64,000 bases of DNA from Eubacteriales bacterium. GTDB lineage: Bacteria > Bacillota > Clostridia > Oscillospirales > JAAYXM01. Made by a program: the position numbers and the translations under genes. The notes under the pieces are model-generated. The model did no database searches, was not told the origin of the DNA, and saw only the letters and a list, made by a program, of their open reading frames with translations. The first letter of the stretch is position 1. Each line of letters begins with the position of its first letter. This document shows, one piece after another, positions 1 through 64,000 of the stretch. The DNA lies in contig JAZRPG010000017.1 of the NCBI GenBank assembly GCA_045649105.1, forward strand, positions 28,006 to 92,005. The letters run 5' to 3'.

Positions 1-735
1 GTAAAAATCACTGCCTGCGGCAGAGCTTCCGAGGACCCCTGTGCTTATAAACGCAACTGCCGAAAAGGCTATGCCCGATGCCGCAACCGCCGAGCAGAAA
101 ACGCCTCTCCGTGAGGAATTATGCTCCATTCTTGTATATACTGACATAAGCGGAATAAGCGTTCCGAAGCGGTTCATAAACACCTCTGCCGCACCCGTCA
201 GCACATGCGGCACGGCGGAGGCTGAAACGCGCGGAAAGTGCGGCTCGGTAAATTTTATACCAAACGCCGCAAATACAAGAAAGACAAAAACAGAGAACCA
301 AAACAGAAGGCGCGCCGAGCCTGCCGCCGAGTGAAGCCCCGAGCGGAATGAAAGCGATGCGACAAGAACGAGGATAAGCGGGATTATTATCTGCGGCGTG
401 CGCGGAAGCGCCGTAAGCTGGACAAACCTGTTAAACACCACGAGCGGCACAACGCCGCCGATAAGGGCAAGCAGGATAAGAAGGGCGGCGCATATTCTTC
501 CGAAAACTCCGCCGAAAAGAGTTTTAAGAACCGCGTAAAATGACTTTTCGGGATTCCTGTCACACACATATGCAAGAAGCCATGCGGAAAGCACCGCCGC
601 CGCACATGCAAGCAGATTGGAAAGCACCGCGTCGCCCTCGCCCCTTGTGCCGTACACTACGGAATACGAGTTTGTCATCAGCATAAGAACAGTCAGCATA
701 AAGCCCTGTCCGTTTGTTATCTTGTCGCTGTTCAT
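1..735 (-). CDS. GerAB-type spore germination permease (N-terminal part; continues off window start)
   Basis: Hand translation of the minus strand from ATG 735-733 gives MNSDKITNGQGFMLTVLMLMTNSYSVVYGTRGEGDAVLSNLLACAAAVLSAWLL... It is a hydrophobic multi-TM protein with no stop before position 1, so it is absent from the ORF track. A GAGGT SD lies upstream, and it follows GerAA/GerAC in the same operon. Confidence 0.7.
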   Translation of the reverse strand, partial: MNSDKITNGQGFMLTVLMLMTNSYSVVYGTRGEGDAVLSNLLACAAAVLSAWLLAYVCDRNPEKSFYAVLKTLFGGVFGRICAALLILLALIGGVVPLVVFNRFVQLTALPRTPQIIIPLILVLVASLSFRSGLHSAAGSARLLFWFSVFVFLVFAAFGIKFTEPHFPRVSASAVPHVLTGAAEVFMNRFGTLIPLMSVYTRMEHNSSRRGVFCSAVAASGIAFSAVAFISTGVLGSSAAGSDFY

Positions 736-739
736 AATC

Positions 740-934
740 CTACCTCATAAAAAGAGAAATCATTCCCGAAAGTGATGCCCCCACATGGTCGAGCCGCGCG
801 CCTATCCCTGCAGGGATTCCGAGCAGAACCGCAAGCGCGGATATTATGGCATAGATAAGCTTTTCCCGCCCTTTGCGGTTGCGGCGGTCTGTAAAGATGA
901 TTGCAATATATATTGCAGGCAGAAAAACTGCCAC
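740..934 (-). CDS. small two-TM membrane protein inside the ger operon (possible D-subunit-like accessory protein)
   Basis: 64-aa ORF with a GTG start 2 nt after the GerAC stop, preceded by GGGGGAGGAA. It has two hydrophobic segments (AVFLPAIYIAIIF and LIYAIISALAVLLGIPAGIGA) split by a basic loop. Its stop is 4 nt before the GerAB ATG. Confidence 0.5.
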   Translation of the reverse strand: MAVFLPAIYIAIIFTDRRNRKGREKLIYAIISALAVLLGIPAGIGARLDHVGASLSGMISLFMR

Positions 935-936
935 AG

Positions 937-1941
937 CTATTCCTCCCCCTCCCGAAGCATTCCCGCGCGGTTTAAGACCACATCAAAGCTCAGCTCCGTT
1001 TTCTCTGCGTCCGTAATGCCGAGAATTTCGGCAAAGCCCGCGTCCTGTGCGTATTTCAAAACCTCTCTGCCCTTGTCGTTCAGATACTGCCCGCAGGACG
1101 CGCGAAGCTCTCCGTCTTCTCCCTCGTGGCCTGAGCTTATGCTTCCGAGCGACACAACCATGCGGCATTTTATTTCTTCTCTTCCGTTTCTTGTGCGGCG
1201 CTCGACATCGTTTTTAAGTATTTCAAACGAAACCCGCTCTCCCGAATCCGTCACAAGCCGCGGCAGGTACCCGCCTGCTCCCGAATCCGTCATAAGCGTG
1301 TACAGAAGCATCTGCTCATCGTCAAAAAAGCCCGCAAGGGCGCCGTCCTTTATAACCGCGCCGCCGCCGACGCGCGGCATTCCGTCCTCAAGTCTGATTG
1401 TCGAAAGGACATATGCATGTGTCTTTGACTCGCTTCGCAGTATTTCCCATATCTGAGTGTTAAAAAAGCGCTTTGAATTTGCCGCGTTTGCAAACATGTC
1501 GTACACAGTCTCAGACGGCGGAGAGCCGCTTTGCGCTTTTGCGGAGATTATATCCCCTGCGCGGCAGCCTCGTGCTACGGCTGCCGATATATTCATATAT
1601 ACATCCTGCGACCGTCGGAGAACATCAAGCACCTCGGGTATGTCCTTTTTTGCCGCGCCTTCACCGAGCAAAAGAAGCCTGCAATGCCCCCAGTAAAGCT
1701 TTTTCCCGACACTTGATGTCGCATTGCGCACCGCGTCAAAAAAGCCCGCGCCTTCCGTAACATATACCGCGCCTGATTCCTCTCCGCTGCCCGCAGTCTG
1801 TATCGTTACCGTGACGCCGTCCTCCTTTGTATCTATTCCGACGCCGAGAACAAGCTCCTGCATATTAAGCTCGTTATAATCCCAACATCCCGTGAGAATA
1901 AAAAGACACGAAACGGCAAAAAGAATTTTTAAAATACGCAT
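937..1941 (-). CDS. Ger(x)C-family spore germination lipoprotein
   Basis: ORF track 937..1989. The internal Met gives MRILKILFAVSCLFILTGC (signal peptide plus lipobox). ATG 1941 is preceded by GGAGG and lies just after the GerAA stop. Length and context fit GerAC. Confidence 0.8.
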   Translation of the reverse strand: MRILKILFAVSCLFILTGCWDYNELNMQELVLGVGIDTKEDGVTVTIQTAGSGEESGAVYVTEGAGFFDAVRNATSSVGKKLYWGHCRLLLLGEGAAKKDIPEVLDVLRRSQDVYMNISAAVARGCRAGDIISAKAQSGSPPSETVYDMFANAANSKRFFNTQIWEILRSESKTHAYVLSTIRLEDGMPRVGGGAVIKDGALAGFFDDEQMLLYTLMTDSGAGGYLPRLVTDSGERVSFEILKNDVERRTRNGREEIKCRMVVSLGSISSGHEGEDGELRASCGQYLNDKGREVLKYAQDAGFAEILGITDAEKTELSFDVVLNRAGMLREGEE

Positions 1942-1945
1942 CGGC

Positions 1946-3448
1946 CTACCTCCTTCGGAAGCGAATGGAGTTTCTCCGCTGTATTGCACTCGGCCGCCGC
2001 TTCATTTTCCACCACGGCGCACGCACATACGTATCCTTTGCACCCTGAGCGCTTCTGGGAATAAGATATGCCGTAAACTCCACGCCGAACGACTTAAGCG
2101 ACGATATATGCGCGGTGAATATTATAACGCCTATTGCATATCCGTATATCCCGAGCGTTGCAGAGAGAAGAAGCAGCGCAAGGCGCATTAAGATTATCTC
2201 CGATTCAAGCTTCGGCGTCAGAAATGACGCGATTCCGCACACCGCGACAATTATAATCATCTCTGCCGAAACGATATTCGCCGCGACTATGCTCTGCCCG
2301 AGCACAATGGCGCCGACCGTGCTCACCGTCACGCCGATTGCCTTCGGAAGACGCAGGCCGCCCTCACGCAGAAGGTCAAACAGGAGCAGCAGAATGAGCA
2401 TTTCAAATGCCGCGGGAAACGGCACCGCCGCACGCGAGCTTGCAATGCTCTGCAGAAGCGAAAGCGGGATAAGCTCCTTGTGATACGATATAAGCGCGAC
2501 ATAAAGTGCAGGAAGGCTTACCGCCGTAAAGAACGCAAAAAAGCGCAGAAGCCGCGAAAAGACGGCAAAATAGTAGTTTACATAGTAGTCCTCGTTCGAC
2601 TGGAAATTCTCTATAAACAGAAAAGGCGCCGTCAGCACAAAAGGCGTCCCGTCACACAGAAGCGCAATATGACCCTCGAGAAGCTTTGCCGCGACGACAT
2701 CGGGGCGCTCCGTTTTCCCGAGCGTATTAAACGGCGAGGACGGCGAGTCCGATATAAGCTCCTCTATGTAGCTTATATCGAGCACCGAGTCAATCTCAAA
2801 CGAATTAAGCCGCGCAATCATCTCCGCAACCATTCTGTCCTCACAAAGCCCGTCTACATACGTAATGCATACGCGCGTCTTGCTTACGTTCCCCAGCTCA
2901 AAAAAGCGGAATTTCAGGTTCGGATTTCTCATTTTTCGCCGCACAAGCCCGATATTTGCAACGATAAGCTCCGTAAAGCCTTCCTTCGGCCCGTTTACTG
3001 AGTTTTCTGTCTCAGGGACGCCGACACTGCGTATGTTATACTTTTTTGAGTTTGCTATAACGGCGCTCGGGCATGTATCAAGCAGAATCACCGTATCGCC
3101 GATGAGGATGCTGTTTACCGCGTCGATGGGCCTTGCCCGCGTCTTTATATCGTCCGTATTGACTACCGCCGCGGCAAACTCCTCCGCAAGATTTTCACCG
3201 AGCGATTTTCCGACAGGCGGAACGCTCATAAGCGGCCTTACGACATTCTGGTCTATTATTATATTGTTTATAAGCACCTCGGTAAATATAATACAGCCGC
3301 GAACTTTTTTGTCATGCCTGTTTTCAAAGCGGCGAAATATAACCGTGTCGTCATGCATGAGTATCTGCTTCATAAGCGCTATGTCTTCTTCAAGAACTCC
3401 CGAAAAGCGCATGCTCTCAAGCTCTTTTGTCGTGTAGCCTTTCCCCAT
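1946..3448 (-). CDS. GerA-family spore germination protein, A subunit
   Basis: 500 aa with a soluble N-terminal domain followed by a C-terminal multi-TM region (FFAFFTAVSLPALYVALISYHKELIPLSLLQSIA...), typical of GerAA/GerKA. Confidence 0.85.
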   Translation of the reverse strand: MGKGYTTKELESMRFSGVLEEDIALMKQILMHDDTVIFRRFENRHDKKVRGCIIFTEVLINNIIIDQNVVRPLMSVPPVGKSLGENLAEEFAAAVVNTDDIKTRARPIDAVNSILIGDTVILLDTCPSAVIANSKKYNIRSVGVPETENSVNGPKEGFTELIVANIGLVRRKMRNPNLKFRFFELGNVSKTRVCITYVDGLCEDRMVAEMIARLNSFEIDSVLDISYIEELISDSPSSPFNTLGKTERPDVVAAKLLEGHIALLCDGTPFVLTAPFLFIENFQSNEDYYVNYYFAVFSRLLRFFAFFTAVSLPALYVALISYHKELIPLSLLQSIASSRAAVPFPAAFEMLILLLLFDLLREGGLRLPKAIGVTVSTVGAIVLGQSIVAANIVSAEMIIIVAVCGIASFLTPKLESEIILMRLALLLLSATLGIYGYAIGVIIFTAHISSLKSFGVEFTAYLIPRSAQGAKDTYVRAPWWKMKRRPSAIQRRNSIRFRRR

Positions 3449-3574
3449 AGCTTCCTCCGCGTCATAGTTTATGGAATTAATTTTCCCGTTAAAAAAGGCT
3501 TTTATGCAAATTCTGCAAATAAAAAAACACAGCGGGAAGTATCTCCTTCCGCTGTGCTTTTATTCTTCAGAACC

Positions 3575-4264
3575 TTATTTATTTTCGGCAAAAAGACTCT
3601 CTATCGTCTTATCTCCGTATACGCCTTCCCAATCCTTGGTGAAGTCGTATATCGCCTTTGTCGTCATCGGGTGGTACATAAGTGTTGAGAACAGGTCTGA
3701 GCTTATGGTAACTGCCTGACAGCCGACCATGGCTATCTTGTGAATCTGCTCAACCGTCTTGAAGCTTGCCGCAAGAACCTTGCATTTTATGTTCTGCTTG
3801 TTGAACATCTCAACTATCTCGGTAACAACATTTACACCGTCGCTTACTATATTGTCGAGTCGGTTTACATACGGTGCTACAAAATCCGCGCCCGCTTTTG
3901 CCGCGATAAGCGCCTGCTGCTGCGTGAATATTGCAGTCATCGTTATATTAAAGCCCTCTTCCTTGAGCTTCATTGTCGCCTTGAGTCCTTCCTCGCAAAT
4001 CGGAATTTTTACATAAAAATTCCCGCCGACATACTCGCGCAGTTTCCGCGCCTCACTTATCATTTCCTCCGCAGTTTTTCCCGTGACCTGGATATGGAAC
4101 ATGCGTCCGTCGCCTATAATGCTGCGAATCTCGCGGATAAGCCCGAGAAAATCGGCATTTTCTCTTGAAATGAGCGTCGGATTCGTCGTTACGCCGTCAA
4201 CCGGGTAGAACTCCACAAGTCGGCGTATCTCCTCTACATTTGCCGTGTCAATTACATATAACAT
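3575..4264 (-). CDS. transaldolase-family protein (fructose-6-phosphate aldolase / TalC-like)
   Basis: 229 aa, MLYVIDTANVEEIRRLVEFYPVDGVTTNPTLI...VKIP...ALIAAKAGADFVAPYVNRLD. These are short-type transaldolase/Fsa signatures. Confidence 0.8.
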   Translation of the reverse strand: MLYVIDTANVEEIRRLVEFYPVDGVTTNPTLISRENADFLGLIREIRSIIGDGRMFHIQVTGKTAEEMISEARKLREYVGGNFYVKIPICEEGLKATMKLKEEGFNITMTAIFTQQQALIAAKAGADFVAPYVNRLDNIVSDGVNVVTEIVEMFNKQNIKCKVLAASFKTVEQIHKIAMVGCQAVTISSDLFSTLMYHPMTTKAIYDFTKDWEGVYGDKTIESLFAENK

Positions 4265-4296
4265 ATTTTTCTCCTTTCGGTTTTTAAAGGCATAAT

Positions 4297-5262
4297 TTAT
4301 CTGTTTTCTCTGAAGTACGGCTCGCCAAGGCTCAAAGGCGCCTGGAACTCGCGCTTGTTTCTCATGGTTATAAACATGAGAACAAGGATTGTTACAACAT
4401 ACGGAGCCATGTCAAGAAGCTGTGCGCTGAGCTTTATCGTCGTCCCGAAGATGACAAGCTCGCCCTGAAGCTTAAACGCAAGACCGCGCACCGCGCCGAA
4501 GAGATATGCGCCGAGAATTGCGCGGAGCGGATTCCACATTGCAAATATTACGAGCGCGACGGAAATCCAGCCTGCACCTGCGGTAAGGTCAATATTCCAC
4601 CGACCTACATATACCATGGAATAGTACCCTCCTCCGACTCCGCAAAGAAAGCCGCCGAGAAGTACATGGATATATTTATGAAGCGTTACATTTATGCCCG
4701 ATGCGTCTGCCGCCGCGGGACTCTCTCCCACAACGCGTGCGTTAAGCCCCACATTCGTCTTTTTAAAATATATGTATATTACCACGGCGCACAGAATGGC
4801 ACCCAACACAAACGGGCTCTGCTCAAACAGCATTTTTCCGATAACGGGGATATCCGAAAGCACGGGGATTTTGTGAATCCCCATCGGCAGCGCGACCGAC
4901 TCGGGAAGTGACTTTCCCGAAACGGAAGCGCCTATAAGCCCTGCCGCGCCGCTTCCGAAGGTTGCAAGCGCAAGACCCGTTACGACCTGATTCCCCCTGA
5001 GCGTTATTGTTATTATCCCGTAAATAAGTGCGCCGAAAGCGCCCGCAGCACCTGCGGCAAGAACCGCAAGAATAACATTCTCCGTATTATATGCAACGAG
5101 AAATCCTGTTGACGCGCCGAGAAGCATCATACCCTCTATTCCGAGGTTCATATTCCCGACCTTCTCGCTCATAATGCCGCCGAGTGTTCCGAAAAGGACG
5201 TGCGTGCCGAGCTGTGCAATGACCTGCAAAAACAGGCTCGTCTGAAGAAGAAACTCCATCAT
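4297..5262 (-). CDS. ABC transporter permease (BMP/nucleoside type, YufQ/NupQ-like)
   Basis: 321-aa polytopic membrane protein. ATGA overlap with the upstream permease; operon with a BMP lipoprotein and a duplicated ATPase. Confidence 0.8.
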   Translation of the reverse strand: MMEFLLQTSLFLQVIAQLGTHVLFGTLGGIMSEKVGNMNLGIEGMMLLGASTGFLVAYNTENVILAVLAAGAAGAFGALIYGIITITLRGNQVVTGLALATFGSGAAGLIGASVSGKSLPESVALPMGIHKIPVLSDIPVIGKMLFEQSPFVLGAILCAVVIYIYFKKTNVGLNARVVGESPAAADASGINVTLHKYIHVLLGGFLCGVGGGYYSMVYVGRWNIDLTAGAGWISVALVIFAMWNPLRAILGAYLFGAVRGLAFKLQGELVIFGTTIKLSAQLLDMAPYVVTILVLMFITMRNKREFQAPLSLGEPYFRENR

Positions 5263-6323
5263 TTCCCTGCATCTCCCTTCTCCGCGCGGCGGACAATTCT
5301 GTAGTTTATAAAGAACTCACTGCCGAGAACAAAGAAGATTATAACTGCCTGCAGTGCATATATCATGGAAATCGGGATTCGCATTGATGTTTCAAGATAG
5401 CTTCCGCCCGCAAGAAGAATCGCAAACAAAAACGATGTTGCGACAACGGCAGGAGGCGAAAGGCGCGCAAGGTATGTAGTTATAACCGCGGTAAAGCCAA
5501 GGCCGCCCGTAAACTGCTCGGTAAGCGTCTTTTCGACGGCAGATGTCTGTACCATGCCTGCAAGTCCGCAAAGAGCACCTGAGAGAATTACCGCCCAGAC
5601 GGTGATGTTCTTTACATTTATTCCTGCATATCTTGCAGTTTCGCGGCTCTCGCCGAGAACGGAAATCTCATACCCGAATTTTGTACGGCTGATTAATATA
5701 TACACAACAAGCGTAAGCACAAGCGCTATAATCCACCCGATATGTATACCTAAAACGCTCGGAAGGACTGCATTCGGCTCAAATGTCGCTATCTTCGGCA
5801 TTCCGCCGTCCTCGCGCCACGGGCCGTACTGCAGATATGTAATCCAACGCAATGCAACGTAGTTTAACATCAGCGTTACAAGTGTTTCATTCGTTCCGAA
5901 CTTTACTTTTAACAACGCAGGGATAAGTGACCAGAGCCCGCCGCATACAACTCCGGCCGCCGCCATGAGCGGAAGCAGGACATACGCAGGAAGCCACGAA
6001 AAGTTAAGCGCAAAATATGCGGCACCGAACGCGCCCATGCACATCTGACCCTCGGCGCCGATGTTCCAGAACTTCATCTTAAATGCAATAAGCGTTCCGA
6101 GAGACAGAATTACGAGCGGGATTGCCTTGTTAAGAGTTGCGCGGAGCCTGTATGCTGACCCGAGCGCGCCGCGCACAAGGTCACCGTAGAATTTTACGGG
6201 ATTTATCCCCATAAGCATAACTATAAGCCCTGCGGCGACAAGTGCAATGACAACTGCAAGAATCTGTGCAAGTACTGCACGGTCCGGAGAAAGCTCCGGT
6301 TTCTTAACTATACGAAACATCAC
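5259..6323 (-). CDS. ABC transporter permease (BMP/nucleoside type, YufP/NupP-like)
   Basis: 354-aa polytopic membrane protein overlapping the ATPase stop by 4 nt. Confidence 0.8.
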   Translation of the reverse strand: MMFRIVKKPELSPDRAVLAQILAVVIALVAAGLIVMLMGINPVKFYGDLVRGALGSAYRLRATLNKAIPLVILSLGTLIAFKMKFWNIGAEGQMCMGAFGAAYFALNFSWLPAYVLLPLMAAAGVVCGGLWSLIPALLKVKFGTNETLVTLMLNYVALRWITYLQYGPWREDGGMPKIATFEPNAVLPSVLGIHIGWIIALVLTLVVYILISRTKFGYEISVLGESRETARYAGINVKNITVWAVILSGALCGLAGMVQTSAVEKTLTEQFTGGLGFTAVITTYLARLSPPAVVATSFLFAILLAGGSYLETSMRIPISMIYALQAVIIFFVLGSEFFINYRIVRRAEKGDAGK

Positions 6324-7876
6324 TTTGCCTCCTTCTTGCCGCGCTCTCCGAGCATCAACAGGCCGACATCCTCTTTTGTAACCGTCCTCGGGTCGACTAT
6401 GTCCATAACTTCGCCGCCCGACATTACAAGAACTCTGTCACAAAGCTCCAGAAGAACATCAAGGTCCTCACCGATAAATAAAATTGCGACGCCTTCCTGC
6501 TTTTGCTTGTTTAAAATGTCGTATATGCCGTACGATGCGCCGATATCAAGCCCGCGCACGGGATATGCCGTAATGAGAAGTATGGGATTAAGCTCAACCT
6601 CGCGCCCCAGAAGCACCTTCTGGATGTTTCCGCCTGAGAGCTTCCTCAAAATATGGTTTACGGACGGGGTCTTTATCCGATAGCGGCTTACTATGTCCTC
6701 CGCCTTCTTCTTCCCGGCCTTTCTGTCTACAAAAATGCCCTTTTGCTTCTGGAAGGAGCGGAGCAAAATGTTATTTGTTATGTCCATTCCCGCAACAAGC
6801 CCCATGCCGAGCCTGTCCTCAGGGACGAATGACATGCTGATTCCGCGCCGCAGAATTTCAATCGGTGACATACCGAGGATTTCCTCGCCCCGGAATCTTA
6901 CGCTCCCCTCACATGCCGTTTCCATGCCTGCAATAATCTCACAAAGCTCCTTCTGCCCGCTTCCCGCGATTCCCGCAACGCCGAGAATTTCGCCGCCGCG
7001 AATGGAAAAGGTCATATCCTTAAGTATTTTTCTTCCGCTCGCATTCACGCATGAAAGCCCGCTCACTTCAAGAACATTTTCCTTTGAAAGCTCGGCCTGC
7101 GGCCGCTCAATCTCGAGCTTTACCGCCTTTCCGACCATGAGCTCCGTGAGCTCCTGCGGGTTCGTCTCCGCCGTGTTCACCGTTTTGACGGTCTCCCCGT
7201 CGCGCAGAACGGTTACCCTGTCGCTTATCTCCATAACCTCATTGAGCTTATGGGTGATTATTATAATTGCGCATCCCTGCTTCTTCATGTTTCGCAGTAT
7301 GTCAAAAAGAACCTCCGCCTCCTGCGGCGTGAGGACTGCCGTCGGCTCGTCAAGGATAAACATGCTCGCGCCGCGATACAGCATCTTTACAATTTCGACA
7401 GTCTGCTTTTCTCCGACAGACATATTGTATACTTTTTTATCCGGGTCAAGCTCAAGTCCGTATTTTTCGCATATATTGACTATCTTTTCGGATATTTTTT
7501 TCGGGTTTCTGAAGAAAGCGCGCTCACTTCCCGCCGAAATATTCTCCGCAGCGGTCATGACCTCAACAAGCTTAAAGTGCTGATGTACCATTCCTATCCC
7601 TGCCGAAAGCGAGCTGTGCGGTGACGCAAAGACGCACTCCTTCCCCTCAATTACAATGGTGCCTGCGTCAGGAGAATATATGCCTGCAAGCATATTCATA
7701 AGTGTGCTTTTTCCCGAGCCATTCTCGCCGAGAAGGGCATGGATTTCGCCTCTTTTTACTTCAAGGTTTGCATCCTTGTTTGCGGCGACTTGCCCGAAGT
7801 ATTTGCAAATCCCCTGCATTTTAATGCAGACTTCACCTGTCATATCCCTCTCCACCTTTCCGGAAACATAGGTCAA
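6320..7876 (-). CDS. ABC transporter ATP-binding protein with two fused ATPase domains
   Basis: 518 aa with Walker A GENGSGKST, signature LSVGEKQ, Walker B ILDEPT and a second half (LSGGNIQK). The true start may be the internal Met at about 7843 (MTGEVCIKMQG...). Confidence 0.85.
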   Translation of the reverse strand: MTYVSGKVERDMTGEVCIKMQGICKYFGQVAANKDANLEVKRGEIHALLGENGSGKSTLMNMLAGIYSPDAGTIVIEGKECVFASPHSSLSAGIGMVHQHFKLVEVMTAAENISAGSERAFFRNPKKISEKIVNICEKYGLELDPDKKVYNMSVGEKQTVEIVKMLYRGASMFILDEPTAVLTPQEAEVLFDILRNMKKQGCAIIIITHKLNEVMEISDRVTVLRDGETVKTVNTAETNPQELTELMVGKAVKLEIERPQAELSKENVLEVSGLSCVNASGRKILKDMTFSIRGGEILGVAGIAGSGQKELCEIIAGMETACEGSVRFRGEEILGMSPIEILRRGISMSFVPEDRLGMGLVAGMDITNNILLRSFQKQKGIFVDRKAGKKKAEDIVSRYRIKTPSVNHILRKLSGGNIQKVLLGREVELNPILLITAYPVRGLDIGASYGIYDILNKQKQEGVAILFIGEDLDVLLELCDRVLVMSGGEVMDIVDPRTVTKEDVGLLMLGERGKKEAK

Positions 7877-7900
7877 TACAGCTTGACTTTCTGAAGCTTT

Positions 7901-7971
7901 AAAAGGGATACGGGCAAAAAATCTCGTATCCCTTTTAAAACCGAGGGGGTTCGGAAATTCCGAATCCCCTC
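7901..7971 (-). terminator. two tandem stem-loops between the SBP gene and the ATPase gene (intra-operon attenuator candidates)
   Basis: GGGATACG/CGTATCCC (7905-7912 with 7925-7932) and GAGGGGGTTCGG/CCGAATCCCCTC (7943-7954 with 7960-7971). Each is followed by a short T-run on the minus strand. Confidence 0.45.
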
Positions 7972-7990
7972 TGGATAAAGGTTCTTATAA

Positions 7991-9103
7991 TTATGCGTCG
8001 ATAGAACCGATAACGCCCTCGATGAACCAATTCATGTTATAGATTTCTTCGTTTGTCATGCCGTTCGGGTACTTGACAGCGCCTGACTGGTCCTTAATCT
8101 CTCCTGAGAAGAGAACGAGAGAACCGTCGATGATGCCTGCCTTTGCAGCCTCAACCTTTTCAGCCGTGCCCGGTGCACAGAGGTCTGAAAGCTCGTCAAG
8201 ACCGACCCAGCCGGAAGCGAGGCCTTCCCAGTAGGAAGCAGGCTCCCATGTGCCGTCGATTACTCTGTTTACGCAGTCAACATAGAACTTGTCCCAGTGG
8301 AAGAGCGGAGCTGTAAGGTATGCCTTCGGTGCAGCGTCCGGAGTCGGAGTGTTGTAGCCGATAGCAAACTTGCCCTTCTCCTGTGCTGCGAGCTGCGGAG
8401 CCGGAGAGTCCTGATGCTGCTCGATAACATCGCAGCCCTTGTCAAGAAGCTCAACTGCTGCCTGCTTCTCAACAGCCGGGTCATACCATGTATTTGTCCA
8501 GACAACCTCAACAGTTGCGTCCGGATTTACTGACTGTACGCCGAGTGTGAATGCGTTGATGCCGCGGATAACTTCCGGAATCTGCATAGCGGCAACATAG
8601 CCTATCTTGTTTGCCTCTGTCTTCATACCTGCAACGATACCTGCAAGGTAACGGGACTCAATAACTCTGCCCATGTAGTTGCACATGTTCGGGAGTGTCT
8701 TATATCCTGTTGCATGGTTAAAGTAAATGTTCGGATACTCTTTTGCAACGGTCTCTGTGTAATCCATATGACCGAAGCTTGTTGTGAAGATAACATTGCA
8801 GCCTGCATCAACAAGCTCGCGAACTGCTACTTCGCAGTCTGCGTTCTCTTGAATGTTCTCCTTGTAGAGGCACTCAATACCCTCAGCCTCAAGAGCAAGT
8901 CTGCCCTTGTCATGAGCCTGTGTATAACCGCCGTCGTTGATATCGCCGATGTAAACAAATCCGACCTTTAAGTCTTCCTTTGCAATCGGCTTAAGCGCTG
9001 CATCTGCATTTGCGTCTTTTTCCCCTGCACCTGTTTCTCCGCAAGCTGCAAGTGCGAAGACCATGAGTGCTGCCATAAGAAGTGCCAGAATTCTCTTTGC
9101 CAT
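7991..9103 (-). CDS. BMP-family ABC transporter substrate-binding lipoprotein (nucleoside-binding type)
   Basis: 370 aa, MAKRILALLMAALMVFALAAC lipoprotein signal; BMP/PnrA/Med-like sequence (VGFVYIGDINDGGYTQAHDKG...). Confidence 0.85.
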   Translation of the reverse strand: MAKRILALLMAALMVFALAACGETGAGEKDANADAALKPIAKEDLKVGFVYIGDINDGGYTQAHDKGRLALEAEGIECLYKENIQENADCEVAVRELVDAGCNVIFTTSFGHMDYTETVAKEYPNIYFNHATGYKTLPNMCNYMGRVIESRYLAGIVAGMKTEANKIGYVAAMQIPEVIRGINAFTLGVQSVNPDATVEVVWTNTWYDPAVEKQAAVELLDKGCDVIEQHQDSPAPQLAAQEKGKFAIGYNTPTPDAAPKAYLTAPLFHWDKFYVDCVNRVIDGTWEPASYWEGLASGWVGLDELSDLCAPGTAEKVEAAKAGIIDGSLVLFSGEIKDQSGAVKYPNGMTNEEIYNMNWFIEGVIGSIDA

Positions 9104-9147
9104 AATGTTTGTACCTCCTTAAAAATATAAAAGCGTTACCGCTTTGA

Positions 9148-9723
9148 TTACTGGTCAAACACAACGCCGCCCTCGGGCGTCATGGATGAGATTTTCGCGA
9201 GAGACTCAACGCGAATTCCCATCTCTCGGATTTTATCGCCGCCGTGCTGGAAGCCTTTTTCTATGACTATTCCCGCTCCGGCAACGGTCGCGCCCGCGCT
9301 CTTTACTATATCGGCAAGGCCGAGAAGAGCCGCGCCGTTTGCAAGAAAGTCGTCTATAATAAGTACCGAATCCCCTTCGGAAATGAAGGATTTTGAAACC
9401 ATTATGTCGTAATACTTGTCCTTTGTGAATGAATATACACGGCTTGTGTAAACATCGCCGGATATGTTTTTTGACTGCGCCTTTTTTGCGAACACGACAG
9501 GAACCCCGAAATACTGCGCCGCGATGCACGCTATCCCGATGCCCGATGCCTCCACGGTAAGTATCTTTGTCACGTTAGAGTCTTCAAACCGCCGTTTGAA
9601 CTCTTTCCCTATTTCGCAGAGGAACGAGACATCTATCTGATGGTTTAAGAAGCTGTCCACCTTGAGCACGTTACCGGGCCACACCTTGCCGTCTTTTAAT
9701 ATCCTGTCCTTTAAAAGCTGCAC
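9148..9723 (-). CDS. xpt: xanthine phosphoribosyltransferase
   Basis: VQLLKDRILKDGKVWPGNVLKVDSFLNHQIDV...VLIIDDFLANG (PRPP motif). The start was moved from the track start 9798 to GTG 9723, which is preceded by AGAGGTGG. Confidence 0.85.
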   Translation of the reverse strand: MQLLKDRILKDGKVWPGNVLKVDSFLNHQIDVSFLCEIGKEFKRRFEDSNVTKILTVEASGIGIACIAAQYFGVPVVFAKKAQSKNISGDVYTSRVYSFTKDKYYDIMVSKSFISEGDSVLIIDDFLANGAALLGLADIVKSAGATVAGAGIVIEKGFQHGGDKIREMGIRVESLAKISSMTPEGGVVFDQ

Positions 9724-9763
9724 GCGAACATCCACCTCTTTCCCAAAAGAGAAATATATGGTT

Positions 9764-9792
9764 ATTATATACCAATCATCAACTTTTTTCAA
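9764..9792 (-). promoter_or_regulatory. sigma-A-type promoter for xpt operon
   Basis: Minus strand reads TTGAAA (9792-9787), 17-nt spacer, TATAAT (9769-9764). This leaves only a short leader before the xpt SD. Confidence 0.5.
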
Positions 9793-9882
9793 GCACAATT
9801 TTGCATATTACGGCAGTTTCACAAGACAGCGCAGGGGCCTTTACTCCTCAAAAAATTTTTTGACAAATTCCTGAAAATCCTA

Positions 9883-9911
9883 TTGACAAAGCGATGATTT
9901 ATCACTATAAT
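9883..9911 (+). promoter_or_regulatory. consensus sigma-A promoter for tRNA-Leu
   Basis: TTGACA (9883-9888), 17-nt spacer, TATAAT (9906-9911), about 30 nt upstream of the tRNA. Confidence 0.65.
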
Positions 9912-9941
9912 AAATAAGTGCTCTGCAGGGGCACTGTATTT

Positions 9942-10025
9942 GCGAGTGTGCTGGAATTGGCAGACAGGCACGTTTGAGGGGCGTGTGTCCATGACGTACG
10001 GGTTCAAGTCCCGTCACTCGCACCA
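9942..10025 (+). tRNA. tRNA-Leu (anticodon GAG), class II with long variable arm, encoded CCA
   Basis: GCGAGTG acceptor pairs with CACTCGC. D-loop is AATTGGCAGA. Anticodon stem CACGT/GCGTG with loop TTGAGGG. T-arm is GGGTTCAAGTCCC. The 3' end is ACCA. Confidence 0.9.
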
Positions 10026-10060
10026 AAACGGCAAGATTCGATAAGAATCTTGCCGTTTTT
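10026..10060 (+). terminator. rho-independent terminator after tRNA-Leu
   Basis: CGGCAAGATTC-GATAA-GAATCTTGCCG followed by TTTTT. Confidence 0.8.
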
Positions 10061-10120
10061 ACTTATTATCTGTTCACTCATCGCTATTCCTTAAAATCCT
10101 GCCGTTTTTATTGTATAACG

Positions 10121-10150
10121 AAAACCCGATACTTTTGTATCGGGTTTTTT
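10121..10150. terminator. bidirectional-looking terminator downstream of permease gene
   Basis: AAAACCCGATAC-TTTTG-TATCGGGTTTTTT. Confidence 0.6.
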
Positions 10151-10162
10151 CTTTTATTTACA

Positions 10163-11500
10163 TTATGCTCCTTTTTTCGCATAATATCTTTTAACGAGCA
10201 TGTATACGGGAAGCCCGATTAATGTGACGCAGATACTCACAAGCGAGAGATTTCTTGCGCCTGCACCGGACAGAAAGAGCTGACTTACAACCACATATAC
10301 ACCGCTTAAAATTGCGAGAATCGGGACCACGGGATAGAACGGAACCTTGTACTTGCGCGGAAGGTTCGGCTTCGTCCTGCGGAGGCGCATTACGCAGGCA
10401 AATGTCAGCGTATAGAATATCCAGCAGGAGAACACCGCAAGGTCTGTCAGCATGTCAAACCTGCCGCTTATTGAGTACAGGCACGCGAGAAACCCGATAA
10501 GCATTATCGAATTTGCGGGGACATGATTTTTGTTTATCCTGCAAAGCGCGCCCGAAAACGGAAGCGTTTTCTGCTCTGCAAGCTGATACGCAACGCGCGA
10601 GCCGGACATAAGAAAGCCGTTTGCCGCGCCGATTACGGAAATAATTATGCCTGTTTTTATAAGCAGGCCGCCCGTACTCCCGAAAATACGCGTGGCAACA
10701 GCAGATGCCGGAGATTCAAGGTGCATAAGCTCATCTGCGGGGATTACCCGAAGATACGCCATGTTGATTATAAAATACACAGCCATAATAATCGAAACAC
10801 CGCCGACGATTGCGCGCGGCATATCACGCCCCGGGTTTTTCATTTCACCTGCAATCGCGCCGACATTCGTCCAGCCCTCAAATGCGAACAAAACTGCAAG
10901 CAGCGTTGAGCCGAGCACCGCACCTGCGCTTTTCCCCTCCGCCGCAAGCGGAGTGAAAACGGGGTTTCCGCCCTTGCCGAGAATAAAGCCGAACACCATG
11001 AGGACAAACAGCGGTATGAGCTTGCAGACAGTCGATACCACCTGTGTAACCCCCGCCGTCCTTGAACCGAGCATATTAACAAGCACAAGCGCCGTTATAA
11101 CCGCAACGGCAATCGGAAGGGCAAACTCCTGCCCTACATACTCCCCGAGCTCCGTGCCGACCTTTACTCCGTAACCTGCAAGAAACGCAGGGTAGAATAT
11201 AACCGTCTGCATCCAGCCTGCAAGAAAGCCGAGCTTTTCGTTATACACCTCGCCAAGGTATTTGACCATGCCTCCCGTATGCGGAATGAGCACGGCGACC
11301 TCCGCAAATGTGAGCGCAGCAAGAATGCTTGCGAGTCCGCCGAAAATCCAGGCAAGCATGCCCATTCCCGGCGCACCTCCCGTCGCCTGATAAATGGCGT
11401 ACGGCTTGAAAAACACGCCTGCGCCGATAACACAGCCAACGACGATTGACATCGCCGTAAAAACGCCAAGATTCTTTTTAAGCCCTCTCTTGCCTTCCAC
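10163..11500 (-). CDS. APC-superfamily amino acid permease (LAT/SteT-like)
   Basis: 445 aa with about 12 TM segments. N-terminus GVFTAMSIVVGCVIGAGVFFKP is typical of APC transporters. GTG start with AAGAAGGG upstream. Confidence 0.8.
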   Translation of the reverse strand: MEGKRGLKKNLGVFTAMSIVVGCVIGAGVFFKPYAIYQATGGAPGMGMLAWIFGGLASILAALTFAEVAVLIPHTGGMVKYLGEVYNEKLGFLAGWMQTVIFYPAFLAGYGVKVGTELGEYVGQEFALPIAVAVITALVLVNMLGSRTAGVTQVVSTVCKLIPLFVLMVFGFILGKGGNPVFTPLAAEGKSAGAVLGSTLLAVLFAFEGWTNVGAIAGEMKNPGRDMPRAIVGGVSIIMAVYFIINMAYLRVIPADELMHLESPASAVATRIFGSTGGLLIKTGIIISVIGAANGFLMSGSRVAYQLAEQKTLPFSGALCRINKNHVPANSIMLIGFLACLYSISGRFDMLTDLAVFSCWIFYTLTFACVMRLRRTKPNLPRKYKVPFYPVVPILAILSGVYVVVSQLFLSGAGARNLSLVSICVTLIGLPVYMLVKRYYAKKGA

Positions 11501-11603
11501 AGGTAAACCCTTCTTTCATAAGTCTCACAGTATGGAAAATATCATATCCGCGCAAAAAAGTCAAGTGTCGCAAAAAAGACGAAAATGCTCCGTAATACAG
11601 ATT

Positions 11604-11633
11604 CGGGCGCAAGGGAGTTTCCCCTTGCGCCCG
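11604..11633 (-). terminator. GC-rich stem-loop downstream of glyQS
   Basis: CGGGCGCAAGGG/CCCTTGCGCCCG. There is no clear T-tract, so its role as an intrinsic terminator is uncertain. Confidence 0.4.
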
Positions 11634-11647
11634 CGGCGTTTATTTCC

Positions 11648-13027
11648 TCAGAAATTTATTTTTTCCTCGATGTATTCTGCAAGCTTTGAGATTTCGATTC
11701 TCTCCTGTGCCATCGTGTCGCGGTCGCGTACGGTGACGCAGCCGTCCTCAACACTGTCGAAATCGTATGTTATACATATAGGCGTTCCGATTTCGTCCTG
11801 CCTGCGGTAGCGCTTTCCGATTGAGCCCGCATCGTCGTAATCGACCATGAACTTCTTTGAAAGTGCTGCATACACCTCGCCCGCCTTGTCGGCAAGCTTC
11901 TTTGAAAGAGGAAGCACGGCGCACTTAAACGGCGCAAGGTACGGATGCAGACGAAGCACGACTCTGACATCGTTCTTTTCCGCGTCGACAACCTCCTCGT
12001 CATACGCGTCACAGAGGAATGCGAGCGCAACGCGGTCGGCGCCGAGTGACGGCTCAATGACATACGGAACATATTTCTCATTCGTCTCAGGGTCAAAGTA
12101 CTCCATATTTTCGCCCGAATGTGTCTGATGTGCAGTAAGGTCAAAATCCGTCCTGTCGGCAATTCCCCAGAGCTCGCCCCAGCCGAACGGGAACAGGAAC
12201 TCAAAGTCCGTCGTCGCATTTGAGTAGTGCGAAAGCTCCTCCTGCTCATGGTCACGCAAGCGCAGGTTCTCTCTCTTCATGCCGAGGGAGAGAAGGAACT
12301 GCTCGCAGTAGTCCTTCCAGTACTTAAACCACTCGAGGTCCTCGCCCGGGCGGCAGAAGAATTCAAGCTCCATCTGCTCAAACTCACGCGTACGGAATGT
12401 GAAGTTTCCGGGGGTTATCTCATTTCTGAAGGATTTTCCTATCTGTGCAACGCCGAACGGGATTTTCTTTCTCGTCGTGCGTGCGATTGACTTAAAGTCA
12501 CAGAAAATTCCCTGTGCCGTCTCAGGGCGGAGATACAGCTCGTTCTTTGCGTCCTCCGTAACGCCCTGGAATGTCTTGAACATAAGGTTAAACTTTCTGA
12601 TGTCCGTGAAATTGTTCTTTCCGCAGTCGGGGCAGCAGATGTTATTATCCGCAATATATTTCGCCATCTCCTCAAAGCTCCAGCCCGCGGGATTTACGCC
12701 CGTGTCCTCAATGAGCTTGTCGGCGCGGTGGCGGGTTTTGCACTCCTTGCAGTCCATAAGCGGGTCGGAAAAACCTCCGACATGGCCCGATGCAACCCAG
12801 ACCTGCGGGTTCATAAGAATTGCGCTGTCAAGCCCGACATTATACGGCGATTCCTGGACAAATTTCTTCCACCACGCGCGCTTTACATTGTTTTTAAACT
12901 CAACGCCGAGCGGGCCGTAGTCCCAGGTGTTTGCAAGACCGCCGTAAATCTCGCTTCCGCTGTAAACAAAGCCGCGCCCTTTGCACAGAGAAACAACCTT
13001 TTCCATTGTCTTTTCAGTGTTCTGCAT
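11648..13027 (-). CDS. glyQS: glycine--tRNA ligase (homodimeric class II type)
   Basis: 459 aa, [39 protein letters not shown]... is diagnostic of GlyQS. Confidence 0.9.
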
Positions 13028-13200
13028 GATGAATCTGTCCCTTCTAAGCTTCTTTTTATATTAATGCGTCATTTTGCCTTTTATGAAACTCTGTATGTGT
13101 TAATTATACCATACATTTCTTCCTAAAACAACACTATAATTTGCAGTTTCGCCGCTGTATCACAGTTTTCTGCATCTGTTCACGCACAGCTTTTTTACAT

Positions 13201-13231
13201 AAAAAAACCGGCGGCTCAAAAGAGCCGCCGG
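13201..13231 (-). terminator. rho-independent terminator of the SLH protein gene
   Basis: Minus strand CCGGCGGCTC-TTTTG-AGCCGCCGG followed by TTTTTTT. Confidence 0.8.
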
Positions 13232-13244
13232 AAACAGTTACCTG

Positions 13245-16200
13245 TTATGCATTGTTATCTCCGTTATCTCCGTTGTCAACGGGAGGAACATAGTATGCGC
13301 TTTTCTGCATGTCTACGAAGGAGAAGACTCTGATGACTTCGCCTTCCTCAACCTGCATAACAGCGTTGTAATGGAATGCCTTGATTCCTTCATCATCATC
13401 AAGACGTGCCGGGAGCTTAATGAGGTCAGAGCCTGCATAAGCGCCGTCATCGATTGTGATGATGTCATAGCCGTCCTCAGAGAAGAGGATAGACTGGAGT
13501 GAACCGTCAACCGGCTTGCCGTTTACAACTGTGATAGCATCAACAGTGTTGTAGTAGGAAAGTCTGTCAGCGTTAGTTGCTGCTACGTTGATAGCGAAGA
13601 GACCGCTCTGCTCGCCGCTGTAGATGTGGCGAACGCCCGCGTCGTCTGTGTAGTCAGCCGGATCGCTACCAACGGCTACGCCGGGTGCATATCTGCCGGT
13701 GATGTCGATTGTAGCAATCTTGCCATCAGCATCAAGTGAGTAGCATACGAAGGATCCTGCCGGGAATGTGCTGTCAACAGCGTCGATAGCTCCGATTCCG
13801 GATTCAGCAGAAAGAACCTCGACATTGTAGAGGTTTGTTACATTCTCTACAGTGTTTGCAGAAATGAGACCATCCTCAGAGATGAGCTTCATAGCTGCAT
13901 AGTAGTTACCTGTTGCTACGTTATAGAGCTGCTTTGCAGAAACAACATAACCGAGGTTGTCAGAGCTCTTGTATCCGATAGAAGCGCTGTCGCCGATTGT
14001 CATTGCAGCAGCAACAACTGTTCTCTCGTAACCGTTCTTGTTGATTACAGCACTTGAAAGAGCGCCGGCCGGTGTACCCTCGATCTCAAGACCCGGGATA
14101 ACATCACCGTCAGCATCGATTACATTTGCGAGCTTGTATGCTCTTGCAGTAACCGGTGTGTAGTCTGCATCTGTGTTAGCAACGTCGAGCTTACCATGGA
14201 GAACGAATACGATTGCGTTCTCGTTGTAGCCGTAGTAAGAACCTGTCTCGTTTGCGAACTGCTTGTTAACGATGTTTGCTGTTCCGCCCATTGCCGGAAC
14301 CTGAGCATTGTCTTCGTTTATAAGCTTCTTGAAGTCCTGACCTGAGAGGTCAACTGTTCCGTCGTTTCTGATGGAGTACTTAACAACCCAGCCGAAGCGA
14401 GCGTTGTCAGCGTAGTCCATAGCACGGTCGTTAGCAGCATTGTTCGGCTGTGATGCGTACTTTGTGTAGAACTTGCCAATCTTGTATGTGCCAGTTGTGT
14501 TGTCTGCGAATGCGAGCTTAACGTATGCTACGTCAAGGTTTGCATCGTAGAAAGAGTTTGTGATAACTGCATAGTTCTCAACGCTTGATACTGCGTCAGA
14601 CGGCTCGATCTGGAGAATGATGTTGCCGTATACATAGTACTTTGTAGAAGCGTTAAGAGCGCTCGGAGTAGCATCGTAATAATTAAAGAGGTCGTTGCCA
14701 TTATCTGTGTACTCTACGCAGAGTGTCTCGTCAGCGTAGTAAGTCTTGCCGCCGATAACGACAGAACCGTCCTCGTTGAAGCTCTCAACTGCGCCTGTGA
14801 TTACTTCAGCCTTCTCGATGTATACTTTGCCGTTCTCACGGTAGTAAACAACATAGTCGTCTGTAGCAACCGTGCCGTTGATTACGCAATCCTCAAGGTC
14901 AACTGTTCCGAGACCTGAGAGGTAGATTGTGCCCTTAGCCTCGCTGTAGTTAGTAACAGCAGAGTACTTAGCATTGTCAACAGAAACCATCTTGAACATG
15001 TAAGAATATGTTCTTCCGCCGTCTACAGAAACGAAACGGTAGTTAGCGAGTGAGCCTGTGCCCATTGCGCTGAAGAACTCGTCGCCAGCAGCCGGATGCT
15101 CAAGAACCGGTGTACCATCACCGCGGAGTGTCTCTGTTGATACATATGCATAGTTTGTGTAGAATTCGCCGATGCCTTCAACGAAAGCGTTTGAATTCTT
15201 CGGAAGTCTGCCAGCCTCTGACGGAGCCTTGATCTGCTTCTCAACGCCATCAACCGTGAAGCCGATGTACGGAACGATCTCTGTCTGGCTTGTGCTTGTT
15301 GCGTTCGGCATAAGAGCAACGTCAGCAGAGCTTACTTCGTATGCAACTGTATCGGAGTTAACGAGAACGTCACCGATAACCTCTACGTTCTTGTAGCTGT
15401 ACTCAGCGCTTGAAGCCATGTCAGCCTTGAAGAATACGTTGACCTTGTATCCGAGCATGCTGTCCGGAAGAGCACGGTCAATTGTGAGTGTGTTAACGAT
15501 GATGTCGCCATCTCTTGTCTTTGCTTCGTAAAGAATCTCAGACTCGCCGCTGTCAACGCCAGTTGCTGCAACCTCGATTTCGAGGTCCTCGCCCTCTGCG
15601 TCTGTGAGGAGTGCGTAACGCTCGTTAGCGATTACGATACCTGTAACAGTCTTGAGGTCCATTGTCTTCTCGCCGAGAGTGATGTTCTTAACGCCCTCGA
15701 AGTTGTACTGTGAGCCAGTGCCTGTGATTGCGCTGTACTCAAATACAGGTGAGAAGATAGCGTTCTTCATGAGCTTTGCAACGAGCTCACGTGTTGCGAG
15801 CTGTGTCGGGTCGCCTGCCCAGCCGTCATATACGCCGAGCTGCATGCCGAGTGCAACAGTGTTAGCTGTCCAGTTCGGTCCTACGAGGCCCTCTTTCTCC
15901 GGGTTAACACCCATGATAACGAGGATCATCTTTGTTGCTTCAGCAACAGTGATGTTTGCCTGCGGGTCAAACTTTGTAGCTGACTTACCGCTTACGATCT
16001 TCTGGTTTGCGCAGAAGTTGATGTAGCCCTTTGCCCATGCTACCTCTGCAACGCCTTCGACGTCTGCAAAGTCGCTCTTCTGAGCAGCAAAGAGGTTACC
16101 GTCTGTGTCAGAGCCATACTTAAGTGTGTATGCCATCTTAGCGAACTCTGCACGTGTGATGTTTGCCTGCGGCTTGAATGAGCCGTCCGGGTATCCGCTG

Positions 16201-16346
16201 ATAACACCGAGCTCGACGAGCATGTTGACATCATCAACATAATCTTTGCCGATCTCAGCAACATCAGCGAATGCTGCACCGGCTGTGAATGTAAATGCCA
16301 TTGCAAATACGAGAGCCAGTGCGAGAATCTTCTTAAGATTTCTCAT
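13245..16346 (-). CDS. large cell-surface protein with N-terminal triple SLH domains (S-layer-type protein)
   Basis: 1033 aa with a signal peptide (MRNLKKILALALVFAMAFTFTAGAAFA). SLH repeats are present (VISGYPDGSFKPQANITRAEFAKMAY; IVSGKSATKFDPQANITVAEATKMI; ...TRELVAKLM). Codon choice is visibly different from the neighbours (poor in CG-containing codons), suggesting high expression. Confidence 0.8.
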   Translation of the reverse strand: MRNLKKILALALVFAMAFTFTAGAAFADVAEIGKDYVDDVNMLVELGVISGYPDGSFKPQANITRAEFAKMAYTLKYGSDTDGNLFAAQKSDFADVEGVAEVAWAKGYINFCANQKIVSGKSATKFDPQANITVAEATKMILVIMGVNPEKEGLVGPNWTANTVALGMQLGVYDGWAGDPTQLATRELVAKLMKNAIFSPVFEYSAITGTGSQYNFEGVKNITLGEKTMDLKTVTGIVIANERYALLTDAEGEDLEIEVAATGVDSGESEILYEAKTRDGDIIVNTLTIDRALPDSMLGYKVNVFFKADMASSAEYSYKNVEVIGDVLVNSDTVAYEVSSADVALMPNATSTSQTEIVPYIGFTVDGVEKQIKAPSEAGRLPKNSNAFVEGIGEFYTNYAYVSTETLRGDGTPVLEHPAAGDEFFSAMGTGSLANYRFVSVDGGRTYSYMFKMVSVDNAKYSAVTNYSEAKGTIYLSGLGTVDLEDCVINGTVATDDYVVYYRENGKVYIEKAEVITGAVESFNEDGSVVIGGKTYYADETLCVEYTDNGNDLFNYYDATPSALNASTKYYVYGNIILQIEPSDAVSSVENYAVITNSFYDANLDVAYVKLAFADNTTGTYKIGKFYTKYASQPNNAANDRAMDYADNARFGWVVKYSIRNDGTVDLSGQDFKKLINEDNAQVPAMGGTANIVNKQFANETGSYYGYNENAIVFVLHGKLDVANTDADYTPVTARAYKLANVIDADGDVIPGLEIEGTPAGALSSAVINKNGYERTVVAAAMTIGDSASIGYKSSDNLGYVVSAKQLYNVATGNYYAAMKLISEDGLISANTVENVTNLYNVEVLSAESGIGAIDAVDSTFPAGSFVCYSLDADGKIATIDITGRYAPGVAVGSDPADYTDDAGVRHIYSGEQSGLFAINVAATNADRLSYYNTVDAITVVNGKPVDGSLQSILFSEDGYDIITIDDGAYAGSDLIKLPARLDDDEGIKAFHYNAVMQVEEGEVIRVFSFVDMQKSAYYVPPVDNGDNGDNNA

Positions 16347-16395
16347 TTTTTCTTCCTCCTAAAAAATTTTTAGGCTTCCGCCCTTTATGTACCAA

Positions 16396-16424
16396 ATAAT
16401 ATACTATTTGGAAAAAGCCGTCAA
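16396..16424 (-). promoter_or_regulatory. candidate promoter of SLH protein gene
   Basis: Minus strand TTGACG (16424-16419), 17 nt, TATTAT (16401-16396). Confidence 0.35.
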
Positions 16425-16670
16425 GAGCTTTTTTCCATATGTAACGCAACTGTAACAAAGCGTAACATTAGCGAAACACAGCGGCAGAAAAGCTTTTCTC
16501 CTCTTGCCGCTGCGTTTTTCTTTATATACATATTATATATATTATCTCGCGCCGATAATGAGACAGGCGCCGATTGCAAAAAGCCCGAGAAATATTACAA
16601 AATCAAGAACCTTTGTTGATACATTTACCTTCATATATATATTGTCATTATTTTTCACTCCGCTCCCTCC

Positions 16671-17741
16671 CTACTTTCTGACGAGATATTTGCGCATATC
16701 TATTGCGCATGCAACGAGGATTATGAGCCCTTTTATTATATATTGCAGATTCTGGTTCACGCTCAGGAACGTAAGCCCGACAAATATTATGCGCAGGAGA
16801 ACTACGCCGATTATGACGCCGCGGATTTTTCCGATTCCGCCGACGAACGACACACCGCCGATTACGCAGGCGGCGATTGCGTCAAGCTCATAGTTAAGCC
16901 CCGTTGCCGCGCTGTTTGAGCTGATTCTCGCTCCCTCGATAAACCCCGTAATGCCGTACATCGCGCCGGCGAGCGTGAACACGAGGATTGTCGTCGCCGT
17001 GACATTCACTCCCGAAACATGCGCCGCCTCCGGGTTTGAACCGACGGCAAACATGTTTTTGCCGAACTTTGTCTTATTCCACACAAACCACATTATAATT
17101 GTTATCGCAAAGGAATACCACACAAAGTTCGGTATCGCGCTTGTGCCTATTGACACAAAGCTCCCGTTTATGAGGTCCGTATAGCTTCTGTCAAGGCCTG
17201 AGATTGCCTGGCCGTTATTTGTGCCGAGCGTGAGGTACATGAGCAGTCCGCCGTACACTATAAGCTGCGTCGCAAGGGTTACTATAAACGGGTGAAGGTT
17301 AAATTTCGCCGTACAGAAGCCGTTTACCGCGCCGACTGCCGCGCCGACTGCTATTATGAGAAGAATCACGGCAAAAACAGGCACGGTCTCAAGCGCAGGG
17401 AACATCTTGTTCGCATATCCCGTCGTCTGAAGAAGCGACGCGGCGATGCACGCAGTCAGCCCGACAACGCGGCCTGCGGAGAGGTCCGTCCCCGTGAGGA
17501 TTATGGCGCCCGCTATTCCGAGCGCTATCGGAAGATTTGCCGCAGAAAGCGAGAGTATATTTACAATCGACCCTGCGGATAAAAAGCGCGGCTTATATAT
17601 CGCTATTGCAACTATTACAAGCATAAGAAATATATACAGCGCATTGTTTATAAAAATCTCGCCGCGCATACGGCGGCGTGCATCGGCATCAAGCGCGCGG
17701 TACTCGGTAAAGCGCCGCCTGAATATGTTATCTCTTCCCAT
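16671..17741 (-). CDS. mglC: galactose/methyl-galactoside-type sugar ABC transporter permease
   Basis: Polytopic permease. The track ORF (16671..17858) overlaps the mglA 3' end. The start was moved to ATG 17741 (MGRDNIFRRRF...), preceded by GAGGGG right after the mglA stop. Confidence 0.8.
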   Translation of the reverse strand: MGRDNIFRRRFTEYRALDADARRRMRGEIFINNALYIFLMLVIVAIAIYKPRFLSAGSIVNILSLSAANLPIALGIAGAIILTGTDLSAGRVVGLTACIAASLLQTTGYANKMFPALETVPVFAVILLIIAVGAAVGAVNGFCTAKFNLHPFIVTLATQLIVYGGLLMYLTLGTNNGQAISGLDRSYTDLINGSFVSIGTSAIPNFVWYSFAITIIMWFVWNKTKFGKNMFAVGSNPEAAHVSGVNVTATTILVFTLAGAMYGITGFIEGARISSNSAATGLNYELDAIAACVIGGVSFVGGIGKIRGVIIGVVLLRIIFVGLTFLSVNQNLQYIIKGLIILVACAIDMRKYLVRK

Positions 17742-17752
17742 AAAAAGCCCCT

Positions 17753-19249
17753 CTACACATTTTTTGTCGCAAGAGTCATTATTTCCTCCTGCGTCGCACT
17801 TTTTGCATCCACCTCGCCCGCGAGGCACCCGCCCGACATCACGAGAATTCTGTCGCACACACCGAGAAGCTCAGGCATTTCCGAGGATACCATAATTATC
17901 GTCTTTCCCTCTTTTGCAAGTTTTAATATAACCTGATATATCTCATACTTTGCACCGACATCGATGCCGCGCGTCGGCTCATCAAGCAAAAGCACGGTCG
18001 GCTCGGTTAAAAGCCAGCGCCCGATTATGACCTTCTGCTGGTTTCCGCCCGAGAGCGCGCGGATTTTTGTCTCCTGAGACGGCGCCTTAACACGGAGCGT
18101 CTCCATCACCCAGTCCGTTGCCCTGCGCAGACGCGCATGGCTTAAAAACCCTGCAGGGGCGCGGTACTTTCGCAGGCTCGATATCGTGGAATTGTCGCGC
18201 AGGTCAAGAATCCCGAAGATGCCTGTCGCGCGGCGCTCCTCCGTTATCAGCGCAAACCCGTTTTTTATCGCCTCGCGGGCGTTTCTGTTTTTCACCTCGA
18301 CCCCGTGAAGCTTTATCCTCCCGCTCTTTCGCGCCGAGATTCCGAATATGTTCTCCAGAAGCTCCGTCCTGCCTGCACCGTCAAGCCCCGCCACGCCGAC
18401 AATCTCTCCGCTGCGCACCGAAAACGAAACGTCCGTTAAGTTTGCATACAGCGACGAAAGGTTCTCAACCTCAAGCGATGTCTCCCCCGGCGCGTTATCC
18501 TTCTCGGGGAACCTCTTTTCAAGCTCACGCCCTACCATAAGCTTTATTATCTGATTCATCGTCAGCTCTTCTGCAGGCTTTGTCGCAATCCTTGCGCCGT
18601 CGCGCATTACGGTAACCTCATCGGAAATGCGCAGTATTTCCTCCATCTTGTGAGAGATATACACAATACCGCAGCCGCGCTCCCGAAGCATATTTATTAT
18701 GCGGAACAGGCTCTCAACCTCTTTGTCGTTAAGAGATGAGGTCGGCTCGTCAAACACGATTACCTTTGTGTTATACGAAACCGCCTTTGCAATCTCTACC
18801 ATCTGGCGCTGTGCCACCGGCATTGTGCTCATTATCGTGTCAGGATTGATATCGAGCCCCAGCTGCTTAAATATTTTCTCTGTCTCTTTGCGCATCTTTT
18901 TTTCAGAGACAAACGGCCCGACTGTCGGATACCTGCCGAGCCAGATGTTATCCATGACGCTGCGCTTCAGGGCCTGGTTAAGCTCCTGATGTACCATGGC
19001 GACTCCGCTCTCAAGCGCATCACGCGCGGTCTTAAACTCTACCCTGCGTCCCTCCAGAAGAATTTCCCCGCTGTCCTTTTTATATATCCCGAACAGGCAT
19101 TTCATAAGAGTCGACTTGCCCGCACCGTTCTCCCCCATCAGCGCGTGCACCGTGCCTGCCTTTACGGTCAGCGAAACGCTGTCAAGCGCACGCACTCCGG
19201 GAAAGCTTTTGCATATGTCCTTCATTTCAAGAAGAATTTTGTTTTCCAT
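17753..19249 (-). CDS. mglA: sugar ABC transporter ATP-binding protein (two ATPase domains)
   Basis: 498 aa with [24 protein letters not shown] and a duplicated ABC fold of the CUT2 family. Confidence 0.85.
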
Positions 19250-19345
19250 TCTCCGTCTTCCTCCGCGTAAAGCCCCCGGACAAGGGATTTGTTCCCCCTG
19301 CCCGGGAAGGCTTTTCTGCCGTAACCCGAATTTATCGGATTTTGC

Positions 19346-20407
19346 TTATTCGCCCGTGTATATTCCGTACGGTATGCGCACCTTGGCAACGCCCTCATCA
19401 ACATTGTAGTCGCCCATATCGTCAAGGACGCCCTTTCCCGAGGTCGAGTTTCTTACAACCTGTGCGATGCCGCGCGCCATTCCGTCTGAATCCTGCTTTA
19501 TCGTGCCCGCCATTCTTCCTGCCTTTATATGCTCCTTCGCCGCCTCCGTCGCATCGACGCCGAATACGGGGATTGTCCTGCCGCTGCCGTTGTTATAGCC
19601 TGCCGTATTAAGCGCGGTTATTGCTCCCTCTGCCATTCCGTCATTGTTGCAGATTACAGCCTCGACCATGTTTTTCGACGCCTCGGTATACTCCGTCAGT
19701 ATAGTCGTCATATACTCATTCGATGCCGCAGCAGACCAGTTTCCGTTCATATCGGCAAGGTACCCGTCGCGGTTTCCGGCATTATAGAACACAAGCTCGG
19801 GCTTTCCTGCCTCCTTAAGCTTTGCATTAGCGTCCTCAACCGCATATTTCGTGCGGTATTCCGCCTCGGCATTGCCCTCCTGACCCTTGAACAGTACATA
19901 CGATATTTTACCGTCGCCGTTTAAATCCGTCGCGTCAAAGTTTTTCACCAGATAGTCGCCTATCATCTCGCCCTGCATATGCCCCGCCTCTGCAGCATCT
20001 GTGCCGACGAATGCACACTTGTCATAGCTTTTCACAACCTCGTCAGACACCTCGCGGTTAAAGAAAATAACGGGGATATCCGCGTTTTTTGCCTGCTCGA
20101 CTATTCCGCGCGCCGCATCGTCGGAGCCCGTCTCCACAATATTTACGACAAGCACGGTCGCGCCCTTTGTTATCGCCGTCTGCACCTGCTCTGCCTGAGT
20201 CGTCTGGCTCGAGTTTGAGTCGTAGTCCTGATACTCTACGCCGAGGGCGTCAAGCTCGCGGTCAAGCGCTGCGCGCACGGTTGAGATATAAGGGTCGCTG
20301 TAGGTGTAATAGAACACCGCCACGGAATGATTCTGCGTCTGCTCGCCGCAACCCGAAAGCCCGAGCGCAAGGCATGCCGCAATTATAAGAGCTGATATTT
20401 TTTTCAT
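19346..20407 (-). CDS. mglB: galactose/glucose-binding periplasmic-type lipoprotein
   Basis: MKKISALIIAACLALGLSGC lipobox and a CUT2 sugar-binding fold. The start was moved to ATG 20407, preceded by AAGGAG. Confidence 0.85.
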   Translation of the reverse strand: MKKISALIIAACLALGLSGCGEQTQNHSVAVFYYTYSDPYISTVRAALDRELDALGVEYQDYDSNSSQTTQAEQVQTAITKGATVLVVNIVETGSDDAARGIVEQAKNADIPVIFFNREVSDEVVKSYDKCAFVGTDAAEAGHMQGEMIGDYLVKNFDATDLNGDGKISYVLFKGQEGNAEAEYRTKYAVEDANAKLKEAGKPELVFYNAGNRDGYLADMNGNWSAAASNEYMTTILTEYTEASKNMVEAVICNNDGMAEGAITALNTAGYNNGSGRTIPVFGVDATEAAKEHIKAGRMAGTIKQDSDGMARGIAQVVRNSTSGKGVLDDMGDYNVDEGVAKVRIPYGIYTGE

Positions 20408-20530
20408 AATTTGCACTCCTTGAATTTTCATTTTATGTGACTGTTTCTAATTATACCCACAAAGTGTTTTTCAAATACTCTTCTTGCCCATTTTAAAAAA
20501 TAATTTTAAAATCCGCCATATCCCCCTTAA

Positions 20531-20584
20531 AAAACAAAAGCACCGTATAACTCTGAGTTGATTTTACTCAAAGTTATACGGTGC
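20531..20584 (-). terminator. rho-independent terminator of thrS
   Basis: 18-bp stem GCACCGTATAACTCTGAG/CTCAAAGTTATACGGTGC, then a T-rich run on the minus strand. Confidence 0.75.
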
Positions 20585-20605
20585 GTATTTGAAATGCGCT
20601 TTTAT

Positions 20606-22546
20606 TTATGCTTTTGCTTTTGTGTCTATCTGCTCGCGTATCAGCTTGATAAACTCATCAAGCGTCATTGCGCCGAGGTTTTCGCCGTTCTTGCGGGCGC
20701 GGACGGTAACGGTCTTCTCCTCCGCCTCCTTATCGCCGAGGACGAGCATAAACGGAGTTTTCTCCATCTGCGCCTCGCGGATTTTATATCCAATCTTCTC
20801 GCTGCGGCAGTCCGTCTCAACGCGGACGCCCGCCGCGCGCAGAGCCTTTTCAATCTCTGCTGCGTAGTCATGCTGCCTGTCGGTAATCGGGAGTATTTTT
20901 ACCTGCGTCGGCATAAGCCATGTCGGAAGCGCACCTGCGTATTTCTCAATAAGCAGTGCAAGCGTTCTCTCATAGCAGCCGATTGATGTGCGGTGAATGA
21001 CATACGGATGCTTCTTTTCCCCGTTTGCATCGACATACTCCATGCCGAACCTCTCTGCAAGCAGGAAGTCGACCTGGATTGTAATGAGCGTATCCTCCTT
21101 ACCGTGTACGTTCTTTATCTGTATGTCAAGCTTCGGCCCGTAGAATGCCGCCTCGCCCGCAGCCTCGACATAATCAATATTAAGACCGTCAAGGATATCG
21201 CGCATACGGTCCTGAACCTCGTTCCACTGCTCTGCCGTACCGATATATTTTTCGCGGTCATTCTCGTCCCACTTCGAGAAGCGGTATGATACATCCTCAT
21301 CAAGGCCGAGCGTCTCAAGCATAAAGCGGGCAAGGTCAAGACAGCCTGCAAACTCATCCTCAAGCTGCTCGGGAAGGCACGCGAGATGTCCCTCCGAGAT
21401 TGTGAACTGGCGGACACGGATAAGTCCGTGCATCTCGCCCGATGCCTCGTTCCTGAAGAGTGTCGATGTCTCTCCGAGGCGCATCGGAAGGTCGCGGTAG
21501 CTGCGTGGTTTATTGAGATATGCCATGAACTGGAACGGGCATGTCATCGGACGCAGTGCAAAAACCTCGCCCTCAGCATCGGGGTCGCCCATTATAAACA
21601 TTCCGTCCTGATAGTGGTCCCAATGTCCTGAGATTTTGTAAAGGTCGCGCTTTGCCATGAACGGAGTTTTTGTGAGCAGATAGCCCCTTTTCTCCTCCTC
21701 GTCCTCTACAAATCTCTGAAGAAGCTGTATAACGCGCGCGCCCTTCGGAAGCATTATCGGGAGCCCCTGACCGATTACATCGCTCGTTGTGAAGAAGGCG
21801 AGCTCGCGTCCGATTTTGTTATGGTCGCGGCGCTTTGCCTCCTCAACCGCCTCAAGATATTCCGTAAGCTCGCTTGATTTTGTAAACGCCGTGCCGTATA
21901 TTCTCTGGAGCATCTTATTGTTCGAGTCGCCTCTCCAGTACGCGCCCGTGCACGAGGTAAGCGCAAACGCCTTCACCTTTGAGGTGTTTAAAAGATGCGC
22001 GCCTGCGCACAGGTCGACAAACTCGCCCTGGCGGTAGAACGAAATCTCCTCGCCTTCAGGGAGCGCCTCAATAAGCTCAACCTTGTACGGCTGGTTTTTC
22101 TCGCGCATGAGCGCAAGCGCTTCATCGCGCGGGAGTGAAAAACGCTCTACGCGGAGCGATTCCTTGACTATCTTCTTCATCTCTGCCGAGATTTTTTCAA
22201 GCGCGTCGGCGCCGAAGGTCTCCTCAGAGTCAAAATCGTAATAGAAGCCCGTGTCCGTCGCGGGGCCTATCGCAAGCTTTACATTCGGGTACAGACGAAG
22301 CACCGCCTGTGCCAGAATGTGCGACGCGGTGTGGCGAAGCGTCCACTTGCCCTCAGGCGCGTCGAATGTCAGTATTTCGAGCGTATCCCCGTCCTTCAGT
22401 TCATACGAAAGGTCACGCGTCTTTCCGTTTACTGACGCGGCAAGCGCCGCATTAGCAAGCCCGGAGCTTATCTCGCGCGCCGCATCAAGGCAGTTTACGC
22501 CATCATTCAGCTCAAGCGCTGAGCCGTCCTTAAGAAAAATTTTCAT
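20606..22546 (-). CDS. thrS: threonine--tRNA ligase
   Basis: 646 aa with a TGS domain N-terminus (MKIFLKDGSALEL...), a second additional domain (HTASHILAQAV) and a class II core. Confidence 0.95.
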   Translation of the reverse strand: MKIFLKDGSALELNDGVNCLDAAREISSGLANAALAASVNGKTRDLSYELKDGDTLEILTFDAPEGKWTLRHTASHILAQAVLRLYPNVKLAIGPATDTGFYYDFDSEETFGADALEKISAEMKKIVKESLRVERFSLPRDEALALMREKNQPYKVELIEALPEGEEISFYRQGEFVDLCAGAHLLNTSKVKAFALTSCTGAYWRGDSNNKMLQRIYGTAFTKSSELTEYLEAVEEAKRRDHNKIGRELAFFTTSDVIGQGLPIMLPKGARVIQLLQRFVEDEEEKRGYLLTKTPFMAKRDLYKISGHWDHYQDGMFIMGDPDAEGEVFALRPMTCPFQFMAYLNKPRSYRDLPMRLGETSTLFRNEASGEMHGLIRVRQFTISEGHLACLPEQLEDEFAGCLDLARFMLETLGLDEDVSYRFSKWDENDREKYIGTAEQWNEVQDRMRDILDGLNIDYVEAAGEAAFYGPKLDIQIKNVHGKEDTLITIQVDFLLAERFGMEYVDANGEKKHPYVIHRTSIGCYERTLALLIEKYAGALPTWLMPTQVKILPITDRQHDYAAEIEKALRAAGVRVETDCRSEKIGYKIREAQMEKTPFMLVLGDKEAEEKTVTVRARKNGENLGAMTLDEFIKLIREQIDTKAKA

Positions 22547-22593
22547 TTTTTAAAACTCCTTTGTCATATTATATATCATTTCCGAAAATAATA

Positions 22594-22888
22594 AAAAAAC
22601 GCCGCACACCCCGTGAAAAAAATTCAGGGGTGCCGACGAACCGGCACGGTTCCACCCTGCTTGCACGCGCGTAAGAATTCCACGCACATGCCGCTCAACA
22701 TAAGCGGTTAACGCCCGCTGACGCCCGCACATACACACACGGCGCCCTTTGCGCCGGCTTCCGCACGGAAGCACGAAGACGGTCCCGCCGACCCGCATCC
22801 GCGCGGCGCGCTCTCAGCCTCGGCGCAGCCTCTCTTATCCGCTATGCATTTCGGGTGACGGATTCTCCGTATTGCTTTTTCATTATTA
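22594..22888 (-). promoter_or_regulatory. T-box leader (tRNA-sensing riboswitch) of thrS
   Basis: The minus strand contains the T-box sequence GCAGGGTGGAACCGTGCCGG (22660-22641). This is followed by a terminator stem GGCACCCC...GGGGTGTGC and TTTTTTT. Upstream are AGAGAG and GCTGAGAG Stem I-type motifs, and a candidate ACC codon occurs in GGGACCGUC. Confidence 0.75.
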
Positions 22889-22894
22889 TATGTA

Positions 22895-22923
22895 ATTATA
22901 GACCCGATTTTTAAAAAAGTCAA
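22895..22923 (-). promoter_or_regulatory. sigma-A promoter of thrS leader
   Basis: Minus strand TTGACT (22923-22918), 17 nt, TATAAT (22900-22895). Confidence 0.6.
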
Positions 22924-22993
22924 CACAGGCCTGCGAATAATATACGGAATTTGCGGAAATACTTGTGAATATAACTGAAAAGGAGAATTTAAT

Positions 22994-23512
22994 ATGAAAA
23001 AAGTTGTTTTAATCTCGCTTGCGCTCTTGCTCGTCTTTCTGATGTTCGGCAGCTGCGGGAACGCGGAGGACGGCAAAATCGAGAACAGCACTTCCGAAAA
23101 CAGCGGAACGGTTGAAAACAAAAACGACAACACAGGAAAAGACAGCATTATGAAATACGACGAAAACGGCATTTCTTTTGATGTGCCCGAGTCCTGGCGC
23201 GACAACTTCAAATCCGTTTCAAAAGATGTCGGCACAGGTGAGGACAAATATACAAAGACTGACTTTATCTACAACCTCGGCGAGCGCGATATCCTCGTGA
23301 TGTCCGTCGGCCGCTTTACAAAGCCGCAGTGGGAAAAGCTCAAGAAAAGCCAGCCCGATGCAGAGGGCGCAAAGCTCGGCGAGACAAAAGACCATGTCTA
23401 CAGCATTTTTTACGAAAACCACGACTATATTGAGGATAATGAGCTTCGCGATATCTTAAAGAAAGTCAGAGATGAGGCAACCTCGCTCCGCTCTACAATT
23501 AATATTAAATAA
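22994..23512 (+). CDS. hypothetical lipoprotein
   Basis: 172 aa, MKKVVLISLALLLVFLMFGSC lipobox, AAAGGAG SD. No recognisable domain. Confidence 0.6.
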   Translation: MKKVVLISLALLLVFLMFGSCGNAEDGKIENSTSENSGTVENKNDNTGKDSIMKYDENGISFDVPESWRDNFKSVSKDVGTGEDKYTKTDFIYNLGERDILVMSVGRFTKPQWEKLKKSQPDAEGAKLGETKDHVYSIFYENHDYIEDNELRDILKKVRDEATSLRSTINIK

Positions 23513-23521
23513 CGCATCAGC

Positions 23522-23541
23522 GCCGCGGAAGCTTCCGCGGC
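23522..23541. terminator. palindromic stem-loop between convergent genes
   Basis: GCCGCGGAAGCTTCCGCGGC. Confidence 0.5.
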
Positions 23542-23550
23542 TCTGATTTC

Positions 23551-24210
23551 TTATTCCTTATCCTTAAATTCCTCAAACGAGGTTATATATATATCGGAAA
23601 CGGACCGCAGCTCCGCCTGCATTTCTTCGGAGAACCTGTCGTACACGCCGACGACCTTGTACCCCGCGGCCTTTGCCGTTTCTGCCGCATGCAGCGAGTC
23701 CTCAAAAACGGCAGTCTGAGATGAAGATGTCCCAAGCGCCCTGCGCGCCGCATCGAAAACATCAGGCCGCGTCTTGGGAACGCCGACCTCACCGCATGTT
23801 GTTATCGAATCAAAAAAATGCAGGATTCCGCACCGTGAAAGAACGCTCTCGACATGGCACCTGTCTGTCGCCGTCGCCACGCCCATTCGCACGCCGCGAT
23901 GCGAAAGCTTCTCAAGATACTCTCTCACCCCGGGCTTCGGCTCCGTTATTTTATCATAAAGCAGGGAAACGCGCGCATTTATCTCAGCTTTCAGCTCCCC
24001 GACGGACTCCTTGAATCCGTACTTTTCCTTTACATAATACAGAAACTCGGTAGCTCCCATTCTGAGAAAAAGCTCATGAGCACACGGCTCGGTCGATATG
24101 CCGCGCGAGGCAAGATAATCCTCCCCCTGCGTGTACCACACATGCATAGAGTCAATAAGCGTTCCGTCCATATCAAATATTGCACCCGAAAATTCCACGG
24201 TCTTCACCAC
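23551..24210 (-). CDS. HAD-IA family hydrolase (beta-phosphoglucomutase-like)
   Basis: 219 aa with the AIFDMDGTLIDS motif I, the VATAT motif and FEDSLHAAETAKAAG. Confidence 0.8.
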   Translation of the reverse strand: MVKTVEFSGAIFDMDGTLIDSMHVWYTQGEDYLASRGISTEPCAHELFLRMGATEFLYYVKEKYGFKESVGELKAEINARVSLLYDKITEPKPGVREYLEKLSHRGVRMGVATATDRCHVESVLSRCGILHFFDSITTCGEVGVPKTRPDVFDAARRALGTSSSQTAVFEDSLHAAETAKAAGYKVVGVYDRFSEEMQAELRSVSDIYITSFEEFKDKE

Positions 24211-24371
24211 TCCTTTTTTAATGCATATATATTCTACATGTAATTTTTTAAAAAGTCCCCCGACTTTTCATTACAGTTTTGTTACAAAACTGTTTTCCCG
24301 AAAAAGCCCGTAAAATAGCCGTTTTTTCAAACAGCTTGCCCTTTCCAAATGTTAACAATACCAAAAAAGCC

Positions 24372-24400
24372 TTGACATTTACAAAAAAATAGGGTATTAT
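24372..24400 (+). promoter_or_regulatory. sigma-A promoter upstream of M23 peptidase gene
   Basis: TTGACA (24372-24377), 17 nt, TATTAT (24395-24400). Confidence 0.55.
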
Positions 24401-24464
24401 GTAATCACTCTGTAACCGATTTGTAACCACGAATCGGGATTAAAGAAAGAAAGCAGGTGATGCA

Positions 24465-26096
24465 GTGTCTCGTGAGTCACAGTCGCACGACGCGGCGGTA
24501 TACTCGGCAAGCCCGATAACCCGCCGGAATTTTACAGATAAACAAAAAAGGCTTAACAATGCCATTCTCGGCATTATCGCCATTATATATGAATTTGTGA
24601 TGTTCTGCGCGACAAAGGCGGTAAACGCCTCTGTCATCGTCGGGACTGCGCTTCATTCAAAGGTGCTTATCCCCGTTGCCGTTTACGGTGTCGCTATCAT
24701 AAGCCGCATTGCAACGCTGCTTGAGCAGTTCCGCTACCGGTCGCGCTGCATGTCGCACAGTATCACCGTCGGTATTACGCATTTCCGCAGAAGCAGATTT
24801 CTCCTCGCCGCCGTTCTTATGTCCCTGACCGCAGTTGTCATTGCGTCAACATTTTTGAGCGTCGGTATTAAAATATTTGTCGATGATGAGCCGATAGGCT
24901 ATATGTACAGCAGAAGCGATTTTGACGAGGCGGTGAGCTTTGTTGAGAAGCGCGCAAGCGAGATTCTTGAGCGCCCGTACAGCGTAACATCAAAAGTCCG
25001 CTTTGAGCTCGGAATCGTCCCGCGCGAATCAGTTCTTTCAAAAACTCAGCTGCAGTCCATTTTCTTCTCCGATATCGAAGATGTTTCAATGCTTTATGCC
25101 ATCACGGTTGACGGGCAGGTCGTCGGGGCAAGCAAAAACCGCGACACGCTTCAGGCTATGCTTGATGAGCTTCTCCATGTTAATGACCCGAAAATCAAGG
25201 CTCATTTCGCACAGGATGTCCAGATTACACAGCGCTATGTAGACGCGTCATATCTCCTTTCCTATGACGAAATCCGCGAAAAGCTCACATCTAAAATCCA
25301 TTCTTCAAGAACATATACCGTCAAATCCGGCGACACAATAAACTCGGCAGCAAAGGCAAACGGCCTTACGAGAGCCGCTCTTATTGAGCTTAACCCCTCA
25401 CTTCAGTCAGGGCGCCTGCGCGCAGGCCAGAAGCTTGTCGTTGCAAAGGAAGTCCCCTTCCTCTCTGTCGAGGCTGTCCGCCATGTTGAGTACACGGAAA
25501 CCATTCCGTTTGAGACAAAGAAGGTTGAGAGCAGCTCTCTTTACAAGGGAAGCACTCGCGTTTCCGTAAACGGCAAGGTCGGTATAAGAAAAGTCGTCGC
25601 CGATGTAACATATGTTGATAATAAAGAGGTTTCAAGAAATATTATAAGCAGCACAGTCACGCGCGAGCCTGTCACAAAGGTAATTGAGGTCGGCACAAAG
25701 CCGCGTCCGAAGACGGTCGCCACAGGCGTCATGCGCCGCCCGGTAAGCGGTGCCATTATCTCCTCGCGTTACGGTTACCGCCGCGGCTCTTTCCATTCAG
25801 GCGTTGACTTTGCCCTCGCGAAAGGAAATCCTGTCGTTGCGGCAGACGGAGGAACGGTCACATACGCCGGCTGGAAGCGCGGAGGCTGGGGCTATCTCGT
25901 AATAATAAACCACGGCAACGGCCGCGAAACATATTACGCGCACAACTCAAAGGTTACCGTAAGCGTCGGCCAGAAGGTCGCAAAGGGCGAGCAGATTGCA
26001 AAAGTCGGAAGCACCGGAAACAGCTCAGGTCCGCACGTCCACTTTGAGGTTCATGTAAACGGCAGACATGTAAACCCGTTCAACTATATTTCCTAA
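24465..26096 (+). CDS. membrane-anchored LysM / G5 / M23 peptidoglycan metalloendopeptidase
   Basis: 543 aa. LysM is YTVKSGDTINSAAKANGLTRAALIELNP. A G5-like segment is KGSTRVSVNGKVGIRKVVADVTYVDNKEV. The M23 motifs are HSGVDFA...GNSSGPHVHFEV. GTG start after AGGTGA. Confidence 0.8.
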   Translation: MSRESQSHDAAVYSASPITRRNFTDKQKRLNNAILGIIAIIYEFVMFCATKAVNASVIVGTALHSKVLIPVAVYGVAIISRIATLLEQFRYRSRCMSHSITVGITHFRRSRFLLAAVLMSLTAVVIASTFLSVGIKIFVDDEPIGYMYSRSDFDEAVSFVEKRASEILERPYSVTSKVRFELGIVPRESVLSKTQLQSIFFSDIEDVSMLYAITVDGQVVGASKNRDTLQAMLDELLHVNDPKIKAHFAQDVQITQRYVDASYLLSYDEIREKLTSKIHSSRTYTVKSGDTINSAAKANGLTRAALIELNPSLQSGRLRAGQKLVVAKEVPFLSVEAVRHVEYTETIPFETKKVESSSLYKGSTRVSVNGKVGIRKVVADVTYVDNKEVSRNIISSTVTREPVTKVIEVGTKPRPKTVATGVMRRPVSGAIISSRYGYRRGSFHSGVDFALAKGNPVVAADGGTVTYAGWKRGGWGYLVIINHGNGRETYYAHNSKVTVSVGQKVAKGEQIAKVGSTGNSSGPHVHFEVHVNGRHVNPFNYIS

Positions 26097-26118
26097 AAAT
26101 TTTACAGCGCTTACAAAC

Positions 26119-26152
26119 CCCTCCGGAACAATTTGTCCCGGAGGGATTTTTG
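26119..26152 (+). terminator. rho-independent terminator
   Basis: CCCTCCGG...CCGGAGGG followed by ATTTTT. Confidence 0.7.
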
Positions 26153-26219
26153 TGTTTTTCCGAACGCTGTATACTCTCCCTGATATCTGTCAATAATCAC
26201 TTTGGGAGGTGATAAAAGA

Positions 26220-26393
26220 ATGAGCCCGAAGGAACTTCTTTATATCGAGGACGCGCTCGGACATGCGACATTCCTTGAGAAGCAGTGCAGAGAAACTGCC
26301 GAAAAGCTTCAGGATACCAACCTTAAAAACTATGTCCTCGGCATCGCAACAAAGCACAAGCAGACCTTTGACGAGTTTTATAAGTTAGTTTAA
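26220..26393 (+). CDS. small helical protein co-transcribed with CotF-like gene
   Basis: ATG 26220 preceded by GGGAGGTGA; 57 aa, MSPKELLYIEDALGHATFLEKQCRETAEKL... Confidence 0.5.
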   Translation: MSPKELLYIEDALGHATFLEKQCRETAEKLQDTNLKNYVLGIATKHKQTFDEFYKLV

Positions 26394-26426
26394 CGGCGCT
26401 TCGCGCTATGGGAGGTGAATTTTAAA

Positions 26427-26678
26427 ATGGATGATAAGAACCTGATGGAAAACCTGCTTCTGACGACAAAGGGCGTTTGTGATTTGTATCTCCACGGCGC
26501 TATAGAATCAGGTACACCGAATGTACACAACGCATTTGACACGGCGCTTCGCGACTCACTCTGCATGCAGGACGAGATTTACAAAAAAATGTCTGAAAAG
26601 GGCTGGTACACAGCTGAACAGGCAGATGCGGCACAGCTTAATAAAGTCAGGCAGAAATTCAGCACAGCATCAAATTAA
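26427..26678 (+). CDS. spore coat protein F (CotF)-like protein
   Basis: MDDKNLMENLLLTTKGVCDLYLHGAIESGTPNVHNAFDTALRDSLCMQDEIYKKMSEKGWY matches the Coat_F pattern. ATG 26427 follows GGGAGGTGA. Confidence 0.7.
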   Translation: MDDKNLMENLLLTTKGVCDLYLHGAIESGTPNVHNAFDTALRDSLCMQDEIYKKMSEKGWYTAEQADAAQLNKVRQKFSTASN

Positions 26679-26728
26679 AATATCGGCGCAAATAGTTTCC
26701 TCAATTTCAATAAAACACTTTATAATCC

Positions 26729-26757
26729 AAAAAGACCGCCGTACGGCGGTCTTTTTT
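26729..26757 (+). terminator. rho-independent terminator
   Basis: GACCGCCGTACGGCGGTC followed by TTTTTT. Confidence 0.8.
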
Positions 26758-26879
26758 CTGCAATAAAGCTTTAATGTATCTGTTTTCGTCCTACTTTATG
26801 CTACTTTATACGAATATTAAATATAGTGTTACACAACATAGTATAATTAAGATAAATAAAATTTTTGAGGTTAAAAGCT

Positions 26880-27029
26880 ATGAGACCCCTGAAGCAGAAG
26901 ATAAGCATCTCTCTTGACGAGGACATTGTAAAAGAACTGAAGATTCTGTCTGAAAATTGCGACCGCTCTCTTTCGCAGTATATAAACCTTGTTTTAAAAA
27001 AGCACCTGCAAAACCTTGACAAAAACTGA
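26880..27029 (+). CDS. 49-aa ribbon-helix-helix (CopG/Arc-like) DNA-binding protein
   Basis: Hand translation gives MRPLKQKISISLDEDIVKELKILSENCDRSLSQYINLVLKKHLQNLDKN. This fits the beta-strand/helix/helix RHH pattern. A GAGG SD lies upstream and a terminator follows. It is too short for the ORF track. Confidence 0.6.
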   Translation: MRPLKQKISISLDEDIVKELKILSENCDRSLSQYINLVLKKHLQNLDKN

Positions 27030-27038
27030 CCTTAAAGC

Positions 27039-27078
27039 AAAATGCCCGCCGCAGAAACTCCTCCGCGGCGGCATTTTT
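27039..27078. terminator. bidirectional terminator between RHH gene and ABC ATPase gene
   Basis: AAAATGCCCGCCGC...GCGGCGGCATTTTT. Confidence 0.65.
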
Positions 27079-27131
27079 GTTTACATTCCGTATTATATAT
27101 TGCCAATTATACTGTCGGTTATGCCGTTTTC

Positions 27132-27869
27132 TTATAAAACCTTGCCGAGAAAGCTTTTAAGCCTGTCGCTCTTCGGGTTTTCAAACAAATCGTCCGGCGT
27201 GCTTTCCTCAACTATTTTTCCCTCGTCCATGAATATGACGCGCGTTCCGACCTCACGGGCAAACCCCATTTCATGGGTGACGACGACCATCGTCATTCCG
27301 CTCTTTGCAAGGTCACGCATAACATCAAGAACCTCGCCGACCATCTCGGGGTCAAGCGCACTCGTCGGCTCGTCAAACAGCATAACATCCGGCTGCATAC
27401 ACAAAGCACGCACAATCGCAATTCTCTGCTTCTGTCCGCCCGAGAGCTGTGCAGGATATGCGTCACGCCTGTCCGCAAGCCCGACGCGCTCAAGAAGGGT
27501 AAGCGCGCGCTTTTCCGCCTCATCCTTTGAGAGACCGAGAAGCTTCATCGGCGCAAGCGTAAGATTTTTCATTATCGTCATATGCGGGAAGAGATTAAAC
27601 TGCTGAAAAACCATGCCCATTTTCTGGCGGTGGATATTTATGTTCACGCGCGGGTCAGTAATATCAGTATCCTCAAAGAGAATAGAGCCGCCCGTCGGCA
27701 CCTCCAGAAGGTTAAGGCACCTTAAAAATGTTGACTTTCCGCTGCCCGACGGACCGATAACGACGACAACATCGCCCTTTGAAATCTCCGTGGACACGCC
27801 GTCAAGCGCATATATGTCCCCATAGTGCTTCTCAAGCCCGCTTACCTTAATCAACACATTATCTTTCAT
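27132..27869 (-). CDS. polar amino acid ABC transporter ATP-binding protein
   Basis: GlnQ-like with [17 protein letters not shown] and [11 protein letters not shown]. The start was moved to ATG 27869 ([11 protein letters not shown]), overlapping the permease stop. Confidence 0.85.
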
Positions 27870-28590
27870 TGCTGCGCAGCCTCCTTTCAAGCAGTGAGAC
27901 GCATTTTGTCAGCACCACAACAAGAACAAGATATATTATTGCGACGGCAATAAGCGGCAAAAACGCCTCATATGTCGTCGACTGGATAATAAGTCCGCCA
28001 CGCGTTAAGTCCTTTACGGTTATGTATCCCGCAACAGATGTCTCCTTGAGAAGAACTATAAACTCGTTTGCAAGCGCAGGAAGCACATTCTTGAACGCCT
28101 GCGGCATTATTATATGCCACATGGTCTGCGCAAAGTTAAATCCGAGGCTTCTGCCCGCTTCCGTCTGCCCCTCATCGATAGACATGATTCCGGAGCGTAT
28201 AATTTCGGCAACATATGCCCCTGAGTTGAGGCCGAAGCCTATTATAGCGGTCATAACCGGCATATCTATTGAGGCGAATATTACCATGTACAGTATAAGA
28301 AGCTGGACCATAACAGGCGTACCTCTGATAACCGTGAGGTACAGCTTGCAAACAGCGTTTGCAAGCTTAAACTTTCCTGTCTTGTCGTGCGTCGAACGGA
28401 TAATTGCAACGATAAATCCGAGAATTATACCGATAATCACAGAACACAGTGTTATAAACAGCGTGTTCCCAAGACCGTCGAGCAGAAATCTCCAGTTTTC
28501 ATCGTCTATAAAAACGCGCTCGAAATCATACGCAAAGTCCGAAAAAAACTTTGCAACGGAAGCGACCGCGCCCTGTATCCAATTGAGCAT
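27859..28590 (-). CDS. polar amino acid ABC transporter permease (HisM/GlnP type)
   Basis: Contains an EAA-like loop ([14 protein letters not shown]). The likely start is the Met at 28590 (MLNWIQGAV...). Confidence 0.8.
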
Positions 28591-28757
28591 ATCCGAATAC
28601 CCCTTTACTTTTTTATATATGAAAAGCGTCTGCCGGCAAGACCTTGCCCGCTTCATATGCGTCAAGACCTTGCCGCCCGATACTTTTCCGTGGCTCTTTT
28701 AAAAAACAAGGGCGAAGAGCACGTGCCTTCGCCCTCGCAAACATCTTTTGCCGTTTC

Positions 28758-29486
28758 TTACTTAGACGGAATGTACTTCTCGATTATTGCATCAAGTGTG
28801 CCGTCTGCCTTAAGCTCAGCAAGTGCTTTGTTGATTTTTTCGCAAAGCTCGGTGTTGCCCTTCTTTATTGCGATTGCATAGTCCTCATCTGTGAAGGACT
28901 CGTCAAGAATCTTAAGACCCTCGTTCTTCTCAACAAAAACCTTTGCCGGCTCGCCGTCGATGATAACAGCGTCAATCTTGCCCTGTGAAAGAGCAGTTAC
29001 CGCGTCAACGCCCTTGTTGAACTGACGGAGGTCAACATTCTCGATGTCTGCTGCGTAAATGTCGCCTGTTGTGCCGAGCTGAACGCCGACCTTCTTGCCG
29101 ACAAGCTCTTCAGGAGATGTGATTGCAGAATTCTCAGGAACGATAACGACCTGTGACGCATGTGCATATGTATCTGAGAAGTCAACGCTCTCAAGGCGCT
29201 TCTCCGTAACCGTCATGCCTGCAAGTCCGATGTCAACCTTGCCTGATGTGACAGCAGCGATTATGGAATCAAACTCCATGTCGGATATCTCAAGCTTCAT
29301 GCCGAGCTTTTCTGCAATAGCCTCTGCAATTTCTGCATCAATACCGACAATCTTCTCGCCCTCATAGAACTCATACGGCGGGAAAGCAGCATTTGTGCCC
29401 ATCTTGAGTGTGCCGCCATTCTGACCGCAACCCGCAAATGCGAGAAGCATCATAACTGCGAGAGAAACAGCTAAAACCTTTTTCAT
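28758..29486 (-). CDS. amino acid ABC transporter substrate-binding lipoprotein
   Basis: MKKVLAVSLAVMMLLAFAGC lipobox and family 3 SBP sequence. GGAGGT SD before ATG 29486. Confidence 0.8.
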   Translation of the reverse strand: MKKVLAVSLAVMMLLAFAGCGQNGGTLKMGTNAAFPPYEFYEGEKIVGIDAEIAEAIAEKLGMKLEISDMEFDSIIAAVTSGKVDIGLAGMTVTEKRLESVDFSDTYAHASQVVIVPENSAITSPEELVGKKVGVQLGTTGDIYAADIENVDLRQFNKGVDAVTALSQGKIDAVIIDGEPAKVFVEKNEGLKILDESFTDEDYAIAIKKGNTELCEKINKALAELKADGTLDAIIEKYIPSK

Positions 29487-29691
29487 TTTTAATACCTCCA
29501 TTTTTGAATATATGTAATTTTATTCCCTGGTGAGAATAATTATACTACCTTTTTCCAATTTGTCAAGTCTTTTTTATTTTATTTTTCGCCTCACCGCACT
29601 ACACATTCACTAAGCAATGCCGTTTATCGCGTTTTTACCGACAATTTCCCGCTTTCCTTGTTTATAAATAATTATGCATATTTTTGTATAA

Positions 29692-31179
29692 TTATTTATG
29701 GTAAAGCCTTTTTGTCTGGTGCCTCGGTTCACATGTGAGATTGATTCCGAGCTTGCGGTACACATCAAGGTCGACCTGCGACAGAATTACGGTAGAGTGA
29801 GCCTCGCAGCGGCTGAGCTTTTTAAGCTGCTCCTTTGCAAGATGCGCCGCCTCATTCTGCGTGGCGCTTATTGTGAGCGCTATAAGCACCTCGTCGGAAT
29901 GGAGGCGCGGATTGTGGTTTCCGAGAATGGTCGTTTTAAGCTGTTGTATCGGCTCAATAACCGTAGGTGAGATGAGGTGTATGGAGTCTTCAATCCCGCC
30001 TAATTTCTTGATTGCATTCAGAAGCGCGGCGCTTGATGCTCCGAGAAGCTTCGTGTTCCGCCCCGTGACTATCGTTCCGTCAGAAAGCTCTATCGCAACT
30101 GCAGGCTCGTCGCCGTTTTCCGCAGACTTTTTAAGAGCCGCGGCGACAACTGCGCGGTCATCAACCGTAACTTCCGCCTGCTTCATGATAAGCTCAAGCT
30201 TTCCGACCTCCTTGTCGGAGCCGCGCCCGAGGCGCCTGTCACACAGTACGGAGAAATACCGCCTTATTATCTCCTCGCGCGAGGCGTTCTGCGTTGCCTC
30301 ATCGTCCGTTATGCAGTATCCCGCCATGTTTACGCCCATATCCGTCGGAGATTTGTACGGGCTCTCTCCCGCAATCCTCTCAAAAATCGCATTGAGCACG
30401 GGGAAAACCTCAACATCGCGGTTGTAGTTTACCGTTGTTTCCCCATATGCCTCAAGATGGTACGGGTCTATCATGTTTACATCGCTTAAATCGGCGGTTG
30501 CCGCCTCGTATGCAAGATTTACGGGATGCTTGAGCGGTATGTTCCATATCGGGAAGGTCTCAAACTTTGCATATCCTGCGCAAATGCCGCGCAGATGCTC
30601 ATGGTAGAGCTGTGACAGGCAGGTTGACATCTTTCCGCTGCCCGGACCGGGCGCCGTAACGACTACAAGCGGACATGTCGTTTCAATATAATCGTTCTTG
30701 CCAAAGCCTTCCTCACTTACTATATGTGAAACATTGAGCGGATATCCTTCAATCGTGTAGTGGAGGTATACGCGCATTCCGAGGCTTATGAGCTTTTCGC
30801 GGAACGCCGCGGCAGACGGCTGCCCCTCGTAGCGCGTGATGACAATGCTGCCTACATAGAGGCCGATTTCACGGAACGCGTCCACCAGGCGCAGAACATC
30901 ACTGTCATATGTGATTCCGAGGTCGTTTCTCACCTTGTTTTTTTCAATATCAGAGGCGCTTATAACGATGACGACCTCAACCTCGCTCTTAAGGCTTTTA
31001 AGCATCTGTACCTTTGTGTCCGGCTTAAAGCCCGGGAGCACACGGGACGCATGATAATCGTCAAACAGCTTGCCGCCGAACTCGAGATAGAGCTTGCCGC
31101 CGAACTCATGTATACGCTTGCGTATCTGCTCGGACTGCCGCCTTATATATTCGTCGTTGTCAAAGCCCTCTCTCCACAT
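29692..31179 (-). CDS. DUF1846 / UPF0371 family protein
   Basis: MWREGFDNDEYIRRQSEQIRKRIHEFGGKLYLEFGGKLFDDYHASRVLPGF is the characteristic N-terminus of this conserved Firmicutes family. ATG 31179 follows GGAGG. Confidence 0.75.
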   Translation of the reverse strand: MWREGFDNDEYIRRQSEQIRKRIHEFGGKLYLEFGGKLFDDYHASRVLPGFKPDTKVQMLKSLKSEVEVVIVISASDIEKNKVRNDLGITYDSDVLRLVDAFREIGLYVGSIVITRYEGQPSAAAFREKLISLGMRVYLHYTIEGYPLNVSHIVSEEGFGKNDYIETTCPLVVVTAPGPGSGKMSTCLSQLYHEHLRGICAGYAKFETFPIWNIPLKHPVNLAYEAATADLSDVNMIDPYHLEAYGETTVNYNRDVEVFPVLNAIFERIAGESPYKSPTDMGVNMAGYCITDDEATQNASREEIIRRYFSVLCDRRLGRGSDKEVGKLELIMKQAEVTVDDRAVVAAALKKSAENGDEPAVAIELSDGTIVTGRNTKLLGASSAALLNAIKKLGGIEDSIHLISPTVIEPIQQLKTTILGNHNPRLHSDEVLIALTISATQNEAAHLAKEQLKKLSRCEAHSTVILSQVDLDVYRKLGINLTCEPRHQTKRLYHK

Positions 31180-31392
31180 AATATAACGCCTCCGCAATAA
31201 AATTCACTTTAATTAGTTTATCACAACTGCCCGGACATTGCAATATTCGCCAAAAAATCCGCAAAGAAAAATTTTTGTTTTTATGCCTTGCAGGGCACAA
31301 GTTTTGCTTTATAATATAATTAAAAAGCTTCGGATTTAAGCCGTGCACGGAGGGACACATGCTTTCATTTCCGAAGCTTTCTGTTTTTTCAC

Positions 31393-31830
31393 TTATTCGT
31401 GTGAACCGTGAGAGCAGCAGTTTTTGCAATCCCCTGAGCAGTGCGCAAGCTCGCCCGGGTCTTTGCCCTGCCTTTTGTAGTAGTCCGCAACTGCCGACTT
31501 TATTGCCTCCTCGGCAAGAACTGAGCAGTGAAGCTTTTCCGGCGGAAGCCCGTCAAGAGCCTCTGCAACCGCGCGGTTTGTGAGCTTAAGCGCTTCCTCA
31601 ACCGTCTTTCCCTTTACCATCTCCGTCGCCATTGACGATGTTGCAACGGCGGCGCCGCAGCCGAATGTCTTAAACGACACATCTGTAATTATGTCGTTTT
31701 CTATCTTCATATACATCTTCATTATATCGCCGCACTTCGGGTTCCCCACCTGGCCGACGGCGTTTGCTCCTTCAAGCTCGCCTACATTGCGCGGGTTTGA
31801 AAAATGGTCAAGCACCTTTTCGCTGTACAT
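31393..31830 (-). CDS. nifU: Fe-S cluster assembly scaffold NifU/IscU-type
   Basis: 145 aa, DHFSNPRNVG...GNPKCGDIMK...FKTFGCGAAVATSS...LHCSVLA. Confidence 0.85.
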   Translation of the reverse strand: MYSEKVLDHFSNPRNVGELEGANAVGQVGNPKCGDIMKMYMKIENDIITDVSFKTFGCGAAVATSSMATEMVKGKTVEEALKLTNRAVAEALDGLPPEKLHCSVLAEEAIKSAVADYYKRQGKDPGELAHCSGDCKNCCSHGSHE

Positions 31831-31860
31831 ATATCATTTTCTCCTCTCTCTTATTCTGAT

Positions 31861-33042
31861 TTATGCCCACATCGGGCGCCCGTTTTCCCACACGGGCGAC
31901 ATTGCGCGAAGCCTTTCTGCAACGCGCTCTACTGCCTCTGCAATTATAAGCTCATCGCCCTCATTATTATCCTCATTCATCGAAAGCCTGAGCGACCCGT
32001 GCGCAATATGGTGCGGAAGGCCGATTGCAAGAAGCACATGTGACGGGTCAAGCGAGCCGGACGAGCACGCAGAGCCTGAGCTTGCGCATATTCCCTCGTT
32101 AAACATATTCAGAAGAAGCGCCTCGCCCTCTATTCCCTCAATCACGATGCTCACAAGACCGGGAAGTCTGTTTGTCGGGTGCCCCGTAAGGCGCGTGTAC
32201 GGAATTTTCAAAACGCGCTCTATAAGTCTTTCGCGCATTTCGGAAAGCTTTTCGGCGCGCTTTCCCAGTCCGTCCTTTGCCATACGGCATGCCTCGCCGA
32301 GCCCGACGATATACGGGACATTCTCCGTCCCTGCGCGGCGGCCGCGCTCCTGCCCTCCGCCGTTCATGAAGCTCTCTAACTTAACTCCCGAGCGGATATA
32401 TAAAGCGCCTATTCCCTTCGGTGCGCCGATTTTATGGCCCGAGAGCGAGAGCATGTCTATATTCATCGCCTCGACATCAACCTCTATATGTCCGACAGCC
32501 TGGACAGCGTCCGTGTGAAACAAAATTCCGCGCGCTCTTGCTATTTTTCCTATTTCGGCTATCGGCTGGATTGTGCCTATCTCGTTATTCGCCGTCATTA
32601 TAGATATAAGCACCGTGTCATCGCATATTTCGCGCTCCAAATCCGCGACTGAAACGCTGCCGAACTCGTCAACACCGAGGTATGTCACGCGCCAGCCTTT
32701 TTTCTCAAGGTTTTTGCATGTGTTTAACACTGCCGGGTGCTCAATCGCGCTTGTTATTATGTGCTTTCCCTTTTTCTCAAGTGCGTACGCTGCGCCCTTT
32801 ATCGCCCAGTTGTCAGACTCTGTGCCGCAGCTTGTGAAAAATATTTCGCGGCTTCTTGCTCCGATAAGCGCGGCGACACTCTCGCGCGCCGCCTCTACCG
32901 CGCGTTTTGCCTCGTATGCAAAGGCGTAAAGGCTCGACGGATTCCCGTACTGCTCACCGAGAAACGGGAGCATTTTTCCCAAAACCTCCGGCTTTACCTT
33001 TGTGGTTGCCGATGTATCTGCATATATCATTCGCGTTGTCAT
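31861..33042 (-). CDS. nifS: cysteine desulfurase NifS/IscS-type
   Basis: IYADTSATTKV...SGHKIGAPKGIGALY (PLP lysine)...SSGSACSS active-site loop. The start is ambiguous between Met 33042 and Met 33030; the track start 33096 overlaps rnhA. Confidence 0.85.
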   Translation of the reverse strand: MTTRMIYADTSATTKVKPEVLGKMLPFLGEQYGNPSSLYAFAYEAKRAVEAARESVAALIGARSREIFFTSCGTESDNWAIKGAAYALEKKGKHIITSAIEHPAVLNTCKNLEKKGWRVTYLGVDEFGSVSVADLEREICDDTVLISIMTANNEIGTIQPIAEIGKIARARGILFHTDAVQAVGHIEVDVEAMNIDMLSLSGHKIGAPKGIGALYIRSGVKLESFMNGGGQERGRRAGTENVPYIVGLGEACRMAKDGLGKRAEKLSEMRERLIERVLKIPYTRLTGHPTNRLPGLVSIVIEGIEGEALLLNMFNEGICASSGSACSSGSLDPSHVLLAIGLPHHIAHGSLRLSMNEDNNEGDELIIAEAVERVAERLRAMSPVWENGRPMWA

Positions 33043-33050
33043 CTCCTGTT

Positions 33051-33500
33051 TTACTTTGCGTATTCCCGTGACCTTGCAACGGCAAGCGCGTCGCAACGGT
33101 TGTTTTTTTCATTCTCCGCATGTCCGCGCACCCAGACAAAGCTAACCTCGTGGGTATCAAGAAGCCCAAGAAGCTTCTCCCACAAATCGGGGTTCTGCGC
33201 AGGCTCACGCCTATTCCGCATCCAGCCTGCTGCGCGCCATTTTTTCGCCCAGCCCTTTTCTACCGCGTCGGCCACATATCTGCTGTCGGTAAAAAGCGTG
33301 ACTCGGCACGGCTCTTTAAGGCAGCTTAGCGCCTCTATAACGCCCGTAAGCTCCATACGGTTATTGGTCGTGACCTCTTCTCCGCCGGAAAGCTCACGCT
33401 CACGCCCCTGATACGAAAGGATTGCGCCCCAGCCGCCGGGCCCCGGGTTTCCTGAGCATGCGCCGTCGGTATATATCTCGACATGCTTTTTATTTACCAT
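33051..33500 (-). CDS. rnhA: ribonuclease HI
   Basis: MVNKKHVEIYTDGACSGNPGPGGWGAIL...TNNRMELTGVIEAL...TDSRYV...WVRGHAENEKNNRCDALA. The start was moved to 33500, after the gyrA stop. Confidence 0.85.
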   Translation of the reverse strand: MVNKKHVEIYTDGACSGNPGPGGWGAILSYQGRERELSGGEEVTTNNRMELTGVIEALSCLKEPCRVTLFTDSRYVADAVEKGWAKKWRAAGWMRNRREPAQNPDLWEKLLGLLDTHEVSFVWVRGHAENEKNNRCDALAVARSREYAK

Positions 33501-33522
33501 ATTTTGCTCTTTTCCCAAGTTA

Positions 33523-36021
33523 TTATTCCTCTGTTGCGCCGTCTTCCGCGCTGTCTTCCTCTTTTTCCTCGTGCTCGGCACCTGCAACGGCGATTACCTT
33601 TACGCCGTCAGGCACGCGCATGAGTATAACGCCCTGGGTTACGCGCCCGAAGCGGCTTATATCACGCGCCGGCATACGGATTATAATTCCGTCATCGGAT
33701 ATGAGCATTGCGTCATCGTCATCGTCAACCATGAGGATTCCTGCGACAGCGCCCGTCTTCTCCGTGATGTTATAGTTCATGATTCCCTTTCCGTAGCGGC
33801 TCTGGAGGCGGTATTCCGAAACCTCTGTGCGCTTTCCGTAGCCGTTTTCAGTAACGGTCAGGATATCCTTTCCTTCTGTCACCGTTGCCGCGCCTATTAC
33901 GAAATCGTCATCATTGAGGCTTATTCCGTACACGCCTGCCGCTTCGCGTCCTGTTGCGCGGATATCCGTTTCGGAGAATCTTATCGCCATTCCGTCATGC
34001 GTCGCAAGCATCAGCTCGTCCTTGCCGCTCGTGAGCATTACGGAAATAAGCTCGTCCTCCTCACCGAGCGTTACGGCGCGGATTCCTGCCTTGCGCGCAG
34101 TGTCTACGCGGCTTAAGGCAATACGCTTTACAACGCCGAGGCGGGTTGCCATGACAAGATATCTCTCGTCATCAAAGCTGTCAACGGGTATCATCGCCGT
34201 AACCTTTTCCTCAGGCTCGAAAGCGATGAGGTTTACTATATTCATGCCCTTTGCCGTTCTGCTGCTTTCAGGAATCATATATCCCTTTATGCGATACATG
34301 CGCCCCTTATTCGTGAAGAAGAGAATATTGTCGTGGCTTGAGGCTGTGAACAGCGTCTCAACAAAGTCCTCCTCACGCGTTGTCATCGCCGATATTCCGC
34401 GTCCGCCGCGGTGCTGTGAACGGTATGTTGATACGGGAAGCCTCTTTATATATCCGTAGTGAGTGAGCGTGTATGCACACTCCTCGACGGGGATAAGGTC
34501 TTCAACATCTATCTCGTCATCAACGGGGGCAATCTCCGTGCGCCTTGCATCGCCGTATTTTTCGCGGATTACAAGGAGCTCGTCCTTCAATATTCCCGCA
34601 ACAAGCTCGTCCGATGCGAGAACCTCCTTGCAATATGCAATTTTCTTCATAAGCTCGTCATATTCCGCGTCAATCTTCTCTCTTTCAAGCCCCTGGAGCC
34701 TTGCAAGACGCATATCAAGAACAGACTGTGCCTGAATCTCGCTCATGTTAAATGCTTCTATAAGGCGTACCTTTGCGTCGTTGTAGCTTTCTCTTATGAT
34801 TTTTATAATCTCGTCGATATGGTCAAGCGCAATGCGGAGTCCTTCGAGAATATGTGCCCTTGCCTCCGCCTTCTTTAAATCAAACTCCGTTCTTCTGCGG
34901 ATAACGCTCTTCTGGAAAAGAATATACTGGTCAAGAATGTCGCGCAGGGAGAGCATTTTCGGCTTGTTGTCTACAAGCGCGAGGAGAATTACGCCGAATG
35001 TCGATTGCATCTGCGTATGCTTAAAGAGCATATTAAGCACGACCTGCGGATTTGCGTTTCTCGAAAGCTCGATAACAACGCGGATTCCCTCGCGGTTTGA
35101 CTCGTCCTGAAGGTGCGTAATGCCCTCTATAACCTTGTTTTTTACAAGCTCTGCTATATGCTCAATAAGCCTTGCCTTGTTGACCATATACGGAAGCTCT
35201 GTCGCAACAATTCTGTACCTGCCGTTGTCAAACTCCTCAATCTCCGTCTTTGCGCGGACCTTCAGAAGCCCTTTTCCCGTAGCATAGGCGGCTCTAATCC
35301 CCGCAAGACCCATTATAATTCCCGCTGTCGGGAAATCAGGCCCTTTTATATGCTCCATAAGGTCTGCAAGCGTCGCCTCAGGGTTATTGATAACCTCTAT
35401 CGTCGCGTCTATGACTTCTGAGAGGTTGTGCGGCGGAATATTTGTCGTCATGCCGACGGCGATACCGTTACTTCCGTTGACGAGAAGGCTTGGTATGCGT
35501 GACGGAAGAACAACGGGTTCCTCATGGTACCCGTCAAAGTTTGACTGGAAATCAACCGTCTCTTTATCAATGTCAGAGAGCATTTCAAGCGCGATTTTTG
35601 AAAGACGCGCCTCTGTATATCGGTATGCAGCGGCAGGGTCACCGTCGACCGAGCCGAAGTTACCGTGTCCGTCTACCATGGGATAACGGAGAGAGAACGA
35701 CTGCGCCATGCGCACCATCGCGTCATAAACTGACGAGTCACCGTGCGGATGGTATCTGCCGAGCACGTCACCGACCGTGGTCGCACTCTTTCTGTGCGCC
35801 TTATCGGGGGTAAGTCCGTCCTCATACATGGTATAGAGAATACGGCGATGAACGGGCTTAAGTCCGTCGCGGACATCGGGAAGCGCACGCCCGACGATAA
35901 CGGACATGGAATAGTCTATGTATGCGCGCTTCATCTCCTCGTTAAGCTCAACATCAATTATTTTTTCTATATCAAGATGATTAAGCGGTTTCTCATCTCT
36001 TCTTGCTTTACTCATTTGCAA
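33523..36021 (-). CDS. gyrA: DNA gyrase subunit A
   Basis: 832 aa, [24 protein letters not shown]...[17 protein letters not shown] (QRDR) with C-terminal beta-pinwheel repeats. Confidence 0.95.
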
Positions 36022-36057
36022 ATTCCTCTTTCGTATAGCATTTTGTCGGTTGCGGCG

Positions 36058-37977
<1,920 letters not shown>

Positions 37978-38280
37978 TTATATTTCCTCCATATCTTCTG
38001 TGTCATCAAAATTTTCGTATTGTAAAAACTCCTCCGACTCTGCCCTTTTTTGCAGAGTCTGCGGAGAAATGGGCGAGATAAAAACTCTTTCGCGGTTTTC
38101 CTCACGGCAAACGATGAACGAGCGCGGAATATCGTCGCACACATTTATTACATGGTTTGCCTTTTCTTTTGTTGCGAGAAATTTCTTTGTCCTCTTTGAC
38201 TGCGAGGTTATTTCAAGGTCGAAAACACCTATTATGCTCGTTTTCGGAATAAGCCGACCTCTCCCTATGTGGAGAAACAT
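37978..38280 (-). CDS. DUF370 (RemB/YaaB-like) protein
   Basis: 100 aa, MFLHIGRGRLIPKTSIIGVFDL... It occupies the recF-gyrB position, as B. subtilis remB does. Confidence 0.7.
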   Translation of the reverse strand: MFLHIGRGRLIPKTSIIGVFDLEITSQSKRTKKFLATKEKANHVINVCDDIPRSFIVCREENRERVFISPISPQTLQKRAESEEFLQYENFDDTEDMEEI

Positions 38281-38285
38281 AAAAC

Positions 38286-39410
38286 TTAAAGCACCTCTTT
38301 TTCCTTTATATCCTGCTCCTGTACCCTTCCCGCAGCAACAGCAAACACCTTTCCCGAAAACGGACCCGAGAATACCGACGGGTCACACCCGGTGATAAGC
38401 GTCTGCCCGCGAGAGGCATCGTTTATAAGAAACTGCTGACGCATGGGGTCAAGCTCGCTTAAAACATCGTCAAGAAGAAGAATGGGGCTTTCTCCGCAGT
38501 CCTTTTCTATGAGCCTGTGCTCAGAAAGCTTTAAGGCAAGCGTTGCCGAGCGAATCTGACCCTGGGAGGCAAACTCGCGCGCCGACAGCCCGTTTATACA
38601 GACCGTAAAATCGTCACGGTGAGACCCTACAAGGCACATTCCGCTCTCAAGCTCCGCAACACGGCGGCGGCGAAGATGCTCAAAAAGCCTTTCTTTATTT
38701 TCATCGGAAAACGGGTCCTCTATCGAGCTTGCACAGTTGTATTTTATTGAAATTTTTTCGCGCCCGTTTGATATTTCTTTCATTATTCCCTGCGAAATCT
38801 CCGAAATTTCAGAGAGAAAAGCGGCTCTTTCCTTTGTTATGAAAGCGGCTTTTTCGCTTATTCCCTCGTTTATAACATCGAGAAACTCAATCATCGAGGG
38901 GGTCCTTTGCGGGTCCTTTAATATTTTTCGCTTATGCTCCAAAAGCTTTTTATGCTCTGAAAGAGCTTTTATATATGCCGGCTTCATCTGCGAAACGGAC
39001 ATGTTCATAAATCTTCTGCGGAGAGAAGGACCCTCTTTTATAAGCTGAAGGTCGTCCGGCGAAAAAACGACGGTTTTTATAAGGCCTATGTGGTTAATGG
39101 GCTTATCTTCACGGACTCCGTTTACAAAAAGGCGCCGTCCGCGCTCTGAAACCGTGCAGGAAATATTAAAATCTCGGCCGTAGGCAGAAAAATCCCCGTC
39201 TATTGTGCAGCTTTCCTTTTCATGCATAACAGCTCCGCTGTCTTTTACCCCGCGAAAGGTTTTAAGACAGGAGAGATAGAAAACCGCCTCAATTAGATTA
39301 GTCTTTCCCTGCGCATTTTCTCCGAAAATAAGGTTACGGCCTTTTTCAAAGCTTATTTCTGCCTCTTCATAATTTCTGAAATTGCGCAGAGAGAGCTTTT
39401 TTATCCACAT
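38286..39410 (-). CDS. recF: DNA replication and repair protein RecF
   Basis: 374 aa, LSLRNFRNYEEAEISFEKGRNLIFGENAQGKTNLIEA...LLLDDVLSELD. Confidence 0.9.
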   Translation of the reverse strand: MWIKKLSLRNFRNYEEAEISFEKGRNLIFGENAQGKTNLIEAVFYLSCLKTFRGVKDSGAVMHEKESCTIDGDFSAYGRDFNISCTVSERGRRLFVNGVREDKPINHIGLIKTVVFSPDDLQLIKEGPSLRRRFMNMSVSQMKPAYIKALSEHKKLLEHKRKILKDPQRTPSMIEFLDVINEGISEKAAFITKERAAFLSEISEISQGIMKEISNGREKISIKYNCASSIEDPFSDENKERLFEHLRRRRVAELESGMCLVGSHRDDFTVCINGLSAREFASQGQIRSATLALKLSEHRLIEKDCGESPILLLDDVLSELDPMRQQFLINDASRGQTLITGCDPSVFSGPFSGKVFAVAAGRVQEQDIKEKEVL

Positions 39411-39413
39411 TTT

Positions 39414-40523
39414 TTAATCAACCTTAAGGCGGACCGGAAGGATAAGATGCAGATACTCATCCGTTTCCGGAGGTGTTATTATTATGGGAGCAACATGTGT
39501 GCTCAGCTCAAGCGAAACCTCGTCATGCGGGCATGCGCGCAGAGCTTCCAATAAATATCTGTTATTAAATCCTATTTCAAGCTTTTCTGCCTGACCGAGA
39601 AGAGCGCATTCGTCCTTTGAGCGGCCGAGCGGAGTAACGCAGCTTATGAGAAGAACCTTTTCTTCAAAATTCAAGCGAATCGGATTCTTTATTCTTTCGT
39701 TTATAAGAATGGAAACGCGGTCAATCGCAGAAATAAGGTCGCGTCTGTTAACCTTTACTTTGAATGAACCGCCCTTCGGGACAGCGTTTTTATAATTAAG
39801 AAAATCGCCTTCCAATATGCGTGAGATAATAACGGCGCCGTTTGTAGCAAAGGTTATGTGCTTTTTGCCGACGCAGATTGAAATTTCCTCGTCAGAATCG
39901 CCGCAGAGCTTTTCGACCTCTTTAAGAGTAGAGCCGGGGACAACGAAGGAAAACTTTTCTTCTCCGCTGTCGTTTTTAACAGCAGCGCTGCGGTATGAAA
40001 GACGGAAGCCGTCGACGGAAACAACCGTGAGCTTGTCGTTTTCAACATCAAACATTGACCCTGTATGAACAGGCTTGCTCTCGTCCCCGCTTATTGCAAA
40101 AATTGTTTGAGAAATCATCATTTTAAGGTCATTCTGCGAAAGAGAGAGAGAGTATTTTGACTCAACCTCGGGCAGTGCGGGATAATCACTTGCAGAAAGG
40201 CATATTACATCGTGACGGACATTTGCGCATGTAATTACGGCAAACATATTGTCTCCTGCAATAAAAGTTACAGGCTCATCAGGAAGAAGTCTTATAATAT
40301 CGGAGAACATGCGCGCATTTATAACTACTTTCCCCGCTTCCTTTACCTCGGCGGGAACGGTGACCTGTATTCCCGTAGAAAGGTCATACCCCGTTATTGT
40401 AAGCCCCTCGTCCGCGTCAAGCAAAAGCCCTTCCATAATCGGGATTGTGCTCTTTGAGGAGACCGCCCAGGAAGTCCTCGTAATGGCGGAGAGGAGAATA
40501 GATTTTTCACATACAAATTTCAT
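39414..40523 (-). CDS. dnaN: DNA polymerase III beta sliding clamp
   Basis: 369 aa, MKFVCEKSILLSAI...PIMEGLLL...; three-domain clamp length, directly downstream of dnaA/oriC. Confidence 0.9.
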   Translation of the reverse strand: MKFVCEKSILLSAITRTSWAVSSKSTIPIMEGLLLDADEGLTITGYDLSTGIQVTVPAEVKEAGKVVINARMFSDIIRLLPDEPVTFIAGDNMFAVITCANVRHDVICLSASDYPALPEVESKYSLSLSQNDLKMMISQTIFAISGDESKPVHTGSMFDVENDKLTVVSVDGFRLSYRSAAVKNDSGEEKFSFVVPGSTLKEVEKLCGDSDEEISICVGKKHITFATNGAVIISRILEGDFLNYKNAVPKGGSFKVKVNRRDLISAIDRVSILINERIKNPIRLNFEEKVLLISCVTPLGRSKDECALLGQAEKLEIGFNNRYLLEALRACPHDEVSLELSTHVAPIIITPPETDEYLHLILPVRLKVD

Positions 40524-40760
40524 ATGCCTCTTTTTCCTTTCGATGCGAATATTTTTAAATATATAAACATATAATATTAATTTAGTAGTAGTAGTATAGC
40601 TTGTGTAAATTGTGGAAAATGCGCTTTTTCTGTTGTATTAAACCATGTTCGGGACTCACAGCCGCCTGTGTAAAACAGATGCTCCGTCAACAGGTAAAAA
40701 ATCCGGAAATTTTTATCCACAAGAGAGCCTTGTTAATTTAACAGCTTCCCTGTGGAAAAC
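40524..40760. other. chromosomal replication origin (oriC) in dnaA-dnaN spacer
   Basis: The perfect DnaA box TTATCCACA lies at 40713-40721. One-mismatch boxes (reverse orientation) TGTGGAAAA lie at 40611-40619 and 40751-40759. Weaker boxes are TGTGTAAAT (40602-40610) and TGTGTAAAA (40667-40675). A TAG trinucleotide run and an AT-rich tract (40545-40582) lie next to dnaN. Confidence 0.75.
40583..40597 (+). repeat. TAG trinucleotide run (DnaA-trio-like element)
   Basis: TAGTAGTAGTAGTAT sits 4 nt from the two tandem DnaA-box-like 9-mers and directly abuts the AT-rich tract. Confidence 0.5.
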
Positions 40761-42068
40761 TTATGGGTCGAGGATTGAGTTTCTTACATCCTGAAGCTGT
40801 GTTTTAAGGTCATTATCCGTCTTGATTCTTTCTTCAAGCGTCTTTATTGCGTGCATAATCGTTGTATGGTCTTTCCCGAAAAACTTTCCTATCTGCGGGA
40901 AGGAGAGATTTGTCATTTCTCTTACCATGTACATTGAAATCTGCCGCGGAATTATAAATTCTTTTGAGCGGTTTTTTGAAAGGAGAGAGTCTGTATCCGT
41001 CTCAAAATATTTTGCAACGGCCTTTACTATGAAATCAGGTGTCGGGTTAATCCACGGATTTTCAGCAAAAATATCACGGATTGCGCGTTCAGTCGTCTCA
41101 AGATTAATATCCTCCGACAAAAGGTCGCGATAAGCAAGAAGCTTATTGACAGTCCCCTCAAGCTGGCGGACGTTTGCAGTAACATTGTTTGCGATAATCT
41201 CCTTCTGACCGACTGAGAGGTTTAGCCCGAGCTTTGACGCCTTAAGGCTTACAATCGCCATTCTCGTCTCAAAATCAGGCGGCTGGATATCTGCCATAAG
41301 CCCCCATTCAAAACGCGTTCTTAAACGCTCCTCAAGCGTCGGCATGTCCATCGGAAGACGGTCCGAGGTGAGTACTATCTGGCGCTTTGATTCGTAAAGC
41401 GCATTAAATGTATGGAAAAACTCCTCCTGGGTACTGTTTTTTCCTGCAATGAACTGAATATCGTCGACAAGGAGAATGTCGGAATTGCGGTACTTATCGC
41501 GGAATTCTACAAGAGTTCTGTTCTGGAGAGCAGCGATAAGCTCGTTTGTAAACTCCTCACCCTTGACATATGTTATTTTCTTTTTCGGGTCCGTTTTTCG
41601 TATGGTGCCTGCAATTGCATAGAGAAGGTGCGTTTTCCCGAGTCCGCTTCCGCCGTAGATAAGGAGCGGGTTGTATGAAGACGCAGGCGCCGTAGCAACA
41701 GCGCGGGCGGCAGCATGCGCAAATTTGTTTGACTCGCCGACAACGAAGCTCTCAAAGGAAAATTCCTCGCTCTCATAAGGCGCCGCGGTGCTTTTCTGCG
41801 GTGCCTCTGCAAGCTCGCTTTCCGTCAGAAGAGTAAACTTCATCGGGGCTGAAAAAAGAGCAAGCAGAGCTTTTTCTATCTTATCGGAATGGAGGCGAAG
41901 AATAACATCGCGCTTAAAATCCGCGGGCGTGGCCAGAAGAAGAGTGTCATTTTCAAGGGACACTGCGCGCGTGTCGTTAAACCATGTGCTGATGGTCGTT
42001 CCGCTCATTCCGAGGTCATTTCTCATTATCTCAATAACGCTTTCCCAAACATCGGCAGCGTTGTTCAT
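40761..42068 (-). CDS. dnaA: chromosomal replication initiator protein DnaA
   Basis: 435 aa, YNPLLIYGGSGLGKTHLL (Walker A), LLVDDIQF, and the C-terminal DNA-binding domain ...FPQIGKFFGKDHTTIMHA. Confidence 0.95.
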   Translation of the reverse strand: MNNAADVWESVIEIMRNDLGMSGTTISTWFNDTRAVSLENDTLLLATPADFKRDVILRLHSDKIEKALLALFSAPMKFTLLTESELAEAPQKSTAAPYESEEFSFESFVVGESNKFAHAAARAVATAPASSYNPLLIYGGSGLGKTHLLYAIAGTIRKTDPKKKITYVKGEEFTNELIAALQNRTLVEFRDKYRNSDILLVDDIQFIAGKNSTQEEFFHTFNALYESKRQIVLTSDRLPMDMPTLEERLRTRFEWGLMADIQPPDFETRMAIVSLKASKLGLNLSVGQKEIIANNVTANVRQLEGTVNKLLAYRDLLSEDINLETTERAIRDIFAENPWINPTPDFIVKAVAKYFETDTDSLLSKNRSKEFIIPRQISMYMVREMTNLSFPQIGKFFGKDHTTIMHAIKTLEERIKTDNDLKTQLQDVRNSILDP

Positions 42069-42235
42069 ATGTACAATCCCCCACTTATAAAAATGCTTAT
42101 TTTATTATAACAGAAAAATTTAAAAAAGTAAACGGGTCGGAGCGATTATTTACATATATAATTATAAAGAAAAAAGAAGACGGAGCCCGCAAGGCGGGAA
42201 AAAACACAAAAAAGGAGGCAAATTAAAAAAAACAG

Positions 42236-42265
42236 TTGACATATTGAGCTGTTTCATTTTATAAT
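42236..42265 (+). promoter_or_regulatory. sigma-A promoter for rpmH-rnpA operon
   Basis: TTGACA (42236-42241), 18 nt, TATAAT (42260-42265). Confidence 0.6.
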
Positions 42266-42372
42266 GTGTAATGACACTATGTCGGATGTTGCGGCTAACG
42301 CCGGCGGCTCGGTTTTTATTTTAAGAGCTTTTTCGGCGGTGTTCATATTAAAACTACAGCGGAGGTGTAACT

Positions 42373-42507
42373 ATGGTACGCACATTTCAGCCTAAGAAAA
42401 GGCATCTCTCAAAGGTGCATGGTTTTCGTAAAAGAATGAGCACAAGAAACGGAAGAAAAGTTTTGTCGGCTCGCCGTACAAAGGGCAGAGACAGGATTTC
42501 TCACTAA
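42373..42507 (+). CDS. rpmH: 50S ribosomal protein L34
   Basis: Hand translation gives [53 protein letters not shown] upstream. At 44 aa it is below the ORF-track cutoff. Confidence 0.9.
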
Positions 42508-42721
42508 GTAATGGGGCGGCGCGGAAGGAAAAACCCCGCGCCGTAAGAGAAAAGACAGGATGTCGGCGGCATGTGATGATATTGCCGGTGCGGAGCAGAT
42601 GGGGATGCAAAAAAGGCGGGGTCGCCCGCAGGCACGTTGCTTTTTATAAGGCCGTGTGTGTTTGCATATCCCTCGCCGTAGCCCATGTCGTCACTGCTTT
42701 TCTTTTATCGGAGATTTTTTC

Positions 42722-43060
42722 ATGAAGTACACAGAGTCATTAAAAAAGAACAGAGACTTCAGGTTTATCTACAAGCGCGGAAAAAGCGAAGTTTCTCCCG
42801 TGCTCGCAGTGTATGTGCGCAAAACGCGCAGTGAGAAAAACCACATCGGTATTACGGTCAGCACAAAGGTTGGAAAAGCCGTTGTCAGAAACCGTGTCCG
42901 CCGCCGCATTCGCGAGGCGTACAGACTTAATGAGTCTCGCTTTGAAACGGGCAGGGATATAATAATTGTCGCCCGTGTCCGCGCCGCGCATTCTTCTTTT
43001 TCGGAGATTGAGGCGGCCCTTTTATCACTCGCGGAGAAGCTGGGGCTCATAAGGAGCTGA
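42722..43060 (+). CDS. rnpA: ribonuclease P protein component
   Basis: [32 protein letters not shown]...[17 protein letters not shown] 42722 follows GGAGA. The track ORF start (42656) is an upstream extension. Confidence 0.85.
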
Positions 43061-43064
43061 TTTA

Positions 43065-43280
43065 ATGGCAGCAAGAGCGATTATCGGATTAATAAAAATA
43101 TACCGGCGCCAAATTTCGCCGGCAAAGCCTCCGTGCTGTCGGTTTACGCCGACCTGCTCGCAGTATGCAATAGAGGCACTTCACAAATACGGAGCATTAA
43201 AGGGCGGGTATCTTGCATTTCGCAGGCTTTTAAGATGCCACCCGTTATCACATAAAAGCGGATATGACCCGGTCCCGTAA
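43065..43280 (+). CDS. yidD: membrane protein insertion efficiency factor YidD
   Basis: 71 aa, [35 protein letters not shown]. Confidence 0.85.
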
Positions 43281-43341
43281 GAGAATCGGGGTTTTTACAC
43301 GGACAAATCCGCAAAAACAGGATTGTTGAAAGGGGCAGCAA

Positions 43342-44217
43342 ATGTTTAATGCATTAATAGTACAGCCGTTTGGCTGGGTCCTTCGCCAGTGCTTTAATAT
43401 TGTCGGCTCATATGGCGTTGCGCTCATTATCTTCACGATTTTTGCAAAGCTTATCCTTCTTCCCTTCCAGATGAAGAGCAAGAAAAGCATGATGGATATG
43501 CAGCGTATCCAGCCCAAGCTTAAGGAGCTTGAAAACAAGTATAAAAATGACAAGGAGCGCTATGCGCAGGAGGTTCAGAAGCTCTATAAGAAGGAGAATG
43601 TCTCAATGTTTGGCGGCTGCCTTCCGCTTCTTATTACCCTGCCTGTCATGATAGGGCTTTATTCCGTTGTGCGTCAGCCGCTGACATACATTCTCGGTCT
43701 CTCGGCAGAGCAGATTACGGCAATAGCAGAGGCGATGAAGGAAGCAGGCGCCGCAATAAATATTTCAAGGGGATACATGACGGAGCTTAATGTTGCATCG
43801 CTTTTAGGTCAGTATCAGTCCGTTGCAGAAGCCGTTGTTCCCGGAATCGGGCATATTGACTTTTTCTTCCTCGGGCTTGACCTTGCGGCGATTCCGAACT
43901 TTAAGTATATCACTCCTCTTTGGATAATCCCGATTGTTTCGGGAATTACATCTTATTTATACTCCTGGATTACGAAAAAGAGCCAGGGGACCCAGTCTGC
44001 GGCAAACCAGCCCGGCATGAACGGAATGATGAATATCATGATGCCGCTTATGTCGGTATATATCGCATTTGTCGTTCCCGCAGGCCTTGGTTTTTACTGG
44101 ATAATAAGCAATATTTTGTCAGCAGCTCAGGAGCCGTTGCTGACTGTATATTATAAGAAAAAGCAGGAAAAGGCGCTGCTTTTGCAAGGAGGAGAAAAGA
44201 ATGGGAAGAAGAATTGA
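43342..44217 (+). CDS. yidC: YidC/Oxa1-family membrane insertase (SpoIIIJ-like)
   Basis: 291 aa, IIFTIFAKLILLPFQMKSKKSMMDMQRIQPKLKELENKY...GGCLPLLITLP. Confidence 0.85.
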   Translation: MFNALIVQPFGWVLRQCFNIVGSYGVALIIFTIFAKLILLPFQMKSKKSMMDMQRIQPKLKELENKYKNDKERYAQEVQKLYKKENVSMFGGCLPLLITLPVMIGLYSVVRQPLTYILGLSAEQITAIAEAMKEAGAAINISRGYMTELNVASLLGQYQSVAEAVVPGIGHIDFFFLGLDLAAIPNFKYITPLWIIPIVSGITSYLYSWITKKSQGTQSAANQPGMNGMMNIMMPLMSVYIAFVVPAGLGFYWIISNILSAAQEPLLTVYYKKKQEKALLLQGGEKNGKKN

Positions 44218-44977
44218 GGTCAGTGCAAAGACCATAGATGACGCGATTGAAAAAGGCCTTTTGCAGCTCGGACTTGAGCGCGAGAGCGTAACGGTAGAGG
44301 TTCTTGAAAACCCGAAATCAGGCTTTCTCGGAATCGGCGGGTCAAATGCAAAGATTCTTATGACAGAGCTTGGCGAGGACGGAGAGCCCCTGCCCGTTGA
44401 CGAGACGGAGAAAATTTCTGAAAAGCCGGCAAAAGAGACCCGCGCTGAAAAGAAAAAGGCAAAAGAAGCCCCGTCATCAGGAGATATGAAGGGTGCACAC
44501 GAGTTTTTGCAGAATGTAGTAAGCTTCATCTGTGAAGACGCACAAATCAAGGAGATTGAGAGAGCTGACGGCACATTAAAGCTCGAGGTTGTCGGTGAAA
44601 GGCTCGGCGGTATAATAGGCCGCCGCGGAGAGACGCTTGACGCGCTTCAGCACCTCGCAAATCTCGTAGAAAACCGCGGCTCAGGCGAGAAGATGCGCGT
44701 TTCGCTCGACGCGGAGAATTACCGCGCAAAGAGAGCAGATTCTCTTGAAAAGTTCGCACGCCGCGCGGCAAATCAGGTTATCAAGTACAAAAGAAGCAAG
44801 ACGCTTGAGCCGATGAACGCCTATGAAAGACATGTAGTGCATGTAGCGCTTCAGGACATGGAGAACATTTCGACAGCCTCAGTCGGAGCAGACCCGAACA
44901 GACGCGTCGTTATCTCCTACGCAGGGCCGGACGCTCCGCGCAGATATAACAACCGCCCGCCGAGAAACAACGCTTAA
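44201..44977 (+). CDS. jag: Jag/KhpB RNA-binding protein (Jag_N, KH, R3H)
   Basis: 258 aa. N-terminus is IEVSAKTIDDAIEKGLLQLG, KH-like segment is IGRRGETLDALQHL, and R3H-like is MNAYERHVVH. It overlaps the yidC end. Confidence 0.85.
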   Translation: MGRRIEVSAKTIDDAIEKGLLQLGLERESVTVEVLENPKSGFLGIGGSNAKILMTELGEDGEPLPVDETEKISEKPAKETRAEKKKAKEAPSSGDMKGAHEFLQNVVSFICEDAQIKEIERADGTLKLEVVGERLGGIIGRRGETLDALQHLANLVENRGSGEKMRVSLDAENYRAKRADSLEKFARRAANQVIKYKRSKTLEPMNAYERHVVHVALQDMENISTASVGADPNRRVVISYAGPDAPRRYNNRPPRNNA

Positions 44978-44988
44978 TAAAAAGTAAC

Positions 44989-45028
44989 AAAAAAAGAAGT
45001 CTCATATGGTGTGACCCCGTGAGGATAG
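44989..45028 (+). repeat. left inverted repeat of island
   Basis: AAAAAAAGAAGTCTCATATGGTGTGACCCCGTGAGGATAG. The reverse complement of 47061-47100 matches 31/40 positions ungapped, with the outer 15 nt identical (hand alignment). Confidence 0.6.
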
Positions 45029-45046
45029 TAAACGGAGCAGTGATTT

Positions 45047-45556
45047 TCACTGCTCCGTTTTGCTATCGTAAAAACAATCTTTTTCCCATCTTAAAACATT
45101 TGTGTCTATGTATTCCCATATTTTTTGATAATCTTTCTCTCCACGAATTATGTGGTCGTTACAAGATGATTGCCATATATTTTCACCATATTCTCTGTTA
45201 CAATATCTTTTTAACAATGACACAAATTTTGAGGTTTCATTATTGTAGGGTGCGGCGGTTTCCGACGCACCGTTTTTGTAATCTGTTATGTTGAGAATTA
45301 AATGAAAATGATTTGGCATAATTACATATTTATCTACTTTGATATATGCATATTTTTTATTCATCAATTTGATATACTTATCAAGAATTACTCCATATTC
45401 GGACAATATTATTTGCGGTGCGTCGAAATCGCCGCACCCTACAATTTTGCCGAGCAACTGTTTTCTGTCTTTTACGCATATTGTGAGAAAATACATTCCC
45501 GGTGTTGAATAATCATATCCGTTTAATCTTGTTGGCTTTCGTTTCGGTAGCTTCAT
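45047..45556 (-). CDS. HUH / Y1 tyrosine transposase-like protein (REP-associated RAYT / IS200-type)
   Basis: 169 aa. The N-terminus is RLNGYDYSTPGMYFLTICVKDRKQLLG, the HUH motif is MPNHFHLIL, and the C-terminal Tyr region is DYQKIWEYIDTN. Codon usage is AT-rich. Confidence 0.7.
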   Translation of the reverse strand: MKLPKRKPTRLNGYDYSTPGMYFLTICVKDRKQLLGKIVGCGDFDAPQIILSEYGVILDKYIKLMNKKYAYIKVDKYVIMPNHFHLILNITDYKNGASETAAPYNNETSKFVSLLKRYCNREYGENIWQSSCNDHIIRGEKDYQKIWEYIDTNVLRWEKDCFYDSKTEQ

Positions 45557-45565
45557 AATATACCC

Positions 45566-45808
45566 TTATTTTATTTCTTGTTCTAAATCATCAAAATCTT
45601 TCGTTGAAAAGAATTCTCCTAATGTTATTTCTAATCCGTCGCAAAATTTCTTGATTGTTCTTATAGAAACATCTCTACGCGATTTATCCATCATACTATA
45701 TGCAGTTGACGGTGTCACACCTGATACATTTGCAAGTTCATTTATTCGCATATTTCTTTCTGCACAAAGCTCAGCAAACCTTTTTACTATTACATCTTTT
45801 ATATCCAT
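45566..45808 (-). CDS. XRE-family helix-turn-helix transcriptional regulator
   Basis: MDIKDVIVKRFAELCAERNMRINELANVSGVTPSTAYSMMDKSRRDVSIRTIKKFCDGLEITLGEFF. It lies 9 nt upstream of the HUH gene, so the two are probably an operon. Confidence 0.75.
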   Translation of the reverse strand: MDIKDVIVKRFAELCAERNMRINELANVSGVTPSTAYSMMDKSRRDVSIRTIKKFCDGLEITLGEFFSTKDFDDLEQEIK

Positions 45809-45852
45809 TTTAAAACACCTCATGAGGATATTTTAAAATAATTTACATTCGT

Positions 45853-45893
45853 GCGTATACGCGCTTGCGTAATCCATAAATATATGTTATACT
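45853..45893 (+). promoter_or_regulatory. candidate operator plus promoter of the 333-aa gene
   Basis: A perfect 10-bp palindrome GCGTATACGC (45853-45862) sits in an AT-rich background, with TGCGTA repeated 14 nt apart. The promoter reads TTGCGT (45865-45870), 17 nt, TATACT (45888-45893). Confidence 0.4.
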
Positions 45894-45913
45894 TTGAAAA
45901 AGGAGTGATATTT

Positions 45914-46915
45914 ATGCAATTTTGGGAATTAATCAACAAGGGCGTTGACTATTACGAAAGAGGAATGAATGATTACGAAGAAAAATATTTTGCCGAAGCA
46001 AAATGTTTACGAAAAGATGCCGAATATTTGATAGGCGTTATTCATTCGACCAGAAATTTTAAAACAATGTTTGAATGTACATACGATGAAGATACAGCGA
46101 CAATATTTAATTCTTATTTTACTGTAATAAATTATACTGTAAAAGCTTATGACGAAGGGAGTATAGAAAGAGATATATGCGAATACATATTAAGTAAAAT
46201 GTTGGATTTAAAAGCTATGTTTTTAAAATCAGTAAAATCACATCTTTGGCTTTTGACAGGAGAACAAGATGATTCAGCAAAAGTAGTCAAAATGTATGAT
46301 GATTTCAAGAAATATTTACAAATAAACAAGAAAAAATTGATTAGTGCTTTTAATGAATTTAATAGAGTAGTAGATATAAAGTTGACAGAATATGATATAG
46401 ACTTGTTAACTGCATGGTGTTATATAATCATTTTAAACGATTATGAGTCATCTGGAAGTATTGATAATGGATATGTGGCTAGAACAAGTGGTATTCAATG
46501 GGATAAAACATTTTCTTCATCACAAACACGAATTGAACGGGATATTGAAATGGTAACATATCGTATGCCTAGATTGATGCTTATATGTTATGATGAAGAA
46601 GAATATCGAAAAGAATATATTAAAGAATTTAGAACCATATTGCAAAAGTGTGGAGTTGCAGAAAAAGATGTTATAAAGTTTCAAAAAGACTTTTCTAAAA
46701 AAGTTTTTGCGTATGACACGGATGATTATAAACAATATTTATCATTTGAACCATTTATCAACGATAATATATTAGAAAACAAAAACGGTTGCAGAAAGTA
46801 TATCATATATTTTATTCCAATTGTTGGTCCAATATATATAATATACAAAATAATAAGTTATTGGGTTAAAACAATTAAGGAATATATAAAGGTACTATTT
46901 GATGCTTTCAAATAA
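45914..46915 (+). CDS. hypothetical 333-aa protein with single C-terminal TM helix (no recognisable domain)
   Basis: ATG 45914 follows AAAGGAGTG. The protein MQFWELINKGVDYYERGMNDYEEKYFAEAK... is acidic/basic, helical-looking and rich in Y/K/E/D/I. The C-terminus is KYIIYFIPIVGPIYIIYKIISYWV. The track start 45851 is an upstream extension. Confidence 0.6.
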   Translation: MQFWELINKGVDYYERGMNDYEEKYFAEAKCLRKDAEYLIGVIHSTRNFKTMFECTYDEDTATIFNSYFTVINYTVKAYDEGSIERDICEYILSKMLDLKAMFLKSVKSHLWLLTGEQDDSAKVVKMYDDFKKYLQINKKKLISAFNEFNRVVDIKLTEYDIDLLTAWCYIIILNDYESSGSIDNGYVARTSGIQWDKTFSSSQTRIERDIEMVTYRMPRLMLICYDEEEYRKEYIKEFRTILQKCGVAEKDVIKFQKDFSKKVFAYDTDDYKQYLSFEPFINDNILENKNGCRKYIIYFIPIVGPIYIIYKIISYWVKTIKEYIKVLFDAFK

Positions 46916-47017
46916 TATGTCCGGTACTGTAACAAGCAGGGAAGATGTGTAGCATCTTCCGAAAATTTAGGATATCCTAAGACCTTATATAACGGGCGAT
47001 TCGTGAATAGCCCGTAC

Positions 47018-47054
47018 AAAAAAGGCTGAACGATCGATTTCGTTCAGCCTTTTA
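47018..47054 (+). terminator. rho-independent terminator inside right end of island
   Basis: AGGCTGAACG-ATCGATTT-CGTTCAGCCT followed by TTT. Confidence 0.7.
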
Positions 47055-47060
47055 ACATTA

Positions 47061-47100
47061 CTGTCCTTAAGGGTACACCTCTTACGAGACTTCTTTTTTT
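47061..47100 (-). repeat. right inverted repeat of island
   Basis: The reverse complement reads AAAAAAAGAAGTCTCGTAAGAGGTGTACCCTTAAGGACAG. It ends at the base before the mntP stop codon. Confidence 0.6.
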
Positions 47101-47673
47101 CTAAAATATTTCTAAATGCTCAAGCAGGATTTTGATGCCGAGGATTACAAGGATTGCACCGCCTGCAATCTGGGCCTTTTTTTCAAACCGGCTTCCGAAT
47201 ACGCTCCCTGTTTTCACTCCGACAGCGGAAAGAACAAAGGTTATAACTCCAATAACACATATTGCGCCCCAGATATTCACTTCGCCCGTCATCGCAAGAG
47301 ATATGCCGACCGCAAGCGCGTCTACAGATGTTGCAACTGCCATTGCAAGCATTGTTTTTGCGGAAAAATCCGCCGCCTTTTCACAGTCGCAATCGCTATC
47401 GTCTGAAAAAGCGTCTTTTAACATGTTTGCGCCGATAAAGAAAAGGAGAAGGAATGCCACCCAGTGGTCAAAGGCAACTATCTGCCGTGCAAACAAGCTG
47501 CCGAGGAAGAACCCCAGAAGCGGCATCAGCGCCTGAAACCCGCCAAACCAGAGTCCGCATTTCGCCATATTTTTAATCCCCGCATTTTTTGCAGACAAGC
47601 CCTTGCACACAGAAACGGCAAAAGCGTCCATGCTAAGCCCGAGCCCGAGCAGGGAGAGCTCAATAAAACCCAT
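47101..47673 (-). CDS. mntP: manganese efflux pump MntP
   Basis: 190 aa, LLGLGLSMDAFAVSV...ATSVDALAVGISLA. This is the duplicated DUF204 motif typical of MntP. Confidence 0.85.
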   Translation of the reverse strand: MGFIELSLLGLGLSMDAFAVSVCKGLSAKNAGIKNMAKCGLWFGGFQALMPLLGFFLGSLFARQIVAFDHWVAFLLLFFIGANMLKDAFSDDSDCDCEKAADFSAKTMLAMAVATSVDALAVGISLAMTGEVNIWGAICVIGVITFVLSAVGVKTGSVFGSRFEKKAQIAGGAILVILGIKILLEHLEIF

Positions 47674-47803
47674 ATATGTAACCCTCTGCTTTCGATATTT
47701 GTATTTATTCTAACACAGTTCGCTGTTTTCGGCAACAGTGAGGGTGTGGAGCAGGTCTCACTCCACACCCTTTGTTACTCGAAAGAAATTTATTTTGCGC
47801 TGA

Positions 47804-49090
47804 TTACGCCTCAATTTTTGTCTTTCCGCCCATGTATTTCTGCAAAACCTCGGGGATATCAATGCTTCCGTCGCTGTTCTGGTAGTTTTCGAGAATAGCC
47901 GCAACCGTCCGTCCTACGGCAACGCCGGAGCCGTTGAGCGTGTGGAGGAGGCGCGCCTTCTCGCCCTTTGCGCCTCTGAAGCGGATAGACGCGCGGCGAG
48001 CCTGGAAATCCTCGAAATTTGAGCAGGAGGATATTTCGAGGTATCTGTCATAGGACGGCATCCAGACCTCAATATCATACGTTTTTGCGGACGAGAAGCC
48101 AAGGTCACCCGCGCAGAGGCAAACTACGCGGTACGGAAGGCCGAGAGCCTTAAGCACATGCTCTGCATCGTTTGTGAGAGACTCAAGCTCGTCATATGAT
48201 GTCTCGGGGTTTGCAAACTTTACAAGCTCAACCTTATTAAACTGATGCTGACGGATAAGTCCGCGTGTATCACGGCCTGCGCTTCCCGCCTCTGCGCGGA
48301 AGCAAGCGGAGTATGCGCAGTATTTAAGCGGAAGTGCCTCGCCGTCAAGTATATCGTCGCGGTACATGTTTGTAACGGGAACCTCTGCTGTCGGAATGAG
48401 GAAATAGTCCTCGTTTTCGAGGTGGAATGCGTCCTCCTCAAACTTCGGGAGCTGGCCTGTGCCCGTCATTGATGCCCTGTTTACCATGTACGGCGGAAAA
48501 ACCTCTGTATACCCGCGCGAGGTGTGTGTGTCAAGATAGAAGTTTATAACTGCGCGCTCAAGCGCCGCGCCTGCGCCCTTATAAAAATGGAAGCGTGCGC
48601 CGGTAACCTTTGCGGCAGTTGTCGGGTCAAGAATTCCGAGCTCTTCGCCGAGGTCCCAGTGCGCTTTGGGCGCAAAGTCGAAGCTGCGAGGATTTCCTAC
48701 GCGGCGAATCTCAAGGTTTGATTCTGAATCAAGCCCGTCGGGAATTTCGTCATTTGGCGTGTTCGGAAGAACGAGAATGGCGGCGTTAAGCGAGGTTTCA
48801 ACATCGCGGAGGGCACCGTCAAGCTCTTTAATCTCGTCTGCAAGCTTCTTCATCTCAGCGAAAACAGCAGTTGTGTCCTCCCCTGCCTTCTTCATGGCGG
48901 GGATTTTTTTTGAAACAGCGTTTTGCTCTGCCTTTATTGTCTCGCCCCTGCCGATTATTTCGCGTCTGCGTGAGTCAAGCTCAAGCACGCGGTCAATATC
49001 TGCCGAGTAGTCCTTGTTTCTGCGCGCGAGTGCGGCCTTTATCTTTTCGGGGTTTTCTCTGATTGCTTTTATGTCGAGCATTGGTTTCAC
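47804..49090 (-). CDS. serS: serine--tRNA ligase
   Basis: 428 aa with an N-terminal coiled coil ([21 protein letters not shown]) and class II motifs ([30 protein letters not shown]). Confidence 0.95.
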
Positions 49091-49096
49091 TTTCCT

Positions 49097-49546
49097 TTAT
49101 TTAATAGAGTTATATATTTTAAGCTCCTCCGGGGAGAGAAGTGCGGGATATCCGTCACTTTCAAAAGCTGCGAGGCTTTTTTTGAATACCGAATTTTTTG
49201 CCGTTCTCTTTAAGTTCAAAAGCTCTGAAAGCTTCTGCGATGCGGTAAGCTTCTTCTCAAGAGAGGCTTTTGTCTCTGAAAGCGCCGTGTTTTCTTTTTC
49301 AAGCTCCGCTACTTTATCGGACAGCTTTTCATTTTCAGCCATGACGGCGCGGAGCTGTGACTGTGCGCCCTCTGCAAGGGTCTCCGTGCTGCTCAGCTTG
49401 TTTTTGATTTCGTCCGCCTCGCGCTCAAGCCTTGCGTGCGACAGCGAAGAAAAAAGAATGAGCGTTGCCGCGAAAGCAAAGATTGCAACGCAATATATAA
49501 TAAGAAAACGCCGGCTGGTTTTCTTCTGCGTATTGTTTTCGTCCAT
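49097..49546 (-). CDS. membrane-anchored coiled-coil protein, unknown function
   Basis: 149 aa with an N-terminal TM (FLIIYCVAIFAFAATLILF) followed by heptad-rich sequence (KLSDKVAELEKENTALSETKASLEKKL). It sits between parB and serS with gaps of 11 nt (to parB) and 6 nt (to serS). Confidence 0.55.
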   Translation of the reverse strand: MDENNTQKKTSRRFLIIYCVAIFAFAATLILFSSLSHARLEREADEIKNKLSSTETLAEGAQSQLRAVMAENEKLSDKVAELEKENTALSETKASLEKKLTASQKLSELLNLKRTAKNSVFKKSLAAFESDGYPALLSPEELKIYNSIK

Positions 49547-49557
49547 GTTGCCACCTC

Positions 49558-50430
49558 CTACTTAAGGCGTTCAAGGAATTTGACAAGAAACTCAAGGTCC
49601 TCTGCTCCGTAGAACTCAAGCTCTATTTTTCCCTTTCGGCGTCCGTTTATAAGCTTAACCTTGCGCCCGAGCACACTTGTAAGGTTTCTTTCAAGCGCCT
49701 CGAGATAGTTGACCGTAACCGTGCCGCTGTCCTTTTGCGGCTCATCGTCCTTTTTGCGCTCAATCATGCGTTTTACGAGCGCCTCTGTCTGGCGCACGTT
49801 AAGCCCCTGCTCCGAGACAATATGGGCCGCGTCATTCTGCTCCTTTTCGCTCGGGAGGGCGAGAATCACCTTTGCGTGACCGCGCTCAATCTTTCCGTCA
49901 CGAAGAAGGGCAAGAGCTTCAGGCGCAAGCGCAAGAAGCCTGAGCGCGTTTGCAAGCGATGAGCGCGATTTTCCGAGCCGCTCTGCGGCTTCCTCCTGAG
50001 TCATTGAAAACTCGTCAATCAGCGCGCGGATACCCTCTGCTTCCTCAACAGCGTTTAAATCCTCGCGCTGGAGGTTTTCTATGAGCGCAATCTCGGCAGC
50101 CGTCTTGTCGTCAACCTCGACAATCACGGCAGGAACCTCTGTGAGCCCTGCGCGGCGCGCGGCGCGGAAGCGCCTCTCCCCCGCCACAATCTCGAAACGC
50201 CCGTTTCCTTTGCGGCGCAGAGCAAGCGGAGTGATTATACCGTGCATGCGTATGGATTCGGCAAGCTCCTCAAGCGTGTCCTCGTAAAAAAGCTTGCGCG
50301 GCTGGTTCTTGTTTGTATCTATATCGGTTATTTTTATTGTGCGGCTCGCGTCTTCAATTATTTGCTCTTCGGCGATATCGTTCATAAAAAGAGCATCGAG
50401 CCCTCTGCCAAGACCTTTTTTAACCATCAT
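49558..50430 (-). CDS. parB: chromosome partitioning protein ParB/Spo0J
   Basis: 290 aa, GLGRGLDALF, QPRKLF, IVAGERRFRAARRAGL, and HTH GKSRSSLANALRLL. ATGA overlap with parA. Confidence 0.9.
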   Translation of the reverse strand: MMVKKGLGRGLDALFMNDIAEEQIIEDASRTIKITDIDTNKNQPRKLFYEDTLEELAESIRMHGIITPLALRRKGNGRFEIVAGERRFRAARRAGLTEVPAVIVEVDDKTAAEIALIENLQREDLNAVEEAEGIRALIDEFSMTQEEAAERLGKSRSSLANALRLLALAPEALALLRDGKIERGHAKVILALPSEKEQNDAAHIVSEQGLNVRQTEALVKRMIERKKDDEPQKDSGTVTVNYLEALERNLTSVLGRKVKLINGRRKGKIELEFYGAEDLEFLVKFLERLK

Positions 50431-51200
50431 GTCGCCTCCTGTCTTGCGTTATTTTCAATTATTTCTGCGGCGAGGCGCAAATAGCACTCTGCCCCGCGCG
50501 AATATTTGTCGTATTCCATAACGGGCTTCCCGTGGCTGGGCGCCTCGGCGAGGCGCACATTGCGCGGAATGGTAACCGAAAAGACCTTTTTCGGAAAAAA
50601 GCGCTTGACCTCCTGCGCAATCTGCACGGAAAGGTTCGTGCGTGAGTCAAACATCGTAAGAAGAACGCCCTCAATATCGAGAGACGGATTAAGCCCCTTC
50701 TTTATGGTAGACATCGTGCTTGTGAGCGCGCTCAGACCCTCAAGGGCGTAAAATCCGCAATCAACGGGGACGAGCACGGAGTTTGCAGCGCAGAGCGAGT
50801 TTATCGTCAGCATGCCGAGAGACGGAGGGCAGTCAATAATTATGTAGTCGTAATTTGCCTCAACCGTCTTCAGAGCTTCGCGGAGAATAAAGTGGCGCTT
50901 GTCAACCGAAATGAGCTCAACCTCCGCGGCGGCAAGACTTGTGCTTGCGGGGAGAAGGTCACCGTACGGTGTTTTTCTTATTACATCTGAGCAATCTGTC
51001 CCGTTTATAATAATGTCATAAACGGTCTGCCCTTCTGAGCGCTTGTTCACACCGTAGCCGATGCTTGAGTGCGCCTGCGGGTCCATATCACAAAGAAGAA
51101 CGCGTTTTTTCATATAATTCAGCGAGGCTGCCAGATTGACGCATGTAGTCGTTTTTCCGACGCCGCCCTTCTGGTTTGCCACTGCTATTATTTTCGCCAT
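50427..51200 (-). CDS. parA: chromosome partitioning ATPase ParA/Soj
   Basis: MAKIIAVANQKGGVGKTTT (deviant Walker A). The start was moved to ATG 51200 after AGAGGTGA. The track ORF extension (to 51347) runs through the parS sites. Confidence 0.9.
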   Translation of the reverse strand: MAKIIAVANQKGGVGKTTTCVNLAASLNYMKKRVLLCDMDPQAHSSIGYGVNKRSEGQTVYDIIINGTDCSDVIRKTPYGDLLPASTSLAAAEVELISVDKRHFILREALKTVEANYDYIIIDCPPSLGMLTINSLCAANSVLVPVDCGFYALEGLSALTSTMSTIKKGLNPSLDIEGVLLTMFDSRTNLSVQIAQEVKRFFPKKVFSVTIPRNVRLAEAPSHGKPVMEYDKYSRGAECYLRLAAEIIENNARQEAT

Positions 51201-51277
51201 GCACATCACCTCTGATTGCAATAAATCCGTTTCTTTAATTATTATAACACGATAAGAGAAAAATTCAAGAGCAATAT

Positions 51278-51293
51278 TGTTCCACGTGGAACA
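51278..51293. other. parS site 1
   Basis: TGTTCCACGTGGAACA is a perfect 16-bp palindrome, one position off the B. subtilis parS consensus TGTTCCACGTGAAACA. Confidence 0.8.
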
Positions 51294-51322
51294 ATAAAAA
51301 TGCGGCAAAACAAAAACTGCAA

Positions 51323-51338
51323 TGTTCCATGTGGAACA
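51323..51338. other. parS site 2
   Basis: TGTTCCATGTGGAACA is embedded in the longer palindrome TGCAATGTTCCATGTGGAACATTGCA. Confidence 0.7.
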
Positions 51339-51732
51339 TTGCAGCAACTATATAAGGGTGAGGTTTAGGCGTTGGCGGAACCGAATAATTTTAATTCTAT
51401 CTTTAAGGCCATTAAAATCATGCCGTGAAGCAAAGCTTAAATTTTTAATTCTCTGTATTTAATAAAGTCAGATATGCAGTTTCTTGATATTTGAAGTTTT
51501 ATATTCGTGCCCTATCTCCCCACATACAAGCACAACATCATACGGTACCATTGAAATTAAGAGGTGGTTTTAATGTTTTTCAAAAGATTATATGATTTGC
51601 GAACAGATAAAAAGAAACCAAGATAGAGAGAAGATACATCACATACGATGTATGTTCTTTTTATGTGCCTTTAAAACTATTTGACAAAAAGCGACAAGTC
51701 TTTTCAGGGAGTAGTGAATAGGTATAATAAGT

Positions 51733-51766
51733 AAAACAGACAAGATTCAGTCAGAATCTTGTCTGT
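51733..51766 (-). terminator. rho-independent terminator after tRNA-Tyr
   Basis: CAGACAAGATTC-loop-GAATCTTGTCTG with TTTT on the minus strand. Confidence 0.75.
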
Positions 51767-51768
51767 TT

Positions 51769-51853
51769 TGGTGGAGGAGGGTGGATTCGAACCACCGAAG
51801 TCGACGACAACAGATTTACAGTCTGCCCCCTTTGGCCACTCGGGAACTCCTCC
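51769..51853 (-). tRNA. tRNA-Tyr (anticodon GTA), long variable arm, encoded CCA
   Basis: The reverse complement reads GGAGGAGTTCCCGAGTGGCCAAAGGGGGCAGACTGTAAATCTGTTGTCGTCGACTTCGGTGGTTCGAATCCACCCTCCTCCACCA. Confidence 0.9.
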
Positions 51854-51863
51854 ATATAAGTTT

Positions 51864-51939
51864 TGGAGCTGGTAATAGGACTTGAACCTACAACCTGCTG
51901 ATTACAAATCAGCTGCTCTGCCAATTGAGCTATACCAGC
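51864..51939 (-). tRNA. tRNA-Thr (anticodon TGT), encoded CCA
   Basis: The reverse complement reads GCTGGTATAGCTCAATTGGCAGAGCAGCTGATTTGTAATCAGCAGGTTGTAGGTTCAAGTCCTATTACCAGCTCCA. Confidence 0.9.
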
Positions 51940-51957
51940 GTTCACAAAAGCTTTTAA

Positions 51958-51986
51958 ATGATACCAAAAAAAACACGGTTTGTCAA
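51958..51986 (-). promoter_or_regulatory. sigma-A promoter for tRNA-Thr/Tyr
   Basis: Minus strand TTGACA (51986-51981), 17 nt, TATCAT (51963-51958). Confidence 0.6.
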
Positions 51987-52010
51987 CAGAAAAATAGAAA
52001 AAATTTAAAA

Positions 52011-52715
52011 TTATTTTTGAGCTGAGTCCATTCGCTCCCCGAGACGCTTGCCTGTAGTCTGCAGCACGGAAAGAATTGACTGCATAAGCGCCGGATATTC
52101 ACGGCTCAGATATTCCTGTGAAAGCTCCGGAAGGACTGCGGTATCGTCACCGTCGCTTCCTGTCTTAATATTCCCCGCAAGGCGCTTGATATTCATTTCC
52201 GCGATTGCAAGCTCGGCTGTTGAAAGCTCCGGCCAGAGATTGCCGTTTACAGAGAAAAAGTCAGCATCAAGAGTGCCGCTTGCGCTGTAAAGGCGCCGAA
52301 AGACTTTGTAAACCGCGATGTTGAAAAACATAGCGGTTTCGGATATAAGCTTCTTGCTCTTTGACTTGCCGACTATGTCGAATATGACGCTCAGAGAATT
52401 GATAATAAGCTTTTTGCTCAGCGTTGCGAGCATACTGCCGCGAAGAACATTGTCCTTATCCTCTGAGCTGTCAGGAAGGTCCTCTGCCGTAATTGTATAA
52501 TCCTCACGCGACATTGTGCGCCCCAGAAGAAAGTCAGACGATACTTTATAAAAATCAGCAACGCTTGCAACAAAATCAAGACCGGGCTCGCGGAGTCCGT
52601 TTTCATAATGAGAAAGGACAGCCTGAGACACGCCGAGCGCGGACGCAACAGAGCGCTGGCTCAAGCCTTTCTCCTTTCGGAGAAGCGAGAGTGTCCTCGG
52701 AAAATTTGTATTCAT
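52011..52715 (-). CDS. XRE-family HTH protein with about 150-aa C-terminal domain of unknown function
   Basis: 234 aa, LSLLRKEKGLSQRSVASALGVSQAVLSHYENGLREPGLDFVASVADFYKVSSDFLLG, followed by a non-HTH C-terminal region. Confidence 0.7.
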   Translation of the reverse strand: MNTNFPRTLSLLRKEKGLSQRSVASALGVSQAVLSHYENGLREPGLDFVASVADFYKVSSDFLLGRTMSREDYTITAEDLPDSSEDKDNVLRGSMLATLSKKLIINSLSVIFDIVGKSKSKKLISETAMFFNIAVYKVFRRLYSASGTLDADFFSVNGNLWPELSTAELAIAEMNIKRLAGNIKTGSDGDDTAVLPELSQEYLSREYPALMQSILSVLQTTGKRLGERMDSAQK

Positions 52716-52776
52716 TTTAATTCAATCTCCCCTAAAAATAGCAACAATAAGTATATTATAGACATATTTATACGGT

Positions 52777-52795
52777 TTGTAAAGGGAATTTACAA
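52777..52795. promoter_or_regulatory. inverted-repeat operator candidate in divergent XRE / ParB-like intergenic region
   Basis: TTGTAAA-GGGAA-TTTACAA, with perfect 7-bp arms. Confidence 0.35.
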
Positions 52796-52927
52796 AAGAA
52801 ATTAAAAAAATTACCGTATGCGATAAATTCCGATAAGTAAAAAAGGCGCGCCTTTTGCTACTTTTCGTCGATATGTTTTGCTTTACAAAATGGCAAAATA
52901 TGGTAAAATAAAATCGGAGGTGCAGAT

Positions 52928-53740
52928 ATGACGGGAAAGAACAAAAGAGAGACACTTTACGAAAAAGACAGAATAGTACATATACCGCTGCGGCTCATAG
53001 CGCCGAATCCCGCCCAGCCGCGGAGAAGGTTTAATCAGGAGGAGCTTTCCGAGCTTGCGGAGAGTATCCGTGAAAACGGCGTTCTGCAGCCGATAACGGT
53101 GAGACTTGTCGGGCGTGCATATTTTCTCATTGCGGGGGAGCGGCGCCTGCGCGCGGCGTATATGGCGGGGCTTTTGGAAATCCCGTGCATAGTAATTTGC
53201 GCAGATGACAGCAAGGCCGCGGTTCTCGCGCTTCTTGAAAATCTGCAGCGGGCAGAGCTGAGCTTTTTTGAGGAAGCTTCGGGAATGGAGCGGCTTATAC
53301 GCAGCTGCGGCTTTTCGCAGGAGGATATCGCGCGCAAGCTCGGCAAATCTCAGTCCGCAGTGTCTAATAAACTGCGCCTTTTAAGGCTCGGAAACGAGGT
53401 AATGAACGAAATAACGGAAGGCGGGCTTACCGAGCGGCATGCCCGCGCGGTTTTGCGGCTTAACACGCGCGAGGAGCGCATAAACGCGGTCAGGCACATA
53501 CGGAAGAATAATCTGAACGTATCACAGACGGATGAATATATAGAAAAGCTTCTTGTAAACCGCGACAGGCAAAAAGAGGAAGCGCCGCGCATGCGCCAGT
53601 ATGTCATAAAAGACGTGCGCCTGTTCTATAACACATTAAACCGCGCCGTTGATACAATGCGCCGCGCAGGTGTCAAGGCGGATTTTGAAAAGGACGAGGA
53701 TGATGAGGAAATCCGCGTTTCGATAAAAATTTTTAAATAA
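52928..53740 (+). CDS. second ParB-family protein (Noc/Spo0J paralogue)
   Basis: 270 aa, NPAQPRRRFNQEELSELAESIRENGVLQPITV, IAGERRLRAAYMAGL, and HTH GKSQSAVSNKLRLLRL. Confidence 0.8.
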   Translation: MTGKNKRETLYEKDRIVHIPLRLIAPNPAQPRRRFNQEELSELAESIRENGVLQPITVRLVGRAYFLIAGERRLRAAYMAGLLEIPCIVICADDSKAAVLALLENLQRAELSFFEEASGMERLIRSCGFSQEDIARKLGKSQSAVSNKLRLLRLGNEVMNEITEGGLTERHARAVLRLNTREERINAVRHIRKNNLNVSQTDEYIEKLLVNRDRQKEEAPRMRQYVIKDVRLFYNTLNRAVDTMRRAGVKADFEKDEDDEEIRVSIKIFK

Positions 53741-53745
53741 AAGAA

Positions 53746-53784
53746 CAAGAGACGCTGCGGTGGGAAAAGCCGCAGCGTCTCTTG
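53746..53784. terminator. bidirectional stem-loop between convergent genes
   Basis: CAAGAGACGCTGCGG-loop-CCGCAGCGTCTCTTG (15-bp stem). Confidence 0.65.
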
Positions 53785-53811
53785 CAAAAGAGAGAAAAAT
53801 GAAAGTGTAAG

Positions 53812-54213
53812 CTATTTGGGGTTTACAATGTCGCGCCAGCCCATATCGCCGCGCTCAAGACCGAGCACAAGCACCTCTGCCGTGGCGAGATTTGTCGCAA
53901 TCGGGATGTTGTGAACATCACAGAGGCGCAGAAGAGCCTGAACATCAGGCTCATGCGGCATTGCGGTAAGCGGGTCACGGAAGAAGACAAGCATGTCAAT
54001 CTCGTTATAGGCGATACGCGCGCCTATCTGCTGGTCACCGCCCTGAGGGCCTGATAAAAAGCCTTTGACATTAAGGCCGGTAGCTTCTGAGATAAGCTTT
54101 GCCGTCGTACCCGTGCCGCAGAGTGAATGCTTTGCGAGCGTGCCTTTATAAGCAATACAGAATTGTACCATAAGTTCCTTTTTTTTATCGTGTGCAATGA
54201 GCGCAATATTCAT
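53812..54213 (-). CDS. mgsA: methylglyoxal synthase
   Basis: 133 aa, [14 protein letters not shown]...[11 protein letters not shown]...[11 protein letters not shown]...[15 protein letters not shown]. Confidence 0.9.
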
Positions 54214-54229
54214 AACTTGAACTCCGTAA

Positions 54230-54988
54230 TCAGATTTTTCTTGAAATTTTCATAAGAGGAACATCGTCTCCCGTGATTCTGCGCGCAATATTGCGGTATG
54301 CCCGCGCCGCAGGAGATTTAAGGTTTGAGAAAACGAGCCTTCCGCGGTTTGCGGACGCAATTACATATTTGTCCTCGGGCACAATGCCGAGAAGCCGCGT
54401 GTTGGTCCTGTCTATGGCCTCGTCGATATTTGACATTTCAAGCCGCCGTATGAGGGACGGGCGAACACGGTTTACAACCAGGCGGATGTCGTTTATTCCG
54501 CGCGCGCGGAGAGATGCGCGGGTAAGCTGTGCATCGCGGAGACTGACCGCATCGGGAGTGCAGACGAGAATCGCGCGGTCAGCGGCAGAAGCTGCAAGGT
54601 TAAATCCGAAATCAAGCCCTGCAGGGCAGTCAATAATGCAGTAGTCACAAAGCTGCTTTATCTCCTGCACGAGCTCTGCAAGAGCCTCGACAGAAGTGTT
54701 TCTCCCGGCAAGCTCGCCGAGCGGAGAGGAAAGAAGACTGAGGTTTTCTATAAGCGGATGAGGAAGAAGTGCCCGCGAAAGCTCGACATTGCCGCAGATA
54801 ACATCCGTGAAGTCAAACAGTGCGGCATCAGCCACGCCGAGGACGATATCCATATTGCGGAGCCCGACATCAGCGTCAAGCACAACAACCCTGTTGCCGA
54901 GTGCGGCAAGACAACAGGCTATTCCCGATGCGACAGAGGTTTTCCCCGTGCCGCCCTTGCCAGAGGCAACGCAAATTGCCGTAGACAC
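54230..54988 (-). CDS. minD: MinD/ParA-family P-loop ATPase
   Basis: [19 protein letters not shown] (deviant Walker A) and [14 protein letters not shown]. The start was moved to GTG 54988, 9 nt after GGGAGGTG. No minC or minE is adjacent. Confidence 0.7.
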
Positions 54989-55081
54989 AGACCGATGCAC
55001 CTCCCGTTTTTTATAAAAAGCGCGGCAGAACATTTGCCGATAAAAACAGTATACAATATAAAACAGAATTTGTAAATAATT

Positions 55082-57145
55082 TTAGGAAAGAAGAATGCCC
55101 TCTTTCGTGCGTGATACATTTTCAAAGCTTGAGGCAAAGTATGCATCAAAAACATCGCGCGCGACAGACGGAATGCGGCTTCCCTGCCCTCCGTTTTCCA
55201 CTATGACTGCAACGGCAATTTCGGGGTCTTCAAACGGAGCAAAGGCAACATACAGCGCGTGTGAGCCGCCGGGAGCCTGGGCCGAGCCCGTCTTTCCGCC
55301 GACGGAGACGGGGTAGTTAAGGAACACCGATGCCGAGGTGCCGCCCGCCTCCTGAGCGCCTGCGCGCATGCCCTCAAGGACAGCCCTGAGGTTTTGCGGA
55401 TTAAGCTCAAGAGAGCTTGCAACCTCCGGTTCCGTCTCCATAAGAATCCTGTTTGTATCAGGGTCGCGCAGACATTTAAGCAGGTGCGGCGTATATCTGA
55501 CGCCGCCGTTTGCAAGCTGCGCGATATAGTTTGCAAGCTGAATCGGCGTTACTGACGTGTCAGACTGGCCGATAGCCGCCGACAGTGTCTCGCCCGGATA
55601 CCACGGAAGATTTTTCGACTCGCGGTATTCCTTGCTTGCAACGATGCCGCGGCTTTCGCCTGCAAGCTCAATGCCTGTCTTTTCGCCGAATCCGAAGCGG
55701 TGTGCATAGTCGCTTATCGCATCGATTCCGGAAAGCCTGCCCACCTCGAAGAAAAAGTAGTTGCAGGAGACCTTTATCGCTTCAGAAACATCTATTTTCC
55801 CGTGCACCTTGCCGTACTGGCGGAAAATGTCGCACATCGGCGTTGTGGACGGCGCGTAGAACATGTACCGCCCCTTGGTGTCTATTTTCTGAGACGGAGA
55901 AACAACGCCGTTTTCAAGCGCGGTCAGCGCCGTGACCATCTTAAATGTGGACCCCGGCGGATAGACGCCGCTGATAGCCCTGTTAAAAAGAGGAAGAAGC
56001 GGGTCGCTCGAGAGTGAGTTATAGCTCTTTGTATATGTGGTAATGTCATATGTCGGATATGATGCCAGGGCGAGAACGCCGCCTGTCTTGACATCTATTG
56101 CAACGAGCGCTGCGCCCTTTGAGTCCCCGCCGCCCCAGCGCGTGTTAGTCTTTCCCTCGCGGCGGAGCTTGGGAACGATTTCAGAAAGAGCCTTTTCTGC
56201 CGCCTCCTGCACCTTAAGGTCAATTGTCAGAACGCAGTTTTTGCCGAGCACGGGCGGGTCCTCATAGAGAACCTTCGTGGTTTTTCCCGAGGCGGTAGTT
56301 TCCGTAGTGCGTGAGCCGTCAATGCCGCGCAGATACGATTCGTACGCTTTTTCTATGCCGTCCTTGCCGATAAGGTCGGTAAGTCCGTAGCCCTGACTTT
56401 TCAGCTCCTTATATTCGTCCTTGTAAATAATACCGACGCGTCCGAGGAGATGCGCAGCTGCAGATGTGCGGTACTCGCGTATCGGCTCTACTTCTATCAT
56501 AACGCCGGGGAGCGAGCGGCTGTGCTCCTTTATTTTAGTGACAAATTCGAGGTCAACATCGCGCGCAAAGGTATACGGCTGCGTTTTTGAAAATCCGCGC
56601 GTGTCCATTTCATAGCATATGCCGCAGACAGCGCGGCGGAGCTCGGGCGAAATTGTGTCAGACAGCTCAAACCGCTCGGAAAGACGCGATATAAAATCGG
56701 CGGCAGAAGTGTCAGACGGCCATTTACGGTCCTTTAAATATTCCGCAATGTCTTTTTCGCTTGAGGTCTCCTCGCCGTAGATGTAGGAATACGGCGGCGC
56801 GGCTGAGACGGGGAGCGTGTCGATGTATTCCTGCCCCTCTGCCGCACAGAGGGAAAGCAGGCGGGAGAGGATTTCCTCGCGGCGTGACTTGTCCCATGTC
56901 GTTGCGTCAAATACTATCGAAAAGCTCATCCTGTTTGTGACAAGAGGGCGCCCGAAGCGGTCGAGAATCTCGCCGCGAGGCGCAGTAATTGTCGATGTGC
57001 GCGATATGCGCTTTGTTGAACGCTCAAGATAGCTGTCACCGTTTATAATCTGCAGATTGTAAAGCCTGCCGAAGAAGATAACAGCGGCGGCGGCTGCAAT
57101 AATGGCAAGCGTCTTAAGACGCGCCGGATTTCTTCTGTTGTCCAA
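55082..57145 (-). CDS. mrdA: penicillin-binding protein 2 (class B transpeptidase)
   Basis: 687 aa with an N-terminal TM, a dimerisation domain (APRGEILDRFGRPLV) and the transpeptidase motifs STFK, SCN and KTG. Confidence 0.85.
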   Translation of the reverse strand: MDNRRNPARLKTLAIIAAAAAVIFFGRLYNLQIINGDSYLERSTKRISRTSTITAPRGEILDRFGRPLVTNRMSFSIVFDATTWDKSRREEILSRLLSLCAAEGQEYIDTLPVSAAPPYSYIYGEETSSEKDIAEYLKDRKWPSDTSAADFISRLSERFELSDTISPELRRAVCGICYEMDTRGFSKTQPYTFARDVDLEFVTKIKEHSRSLPGVMIEVEPIREYRTSAAAHLLGRVGIIYKDEYKELKSQGYGLTDLIGKDGIEKAYESYLRGIDGSRTTETTASGKTTKVLYEDPPVLGKNCVLTIDLKVQEAAEKALSEIVPKLRREGKTNTRWGGGDSKGAALVAIDVKTGGVLALASYPTYDITTYTKSYNSLSSDPLLPLFNRAISGVYPPGSTFKMVTALTALENGVVSPSQKIDTKGRYMFYAPSTTPMCDIFRQYGKVHGKIDVSEAIKVSCNYFFFEVGRLSGIDAISDYAHRFGFGEKTGIELAGESRGIVASKEYRESKNLPWYPGETLSAAIGQSDTSVTPIQLANYIAQLANGGVRYTPHLLKCLRDPDTNRILMETEPEVASSLELNPQNLRAVLEGMRAGAQEAGGTSASVFLNYPVSVGGKTGSAQAPGGSHALYVAFAPFEDPEIAVAVIVENGGQGSRIPSVARDVFDAYFASSFENVSRTKEGILLS

Positions 57146-57163
57146 TGCAAAGCCACCTCCTGC

Positions 57164-57685
57164 CTAAATATCCTCAGGTTCAGCAAACCACTTTCCCATT
57201 TTTGAGATAAACATATACAAAAACGGAGTAAACGGCGCTGTTGCAAGAATCTCGCCGGGAAGGACGAGGAAAATTGCCGATAAATTCCCCCGACCCGTGG
57301 TCAGGAGAAAAACGCAGCAATATATGATTGACTGAAAAATGAGCAGCATTACCCAGTTTAAAATTGACATGCCGTAGTTTTTCCAGTACATAAACTTGTC
57401 TATAAAGCATATGACGACGGCAAGCGTCGGCAGAACAACGGTATAAAACCCCTCGTGCCCGCCAAAGAGAGCATCGCTAAAAAAACCGGCAATAACTCCG
57501 GCAATTGCGCCTGTTGACGAGCCTTCAAGAAGGGCAATCGTCGCGACGATGAACGGAAGAAGCGACGGAGACGACGAAAAAACAGAAAAACGCGAAAAAA
57601 GCGTCGTCTGCAAAAGCAGGCAAAAGAGCATAAGCGCGCTGTACGTTATCCACTTGTAAATGACGCGGCGAGTGCTGTCAGTCAT
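57164..57685 (-). CDS. mreD: rod shape-determining protein MreD
   Basis: 173-aa polytopic membrane protein immediately downstream of mreC. Confidence 0.75.
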   Translation of the reverse strand: MTDSTRRVIYKWITYSALMLFCLLLQTTLFSRFSVFSSSPSLLPFIVATIALLEGSSTGAIAGVIAGFFSDALFGGHEGFYTVVLPTLAVVICFIDKFMYWKNYGMSILNWVMLLIFQSIIYCCVFLLTTGRGNLSAIFLVLPGEILATAPFTPFLYMFISKMGKWFAEPEDI

Positions 57686-57696
57686 ATCGCGCCCCC

Positions 57697-58536
57697 CTAT
57701 TCCGTAACGGAAAACGACTTGATAACAAGCACATGGTTTATGTGCTCAAGGTCTACTGCGGGCTCAATTACGGCATATTTTGATATTCCGTGCGTGTCGG
57801 TCTTTACCTCTGCAACCGTGCCGAGCGCAATCCCCTTCGGGAAAAGCCCGCCGACGCCGGAGGTCTCTATAACATCGCCCTTTATGATTTGAGTATCGCG
57901 CGGAAGATAGCTCAGGCGAAGCATTCCGCTCTTCATAAGCTCAAAATCGCCCTCGGCACTTGCCACATCGCGCGTGCGTGAGGCAATGGCGGATGCCTCC
58001 ATGGTCGTATCCGTAATTGCGACGACGGTTGCCCAGGTGGCGCCGACCTCGCCTATATATCCGACCATGCCGTCCTCCGTAATGACGCAGTTATCGGGCG
58101 CAATTCCCGATGATGAGCCCTTGTTTATGGTAAACGATGATGCCCAGTTGTCGCTGCTTTTTGCGACAATCTCGGCAGATTCAAAAACAAAAGACGAGTC
58201 GCGCTCACGCATGCCGAGTGCCGCGCGGAGCTGAACATTTTCCTTGCCCATGCTCTCGTTCTCGCGGAGAGCGTTTTTCAAAAGCGCAATTTCACTGCGG
58301 AGCTCGGCGTTTTCCTTTGTAAGCCTGTCGTTTTCCTCCATTCGGCTGCTCATATCGGAAAATTTGTCGGAAATGCCCGTAATCGCGCTCTGAATGGGAG
58401 ATGTGAGCATGTTGACAAGCGAGCCGATTGGCGACACGCGCCCGCCCGAAACTGCCGACATTATCCCCAAAACAAGGCAGAGAAGAACTGCCAGAAGGAT
58501 TATGACTATAGCTTTTTTAGAGAAGAAGCCGTCCAT
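57697..58536 (-). CDS. mreC: rod shape-determining protein MreC
   Basis: 279 aa with an N-terminal TM, a coiled coil (ENAELRSEIALLKNALRE) and a beta-barrel C-terminus (VITEDGMVGYIGEV, VIETSGVGGLFPKGIALG). Confidence 0.85.
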   Translation of the reverse strand: MDGFFSKKAIVIILLAVLLCLVLGIMSAVSGGRVSPIGSLVNMLTSPIQSAITGISDKFSDMSSRMEENDRLTKENAELRSEIALLKNALRENESMGKENVQLRAALGMRERDSSFVFESAEIVAKSSDNWASSFTINKGSSSGIAPDNCVITEDGMVGYIGEVGATWATVVAITDTTMEASAIASRTRDVASAEGDFELMKSGMLRLSYLPRDTQIIKGDVIETSGVGGLFPKGIALGTVAEVKTDTHGISKYAVIEPAVDLEHINHVLVIKSFSVTE

Positions 58537-58543
58537 ATAAAAA

Positions 58544-59110
58544 TCACTCCGAAAGAGAAGTCTGAAATTCTGAAAGCATTTTTAAAAGGAGCTTTACGGG
58601 AAGCCCCACGACATTGAAATAGTCGCCTGAAACGCGCTCTGCAAACCTGCCGCCGCGCCCCTGGATTCCGTATGCGCCTGCCTTGTCCATCGGCTCGCCC
58701 GAGCGCACATATTCTGAAATCTCACCGTCGGAAAGAGTGCGGAAACGGACGGAGGTAACGGCAAAGTCGCACATAAACTTATCGCCGCACACGAGAGAAA
58801 CGCCCGTGTATACCTTGTGCTCACGGCCTGAAAGGCGCCTGAGCATCTTTTTTGCATCCTCCGCGTCTGCAGGCATCCCGAGCAACTCCGAATCGACGGT
58901 GACAACCGTGTCTGCGCCTATTATGACGGAGTCGGGATAGGTTTTTATAAGACTTTGCGCCTTTTGCCGTGCAAGAGACATGACATAGTCCGAAAAAGCT
59001 TCGCCGCAGTACTCCGCCTCATCGCATGAGGGCGCCGTGGCGGTAAACTCGCGCTCAGTAAGCTTTAAAAGCTCACAGCGGCGCGGAGATTTTGACGCAA
59101 GAATAAGCAA
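58544..59110 (-). CDS. maf: Maf-family nucleoside triphosphate pyrophosphatase
   Basis: 188 aa, LILASKSPRRCELL...IGADTVV...KAGAYGIQG. TTG start after GGGGAGGG. Confidence 0.85.
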   Translation of the reverse strand: MLILASKSPRRCELLKLTEREFTATAPSCDEAEYCGEAFSDYVMSLARQKAQSLIKTYPDSVIIGADTVVTVDSELLGMPADAEDAKKMLRRLSGREHKVYTGVSLVCGDKFMCDFAVTSVRFRTLSDGEISEYVRSGEPMDKAGAYGIQGRGGRFAERVSGDYFNVVGLPVKLLLKMLSEFQTSLSE

Positions 59111-59112
59111 AG

Positions 59113-59562
59113 CTATGCCCTCCCCGTGCTGCCGAAGCCGCCGTTACCGCGGACAGAATCGGGTAGCTCGTCACAAATTTCGGGCGAAAGCCGTGACACG
59201 GGCATAACGACAAGCTGCGCCACCCGCTCTCCCGGTTCTATCGTATAGCTCGTTTTCGATTGATTTATGATTCCGACGCATATTTCGCCGCGATAGTCGC
59301 TGTCAATAACGCCGACGCCGTTTGCAAGCGCAAGGCCATGGCGGATTGAAAGGCCGCTTCTCGCAAAAATGAGCGCGACATGGGCGTTGTCGGGAAGAGC
59401 TATTGCAATCCCTGTAGGTATCAATTCAGTATCCCCCGGTGCCACGGTCAGAGGCGCGGGAATACTTGCGCGAAGGTCAATCCCCGCGCTGCCGCTCGTT
59501 GCCGCCTCGGGCACAACGGCAGAATCCGAGAGAAGCTTTATAAGAAGCTTTTGAGAATCCAT
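59113..59562 (-). CDS. dut: dUTP diphosphatase
   Basis: 149 aa, GSAGIDLRA...ARSGLSIRHGL...VGVIDSDYRGEI...RGNGGFGSTG. Confidence 0.9.
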   Translation of the reverse strand: MDSQKLLIKLLSDSAVVPEAATSGSAGIDLRASIPAPLTVAPGDTELIPTGIAIALPDNAHVALIFARSGLSIRHGLALANGVGVIDSDYRGEICVGIINQSKTSYTIEPGERVAQLVVMPVSRLSPEICDELPDSVRGNGGFGSTGRA

Positions 59563-59563
59563 T

Positions 59564-61660
59564 TTATTCTACCCCCCTGTAGTACAAACCGCGCGTATAC
59601 GAGCTCGGCTTATATTCGCCAAGCCCCGAGTATGCGTCCATAACGGAGACGGCCTCGCGCGCATTTTCCTTCGTGAAGGAAAGGCGGGAATAAGTAATGC
59701 CGAGATTTTTCCAATCGTTCTTCTTGTCGGCTAAAAACAGCTTCTGCGAGTTTAGAATCACATTCCTGTGCCCGAACTCGGGGATTAACGGGAAGGCTGC
59801 ACCCGTGCGGTCTGAAAGCGCGTGGTTGTTTTTGCAGACGCATGCGCCCGTTGTTGTGCGCACAACACAATTTTCCGTTATCATAAGGGGAAGGCGGCCG
59901 TATGCGAAAATCTCGGTGTCTATGACCTTTGATATGTCGCGCATCTGAGGAAAGGTAAGCTCGGGCGACAGAAGCGCGGAAACCGCGCCTGCGCGCCTTA
60001 CCTCGCGAAGCGCGTGTGAGTTGAATATATTTATGCCGAAATCGGCTCTGACGCGGAAACCGAGAGCTTCAGCAAGCGAGATATGCCCGATGTTTCCGAC
60101 AGAGGCAAACTCCGCGCCGCAGCCTCGCGCAATTTCGGCCATGCGCGAAATCTCCTCCTGCTCGCTGTCCTTGATTATCCTCGGGAACGAAACGCAGACG
60201 GAGACGCGCCCGCAGATACTGCGCAGGCGGGCCTCATCACTGACGGCCTCTGTAAGCGGGATATAAAGTATTGCAGGGTCGCGCTCAAGCATCGCATCGC
60301 TTATCTGCGACATTGAGAGGACGGAAACGGTGGTAACGGGCGGCTCCTTTCGGTTTATGAGCTTAAACCCGACGTTGAATTTCCCTTCAGGACGCGCAAG
60401 CTCCTGTGTATAAGCCGCCTCAAGCCCGTCGAGACATTCGCGGCGGAGAGCGTTAAGTGCGCTTTTCGGAAGCGAAAGATTTTCGCCGAGGATTATTTTT
60501 ACAGAGTCTGCGCCAAAGCGCGTGCCCCCTGTTTTGGATATCTGCTCGTGCACCGTCTCCTCCGTGAGCGGGCGGTTTATCGCGCGCTCAGGCACGGGAC
60601 CCTTTGCAATAAAGCGGTTGCCGCACTCGTCCTCTGCAGCAAGGAGAGACGGTCGCCCCTCCTGTATCACGCAGTAGAAATTGACGCCTTTTACGGGTAT
60701 CGGGACATTGGCGTATGTCTCGCGCGCGCTTGCAAAAAGCGCCTCAGGCGCATCCGTACCTTTTCCACGCACGCCGAACATCGAAGCGCCGATATTCCCC
60801 GTGAAATATCCGTCGGTAAACCCGTCACGCGAGAAGGCCTGCGAAAGCGCGTCACGCTCAGAGGGCGTGGGTGCGCGCCTTTCGCGCAGAAGCTTTGAGT
60901 ATATACCCGTAACGATTGCGACATATTCAGGGCGCTTCATCCGCCCTTCTATTTTAAGAGACGCAACGCCCATGTCCGAAAGCTCGTTTAGGTAATCGGC
61001 AAGGCACAGGTCCTTAAGGCTTAGCGGATATGTACCGTGCATACTCTCATCGAGCGTATAAGGCAGACGGCAAGGCTGTGCACAAAGTCCGCGGTTTCCG
61101 CTTCGGCTGCCGATGACGGCAGACATCTCGCATTGACCCGAATAGCACATACACAGCGCGCCGTGGACAAATATTTCTATTTCAATCGGGGAGTTTTTGC
61201 AAATGTATGCTATCTCCGCGCCGTTGAGCTCACGGGAGAGGACAACGCGCGAAAATCCGCAGGAGTGCAGATGCATAACACCGCCGAGGTCGTGCACCGT
61301 CATCTGGGTAGACGCGTGAAGCGGAAGCTCGGGCGCAACCTCGCGCACAAGGCGCGCAACACCAAGATCCGCAACTATCACGGCGTCAACGCCTGCGCGG
61401 TTTATCGTGCGGCAGATGCGCTCAACCTCATTAAGCTCACGGTCAGTAACAAGGGTGTTGAGCGTGACATAGACCTTAACGCCGCGCTTGTGGCAGAAGT
61501 CGCATGCATCAAAAAGCTCCTGCTCTGTGAAATTTTTAGCCATACGCCGCGCGTTGAAATCACCGAAACCGAGATAGACCGCACCTGCACCGTTTGCAAC
61601 GGCTGCGCGTACGGCCTCGGGTGACCCTGCGGGGGCTAAAAGCTCTGCAATCTTAGACAT
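59564..61660 (-). CDS. peptidase U32 family protein (long form with C-terminal extension)
   Basis: 698 aa, ELLAPAGSPEAVRAAVANGAGAVYLG...KVYVTLNTL...EIFVHGALCMCYSGQCEMS (the U32 signature region). Confidence 0.85.
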   Translation of the reverse strand: MSKIAELLAPAGSPEAVRAAVANGAGAVYLGFGDFNARRMAKNFTEQELFDACDFCHKRGVKVYVTLNTLVTDRELNEVERICRTINRAGVDAVIVADLGVARLVREVAPELPLHASTQMTVHDLGGVMHLHSCGFSRVVLSRELNGAEIAYICKNSPIEIEIFVHGALCMCYSGQCEMSAVIGSRSGNRGLCAQPCRLPYTLDESMHGTYPLSLKDLCLADYLNELSDMGVASLKIEGRMKRPEYVAIVTGIYSKLLRERRAPTPSERDALSQAFSRDGFTDGYFTGNIGASMFGVRGKGTDAPEALFASARETYANVPIPVKGVNFYCVIQEGRPSLLAAEDECGNRFIAKGPVPERAINRPLTEETVHEQISKTGGTRFGADSVKIILGENLSLPKSALNALRRECLDGLEAAYTQELARPEGKFNVGFKLINRKEPPVTTVSVLSMSQISDAMLERDPAILYIPLTEAVSDEARLRSICGRVSVCVSFPRIIKDSEQEEISRMAEIARGCGAEFASVGNIGHISLAEALGFRVRADFGINIFNSHALREVRRAGAVSALLSPELTFPQMRDISKVIDTEIFAYGRLPLMITENCVVRTTTGACVCKNNHALSDRTGAAFPLIPEFGHRNVILNSQKLFLADKKNDWKNLGITYSRLSFTKENAREAVSVMDAYSGLGEYKPSSYTRGLYYRGVE

Positions 61661-61663
61661 TTT

Positions 61664-61975
61664 TTATTTTGAGCTGAGGCGAAGAATTTCGCGTTTTAAG
61701 TCCGCAATCTCGGATTTCATGCGGCTTGCATCTTCAAAATAATCCTTGAGCTGAGTGCGGAGGTTTTCGGCGGTTTCAAGGCCCTTGTAGTATTCGTCGG
61801 TAACATTGACGGCACTTAAAATTGCCGCCTCAATCAGAGAAACTCCGCCTGATTTTAAAACTTCGTTTATTTTTGCATCGACATGCGCTGCGCAGCGGCG
61901 CGCATAATCTTCGCCATCTCCGCCGAGAAGACGGAACTCCAGACCTGCGATGTTGACGGAAATAACATTCTTCAT
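61664..61975 (-). CDS. zapA: cell division protein ZapA
   Basis: MKNVISVNIAGLEFRLLGGDGEDYARRCAAHVDAKINEV... ATG 61975 follows GGAGGAA. The track start 62029 is an extension. Confidence 0.75.
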   Translation of the reverse strand: MKNVISVNIAGLEFRLLGGDGEDYARRCAAHVDAKINEVLKSGGVSLIEAAILSAVNVTDEYYKGLETAENLRTQLKDYFEDASRMKSEIADLKREILRLSSK

Positions 61976-62175
61976 AATAAATTCCTCCACTTTCCACAAT
62001 ATATATGTAATAATTATACCATAACACAAAGATAAATTAAACAGGTATTTGATGAATTTAATAAATTTTCATTACCTGCGCGCGTAATCGCTTGACATAT
62101 CCTTTTGTGTATATTAAAATAAGGCGTACGGTTAGAAATTTGCATCATGGTTTACGGATACAAATAAATATTTAT

Positions 62176-62250
62176 GCCCCCATAGTTAAGTGGATATAAC
62201 AAGCCCCTCCTAAGGGCTAGTCGTGCGTTCGACTCGCGCTGGGGGTGCCA
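62176..62250 (+). tRNA. tRNA-Arg (anticodon CCT), encoded CCA
   Basis: GCCCCCATAGTTAAGTGGATATAACAAGCCCCTCCTAAGGGCTAGTCGTGCGTTCGACTCGCGCTGGGGGTGCCA. The anticodon stem is AGCCC/GGGCT with loop CTCCTAA. Confidence 0.85.
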
Positions 62251-62287
62251 GACAGCGCATAAAGACCGAGCGTTTTAATTTATGCGG

Positions 62288-62325
62288 AAAAAGCAGTTTG
62301 AAAATTTTTTTCAAACTGCTTTTTG
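62288..62325. terminator. bidirectional rho-independent terminator
   Basis: AAAAAGCAGTTTGA-loop-TCAAACTGCTTTTT. Confidence 0.8.
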
Positions 62326-62367
62326 TATTGGAGATATTTGTTATCCGTCCCCGAAAGAGCCGTACGC

Positions 62368-63540
62368 TCAGCTCATGTAATAGAGGATATTTCCCGTTTT
62401 GTCGAGGCTGTACATGGCGAGGAATGAGCGCTCGAGGTGGAACGGGCCGGATGTGTGCGGCGTAAGCGTCTTGCGCTCGCACGCCTTTCCGTCATTTATA
62501 TCAATGGTAGAATGCCATCTTCTCAGTTTTTCATCGACGAAGTATTCAAAAGAGGCCTTTTCGTACTTGCGCGCAAGCTTTAGATACCTTTCGTCGCCGA
62601 AGATGCTGTGTGCGATGCGGAATGCGCAAATGCCCTCCCATTGCGCCCAGTCGTCATATTTGCGCGGCTCTGTAAGCTCCTCTTCAAGAGAGCGCGCAAG
62701 GCTTGTAACCGTCGGCAGAAGCGCAAATTTCTCGTCAAAGCCCTCGGGAAGTGCGAAGTCGACGAGCTTTTTGCCGAGCTCGCGGATGGAATCATCGTTT
62801 TTAACCTCGCCCTCGCGAAGGACAAACCATGCCAACTCATATGTCTGCGCAGGGCATGTAAGATATTTCATGTCCGACTCAAACTCGGGAGTATTGATAG
62901 GCGCAACATCATGGACCTGCTTTCTTTTCTCGTCTATAAAGCCGCTTGTGCGGATCTCCTCAATGACCAGTGCGGCGGCCTCGTCAAACTTTTCGGTATC
63001 GCGGCCGACATTGCGCATAAACTGTGCGGCGGGAAGCATGCACATCTGGAGTCCGAGAAGCTTACAGGGCTCTTTTGCGCCCGGGCTCTGCGTTATGCTT
63101 CTGTGTGCTTTATAGTAGTCATAGGAAAGGTCAAAAAAGAGGTTTGCAAGCTCCCACACCTCTTCCCTCTTGCAAATTCGGTAGTATTGCGCGCAGCCCA
63201 TTGCGGCGTACATCTCGCTGTAGTAATTGCTCCCCTGCGATGATATCGGCTCTCCCTCGCGCGTGACGGAGAGAGGAAGCCGCCCGTCGGGCGGCGTGAT
63301 TTTCCTGAGAAACCGGTATATACTCTCGCACATATCGAGAAACTCGGCTTTTTCCTCTACAAGGCGCCATGCCATTGAATATGTCCACAGCTCGCGGCCT
63401 AAAAACCATGTGTGCTTATTTGTGTTTGCAACCTTTCCGTTTTCGTCAAACGAAGTGTACACTCCGCCGCACTCCGCGTCCTTTGATATTTCGAGCCAAT
63501 ACGGTAAAATTTTGTCAACAAGATACTTGCCGTAATCCAT
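62368..63540 (-). CDS. AGE-superfamily (N-acylglucosamine 2-epimerase-like) isomerase/epimerase
   Basis: 390 aa, ILPYWLEISKDAECGGVYTSFDENGKV...KHTWFLGRELWTYSMA. The repeats are of the alpha/alpha-toroid type. Confidence 0.65.
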   Translation of the reverse strand: MDYGKYLVDKILPYWLEISKDAECGGVYTSFDENGKVANTNKHTWFLGRELWTYSMAWRLVEEKAEFLDMCESIYRFLRKITPPDGRLPLSVTREGEPISSQGSNYYSEMYAAMGCAQYYRICKREEVWELANLFFDLSYDYYKAHRSITQSPGAKEPCKLLGLQMCMLPAAQFMRNVGRDTEKFDEAAALVIEEIRTSGFIDEKRKQVHDVAPINTPEFESDMKYLTCPAQTYELAWFVLREGEVKNDDSIRELGKKLVDFALPEGFDEKFALLPTVTSLARSLEEELTEPRKYDDWAQWEGICAFRIAHSIFGDERYLKLARKYEKASFEYFVDEKLRRWHSTIDINDGKACERKTLTPHTSGPFHLERSFLAMYSLDKTGNILYYMS

Positions 63541-63672
63541 CGTAATCCCTCTGTTTCCTGTAAGTTTTGTTTAAAGCTTTTAAACTTCGATACATACATG
63601 TCTGCATTTTAGCATATTGCGCAGTTCTGTGCAAGATAAAAAACCGAGGAAATATTCCTCGGTTTTGCTCTG

Positions 63673-64000
63673 TTATTTCATGGCGCCGCTTGAGTTGAGC
63701 ATTGATGCGCTGTACAGGAAAAGAACATCCGCGCCGTCAAAATCCGTCACAAATTCGCCGACCATACTGCTCGGGATATATCGGATGTCGATGGCGGTTA
63801 TTTTTTCGTAGCTTCCGCAAAGAAGAGGTATAAGACTGCTTGCAAACGAGTCGCGGAAAATGACGAGGTGTCCGCCGCCTCGGTTATTCGGATTCTCGAC
63901 CGTGATAAGTGCGGAGCTTCCCGAAAGGAACATCTCGTACGGGTCGGCAGAGGTTTGCTTTGAGATGTCGTACATAGAGGCATCTTCCGCGCTTCCCGAG
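63673..64000 (-). CDS. DHHW-family (SGNH/AlgX-like) protein, C-terminal part; continues off window end
   Basis: The frame is open to position 64000 upstream of the listed Met. The C-terminus HLVIFRDSFASSLIPLL...ITAIDIRY resembles DHHW proteins. Confidence 0.5.
   Translation of the reverse strand, partial: SGSAEDASMYDISKQTSADPYEMFLSGSSALITVENPNNRGGGHLVIFRDSFASSLIPLLCGSYEKITAIDIRYIPSSMVGEFVTDFDGADVLFLYSASMLNSSGAMK

Follow-up and report, generated by a model that had tools for sequence, protein, structure and literature searches.

A predicted RAYT-type nuclease gene within an inverted repeat-bounded, cargo-carrying element inserted into a terminator loop between jag and mntP

How did a strongly AT-rich block with genes of its own come to lie between jag and mntP in the genome of an Eubacteriales bacterium, and what could have moved it there? 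Within the 64-kb stretch of DNA that was analyzed (hereafter, the window), the island has a GC content of 0.31, compared with 0.497 in the remainder. Windowed values run from 0.24 to 0.35 across ~45.0 to 47.1 kb and are ~0.5 on either side, in keeping with the GC contrast drawn in a preliminary description of the locus. That description also placed 40-nt inverted arms at the island's edges, and direct reading bears this out in every detail: positions 44989-45028 and the reverse complement of 47061-47100 match ungapped at 31 of 40 positions, with the outer 15 identical; the left arm begins 11 nt after the jag stop codon (44975-44977), and the right arm ends one base before that of mntP (47101-47103). 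In a repeat search, this pair was the longest inverted repeat of the region (44974-45031 and 47058-47115; 58 nt, 72%), and the outer 15-mer occurs exactly twice in 64 kb, where 0.3 occurrences would be expected at up to two mismatches. All three genes attributed to the island (a RAYT-type nuclease, an XRE regulator, and a 333-amino-acid orphan) are present, and the terminators placed just inside the arms correspond to perfect 14-bp inverted repeats at 45030-45043/45047-45060 and 47020-47033/47040-47053. We also agree that it is unusual for the repeats of a RAYT unit to enclose a regulator and cargo.

The origin of the island is answered by an empty site, a relative of the kind that the preliminary description had proposed to look for. 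A look-up of the Jag sequence led to locus L001, a contig of a near-identical strain, as evidenced by a Jag protein that is 100% identical and by flanks with 13 mismatches in 2247 nt (99.4% identity). At the island position (L001 1851-1884), this strain has one perfect 15-bp-stem terminator hairpin, AAAAAAAGAAGTCTC-ATAC-GAGACTTCTTTTTTT, which gives -13.8 kcal/mol and a z score of -7.1 when folded as DNA. The difference between the window and L001 is base-exact and falls at the TA within the 4-nt hairpin loop; this TA is single in the empty site and present at both junctions of the island (45005-45006 and 47083-47084). Because L001 has them as one hairpin, the outer 15 identical bases of the arms are the halves of the host's bidirectional terminator stem (left, 44989-45003; right, 47086-47100) and belong to host DNA. 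The 40-nt repeat is therefore a composite, of which the inner ~25 nt alone are element-derived, and the limits first given as 44989 and 47100 move inward to 45007 and 47084, which makes the element proper 2078 bp long (GC 0.31 versus 0.50). The island is thus a genuine insertion, a discrete and horizontally acquired module, with the window and L001 as the one strict pair of occupied and empty sites that was found.

The element's own repeats span 45007-45031 (TGGTGTGACCCCGTGAGGATAGTAA, beside the nuclease gene) and 47058-47082 (the cargo end, whose reverse complement is AGAGGTGTACCCTTAAGGACAGTAA). When aligned, with 1-nt gaps at two places, they match at 19 of 22 paired positions; of random 25-mer pairs drawn from the island, 0.18% score as high. 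The repeat is also kept in other elements of the family. It had been taken for a REP-type flanking repeat; instead, the two copies are terminal inverted repeats, as in TIRtrons (PMC3733652). The window holds this repeat pair once, with no dispersed REPs or further repeat copies in its 64 kb, and any activity in the source genome is therefore putative.

Three complete elements were found beyond the window, in other Clostridia metagenome-assembled genomes (MAGs): L089 (1894 bp), L098 (1942 bp), and L099 (1191 bp). Each has junctions in which an A-run, a stem, and TA precede the first repeat, and TA, the complementary stem, and a T-run follow the second. With that of the window, four elements in unrelated contexts therefore share one junction structure, with TA in the loop of a terminator-like hairpin. 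The elements have a GC content of 0.31 to 0.33 whatever the host, and their flanks range from 0.40 to 0.50. Also, the terminator sequence split in L089 occurs twice more, unoccupied, ~220 and ~430 nt downstream, and L006 has a half site, AAAAAAGTTGCCAATTA/TGAGGTGTAC.

These observations bear on whether the island might be an ordinary domesticated REPtron, itself immobile, that homologous recombination or some other host process brought in here or removed from L001, its repeats being relics. RAYTs are as a rule inherited vertically in single copy (PMC5581495), the nuclease gene has subclass 2.4 traits, including intragenic GTAG-REPs, the window has one copy of the element, and two same-clade nuclease genes, L090 and L100, are without terminal repeats, all of which would fit. 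We nevertheless regard this explanation as improbable, since a 2-bp direct repeat is too short to drive homologous deletion and the difference from L001 is exact to the base in flanks that are otherwise nearly identical. The common junction structure in four unrelated contexts also speaks against it, and the constant low GC in hosts of differing GC argues for transfer between hosts.

The gene beside the left repeat (45047-45556, minus strand) encodes a 169-amino-acid protein with the motifs NHFH (residues 82 to 85) and WQ (128 and 129) and the catalytic Tyr149 within YIDTNV; the HUH, WQ, and Tyr residues are invariant in 32 relatives. Its assignment as a Y1/HUH nuclease of RAYT type stands on NCBIfam REP_Tyr_transpos (E 3e-15; 56 bits, which is below the 80-bit equivalog cutoff) and on a profile of the 32 relatives whose sole match in the PDB is TnpA_REP 4ER8 (E 4.5e-7), the only solved relative, aligned as pnHfH/peHmH, WQ/WQ, and Y149/Y115. 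The expected Pfam Y1_Tnp match is the part that did not hold, at 17.9 bits versus a gathering cutoff of 23 bits. The class 2 signature YxxxNP reads YIDTNV here and YIDTNP or YIDTNV in close relatives, with N invariant and P not. An exact-sequence look-up of the nuclease gave no match.

The nuclease gene also contains a pair of REPs in inverted orientation. Copy B (45242-45271, plus strand), found by repeat search and direct reading, has the form ATT-GTAG-GGTGCGGCGGTTTCCGACGCACC and encodes GASETAAPYN in frame, and copy A (45417-45445, minus strand) encodes IVGCGDFDAP in frame. Across the nuclease family, about half of 84 homologous genes contain such a pair, placed at the same positions, and in-frame GTAG-REPs of this sort have been described for subclass 2.4 (PMC6006769). 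By its motifs and its in-frame REPs, under the published definition, the predicted protein is a TnpA_REP/RAYT of subclass 2.4, and so it belongs to an already described subclass (Quentin et al. 2018, PMC6006769) and not to a new kind. We had also considered the 21- to 30-nt intragenic inverted repeat as an invertible switch, an idea rejected since inversion adds a stop codon (TAA, 45299-45301) and an in-frame subclass 2.4 REP pair fits better. The only REP within the element but outside the nuclease gene is a degenerate third copy, C, downstream of the cargo gene (46992-47017, minus strand), with a GTAC foot and a GGGC...GCCC hairpin; L007 and L089 have the canonical GTAGGGTTCGGCGGTTTCCGACGAACC in its place. 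No further copies of the intragenic REP were detected in the 64-kb window at up to three mismatches.

What moves the element is a separate matter. Inverted repeats with TA duplication are a hallmark of IS630/Tc1-mariner DDE transposases, and ~25-nt inverted repeats with TA on both sides, as found here, are classic for such elements and for miniature inverted-repeat transposable elements (MITEs), e.g., the Neisseria Correia elements. The element could accordingly be non-autonomous, its repeats being recognized by an IS630/Tc1-mariner-type DDE transposase encoded elsewhere in the genome, with the RAYT, regulator, and cargo genes as passengers. We consider this rather unlikely. To our knowledge, IS630-type elements have no preference for hairpin apices, whereas the target here is structural, and the list of open reading frames has no recombinase gene besides the nuclease inside the element, hence no DDE transposase. 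Moreover, at seven loci in different genomes, the window included, the repeat follows the nuclease gene at a constant spacing, which argues against a passenger RAYT; a homologous terminal repeat is found 3' of the nuclease gene in L006, L009, L089, L098, and L099. No repeat-bounded copy without a nuclease was found in 544 kb of related loci, the near-miss being one repeat-like palindrome in L089.

Repeat type also follows nuclease lineage despite a reshuffled interior, which is a further point against a separate DDE transposase. For instance, the nucleases of L098 and L099 are 91% identical and these elements have a GAGTGTTCTT-type repeat in common, yet their regulators are only 20% identical, while the regulator of L099 is 81% identical to that of the window. 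As judged from the sequences, these comparisons show that the inverted-repeat type tracks the nuclease lineage, whereas regulator and cargo reassort. The repeat core was not found in ~80 more distant nuclease loci, several of which bear classical flanking REPs instead.

The regulator gene (45566-45808, minus strand) precedes the nuclease gene by 9 nt on that strand and encodes an XRE/Cro-type HTH protein of 80 amino acids from an MDIKD start (Pfam HTH_26, E 9e-10), with the open reading frame extending to 45823. Homologues of 80 amino acids occupy the same position in L089, L092, and L099. The nuclease has no HTH of its own, and we considered the regulator as a repeat-binding partner comparable to the fused HTH of subclass 2.1; this was rejected as a main idea, as the type of repeat goes with the nuclease rather than with the regulator. 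A candidate operator, TGCGTA-TACGCG-CT-TGCGTA (45852-45871), lies in the divergent promoter region between regulator and cargo, and is near-identical (TACGCAAGTGCGTATACGCA) in L099, the element with the 81%-identical regulator.

The cargo gene of the window (45914-46915, plus strand) encodes a mostly helical protein of 333 amino acids with a hydrophobic C-terminal helix. It is a true orphan, as had been claimed: searches of Pfam, NCBIfam, PADLOC, and PHROGs gave no match, defense and toxin families included, nor did an exact-sequence look-up. Homologues number 13 among 5.8 billion clusters and 7 representatives among 1.84 billion, and a scan of a genome collection with the orphan alignment returned two loci only. 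The AlphaFold2 model has a mean pLDDT of 63, and Foldseek found no fold match to it in the PDB at an E value of ≤0.001. On the same backbone, other elements have Cu_amine_oxidN1 proteins of 257 and 290 amino acids, a 34-amino-acid hydrophobic peptide (L099), or two zinc-ribbon membrane proteins, and all these cargoes are membrane or secreted proteins. Also kept across elements, even with a different cargo gene (L007, L089, L098, and L099), is a noncoding segment 3' of the cargo (46916-46991, plus strand), which contains a hairpin (46940-46960) followed by the palindrome TTAGGATATCCTAA (46967-46980). Rfam has no family that matches this segment or any other part of the island.

The nature of the cargoes, the 34-amino-acid hydrophobic peptide among them, raises the idea that regulator and cargo form a core that is selfish or under selection (e.g., a module for addiction or phage exclusion) and recruits different mobilizing backbones, with the RAYT backbone being incidental. 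Indeed, L002, L004, and L008 have the regulator and the orphan as a pair but lack a nuclease gene. We give this idea very little probability: the orphan matches no defense or toxin family, it is the cargo that is swapped on a constant backbone and not the reverse, and the proposal addresses the role of the cargo but not the junctions at TA in terminator loops.

Each end of the element has a subterminal hairpin with a perfect 14-bp stem flanked by A/T runs. The hairpin at 45030-45060, which overlaps the nuclease stop codon (DNA fold z score, -6.6), keeps its position in L089, L009, and L006 with a different stem sequence; that at 47020-47053, identified by repeat search and DNA folding, is near-identical in L089 and has compensatory stem changes in L007, L098, and L099. 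Because their sequences reassort independently of the nuclease, these hairpins are more likely terminators than recognition hairpins like those of IS608, a role that we rejected. The first is likely a bidirectional terminator replacing the split host one, and the second would end both cargo transcription and transcription coming in from the mntP side.

We propose, with a probability of roughly 0.6, that the island is one copy of a small mobile family (elements of about 1.2 to 2.1 kb) in MAGs of gut-type Clostridia, namely, a TIRtron-like RAYT element that targets terminator loops. Read in nuclease orientation, its backbone starts with an imperfect terminal inverted repeat of ~25 nt and a probable bidirectional hairpin terminator, followed by a GTAG-REP, ~75 nt of conserved noncoding sequence, and, on the other strand, a cargo gene that can be exchanged. 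Beyond a divergent promoter with a candidate palindromic operator come the HTH regulator gene and, directly after it, the RAYT-type Y1/HUH nuclease gene; another hairpin terminator and the other inverted repeat close the element. We infer that the nuclease itself moves the element. As the transposase, it would cut each strand at the TA just outside the repeat, and the ends would be joined to a TA that is single-stranded in the loop of a terminator hairpin, either extruded or on the lagging-strand template. Cutting and joining in this way would yield the TA at each junction with no need for a duplication made by repair. The regulator would repress both divergent promoters, and the two internal terminators may render insertion harmless by substituting for the host terminator that is split. 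Against a role for the nuclease stands an analogy: Y1/HUH transposons of the IS200/IS605 type, and known Y1 transposons generally, have neither terminal inverted repeats nor target duplication (PMC6006769 and established knowledge), and the element has both, which also favors a DDE transposase. The domesticated status generally ascribed to RAYTs, the lone repeat pair in the 64-kb window, the two same-clade nuclease genes without repeats, and hairpins that do not track the nuclease likewise count against the proposal as a whole, as does the fact that the strict occupied/empty pair is a single one.

A stronger version, which we offer tentatively and hold to be possible but not probable, is that a RAYT of subclass 2.4 has remained active as a transposase and moves a symmetric, repeat-bounded element into the TA of terminator loops, together with replacement terminators and swappable cargo under a resident regulator. 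In that case, the family would represent a living link from IS200/IS605 insertion sequences to the domesticated REP/RAYT systems, and it would be the first known case of a Y1 element whose target is defined by structure.

Among known systems, TIRtrons are the closest in outline. TIRtrons, or TIRYTs, are RAYT-like tyrosine nuclease genes with a long terminal inverted repeat on either side (Di Nocera et al. 2013, PMC3733652), and the element likewise has a RAYT-like Y1 gene between long inverted repeats unrelated to GTAG-REPs. The left repeat of the window has GGGGTCAC, which fits the published GGGGWSAS (PMC3733652), but this motif is absent from the other nine repeat ends of the family. Published TIRYTs are mostly of subclass 2.1 with a fused C-terminal HTH (PMC6006769), unlike the 169-amino-acid subclass 2.4-like protein with a separate upstream HTH gene. 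In the TIRtron literature searched, we found no empty site, target preference, or cargo; all three are seen here, the target being TA within terminator loops and the cargo gene being exchangeable.

With REPtrons of TnpA_REP subclass 2.4, or RAYT group 4 (Quentin et al. 2018, PMC6006769; Bertels et al. 2017, PMC5581495), the element shares the motifs NH[IFV]H, WQ, and YIxxN(P/V), in-frame intragenic GTAG-REPs, and a further GTAG-REP nearby. Classical REPtrons are bordered by REPs that are dispersed in the genome, and their RAYT genes are regarded as single-copy, vertically inherited, and domesticated (PMC5581495). The element, in contrast, is bordered by inverted repeats and carries a regulator and cargo; flanking high-copy cognate REPs were not found within the 64-kb window, and strain polymorphism and four unrelated contexts do not agree with a single-copy, vertical, immobile gene.

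The IS200/IS605 family (IS608 and ISDra2), from which the proposed single-strand mechanism is borrowed, resembles the element in its small Y1/HUH enzyme, subterminal hairpins, and short fixed target motif beside the end. Its members differ in having subclass 1.1 transposases with a YxxxQ motif that reach the Pfam Y1_Tnp threshold, strand-asymmetric ends, and tnpB or iscB as accessory genes, where the element has a class 2 YxxxN motif (YIDTN), a sub-threshold Pfam score, and a regulator with cargo. Insertion at or beside intergenic stem-loops, which spares genes, is also a habit of class C group II introns (at terminators) and of IS1397/ISKpn1 and IS110-family elements (at REP loops). The enzymes of these hairpin-homing elements are unrelated, being reverse transcriptase/ribozyme, DDE, or DEDD systems, and none is a Y1 nuclease.

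RAYT/TnpA_REP proteins are the textbook domesticated bacterial transposases, single-copy, vertical, and never seen moving themselves, and TIRtrons have merely been catalogued. Here, a gene of this family, usually taken to be immobile, sits inside a transposon-like unit that is present or absent between strains to the exact base, that has a defined target (TA at the apex of terminator hairpins), and whose cargo can be exchanged. If the nuclease mobilizes the element, the family offers a tractable system for the transition of Y1 enzymes from insertion sequences to REP systems, a simple gene-neutral insertion rule (split one terminator, bring two), and a compact cargo carrier that occurs naturally in gut Clostridia. 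Otherwise, what is left is a clearly delimited island that varies between strains and encodes an orphan membrane protein, of ordinary interest.

Finally, a scan of IMG/VR with the nuclease alignment gave no match, and tblastn against plasmids and phages returned only relatives at ≤38% identity, with no sign that the element is plasmid- or phage-borne. Two of the related loci, L092 and L098, adjoin phage portal genes.

The AT-rich island between jag (which encodes Jag_N, KH, and R3H domains) and mntP is a base-precise insertion polymorphism. An exact-sequence look-up with the window's Jag protein retrieved a 2245-nt contig from another sample (L001), in which jag is followed by 11 nt and by AAAAAAAGAAGTCTC-ATAC-GAGACTTCTTTTTTT, which abuts the mntP stop; an empty site of the kind that the preliminary description had suggested seeking thus occurs in a related strain. 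The flanks of the two alleles mismatch at 13/2247 positions, which makes L001 a distinct but very close strain. The island proper occupies 45007-47084 (2078 bp), with TA at both junctions (45005-6 and 47083-4) and a single TA in the empty site. Because the L001 junction CATACG is absent from the occupied allele, a k-mer assembler could not have yielded it by repeat collapse, and we infer that the empty site is not an assembly product of this type.

The L001 hairpin (-13.8 kcal/mol when folded as DNA, z = -7.1) is a typical bidirectional intrinsic terminator of the convergent genes jag and mntP. Its integrity in L001 changes the reading of the 40-nt inverted repeats (44989-45028 and 47061-47100) that had been proposed to bound the island. 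All coordinates given for the window were correct, 31/40 positions match, and the outer 15 are identical and found only at these two sites within 64 kb, but those 15 bases are the two halves of the host stem, split by the island, and do not belong to the element. The longest inverted repeat of the region spans 44974-45031 and 47058-47115, and the hairpins described just inside the arms are perfect over 14 bp. Without the host stem, the element ends still align at 19/22 paired positions with two 1-nt gaps (TGGTGTGACCCCGTGAGGATAGTAA versus AGAGGTGTACCCTTAAGGACAGTAA), a score that only 0.18% of 25-mer pairs drawn at random from the island attain.

The contrast in composition stands as well: in 300-nt windows, GC content drops from about 0.5 on either side to 0.24-0.35 between 45.0 and 47.1 kb, and it is 0.31 for the island versus 0.497 for the remainder of the window. 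Another low-GC stretch (51250-51850, 0.31-0.37) adjoins two tRNA genes at 51772-51939. The run directly upstream of the island (42656-44977) reads as rnpA, yidD, yidC, and jag, with yidC called from a Pfam 60KD_IMP match on the identical gene of L001 and rnpA and yidD by reading of translations only; this cluster is the usual neighbor of the replication origin.

The 169-aa protein of the island had been taken for a Y1/HUH transposase homolog. It scores 17.9 bits against Pfam Y1_Tnp, under the 23-bit threshold, but it matches NCBIfam REP_Tyr_transpos (E 3e-15), and a profile of 32 relatives matched only one solved structure, E. coli TnpA_REP (4ER8). In that alignment the HUH motif, WQ, and the catalytic tyrosine, all invariant among the relatives, line up. 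The family is very large, comprising 1772 clusters at E <= 1e-10. As judged by its motifs (NHFH, WQ, and YIDTN), the nuclease fits RAYT group 4, known as subclass 2.4 in Quentin et al. 2018, whose hallmark is in-frame GTAG-REP insertions within the gene (PMC6006769). This hallmark accounts for a GC-rich 21-30-nt inverted repeat within the nuclease gene, where two in-frame GTAG-plus-hairpin REPs in opposite orientation (45242-45271 and 45417-45445) lie on either side of the HUH motif and encode GASETAAPYN and IVGCGDFDAP, respectively. When the same gene positions were compared in L009-L100, about half of 84 homologous genes carried both REPs, perfectly complementary over 14-32 nt, although their sequence varies from gene to gene (e.g., GTAGGGCAGGGGCTTGCCCCTGCC versus GTAGGGGCGATTAATAATCGCCC). 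Gene conversion, selection for pairing, or homogenization with the REP population of each genome may underlie such covariation.

Examination of the loci around close relatives of the nuclease (76-91% identity) uncovered three further elements complete at both ends, in L089 (1894 bp), L098 (1942 bp), and L099 (1191 bp). All share one backbone: repeat, hairpin terminator, GTAG-REP, about 75 nt of conserved noncoding sequence, opposite-strand cargo, divergent promoter, HTH gene, nuclease gene, hairpin terminator, and repeat. The repeat of the window recurs 3' of the nuclease gene in L006, L009, L089, L098, and L099. Element GC is 0.31-0.33 versus 0.40-0.50 in host flanks. Every element is bordered by an A-run, stem, and TA on one side and by TA, the complementary stem, and a T-run on the other, so that each sits at TA in the loop of a terminator-like hairpin. 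The flanks of L098 form a perfect 12-bp stem around GGA-TA-TCC, L099 has about 19 extra bases between TA and the complementary stem, and L089 carries the same terminator twice more downstream, unoccupied, beside tRNA genes. With a half site of the same appearance in L006, the hairpin-apex target is seen in four complete elements and one half site. An immobile REPtron (a RAYT gene with REPs) acquired by recombination is hard to reconcile with TA-precise boundaries and four unrelated contexts. Two elements are adjoined by genes for phage morphogenesis (SU10 or P22 portal, Mu-like capsid), at 5268-8495 in L092 and 1-2591 in L098, which places these elements inside or next to prophages; searches of the IMG/VR and GenBank phage collections yielded no close nuclease relative. 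L089 also contains, some 80 nt beyond its element, a perfect palindrome (GCCGAGTGTTC-TTAG-GAACACTCGGC, 2546-2585) that precedes a T-run. The palindrome arms match the outer portion of the inverted repeat type seen in L098 and L099 (GAGTGTTCTTA); the structure might represent a miniature doublet of the repeat, an excision remnant, or a terminator sharing sequence by chance.

Relationships among the parts are discordant. By nuclease identity, L098 and L099 form one group (91%) and the window, L089, and L009 another (85-87%), and the repeat variants track these groups (GAGTGTTCTT in the former, GTGTACCC-like in the latter). The regulators instead group the window with L099 (81%) and L089 with L092 (85%), leaving L098 apart (20-26%), while cargo type tracks neither and hairpin terminator sequences reassort too. 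By these sequence groupings, three modules are exchanged among the elements: the ends together with the nuclease, the regulator together with its operator, and the cargo. Since repeat type stays with the nuclease even where the interior is reshuffled, the nuclease is favored over the regulator as the putative end-acting protein.

Inverted repeats with a TA duplication, both present here, are the signature of IS630-like DDE transposases, and mobilization in trans by such an enzyme is therefore the main rival to movement by the nuclease. The catalytic residues of the nuclease are intact, and the element contains no second recombinase gene. If the nuclease moves the element, the Y1 enzyme would cut each strand 3' of the TA adjoining its repeat, both ends offering the same sequence on opposite strands. 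The target TA would be cut in the single-stranded terminator loop, with each 5' end joined to its 3'-OH; if both loops of an extruded hairpin were cut after TA, the resulting 2-nt stagger would leave TA at either junction. This scheme borrows, by analogy, the cleavage and joining chemistry known for IS608 and TnpA_REP (PMC8266576). With its two internal hairpins, the element would restore termination at jag and mntP and make the insertion neutral.

The unit fits the TIRtron concept, a RAYT-like gene between terminal inverted repeats (Di Nocera et al. 2013, PMC3733652), but not its majority type, in which the protein belongs to subclass 2.1 and has a fused HTH (PMC6006769) and the repeats have a GGGGWSAS motif. 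Within the literature searched, whose coverage was incomplete, neither an empty site, nor a TA target in a terminator loop, nor exchangeable cargo was found described for any RAYT unit. The separate regulator, an HTH_26/XRE protein, is encoded 9 nt upstream of the nuclease gene. An HTH gene in this position is restricted to the close clade, with 7 loci if L084 and L090 (whose gene is of Trp_repressor type) are counted. Most of the ~65 evaluable loci outside this clade lack it, and several of these more distant loci have classical flanking REPs. Most likely, the regulator represses the divergent promoters via a palindromic candidate operator (45852-45871), also conserved in L099, whose regulator is of the same type.

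The 333-aa cargo of the window is a true orphan, as first described: it has no family match, 13 homologs among 5.8 billion clusters (7 representatives among 1.84 billion), and no match in a fold search. Cargoes elsewhere are Cu_amine_oxidN1 proteins with signal peptides in L089 (2863-3636) and L098 (2785-3657), a 34-aa hydrophobic peptide (MTMLAVFLILAGLFLAPTGWGIIMIILGIILLKG) in L099 (3532-3636, minus strand), and two zinc-ribbon multipass membrane proteins in the degenerate element of L092 (2783-3630). All cargoes seen on the backbone are membrane or secreted proteins, the window orphan being tail-anchored. About 75 nt 3' of the cargo stop (46916-46991; also in L007, L089, L098, and L099) are kept whatever the cargo; this segment has two small hairpins and no Rfam match, and it could act as a 3'-UTR element, encode a small RNA, or mark the recombination boundary for cargo exchange.

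The regulator-orphan pair occurs without a nuclease gene in L002, L004, and L008, which suggests a cargo-centered reading, but that reading addresses the role of the cargo and not how the unit moves. These pairs (L002, 6438-7761; L004, 7471-8780; L008, ~6001-6576) lack inverted repeats and lie between proS and an acetyltransferase-mntP cluster, near mntP as in the window; this arrangement could be fortuitous, represent an ancestral location of the cargo module, or mark an element that has decayed. In L002, a terminator hairpin (AACGGTGCGGCAAAGTTGCCGCACCGTT, 7762-7790) follows the orphan homolog. Its counterpart in L004 (~8798-9065) is split by a ~268-nt insert with its own short inverted ends (CCACCACCCAATAAGG ... 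CCTTATCAGGCGGCGG), which is a second, unrelated small element within a terminator loop.
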